This document shows positions 1 to 17,590 of a stretch of DNA of 17,590 bases, one piece after another (position 1 is the stretch's first letter; each line of letters begins with the position of its first letter). The notes under the pieces are model-generated. The model saw only the letters and a list, made by a program, of their open reading frames with translations. It searched no databases and was not told the origin of the DNA. A program made the position numbers and the translations under genes. The stretch comes from Bugula neritina (taxonomy: Eukaryota; Animalia; Bryozoa). The stretch is taken from the NCBI GenBank assembly GCA_964035545.1, contig CAXIUT010000268.1, positions 1-17,590 of the forward strand. The letters run 5' to 3'.

Positions 1-1
1 G

Positions 2-2209
2 GTATTGAACAGCGAAAAATTTAGTGACCCAAAAGATCTTGTTGCGTGCGTTATTCGAGGAAAGGACTCTTTTTATGGCGCAATTTTAGAAGAATACTTT
101 CGCCGCCATCCACAGGTAATGTGGCCGAGCAACCTGCAAGTGAGTGATATCAAATGGCTTTCACTTTGGCCGATTCTGAGGAACTATGGTTGGAACTATA
201 TGAAAAATTCTTCTCTTACCGGCCCATTCTATGCTCGAGAGGGTGTGACGAAAGAGGAAGCTAAGGATCCTCTAAATCTAGGATCTCGCTGTTTTAGTAC
301 TTCGAGAGAAGCTACAGAGTACATTCTTAGCCACCAGCAAGACTACAACGCAGTCTTATCCGAGTACTTTGAAAGACATCCACTGCCAGAACGTGATGAC
401 GATGAAAGCGAAAATAATGAAGAAAGTACGGAGCCGTACAACATCACCAGGAAACGAGCATCTGCTGCCCCCCAGTCTAAGTATCTATTAGAGGCCCCAC
501 AATTTGATGAAAATATTAAAAATAAAGTCATTGAAGTAATGTGGCCATTATTGGAGCGCGAGCAAAAATATTGGTGCATTAAAGGTAGCAGAACATCACC
601 GTGGACGTTCTTTCGTCCTGGAATTCACAACACTCGAGATGGTAAAGAAAACATTGACTACTTTGTTGGTGAAGAGGCACTATGGAAACACGTCCGTGAA
701 AACCATCCTGCTATATTCCAGGAAGTTTTTACGGCTAGTGAATCGACTCTAACCAAATCTTTTCAGTCGACAGGAAACAGGCGAGGCCCAAATTGCGCCG
801 TTGTGGATTCAAAATACCTTGGCGAAAATGCTCTTCCTGAGATTCCAAAGCAGGAAACACGCAAGGCGCTTGATTTCCTTTGGCCAATGGTTAAGAAAGA
901 AATGAAGCGTGACCGCTCGTCACATCGAAGCTCTTTAAAGCATGATTTTCTTCAAGCAGGCCTAAATGACACTGACGAACAAGATAAATCGGTAGACGAA
1001 GCTGCGTTTCTTGCTCATATACGGGATCGATATCCTCATTTGGTGAAAAGATACCTTTGCCATGCACGAGGAGAACAGGGTTTTGACTCAGGGAGACTGG
1101 CACGAAAGCGCCCAATTCGTAACAGTATCGGTTTTAGAAGCGATCGAAAGAGTTCTCCCATTTCAGGCAATGAAAATGTCGCTATTACGGCAGAGGAAGG
1201 AAGACGAGATAATACAAAACTGCAGCAACGCTCATACCACGAGAATCGTAGACGAAAGCGTCATTCTGAACCTATCGGGATAGGCATGGATTTGGAGCAT
1301 ACTGAGGAGAAAATTGATTCATTGAATTACTCCAAAGATAAGTGCGTATATTTCAATGATGTTTGGCCTATTCTGCAAGACCAGGGCTGGAAATTTTTTC
1401 CTGGATCTGGATTGGCGTCATTTTACTATGCGAAACCACATGTTCTACGTAAATCAGATGGACAACTTGGAATTGACATGTTCGACACGGAGGATGGCGT
1501 CGTAAAAGAGTATTTAAAATACATGGAAGAGTGTGAAAAGCAATCTGATCGAAGTACTTCAAGTGAAAGAAGCTCCAATAGCCAAGATGACGATGATGAG
1601 CTGGCAGACGAACTGGGGCGTTTTGCTATTGAAATTCTACAAACAGAGAGTAACTGGCTGCACAAACGTGGTACGCGTTTATTTCCTGACTATTTTTTGA
1701 AGCCTCCGGCAACAGAAAAGTGCGTGGCTGTTGAAGGCTCGACTCTTTTCACAGGATTTGAAGCTTTGGGAAAGCATGTAAAAGCCAACTATCCGGATAT
1801 TGTTGACCGATTTAATCATTCCACAAGAAATCACAGCGGCGAACTAGTCGAAAAGAGACTTAGCGCTCAAAAAAGTAGTTTGACTATTGAAAATTCGTCC
1901 AAGCGACGCTCATCTTCAAAGAAATCTGTGGACGGCTCGCCTAATAAGAAGTTTAAATCGTCAAAGAAGGCCAACGATTCGCAACTTTTATCCCCTCCAA
2001 TGTCGCCGCAGTCAGGTGATCGCTCATGGAGAAGGGACAGCTCAACTGTTAACAATAAGGCTTTGTTTGACTTTATATGGGCGAAATTGCAGCAGGACGG
2101 TTGGGAAACTGCTTTCATTCGACGTTCGAAGGACGGAATTACGAAGCAACTATTGTTTGGGGGGAAGAAGCTCTTGTTCAGTATGTATGTAAGGAGCGCT
2201 CAAGCTTGA
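2..2209 (+). CDS. 5'-truncated protein with tandem W-x-x-L-x(3)-GW...[YF]..P...G...F modules separated by low-complexity basic/acidic linkers; probably nuclear, function unknown
   Basis: The frame is open from the window edge (>734 codons). Modules start at about nt 164 (LWPILRNYGW...FSTSREATEYI), 539 (MWPLLE...YFVGEEALWKHV), 878 (degenerate LWPMV...EAAFLAHI), 1361 (VWPILQDQGW...MFDTEDGVV), 1628 (IEILQTESNW...LFTGFEALGKHV) and 2075 (IWAKLQQDGW). The first 36 aa (FSDPKDLV...ILEEYFRRHP) match the tail of module 1 (FSTSREAT...VLSEYFERHP), so the gene begins upstream of the window. Basic NLS-like runs are present (RRRKRH, KRRSSSKK, KKFKSSKK). The 3' end may be spliced (GTATGT at 2181/2185). Confidence 0.85.
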   Translation, partial: VLNSEKFSDPKDLVACVIRGKDSFYGAILEEYFRRHPQVMWPSNLQVSDIKWLSLWPILRNYGWNYMKNSSLTGPFYAREGVTKEEAKDPLNLGSRCFSTSREATEYILSHQQDYNAVLSEYFERHPLPERDDDESENNEESTEPYNITRKRASAAPQSKYLLEAPQFDENIKNKVIEVMWPLLEREQKYWCIKGSRTSPWTFFRPGIHNTRDGKENIDYFVGEEALWKHVRENHPAIFQEVFTASESTLTKSFQSTGNRRGPNCAVVDSKYLGENALPEIPKQETRKALDFLWPMVKKEMKRDRSSHRSSLKHDFLQAGLNDTDEQDKSVDEAAFLAHIRDRYPHLVKRYLCHARGEQGFDSGRLARKRPIRNSIGFRSDRKSSPISGNENVAITAEEGRRDNTKLQQRSYHENRRRKRHSEPIGIGMDLEHTEEKIDSLNYSKDKCVYFNDVWPILQDQGWKFFPGSGLASFYYAKPHVLRKSDGQLGIDMFDTEDGVVKEYLKYMEECEKQSDRSTSSERSSNSQDDDDELADELGRFAIEILQTESNWLHKRGTRLFPDYFLKPPATEKCVAVEGSTLFTGFEALGKHVKANYPDIVDRFNHSTRNHSGELVEKRLSAQKSSLTIENSSKRRSSSKKSVDGSPNKKFKSSKKANDSQLLSPPMSPQSGDRSWRRDSSTVNNKALFDFIWAKLQQDGWETAFIRRSKDGITKQLLFGGKKLLFSMYVRSAQA

Positions 2210-2412
2210 TAGTTGACTATGTTAGACAACAAAAGCAGTAAAATCATAAAATCAAGCAAACGATCGATTGGACATATCATCATGCTAGAAAGCAGTATAT
2301 ATACCACTTGCCATAGCGACGACCGTTTCGGCGACATCACCGAGTGAGAGCTGGGAAAAGCGCGCATTCTTTTTTCATTTAATCAGCTAAAGACAAGACA
2401 AGCCTGGATATT

Positions 2413-2928
2413 CTAACCAAACGACGATTTACTTGACTTTAGCATGTGGAACTCTTCTTTTCGAGTCATCAATGTTTTTTCTAGTTCTTCCGGAAGACGA
2501 GGGTAAAGCATCAGTTGGGGGGGGTGGCAACCAATAACAATCTAGTACGAGGGATTTTCTTGACTTTTTATGTAAAAGTTCGTATTCTTGGTAGTTTTTT
2601 CCTTTGCTGGGAATCCAAAAAGAATTGAAGCAACAGCATTTCTGTTTGAGTAGCCAGATATGTTGCCTTAAACAATGGGAATGTAATTCTTTGCGGATGA
2701 TTTCCTTGAAAGCTGATGCAAGCATTGACATTAGTTTGCTTGGAATATTCCGATTAGCCTTAGAGGTTGCAATTGGTTTCATCCAATTATTTTTGTTCTT
2801 CTTCAGATTGGAATGTTTTGAAAGAACCAAAAACCTTTTCTTGTTTCGTCTATTTCATCTTTCCGTCTTGTTGGTTGGAATCTAATAAAATCATCTCCAT
2901 TCATCGCTTTTTTAAGGTTCCTGCCCAT
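2413..2928 (-). pseudogene. Scrambled coding-like relic, possibly a decayed tyrosine-recombinase fragment
   Basis: Protein-like segments alternate among the three minus-strand frames with stops and frameshifts: MGRNLKK...GFWFFQN, ...MLASAFKEIIRKELHSHCLR..., ...LMLYPRLPEELEKTLMTRKEEFHML*. An H-x-L-R motif lies at 2666-2677. The family assignment rests on motif resemblance only. Confidence 0.25.
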
Positions 2929-3131
2929 CTATCTCTCTTTCTATCTATCTATCTCTCACTCATTTTCTCTTTCTCTCTCTCTTCCTGTCTCTCTTTCTCT
3001 CTCTTTATCTCTCTCTCCCTGTCTCTCTTGATCTCTCACTCCCTGTCTCTCTTTATCTCTCTCTCCCTGTCTTTCTTGATCTCTCCCTATCTCTCTCTCA
3101 TTTTCTCTATCTTTACCTCTCTCCCTCTCCT
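2929..3131. repeat. Polypyrimidine (CT-rich) tract containing a 24-bp tandem unit
   Basis: About 200 bp, overwhelmingly C/T on the + strand. Near-identical copies of ATCTCTCTCTCCCTGTCTCTCTTG lie at 3007-3030, 3031-3054 and 3055-3078. Confidence 0.9.
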
Positions 3132-3147
3132 TAGATTTGCTTTCTGG

Positions 3148-3935
3148 TGTCTCTGCGGTGATTGTGATCTTCCTCTGTTCTGCTGCTTGGAGTATCTCGA
3201 CTTGGTTGCTGCTGTGTCTCTGCCTTGGTTGATTGGGATCTGCCTTTGCTTGGAGCTGGACTATCCCGCCTTGGTTGTTGCTCTGCTTGAAGTATCTCGA
3301 CTTGCTTGTTGCTCTGCTTGAAGTATCTCGACTTGGTTGCTGCTGTCTCTGCGTTGGTTGATTGGGATCTTCCTCGACTTGAAGTATCTTGCCTTGGTTG
3401 CTGCTCTGCTCGAAGTATCTCGGCTTGGTTGCTGCTCTGCTTGAAGTATCTCGCCTTAGTTGCTGCTCTGCTCGAAGTATCTCGGCTTGGTTGCTGCTCT
3501 GTTTAGAAGTATCTCGACTTATTTGCTGCTGTCTCTGCCTTGGTTGATTGGGATCTGCCTTTGCTTGGAGCTGGACTATCTCGGCTTGGTTGCTGCTCTG
3601 CTTGAAGTATCTCGCCTTAGTTGCTGCCCTGCTTGAAGTATCTCGACTTGGTTGCTGCTCGGCTTAGAAGTATCTTGCCTTGGTTGCGGCTTATGCTCGA
3701 AGTATCTCGCCTTGGTTACTGCTTTGCTTGGAGTATCTCGGCTTGGTTGCTGCCCTGCTTAAAGTATCTTAACTTGGTTGCTGCTCTGCTTAGAAGTATC
3801 TTGACTTGGTTGCGGCTTATGCTTGAGGTATCTCGCCTTGGTTACTGCTTTGCTTGGAGTATCTCGCCTTAGTTGCTGCCCTGCTTAAAGTATCTTAACT
3901 TGTTTGCTGTTTATCTGCTTGGTTGCTGTTCTGCT
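3148..3935. repeat. 31-32 bp minisatellite (consensus GAAGTATCTCGNCTTGGTTGCTGCTCTGCTT), 20 units, with an interspersed second block and a 126-bp higher-order repeat
   Basis: GTATC/CTATC anchors at 3192, 3261, 3292, 3323, 3384, 3415, 3446, 3477, 3509, 3576, 3607, 3638, 3670, 3702, 3733, 3764, 3796, 3828, 3859 and 3890. A second block, GTCTCTGCCTTGGTTGATTGGGATCT, follows the units at 3192, 3323 and 3509, with a degenerate copy at ~3149. Confidence 0.95.
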
Positions 3936-3967
3936 TGCCGTTTTGGTGATTGTTAAAGTAATTTTGA

Positions 3968-5107
3968 ATGTTAAATAGAATGGTTACAATGATGGTGTCG
4001 AAGAATCCTTTGCTTTCAAGTAAGACTCTTGCTCATGCTGTATCAGGTGCTTTAGGTAGTGTAATAGCGATGGCTTTGACGTATCCTTTAGAACGTGTAA
4101 GAACAATTAAGCAACTTGATGAAGGTGATGGAATTGGACAAAGTAATAGTGATATGGAAGTGCTTCGAATGATTATTAAACGGCAAGGATTTTCTGGGTT
4201 GTTTGATGGGCTTTCCCCAATGTTGATTGCTCTTGGAGTTTCAAATCTGGTGTATTTTTATTGGTTTACCGCTTTGAAAACTCTTTATGGAATCAGTGTT
4301 CGAATTAGAAATAAAAGGCTGAAAGATTCCGCTTATCGTCATCAAAATGCAGGCCCATTAGCTAGTCTCATTCTCGCCAGCATTGCTGCTGCTGTTAATG
4401 TGCTGCTAACGACACCCATTTGGCGTGCTTATACCCGTTTTGCGGTTGCACGTCTTGAAATGTTGAAAAAGACGGCCTGCGACTCCGGAGATAATTTGAC
4501 TTCAACAACATCTCGACAAGCTAGGTATTCTGGGATTGCCGATTGCATGTATAAATTGTACAGTGAAGAAGGTCTGGCGTCGCTGTGGAAAGGGTTAGGA
4601 CCTTCACTTATCCTATGCAGTAACCCATCCATTCAATTTTCATCCTATGAATGGTTGAAGACTGTCGCTGTTGGTTGGCGCAATAGAGGGGAACTAGATT
4701 CAGGAAATGAAAACTTCGTACATAGTGTATCGTTTGATGCCACTGATAATATTAGTGTCGAAAGAAGCATAGATGATGAACTTCATGCTTACGAGTATTT
4801 ACTTCTTGGAGGAGGCAGCAAGCTGGTAGCGACGCTAGTAACTTATCCGCTACAAGTTGCACAAACTAGACTGCGAGCCGTCTCAGGTAAAAACCGGGAT
4901 GGGGAGAGCCAGAGCTTGACGACTATTTCCTGTTTATCGGATATATTTAGAAAAGAAGGGCTAGCTGGTTGGTATCGCGGTATCCAGGCGAAACTTCTTC
5001 AGACCTGCTTGACCTCTGCATTCATGTTCACATTTTACGAAAGGATATTCGGCATGGTTGCCCGGGTAACTCTTCAAAAATCCAGCTATCTACACTCAAA
5101 ACGCTAA
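3968..5107 (+). CDS. SLC25A17: Mitochondrial carrier family (SLC25) protein, peroxisomal PMP34/SLC25A17/PXN-like nucleotide/cofactor carrier
   Basis: Three carrier repeats: TYPLERVRT, NVLLTTPIWRAYTR and ATLVTYPLQVAQTR, plus EGLASLWKGLGPSLILCSNPSIQFSSYEWLK and EGLAGWYRG. The Trp in the second signature and the NPxIQF motif are typical of the peroxisomal subfamily. Alternative nearby ATGs exist at 3980, 3989 and 3992. Confidence 0.85.
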   Translation: MLNRMVTMMVSKNPLLSSKTLAHAVSGALGSVIAMALTYPLERVRTIKQLDEGDGIGQSNSDMEVLRMIIKRQGFSGLFDGLSPMLIALGVSNLVYFYWFTALKTLYGISVRIRNKRLKDSAYRHQNAGPLASLILASIAAAVNVLLTTPIWRAYTRFAVARLEMLKKTACDSGDNLTSTTSRQARYSGIADCMYKLYSEEGLASLWKGLGPSLILCSNPSIQFSSYEWLKTVAVGWRNRGELDSGNENFVHSVSFDATDNISVERSIDDELHAYEYLLLGGGSKLVATLVTYPLQVAQTRLRAVSGKNRDGESQSLTTISCLSDIFRKEGLAGWYRGIQAKLLQTCLTSAFMFTFYERIFGMVARVTLQKSSYLHSKR

Positions 5108-5364
5108 ATCAAGGTACATAAATCTCCACATTCTCGGTGAAAAAATACTTGACGAAAAGGAAACAAGCGTTTTGGGGCTAGAGCCCGTGACAAAAATGCC
5201 TAACAGTGTTGGTGCATCGAATCGCAACAGCATTGCATCCGTACACGTCACTACCTGCACAGTCTACAAAAAATGCCGACTTCGAACTGCATTATCGAAA
5301 TCATCGTCAGGAAACCTAGACACCATTCGTAGCATACTATGATACTGCGGTTTCCTTAAAATGC

Positions 5365-6765
5365 TTAGTATACGCGAATTGGTCTGTTCAATCTCTGGAG
5401 TAAAAGCAGACGATCCGCACATCGGATGACGCGTTGCAATGCCATTAACTTTATATAAGTCTTCAATAATTCTCTGCAGGATAAATTCTCACCCAACTTT
5501 TCTGCAAATTTTCTTCTGGAATCCACCTTAGCTAAGCTCTCAACCAAAGCTGATAATTTAGAATCGTGCTCAAACTTCGTATAGGTCACGTACATTTTCA
5601 ACACCAGAGAACCAGAAGCCATCGAGACAAGGTCACTAACATGCTCTTTCAAGAGGCCAAAAATCACACTTGCCGTTCTTAAACGATCACTTGGAGATTG
5701 GGCAAGAAGAACACCTGTTCGCTGCGCGCTCATTCTTTCGCGAATTTCCACGCGCAAATAGTCTTGGACAGCGTTAAAGTCAAATTCTTGAGGGGTCGCT
5801 CCACCAATTTTGTTCGATTCGTTTTTTTCTGTTCTATCATATTCACCATTTTGCGGTCGGATATCCCAATGAGTACCTTCACCAAGCAATATCCGCCAGA
5901 CTTGGTCACTGTCCTGTGAGGTTTCTTCCTGACACGTACTCTCACCTTTTAGCAAATGAATCGCCTTTCCGAGATAATCCACATGACTATTCAAGCGCTT
6001 TTCGTAAAGAAGCTTTCGCATACGGTTTATCTTAGAAAAAACCTTGTTTCGCATAGAAGCAGGTATGTCCTTTATTGGAATCCCGGGATCCGATAAAACA
6101 TCAAAATAAGTTTCATTATCTGCCACTAAATTTCCCGAATCGCCCTCTAGTCGATGTGAAAAAGAAGTATCCCCTCGCATGGCGTTGCCATATTGCTTCC
6201 CAGGATATCCCCATGGGTCAATTGTGTTCCAATCTGACCATTCATTAGGGGTTGGTTGAGGCGGGTGCAATGTCAAATCTTCGTGGGGCTCATTGTCTGA
6301 TCCCAGATCGGCAACATTTTCCCTAATTCCCAAATCCGAATCAGACAAAGTCTCAACAGTATCTAAATCATTGGATCTAGAGCGGGAAAGCGACGCAATT
6401 CTTTCTCGTCTACGCTTAGCTACTGAGTCACGCATCATTTCACACTTCGACGATATTTTGTCAGTTTGGTTCGTGGCAATATTAAACATCTGAGTCTCAG
6501 CTCCACCCCATTCCTCCCACGAGTTTGAGATTGGCTGCGACGGATGATAGTTGACGCCAAACCATGCTGGTGGAGGTTCCAAACGAGGATCACCAGCAAG
6601 AACCGTGATAGCAGGATCATATCCATAGAAACAATATCGATGGCGCCGACGCTTCCGATATGTGAAATTTCTTTTAGTGTTCAAACGCTGTGCATTTTTC
6701 TGAGAATCAGAGCCAGCTCCGGAATCCGCATCCAAGAGCTCTTGATCCTTCTCTTGGATCCGCAT
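5365..6765 (-). CDS. Hypothetical protein, 466 aa, with an NLS-like basic stretch, disordered N-terminal half and probably helical C-terminal region
   Basis: Long uninterrupted ORF with an in-frame stop two codons upstream of the ATG. Basic runs RKRRRHR and KRRRER. No domain recognised. Confidence 0.75.
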   Translation of the reverse strand: MRIQEKDQELLDADSGAGSDSQKNAQRLNTKRNFTYRKRRRHRYCFYGYDPAITVLAGDPRLEPPPAWFGVNYHPSQPISNSWEEWGGAETQMFNIATNQTDKISSKCEMMRDSVAKRRRERIASLSRSRSNDLDTVETLSDSDLGIRENVADLGSDNEPHEDLTLHPPQPTPNEWSDWNTIDPWGYPGKQYGNAMRGDTSFSHRLEGDSGNLVADNETYFDVLSDPGIPIKDIPASMRNKVFSKINRMRKLLYEKRLNSHVDYLGKAIHLLKGESTCQEETSQDSDQVWRILLGEGTHWDIRPQNGEYDRTEKNESNKIGGATPQEFDFNAVQDYLRVEIRERMSAQRTGVLLAQSPSDRLRTASVIFGLLKEHVSDLVSMASGSLVLKMYVTYTKFEHDSKLSALVESLAKVDSRRKFAEKLGENLSCRELLKTYIKLMALQRVIRCADRLLLLQRLNRPIRVY

Positions 6766-7699
6766 CTCTCAGCGTCCTCTATCTACAAATCTCTCACTTC
6801 TTCGAAACACAAGCTAAGCGGCATCAAAAGTTTCCATAAATCAATCTTTCCTTTCTTCCGAAGCAAGCCCTCTTGGGAAACAAAAGCACTGCCACAACTC
6901 GAGCCTTCTCCAGTTCCTCTAAAAGCTGCGCAAACTAAAAGGCGACACCAATTTCTGCGCAAGCAACACCAAATTCTGAAACATTGGTCCGGGCAAGGGC
7001 CGAGAGGGTCCCTTCCAATTGCATCCCCGTCTCCTTCAGTCGTTGCCGCAGTAACACAACAATGTAGCCTTAAAGTAAACGTAGTTCGCTTTCCAAAAAG
7101 CAACCAAACTAAGCTGTTTCCAAATCGACAAGCCTTCGCGCAAGGGTGAACACTGAATTCGATGGCTTGTCGTCGAACTCGAGCCCATTGACAAGCTTTT
7201 TGATTTCTATTTCTTCTTTAAATCCACACTAATGAAGAGTTTTAAGGAATTAAAGAGCAAATGCCACAAAAAGATCGCGAAAAATCAATCAATCAATCTC
7301 AAACAGGGCGGCTTCGGAGGGGCAAGTCGAGAGGCAAGCTGTGGAGAACGTCGCGAAATAATAATTCTACCGTCATTCTGAAGGCTTTCTAAGCATTATC
7401 AAACATTGTTCAGCTTTAGACGTCGATTGCAATGGCTTTAAATGAATTTCTGACAAGGCTTGGGGAATCTGAAATTTTGAGCTTTCAAGATGAACCTCGT
7501 TTGCGTTTCTTTCTTGAATCTGCCGCTAGATTTTAGATGGTCTTGTGCTTCCTGATTGATAACGATGTGATTTGTGTTGATTGGAGCTTAAAGCTTGGCT
7601 GCAGGAAGTGTTGAGGGGGCGATTTTATGATTCCAAGAAGATGCTGATATTCTAAAACATGCTCTGCTAAGAGGCAAAGCGAACGGTTTTTTGTATCAA

Positions 7700-8330
7700 T
7701 TGCCTGATGAAGCCGTCTAGAGACTCAAGATTAATCGCATTCATTGCCGTTCGTTTCATGTAAGTCAAAAGTTTGATCTACAAACGGTTTCTGAATAAGG
7801 ATTTTTCAACACTTTGCTCTTTACATGTGTTGACTGCCCTTCATGGACATCTTTGAGCTTTGACATATACCAGCAGACCATCTTTAAGCTTAGACATATG
7901 CCAACGAACCATCTCAGTCAATTGAGGCAGTTTCTTTTTGGTTTCACATAGCTGATTCACTTCGATCAGGTTCGATTAGCTTCCAATACTCAGTATTAAG
8001 GTGGCCAGTGCTTTCAATTTTAAAAGGACCATCGTCAAAGTGCTTCAGTTTGCCGCATGGATTGAGCATACCTTACCATACGCATCATGCCATGCATTGA
8101 GACCATCCGACAGCTGGCGGCTCTCTCTTCTTCTGAATTTAATGAACTGATTAAATGTGTATCTACTTGACAACAGACAACACCACTTCAAAGCCCATTG
8201 AAGCGACAGCAGACACAACTGCTTTAATGCCCATTGAGATTTTAACAATGCCAAACCTCTCTTGGAATTGATGTAAGGCAATCTCCTCTTTCAACAAAGT
8301 TCATACTGGCAGAACCTAACCCATCCCATT
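7700..8330 (-). mobile_element. Heavily degraded Ty3/gypsy-type LTR retrotransposon integrase relic (tentative)
   Basis: Minus-strand 8069-7944 reads MLNPCGKLKHFDDGPFKIESTGHLNTEYWKLIEPD, resembling the GPY/F module (KL..[RK][YW].GP[YF].I......[NT]Y.L). Upstream, 8304-8254 gives NFV..EEIALH.IPREV across frameshifts, resembling the F...EI..RFG.P.EI integrase core stretch. Many stops; no LTRs recognised; boundaries approximate. Confidence 0.4.
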
Positions 8331-8474
8331 TTTAAAGCCTTTCAAACTAATACATCGCTTATTGCTAGTGACAATTACACCCTTGAACACTCTTTCAAAT
8401 ATCCTGATCTGTCTCTTTCTTCTCTCTAACTTCGTAACGCGATAACTTCTCTCAAATCAAGAAATGTGGTATAT

Positions 8475-8504
8475 AACCTAACCTAACCTAACCTAACCTA
8501 ACCT
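8475..8504. repeat. (AACCT)6, i.e. a (TTAGG)n telomere-type pentamer tract at an interstitial site
   Basis: Six perfect AACCT units are visible directly in the sequence. Confidence 0.9.
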
Positions 8505-8694
8505 TTCAAGTGCTTGCCCTGGAAAGGCATCTCGGTACGAGCTTGCATCCTGGTGCTTTAATTTTGTAAAAAGGTGTGAAAGACCTTAAATATTATCTGA
8601 GTACAGTGCTTTGTTGCTATAGGACTGGGGGACGCTCCAGGAAATAGGACCTCTACTGCTGCTCTTGAACTCCACCTCGACAGGCTGTTCGAAG

Positions 8695-9507
8695 ATGTTC
8701 TTCCACGTATTTCTATGCTTGGCGGCTTTGCTGTTGCTTGGGCAGGCTGCAGAAGATGATATCTGCAAGCTTGAAGTCGAAGGATACGCGTTCGACTTTT
8801 CTTCTTTCACTTCTGTGGAGCTGGGGACTGGGAACGCGTTAAGTGTTAGTATTCATGGCTGCTCGGATTGGAAAAGCCCTCAACAATCATGGACAGCGAT
8901 CGATGGAAATATTGAAAACGGTATTCAAAACGTGTTTAATTTCACAGAAAATGGTGATACTTGTAAGAGTGGAAGAGTTATTTCGTTTCAAGCACGATGC
9001 GATAAATTGCTTTCAAACGAGCCCATGTACAGCGTCTCTTCTGAAAATGCTGACCCCTGCCAAATAACATTCACACTGATTTCTAAAAATAAAATGGGCT
9101 GCTATGTGGAGAAGGTCACTGATTCTCCCGCGAGCGATGGTGGAAATAGCGATGGATCAGGATGGTCTTTCTTTAGCTCTGTTTTCACCTTTGCCATTGT
9201 AGTTCTGGCACTGTATTGCTGTTTTGGTATAGTACAAAATATTCGATATGAAGGCCGATCAGGGCTTGATGCAGTCCCTCACCAGGAGTTTTTGTACAGT
9301 CTTTTCATTGGAATAGTCGACCTTGCGAAGTCTTCCTTTGAAGCGTTACTCAATTTTATCCGTGGTAGATCTGGGGGTCACGATAGTTTCAATATCGAAG
9401 GCCGTACTCCATTTACTGGCACTATTCCGCACACGAATCCATCAGGATCTTACCAAAACATTGACCACTTTGAAGAAACAGATAGGGCCTCAGCATCGGT
9501 GATATGA
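8695..9507 (+). CDS. Cation-dependent mannose-6-phosphate receptor / ATG27-like type I membrane protein (~270 aa)
   Basis: The ATG at 8695 starts a signal peptide (MFFHVFLCLAALLLLGQAA). The lumenal MRH-like domain has six Cys (C..EVEGYAFDFS...C...C..GR.....C...C..TF......C). The TM segment is FFSSVFTFAIVVLALYCCFGIV. The tail GRSGLDAVPHQEFLYSL..GIVD matches the CD-MPR/ATG27 G..G...IP...FW..L pattern. A YQNI YxxPhi motif lies near the C-terminus. Confidence 0.8.
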   Translation: MFFHVFLCLAALLLLGQAAEDDICKLEVEGYAFDFSSFTSVELGTGNALSVSIHGCSDWKSPQQSWTAIDGNIENGIQNVFNFTENGDTCKSGRVISFQARCDKLLSNEPMYSVSSENADPCQITFTLISKNKMGCYVEKVTDSPASDGGNSDGSGWSFFSSVFTFAIVVLALYCCFGIVQNIRYEGRSGLDAVPHQEFLYSLFIGIVDLAKSSFEALLNFIRGRSGGHDSFNIEGRTPFTGTIPHTNPSGSYQNIDHFEETDRASASVI

Positions 9508-10488
9508 GTTGGGACGCTTGATTCTTACTCATCATATTCTTTTACATTGAACTTGTCAATCTTGCTTAGTTGCTTAGCAATGAAGGACATGGGATCGACT
9601 ATTATTGACGAAATATTTTCCTTATCGGTATTACCAGCTTTCGAAAACGAATTGAATTTTACTGCACAAAAATTTCACGACCAACTTTTTGTCTCCTGGA
9701 AGCGTTTATCTGTTTGAAATGATTAGCTATTCAACGCACGAAACTATTATCCCGGGTATATTCAAGACTGAAATCATCTATTTTCTCATAAAGCAGTCTC
9801 TCTCTCCAACAAGAAGATTGAATCAAGATCTAGCAAGTGGCCACGATTCTGAGAAACCTTTATGAATAATTCCAATGTTGAACCCTTCGTTAGGTTAGTT
9901 CTCGGCGGGACAGAAACGATTGTCATTTATTGGTTTTGCAACGTGGCTGAAAAATGGATCATTCCTTTTTTCCGCTACAAAATCCACCAGGCTTTATTTT
10001 AAAAGAATGTGAATCATCTCAGCTTCCCCCGCGGAGCCTCAGGTATTGTCAAAGCGAAGAATAGACGGTAAAAGGTCGTCATTAAAAATCGTGAGTTCCA
10101 GAGTAAAGCTTATAGTTGACACGATTTAAGCCTCTATATCACTCTCAGAAACTATCAAAAGAATGAATCCGACAGTAAACTGGTATATCTGCTAGTTTAG
10201 ACCATCAAAGTCGACCAGATCCCGAAATTGGGTTGATATAAACTTGATCCCGAACGGTCATGACCCAACACTGACTCATTTTCAGGCCAAAAAATCTTAA
10301 TTTTTAAAGTAGATTCGGCTGTTCTGACAATTGCATTGATTTCTTCAGAGTATATTATTTCTACTTACATAATCAAAAAAGCACAAGAAGAATTCAAAAG
10401 ACTTGAAAAGATTTCGAAAAGATGCCGGGAGCTCAGGTACACACCAGGTGTGTTCTCTTCACTTTGTCTCCATGGATCCCTGACCTCG

Positions 10489-12396
10489 ATGAAAGCGCCA
10501 AACGAGTCAACTGTATTGATAATTGTGTACTGTAGGCAGGAATACTCCTGTGCACTTCCTTCTCGACGATCAAATCTTCAGAGGACATTTCAAGATGCCT
10601 GTCTTCATTTTGGGATCTCGACCATGGAGATGGACCGTTTGGGCTTCTGGTATGGCGACCAGTTCGTTGATCCATTGGCTCCACTTTGCTCCTCCAGGGT
10701 CCCTTCAAATGCTGTGTTGGAATTGAAGCCTCGGCAAGACGGAGCGATGAAACAGACGGAAGAATTGGACACCTCAGCGAAGAATCGTACGGAGCTGGCG
10801 GAGGAGCTCCAAGTGGATCTTGAGATTGGGAATTCATCCAAGGAGGTGATGAAGGTGTTGCCATCAGTGTCGATTTTGCAGATTTTAAGAATGCTGGGGT
10901 TTACCGAGGAGCGCATTGTGTCTGAAATTGAATCCGTTTTTGTGGCTGGACAAACCGTGACTGGTATGGATTCCTTCGCTAACACGACTCTGCTTACCTT
11001 TGGGATTCGAGATGGAGCAACTTCTTTCAAGATTATTCGGAAGGGAATAAGATCTTCGGGTTCGATTGTAGCTGATGGCAAAGGAATCGAGTACGATTTC
11101 GATCGTGAATCGAGAAGACGTAAAATTGGAGCTAGTGGTGTTCAGAGTGACGCGAAAGACCGCGAGAAAGTTGAAACTAGCCAGGAGAAGTCTTTCGACA
11201 AGCTATTTCTTGCGCTGCTTGGTAAAGGTGCTGATGAGCACATCGAAGGCACTATTTCTACACTCAAGGCAATACTGTACAACCTTATTTCAGAGCCGAA
11301 TGAAGAACGATTTAGACGACTACGAACTTCGAATAAGCGATTCTCCGAAACTTTTGGCCGGATTCCTGCTGCCTTAGACCTGCTGCGCGCTGCAGGTTTC
11401 GCATTAGAGGACGCATCTAGCGATTCTTGCCCGGTTTATGTACTTGAAAAGTCGCGTGAAGACTCTGGGTTATTGTATTCTATGCTAGTATCATTGGAAA
11501 AGTTTCAAAAATTTACGCCAGTTGGTAAGCCAAGCTGTGTAGGTATCGGAATTTCACAACCAGCGAGTCTGCCGATCCCCGCAACCGAGAGCCACCAAAA
11601 CTTCGACCCTTTTCGCTCCGATGTGGTGCGTTTCGCGAATTTCCCACGGAATAACCTGCAGTCTTGTGCCGAGTCTGAGCTTGAATCTTTAAAAGCAAAG
11701 CGAGATTCGATCATTGCTTCGAGCGGGATTCCCGAAAGAAACATTCGCATGTGGCTGCAAGGCTCAACAAATCCAGACCTAGCGCATATCCCAGATGAAA
11801 TTATTTCTGACGCTTCATCTTCTGTAACCGAGTCCTCTGTGGACTCTAGAATATTAAGCGTTGCCGCCAAGACTCGTCTGGAAAAGCAAAAGGAGTCAGA
11901 AAAGTTTAAGACTAGGGTTATCCGTGAATTAGAAACAATTAAGAAGTCGAAAGTGTACAAACAGACTGTTATCAGGGTGCGATTTCCGGACATGTTTGCT
12001 CTTGAAGCTTGCTTTTCTCCAAATGAATGTATTTCTGATGTAGTTGCCTGCATAGAAGGTGTTCTGGTTCCCGAATTGAAGTCTTCTTTCTTTCTGCGTT
12101 CACCTCATGCACCAAAGAGACTTGAAACAGATGTTAAGTTGTCAAATGCCGGATTGGTTCCGACTGCTGTAATATTTTTGTCCTGGATATCGTCCGTAAA
12201 TGAGGCGCCTGGGTTTCAGACTTATTTGCGGGCAGAAGAGCAGCGAAAAATGTCGAGTTCACTCTGTAGAAAGCCCCATGCTATTCCAGCAGGAATTGAT
12301 ATTGTAGATTCTAGTGATGCTCGAATTCGCCAAGATGCAAATTCTGCGTCAGCGCCAAGGCAAAGAAAAAAATTGCCAAAGTGGTTGAAACTCTAG
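10489..12396 (+). CDS. p97/Cdc48 cofactor with TUG-type UBL1, a probable second UBL, PUB and UBX domains (ASPSCR1/PUX1/UBXN6-related), ~635 aa
   Basis: The first in-frame ATG is at 10489; the track ORF starts on an upstream TTG. The N-terminal LQRTFQDACLHFGI...VPSNAVLEL resembles TUG UBL1. ISTLKAILYNLISEPNEERFRRLRTSNKRF...ALDLLRAAGF is a PUB domain. KTRVIRE...KVYKQTVIRVRFPDMFALEACFSPNE...LSNAGLVPTAVI is an ASPL/PUX1-type UBX. The C-terminal KLPKWLKL matches ASPL/PUX1. Confidence 0.85.
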   Translation: MKAPNESTVLIIVYCRQEYSCALPSRRSNLQRTFQDACLHFGISTMEMDRLGFWYGDQFVDPLAPLCSSRVPSNAVLELKPRQDGAMKQTEELDTSAKNRTELAEELQVDLEIGNSSKEVMKVLPSVSILQILRMLGFTEERIVSEIESVFVAGQTVTGMDSFANTTLLTFGIRDGATSFKIIRKGIRSSGSIVADGKGIEYDFDRESRRRKIGASGVQSDAKDREKVETSQEKSFDKLFLALLGKGADEHIEGTISTLKAILYNLISEPNEERFRRLRTSNKRFSETFGRIPAALDLLRAAGFALEDASSDSCPVYVLEKSREDSGLLYSMLVSLEKFQKFTPVGKPSCVGIGISQPASLPIPATESHQNFDPFRSDVVRFANFPRNNLQSCAESELESLKAKRDSIIASSGIPERNIRMWLQGSTNPDLAHIPDEIISDASSSVTESSVDSRILSVAAKTRLEKQKESEKFKTRVIRELETIKKSKVYKQTVIRVRFPDMFALEACFSPNECISDVVACIEGVLVPELKSSFFLRSPHAPKRLETDVKLSNAGLVPTAVIFLSWISSVNEAPGFQTYLRAEEQRKMSSSLCRKPHAIPAGIDIVDSSDARIRQDANSASAPRQRKKLPKWLKL

Positions 12397-12487
12397 CTTT
12401 AAGCTGATATTTTGCACAACTGTAAACGGTTTAGACAAGCGCATTGCACTTGCGAAGCCCCAATTGATTTTTTTTCGATGCAAGCTA

Positions 12488-15232
12488 TCATTGACCAAAC
12501 GGATGATCTGACTCAAATAGTTGGTTTGCTCTCAAGGCCTCTCTTCCATATTCTTCTTCTATAGTATCCCTGTTCATTTTTTGTGCCGATTTCACCATTG
12601 CATCCATAACCTTATCCAACTCTTGTCGATGGAGTCGACATAATAAATCAAGCTGAGAGCTGCTCAGCTCTGATAAATTCCAACCCAAAACATGCCTTGG
12701 ATCTAAAGCCAGAGAAATGGAACTTGGGTACTCTCTTATCATCATGTTAGAAGCAGCGTCTTCAAAAGCTTCTACGCGGTCAATCGGAGGAGTGAGTGCG
12801 TCTTGTCTTTTTGGAAAGTAGACAGGATCTACAATTTCAGGAACCTCCTTAGGAGACTCCCAAACCTCGGAGGAATCTCCATTCAACGTTTCCATTTCAA
12901 TGCCACAATCACTTGAGCTTAGTATTCGATTTGAGCGAAAAAGCTCAAAACATCTTTCAAACTTACTTTCAGTCGGGATAGACAATGAAGAAGTCGATTG
13001 ATAAATTTTGCTTTTCAAAGGTTTCTCATCTTCGCAAGAAAAATCCGATACGCCCTGTTTTTTAACCTCCGTTTCAAAAGCCAAAGATTTCGAAGAACAT
13101 GAATTTGGTCCTTCCTTTTCTATGGATTGTGCCCGTTTGTTATCGACAATGTATCGATCTTCAACAACACATTTTTCGGGCAATTCCGCACCCTCGTTCA
13201 AGAAAGATGCCGGAGCCTTACTTTTAGATTCATGGGAATGGATCGCTTTAGTTTCACTGCCTTGAAATATTTCATCCGTTCTCACTTCGGCGAACTCTTC
13301 TTTCTTTTCATTTACGTCTGCAGACCATGCATCTTCTTCGAGTACTTTATTTAAAATGGTGTTTGGATCTTCTGGCGAAGATTTAGGAGGACATTTGTTT
13401 TCCTTCATTGTGTTTCCATCGGTCTCACTAGGTTCTACTGACTCGTTCTGCGGATCCACGCCCAGAAGAACAGCTTGATTTTTCTTTTTCTTCTTTTTCT
13501 TCTTCTCTTTTTTTGTCTTCTTCTTCACTGCCCGGTCGTCTGATTTACATGAGCTTCGCGGGCTACCACTGCTAAGCAATACATCCAAATTTCTCTCAGC
13601 TGCCTTCTTCGCCGCAAACCATGCCTTAAGTAAAATCTGCGCGGCTAGATCCTTGTTTGTGCGACGATTGGATGGCCTCTTTCGAAGGGCACAATCCACA
13701 GCAGTATCACCTGATGAATTTTTCATTGTGATATCGGATCCTAACTCCAAAAGAGCAGCAATACACTGGGGACGGCAGTGTCTAGAAGCCCAATGCAACA
13801 ACGTGTCCTCAAATTCAACCTTGAGCGGCTTTCGAAAAATCTTTTGGAGATGGGAGGAAGAGCGCTCTCCAAATCGAAAATTAAGCAAAACTGGCAGATT
13901 CTCTTTGGGTATGTACTTACATAAAACCCGTAGTGCGTTAGCACGGAGCTGATCTTCATCTGCATCCTGGTACACATCGATTTCTGATTCCCAGCATACA
14001 ATAATCAGCAAAACTCCATAAAAAAATACGTTTGGATTGCGGATTTTTCCGCACAGCGTAACGCATGGTTCGTCATCTGTATTTTTTTTCTGGCCTTCTT
14101 CACGGATGCGCCATGCACCGGTGTCGAATGATAAAACTATAGAATCCATTACTGCCCGAATAGAGGCAGGCTTGAGGAAAACAATAGCGAGCATGAACGG
14201 AGAAATGGAATGAACACCAAAAGGATCTACTCCAATTTCACGAATAAGATAGCTGATAACCTTCTCAGAGCCACGGAAACAAGCCAGGTGCAAAGCGGTT
14301 ACACCCTCAACGGTTCCAGCATCTGGTGGAACGTCGCACTCTTCTATCAGGTATTTAACAATATCCACATGGCCAGCTTCAGCCGCAGTATGTAAGGGCA
14401 GTACGTTTCGATGCGAATTGTCGCCGCTAAAACTAGTTGTGCGATTAACATTAGCGTGCGCTTCCTCAACTAGTACCCGAAGGCAATCCAGATGACCATA
14501 TCTGCAAGTGAAGTGTATTGGTGTCATTCCATTCTCTTGTACGCATTCCAGATCCCCACTAAGGGTAAGCGAATAAGTCGAAGAGTCAGAAATTCCCAGA
14601 GAAGCCCTTACCAAGGAGGCATTCCCAATCGTGCAAGCTATTCTGAGCGATGCATCTAGCAATCTTTGGAACACTATTATTACACCCTGACTGCTCGTAT
14701 TCCCCTGGCACATATCCCGTAGCACCTGTGCTACATCATCAATCCGTTCGAGGTCGTCAGATAACCCTGCACTCTCTATATAATCCTGCCAAGCATAGTC
14801 GAGCTCTTTAAGCGGCAACTCGTTGAGCATCAATTCGCAGCCATCCTCTTCGTCAATTTCTTCCAGCTTCTTCAGAAGCCGTTCCCCAAAGTCAAGGCCA
14901 TAATCTACTTCCTCCCGAGACCCATCATCACCCTCGAGTCCTCGATACGGATCGGGGGCTTTTGGCACGAAGGCTTCCAAGGACATGCCGTAATGTTCTT
15001 GGAGTTCAAATTCCCCAGAGTCTTTTCTTATCATCCAGTTATGCTCACCGTAAAAGTGCCCTCCGCTCACGCCGGTCTCCGCGCCCTCGATTTCTAATTT
15101 CAGACGAACATCTGCAGCCCGAGCACGGACCGATTCCCATGCCAATTTGGGAACACGTCGAACTTCAAACCTGTTAGCTCCTTTCCTGAGTAATTCAATT
15201 TCGCTGCAATCGTTGTCGATATCATATGCCAT
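12488..15232 (-). CDS. Ankyrin-repeat protein, 914 aa, with a poly-Lys tract, disordered acidic middle and helical C-terminal module
   Basis: ANK motifs GMTPIHFTCRYGHLDCLRVLV, LPLHTAAEAGHVDIVKYLI, GVTALHLACFRGSEKVISYLI, DTLLHWASRHCRPQCIAALLELGSD and GDTAVDCA. KKKTKKEKKKKKKKKN tract. The exact start codon is uncertain (15232 versus 15034 or 14986). Confidence 0.9.
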   Translation of the reverse strand: MAYDIDNDCSEIELLRKGANRFEVRRVPKLAWESVRARAADVRLKLEIEGAETGVSGGHFYGEHNWMIRKDSGEFELQEHYGMSLEAFVPKAPDPYRGLEGDDGSREEVDYGLDFGERLLKKLEEIDEEDGCELMLNELPLKELDYAWQDYIESAGLSDDLERIDDVAQVLRDMCQGNTSSQGVIIVFQRLLDASLRIACTIGNASLVRASLGISDSSTYSLTLSGDLECVQENGMTPIHFTCRYGHLDCLRVLVEEAHANVNRTTSFSGDNSHRNVLPLHTAAEAGHVDIVKYLIEECDVPPDAGTVEGVTALHLACFRGSEKVISYLIREIGVDPFGVHSISPFMLAIVFLKPASIRAVMDSIVLSFDTGAWRIREEGQKKNTDDEPCVTLCGKIRNPNVFFYGVLLIIVCWESEIDVYQDADEDQLRANALRVLCKYIPKENLPVLLNFRFGERSSSHLQKIFRKPLKVEFEDTLLHWASRHCRPQCIAALLELGSDITMKNSSGDTAVDCALRKRPSNRRTNKDLAAQILLKAWFAAKKAAERNLDVLLSSGSPRSSCKSDDRAVKKKTKKEKKKKKKKKNQAVLLGVDPQNESVEPSETDGNTMKENKCPPKSSPEDPNTILNKVLEEDAWSADVNEKKEEFAEVRTDEIFQGSETKAIHSHESKSKAPASFLNEGAELPEKCVVEDRYIVDNKRAQSIEKEGPNSCSSKSLAFETEVKKQGVSDFSCEDEKPLKSKIYQSTSSLSIPTESKFERCFELFRSNRILSSSDCGIEMETLNGDSSEVWESPKEVPEIVDPVYFPKRQDALTPPIDRVEAFEDAASNMMIREYPSSISLALDPRHVLGWNLSELSSSQLDLLCRLHRQELDKVMDAMVKSAQKMNRDTIEEEYGREALRANQLFESDHPFGQ

Positions 15233-15773
15233 GGTCAGAAAGAAAATTCGTTACTTGGTGATTCGCATGAGAAAGGATGATGAGTGGCCGGCTGGTGGCT
15301 CGACTGACATGGGAGATGCAGCTGGAAAGAAACGCCGTTTCCCGCGTTCGATTGGGTATTCGGAATCTAATAAGCGGTTTGGAAATATTAGGTATGCGTT
15401 AAAGCCTTTGTCGTGGTTGAAAGGCTTGGGCGCTAGTGACATTATTCGCAAGTTGACGAAATTGGCGTTTTGTGAATTTGATGATGCTAAAGGGATATTG
15501 ATGGGGAACTTGTGTCAGGTAGTTGCTTTAGATCATCGGCTTGGAATGCTGGTGCTGCGGGTTGATCGTCAGTATGCGAAGGAGTGGTGTAAAATCGTTC
15601 GCAGAGTTGGAAGTTTTGAGGATTCCGGTTCTCTGTCTTGCAATATCTTGCATATTTCTGGCTCCGATTCGCAATTGAGAAGAGCTTTGAAAAGGTTTCC
15701 TGCCAAGTATCCGCAATGGGCGGGTGAGTTTCCTTCGAACGAATGGTCTGTTTTGATTAATGATCTTGGTTGA
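15231..15773 (+). CDS. POP5: RNase P/MRP subunit, POP5/Rpp14 family (~180 aa, divergent)
   Basis: The N-terminus MVRKKIRYLV matches the POP5 MVRxKxRYL signature. GMLVLRVDR and CNILHISGS match the family's G..ILR..R and .LHVSGT motifs. An insertion of about 50 aa follows strand 1. Confidence 0.7.
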   Translation: MVRKKIRYLVIRMRKDDEWPAGGSTDMGDAAGKKRRFPRSIGYSESNKRFGNIRYALKPLSWLKGLGASDIIRKLTKLAFCEFDDAKGILMGNLCQVVALDHRLGMLVLRVDRQYAKEWCKIVRRVGSFEDSGSLSCNILHISGSDSQLRRALKRFPAKYPQWAGEFPSNEWSVLINDLG

Positions 15774-16947
15774 AGTGTGAGGGCTCCAATGATAATTAAA
15801 GTCTCTGGCGATATTATTCATTGAGACATTGTACACAATATTTAAATGACGGCTTAGCTCTATTCCCGTTGGATATTCAATGACGCTTATTCGGATGGAG
15901 AATTGTCTGGCATTATTGATTCTGCCAAGTTGTTCAGTATTCTGATATCAGTTTTTTCCATGGCTGGGCGGAACGTTTGTCCACAAAAAAAATGGCACTT
16001 CGAAGCTATTAAAACCACAATGTGTTTATGGGGTGTCTATTGCATAACACTTGAAAAGATTCATCACAATTAAATCGGTGAGGCGTGATTGCGCAAAATA
16101 TCCTTTGACTAGTCGTCACAAGCTGAACATGTTCTGCTTGATATTCATTCTGCGCAGGGCAAATAAGGCAGCCTTACTATTTGGATTCCGCCTTTTCAGC
16201 AAGACGGAAAATTTGGCAATTGCAGTTCGTGGCTTAAAACATCAGACGGTATCGGAATATTTCCTGTCGGCGATAAATGCGTTGATCTACCCTGTTTCAC
16301 TTTCTGCTGCAGGTAGCCACACAGAGCAATGACTCGCATTATTAATACTCACCATGTTAAACTTTGAGTGCTGTTCAATGTTAAGTGCTGTTGAATGGAA
16401 AAGACAGATCACTCAAGTTGTTCTTTTTCTCGTACTAGAAAAAGTTTGAAAATAACTGAAAATAACGGCCAACCCATTTGGCGCCATAGACAAGTATCGC
16501 CAAAAGTTATTTTTCTTAAATGGTTATTTAAAAGTGATCTGGCTACACAATACAGCTGAGAGTGACTATTGCTTAATTGTTGAAGTGGAGAAAGAGGTTT
16601 AAAGCGACTAGTTGGTTCCAAAACGCTGCCATCAAGCCCCGGGTGTTTCTTGGGACAAAGCGCTTCTTTTCATTGATCCCAAGGCTGTTAAAGGTGACAT
16701 GAATCAAGTTGCCATCTTTTTTTTGGTGGGAAATATTCGCGGAGGCGTAATAAAGTTGGCATAAATTGCTTCGGTCCACCTCTGCGGCAAGCGGAAATCG
16801 CAATTCTGTAGTGTTCATTTTTTTTGGAATTCCGAAGCATCGACCGCTTGTCGACACCGGATTGAGAGATTTACTGCGATCGTATTGTGCTTCAGACTGG
16901 TCGCAGCATTCGTTGTGGCATTGCCATTGTTGATAATATTGGTGGGG

Positions 16948-17153
16948 ATGCTACGAGTTTGCAAGGGATGCGCCAATTCTAAGTCAAAGTCAGAGGTCTG
17001 GAAAATGATAAGGGCTATAGATCACATGTCTGCGGAAGAATTTGCGGAACCTACTATTTCAGAGTTCCGGAGAAAGGTTTTTAATGTTCTATGTGAGATT
17101 CCAAAAGGAAAAGTTACAAGCTATGGAGCTATTGCCAAAGTGTTGAAAACAAG
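16948..17153 (+). CDS. MGMT: O6-methylguanine-DNA methyltransferase, exon 1 (start codon uncertain: 16948, 17005 or 17026)
   Basis: SEFRRKVFNVLCEIPKGKVTSYGAIAKVL is the AGT helix-turn-helix region. The exon ends at AG|GTAAAT. Confidence 0.85.
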
Positions 17154-17216
17154 GTAAATTGGGTTTGTTTGTCGTTTGGGTAGCGAGGCTCTGATACATA
17201 ATTATTGATTGAATAG
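17154..17216 (+). other. 63-nt GT-AG spliceosomal intron in MGMT
   Basis: GTAAAT...TTGAATAG. Removing it joins AG+T to give ...LKT-S-PRAVGNAL and removes the in-frame stops. Confidence 0.9.
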
Positions 17217-17448
17217 TCCAAGGGCAGTTGGAAACGCGCTTCGACATAATCCATTCGCGCCTGTTGTTCCTTGTCATCGAGTGATTGCTTCAAACCTAGA
17301 ACTGGGAGGATTTCAGGGACAAATAGGACCCGGAGCTCCGTCAATAGCCAAAAAGATCAAATTGCTTGAAAGTGAAGGCGTCACTATAGAAGACAACAAA
17401 GTTTGTGAGAAGCACATGTTACACACGTTGCAGATATTGGATTCTTGA
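17217..17448 (+). CDS. MGMT: O6-methylguanine-DNA methyltransferase, exon 2
   Basis: PRAVGNALRHNP...VPCHRVI (arginine finger and active-site Cys), LGGFQG and KIKLLESEG. Confidence 0.92.
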
Positions 17449-17590
17449 ACCGATTGTGCTGATTTCTGTGCGACTTTTGTGGACATTCTGGTATCGTCAC
17501 CGTGATCTTTCCATGCGCTTATTGCGGCTATTTGTCAATTAATACCTTTTCGGCGATGTGTTTCATTGCATTGCAACATTAGGTTATGCC

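Follow-up and report, generated by a model that had tools for sequence, protein, structure and literature searches.

Can two divergent genes begin on the same base pairs? This question is raised by a contig in the genome assembly of the bryozoan Bugula neritina (GCA_964035545.1, contig CAXIUT010000268.1, 17,590 nt, analysed over its whole length and referred to here as the window). A POP5-like gene on the plus strand and an ankyrin-repeat gene on the minus strand point away from each other, and the first ATG of each lies in one palindromic CCATGG (15229-15234, both strands). A sequence-only reading of the window had proposed that use of both ATGs would leave no intergenic DNA between the two genes: each promoter and 5' UTR would lie within the coding sequence of the other gene, with nearly leaderless or trans-spliced mRNAs as an alternative, and mutually exclusive transcription or duplex masking of both start codons would be possible outcomes. 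That reader chose the locus for precisely its open extension, in frame, onto the CATG of the neighbouring gene.

The 17.6-kb contig is a stray from a non-target protist and belongs neither to the host animal nor with the ciliate contigs found elsewhere in the assembly. Its closest kin are the Labyrinthulomycetes, and 20 other small contigs of the assembly are either ciliate-like or otherwise dissimilar from it. All three standard stop codons (TAA, TAG and TGA) end ORFs of the window, and in-frame TAA or TAG codons are absent. A variant code reading TAA and TAG as glutamate, under which the TAA at 15253 would leave the ankyrin frame unclosed, was rejected on these grounds.

Two open reading frames meeting at one palindrome

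The POP5-like gene (15231-15773, +) encodes 180 residues followed by a TGA stop, and its product is probably an RNase P/MRP subunit of the Rpp14/Pop5 family. The match to PF01900 reaches 22.3 bits, just under the cut-off of 23 (E 1.4e-4), spans residues 83-152 and profile positions 34-102, and is interrupted by a loop of about 40 residues. The position of the start is fixed by the N-terminus. The motif MVRxKxRY(L/I) is present from residue 1, and the first ten residues, MVRKKIRYLV, are identical at 8 of 10 positions to MVRKKNRYLL from exon 1 of the host animal's own, intron-containing POP5 gene. The POP5 start is indeed anchored by this family signature, as had been claimed, and the open frame holds no in-frame ATG further upstream. 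Searches found no relatives of the POP5-like protein, phmmer returned no POP5 match among PDB chains, and a single-sequence AlphaFold model of low confidence (pLDDT 52, pTM 0.49) gave nothing at E <= 0.001 when compared to the PDB with Foldseek.

Its neighbour is an ORF of 914 residues ending in TGA (12488-15232, -). Several 33-residue repeats score far over the Pfam cut-offs (Ank_2 94.8 bits, Ank 91 bits, Ank_4 81.6 bits; E 1e-23 to 1e-27), which places the protein in the ankyrin-repeat family. The repeats occupy residues ~198-330 and a region near residues 480-520; the rest consists of an orphan N-terminal stretch of about 200 residues, a linker rich in lysine and, at the C-terminus, another orphan region. 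The entire frame has a coding score of 0.145 bits per codon. It is closed by an in-frame TAA at 15253-15251, seven codons upstream of its first ATG at 15232-15230. The frame has its next methionines at residues 67 (15034, in the context TGGATGA) and 83 (14986), with no further ATG between 15232 and Met67.

With the POP5 ATG at 15231-15233, the two start codons have bases 15231-15232 in common. Re-reading the sequence confirmed every coordinate of the original description: the palindrome, both ATGs, the common bases, the TAA and the next methionines. Both ORFs are intact, overlap by 2 bp and score as coding, which argues against one partner being non-working or the junction being an artefact, where a recent rearrangement, or faulty assembly of a passenger contig with low coverage, would have joined two 5' ends and left one gene promoterless. 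In favour of an artefact, the contig is short (17.6 kb) and comes from an organism other than the target, and no paralogue or allele of either protein, which could have served as a second copy for cross-checking the join, was found in the same assembly. The junction itself carries no inverted or direct repeat, foldback symmetry or breakpoint mark, and we regard such an artefact as highly improbable, the least probable of the explanations considered here.

How much of this arrangement calls for an explanation? A C ahead of any start codon automatically creates an ATG on the opposite strand. The contexts at the junction are GCCATGG (+) and ACCATGG (-), and the caveat already raised, that the palindrome supplies the second start context for free, is correct. 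The window contains five CCATGG sites against 2.9 +/- 1.5 expected, an unremarkable number. The argument from two strong Kozak contexts fails: other credible starts on the contig read TGAATGT, GAGATGC and AAGATGT, showing no preference for RCCATGG. What has to be explained is that the opposite-strand ATG falls in frame with the ankyrin ORF, a one-in-three event, and that the frame then runs for 66-73 codons with no stop. A stop-free stretch of this length is found in only about 2-8% of non-genic windows, and the other five frames of the 66-codon stretch contain 14 stops. A genome holds thousands of divergent gene pairs, among which a few such cases would arise by chance, so openness alone is not decisive.

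Coding signal in the contested ankyrin codons

The question can be narrowed down to the 66 N-terminal codons between the first ATG and the codon preceding Met67 (15035-15232, -). If they are translated, the start codons overlap. If not, the ankyrin gene would start at Met67 (15034) or Met83 (14986), and the 198-246 bp between that start and the POP5 ATG would form an ordinary bidirectional promoter, in which two core promoters lie back to back, each with a short 5' UTR, and an open frame runs to the CATG by chance. We consider this second possibility a real though clearly less probable one.

Two coding models, both trained on about 3,300 codons from this single contig, were applied to the stretch. 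Codon usage gives 0.112 bits per codon, which corresponds to the 58th percentile of coding windows when one gene at a time is left out; coding windows average 0.091 and non-coding ones about -0.10 bits per codon, the likelihood ratio for residues 1-66 is ~11, and 0.8-2% of non-coding windows free of stops attain this score. A 3-periodic Markov model gives 11.7 bits against a coding median of 9.8, with a likelihood ratio of ~13, a score attained by 2.5% of non-genic stop-free windows. Both halves of the stretch are positive, G occupies 45% of first codon positions, and the ankyrin frame scores highest among the six. Its GC content (0.505) is high for coding and non-genic windows alike and does not discriminate between them. 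In codon usage and in periodicity, the 66 codons resemble coding DNA.

These statistics weigh against the bidirectional-promoter account, under which the coding score, the openness and the need to be in frame have a joint probability of ~1e-3 or less. Moreover, the first ATG, being in frame and open, would be the initiation site of any ankyrin transcript that starts above 15232. Around Met67, position -3 is T and position +4 is A. Other observations speak for a downstream start. Besides the second ATG provided by the palindrome and the share of windows open by chance, the first 88 residues score below residues 89-176 (0.05-0.19 compared to 0.25-0.40 bits per codon), and a syntenic relative has a divergent gap of ~270-290 bp beside its carrier gene, which makes short shared promoters plausible in this group.

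The lack of homologues of the N-terminus in the searches made also fits a downstream start. A word-indexed search with ankyrin residues 1-230 gave no matches, and an exhaustive HMMER search of 1.84 billion representatives with residues 1-210 produced a single match, at E 9e-4. This bacterial protein has ~15 near-identical DUF5818-like repeats; we treated the match as chance, since its score sums repeated matches of 13-15/36 and the Pfam DUF5818 model misses the query. The ESM Atlas offered only weak ankyrin-like leads, and the single-sequence structure model of the N-terminus was too uncertain to be informative (pLDDT 37). A metagenome scan for syntenic contigs with the neighbouring PUB-UBX protein was blank, and exact-protein look-ups for transcript contigs in public assemblies had nothing on record.

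Taken together, and as judged from the sequence, we lean towards start codons that truly overlap and mRNAs that are antisense to each other at their 5' ends. The earlier proposal that no intergenic DNA separates the genes keeps two of its supports, the anchored POP5 start and the coding-like ankyrin codons 1-66, and loses the third, the Kozak contexts.

Predicted 5' ends of the two transcripts

What would such an overlap look like at the level of transcripts? The two genes would form a head-to-head pair of a labyrinthulomycete-like protist, with coding sequences meeting at one CCATGG. With ankyrin translation beginning at the 15232 ATG, the intergenic DNA would shrink to zero, the transcription start site and at least the core promoter of each gene would sit within the first codons of the other, and the two mRNAs would be mutually antisense across their 5' ends.

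Further ATGs on both strands set limits on the leaders. On the minus strand, an in-frame mini-ORF lies upstream of the ankyrin start (15251-15268, -); it comprises an ATG at 15268-15266, four more sense codons and the TAA at 15253-15251, and its ATG mirrors Met13 of POP5 within a second CATG. Accordingly, the ankyrin 5' UTR would have to measure less than 36 nt, unless ribosomes reinitiate past the mini-ORF. On the plus strand, an out-of-frame ATG of weak context precedes the POP5 ATG by 5 nt and opens an ORF of 12 codons including the stop, which runs across the POP5 start (15226-15261, +), so that either leaky scanning or a POP5 leader below ~5 nt would be expected. The likely outcome would be convergent initiation across a few tens of bases, with putative transcriptional interference or coupling of both genes.

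The same region can also be read as a spliced ankyrin 5' end. A speculative in-frame GT..AG intron of 51 nt (15204-15254, -), whose donor and acceptor are both readable, would remove the TAA together with the first ATG, moving the start to 15268-15266 and extending the overlap of the coding sequences to ~38 bp; alternatively, a first exon may lie further upstream. Short spliceosomal introns do exist on the contig, as the MGMT-like gene has one verified GT..AG intron of 63 nt (17154-17216), and residues 1-22 are the lowest-scoring N-terminal window of the ankyrin ORF. Nevertheless, the remaining large ORFs look intronless, the pyrimidine tract of the candidate lies at its 5' instead of its 3' end, and any intron length that is a multiple of three keeps the frame, so that the candidate is so far a sequence coincidence. 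We think splicing of this kind very unlikely.

A bolder extension of the start-codon overlap is that near-leaderless antisense 5' ends and embedded promoters would either keep the RNase P/MRP subunit and the ankyrin protein from being expressed together or couple their expression tightly. The pair would then act as a functional switch based on convergent initiation, in a stramenopile, free-living or commensal, with no compaction elsewhere in its genome. From the arrangement of the letters, such a switch would be conceivable, yet we deem it unlikely.

Relation to known divergent gene pairs

With one locus in one organism, the wider significance is modest, and a literature search on start-codon overlap in divergent eukaryotic genes and on labyrinthulomycete 5' ends turned up nothing. 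If the overlap is true, the locus would nonetheless offer a compact natural test case for convergent initiation by RNA polymerase II within a few tens of bases, as well as for scanning ribosomes on very short leaders. If instead a downstream methionine is the real start, there is a practical lesson: a C before a start codon, through the ATG it places on the other strand, can mislead gene models built on the longest ORF.

Head-to-head (5'-5') overlapping protein-coding pairs are known in eukaryotes, for example human INO80E/HIRIP3 (PMC11890862), and have been surveyed (PMC2335118, PMC1487180). As in such pairs, the mRNA 5' ends at this locus are predicted from the sequence to be mutually antisense, with sense/antisense interference possible. 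Unlike in animal pairs, in which 5' UTRs or first exons normally overlap and the start codons lie well apart, the start codons here would share two bases and no dedicated promoter DNA would be left.

Another point of reference are bidirectional promoters, defined by divergent pairs with transcription start sites less than 1 kb apart and an intergenic segment between them (PMC2648788, PMC2077898). The divergent orientation and very short spacing are alike, making shared regulation likely, whereas no segment would remain between the starts if both ATGs are used. With Met67 or Met83 as the true start, the locus would simply join the bidirectional promoters, with a length of ~200-250 bp.

Compaction is a further route to overlapping 5' ends. 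In the compacted genomes of microsporidia and nucleomorphs, transcripts begin within neighbouring genes after the loss of intergenic DNA. The contig described here differs in not being highly compacted: 0.7-1.9 kb without coding signal lie upstream of its other genes, so that a pair lacking promoter DNA of its own would be a local outlier. The finding is a curiosity at one locus and belongs to a known type, the head-to-head overlapping genes. Should both ATGs be used, it would be an extreme member of that type, with two promoters that each work wholly from within the coding sequence of the other gene, in a genome with room to spare elsewhere.

The overlapping ATGs and the probable POP5 gene

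Two divergent ORFs meet at a palindromic CCATGG (15229-15234) that contains the ATGs of both. On the plus strand, a 180-aa ORF with the N-terminus MVRKKIRYL extends from its ATG at 15231-15233 to a TGA at 15771-15773. On the minus strand, a 914-aa ankyrin ORF occupies 12488-15232 with its first ATG at 15232-15230; bases 15231-15232 are common to both ATGs. The ankyrin frame is closed by a TAA (15253-15251, minus strand) seven codons upstream of this ATG, and the later in-frame methionines are residue 67 (15034) and residue 83 (14986). All coordinates in the sequence-only reading, which had described two overlapping start codons, were confirmed by reading the sequence. It had also stressed that both starts lie in strong Kozak context. 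The contexts are GCCATGG and ACCATGG, but this argument carries no weight, because the palindrome provides the second RCCATGG automatically and a preference for RCCATGG is not evident in this organism. Elsewhere on the contig, credible starts lie in the contexts TGAATGT, GAGATGC and AAGATGT, and CCATGG is not enriched in the window.

The plus-strand ORF is probably POP5 with a well-anchored start, as judged from sequence comparison. Its match to Pfam PF01900 (22.3 bits, slightly below the cut-off of 23; E 1.4e-4) spans the C-terminal two thirds, with a break at a loop of ~40 residues. Of residues 1-10, eight are identical to those of the host animal's POP5, both numbered from residue 1, which bears out the proposal that the N-terminal motif anchors the start; the open frame holds no further in-frame ATG upstream. 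PF01900 matches the assembly twice because a second, canonical POP5 (N-terminus MVRKKNRYLL) belongs to the host; this gene is AT-rich, lies on a chromosome-scale contig and consists of two exons separated by a ~720-bp intron (loci L004/L005, G000:C2:23256744-23257785). A pairwise search of PDB chains and a low-confidence structure model added nothing for the POP5 ORF.

Origin and composition of the contig

The window is a complete 17.6-kb contig within a 216-Mb assembly whose main genome is that of an animal. Its GC content is 43%, versus 25-33% in 18 of 20 other small contigs sampled (the remaining two have 24.6% and 51.8%), and it carries no telomeres. The PMP34-like carrier gene at 3968-5107 has its closest relatives among labyrinthulomycete proteins (Hondaea 45%, Aplanochytrium 42%), while its best match, at 54%, is found on a contig of GCA_014466275.1. 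In that contig (JACKZZ010003462.1, 9980-13273), this gene and the convergent gene that follows it correspond to 3968-6765 of the window with 54% and 50% identity; the contig stops short of the expected ankyrin/POP5 position. A peritrich-type code, in which TAA and TAG encode glutamate, was tested because TAA 15253 as a sense codon would leave the ankyrin frame unclosed. It was rejected: TAA, TAG and TGA all serve as stops of the long ORFs, none of which has an in-frame TAA or TAG. Given the standard stops, the GC content, the relatives of the PMP34-like gene and the conserved synteny, the contig on sequence grounds is from a third organism in the assembly, a labyrinthulomycete-like stramenopile using the standard code, distinct from both the host animal and the source of the ciliate contigs with peritrich code.

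Its long ORFs are mostly intronless, and introns are few but not absent. An MGMT-like gene (PF01035; 16948-17391, plus strand) near the right end contains a verified 63-nt GT..AG intron (17154-17216) with an in-frame stop. The organism therefore has short spliceosomal introns, and gene models based on ORFs alone can mislead.

Several further features were observed. The 1.7 kb directly upstream of the PMP34-like ATG at 3968 is taken up by ~20 copies of a 31-nt tandem repeat, which also shows higher-order periods (95 and 126), and by a CT-rich microsatellite block (3262-3909 and 2927-3129). A perfect (TAACC)6 at 8474-8504, the complement of TTAGG telomere-type repeats, lies ~190 bp upstream of the ATG (8695) of an ATG27-like gene and is either an interstitial telomere-like tract or a promoter element. 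The stop codons of the convergent PUB-UBX (plus) and ankyrin (minus) genes lie only 91 bp apart (12396-12488), which makes an overlap of the two 3' UTRs probable. A 734-aa ORF (5-2209, plus strand) runs off the left end; it contains several copies of a W..L...GW-type module, has a weak DUF7650 match (20 bits) and no paralogue in the assembly.

Coding character of ankyrin codons 1-66

Are ankyrin residues 1-66 translated, or does the protein start at Met67 or Met83? Homology is silent here. Ankyrin repeats are certain from Pfam, the first near residue 198, while the 200 residues at the N-terminus are orphan sequence. A word-indexed search with residues 1-230 gave no match, and an exhaustive HMMER search with residues 1-210 gave a single marginal one to a repetitive bacterial protein, discounted as a relative. 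The ORF has neither paralogue nor allele in the assembly, no relatives were found in the metagenome contigs searched, and a single-sequence structure model of the N-terminus was useless (pLDDT 37).

Coding statistics are more informative. A codon-usage model was trained on the contig's seven credible genes, leaving out stop codons, and each gene was scored by the model from the other six. Codons 1-66 reach 0.112 bits per codon, which places them at the 58th percentile of true coding windows (mean 0.091, sd 0.083). In wrong frames or non-genic DNA, 66-codon windows free of stops average ~-0.10, and only 0.8-2% of them reach 0.112 (Gaussian likelihood ratio ~11). A 3-periodic second-order Markov model, set against a non-genic model, gives 11.7 bits versus a coding median of 9.8, a score attained by 2.5% of non-genic stop-free windows (likelihood ratio ~13). 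Each half of the segment scores positively, G makes up 45% of first codon positions, and the ankyrin frame scores best of the six; GC content does not discriminate.

These values bear on the view that ankyrin begins at Met67 or Met83 and the remainder is an ordinary bidirectional promoter. It needs the mirror ATG to fall in the right frame (1 in 3), 66 or more open codons (~0.04; frames of 66-73 codons are open in 2-8% of non-genic windows) and a coding-like score (~0.02). However, the case was chosen since the ORF extends to the start of the adjacent gene, and among the thousands of divergent pairs in a genome, between a few and a dozen chance cases of this kind are to be expected. To our knowledge, true start-codon overlaps are rare among divergent eukaryotic genes. 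The local context cuts both ways: other genes on the contig have 0.7-1.9 kb of upstream DNA without coding signal, making a pair without promoter DNA an outlier, and the syntenic relative has ~270-290 bp between divergent genes beside the PMP34-like gene, so short shared promoters do occur. On balance we lean slightly towards a real overlap of the start codons and regard the promoter explanation as rather unlikely. The little probability left is shared by an artefact and a spliced ankyrin 5' end, for which a candidate in-frame 51-nt GT..AG intron (15254-15204, minus strand) would shift the start to 15268; if true, the overlap would be deeper, not removed.

Possible initiation at the junction and known head-to-head genes

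If the overlap is real, each transcript would start within the opposite gene. An in-frame ATG at 15268-15266 (minus strand) opens a five-codon mini-ORF ending at the TAA, so the ankyrin leader would be shorter than 36 nt or depend on reinitiation. POP5 would need leaky scanning or nearly no leader, since 5 nt upstream of its ATG the plus strand carries an out-of-frame ATG in weak context. Because of these upstream ATGs and starts inside the opposite gene, the 5' ends would be short and mutually antisense, with convergent initiation across a few tens of bases, and interference or coupling of the two genes may result.

In the open-access literature we found no description of divergent eukaryotic genes with overlapping start codons, and nothing on labyrinthulomycete 5' ends. 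[quoted passage not shown]
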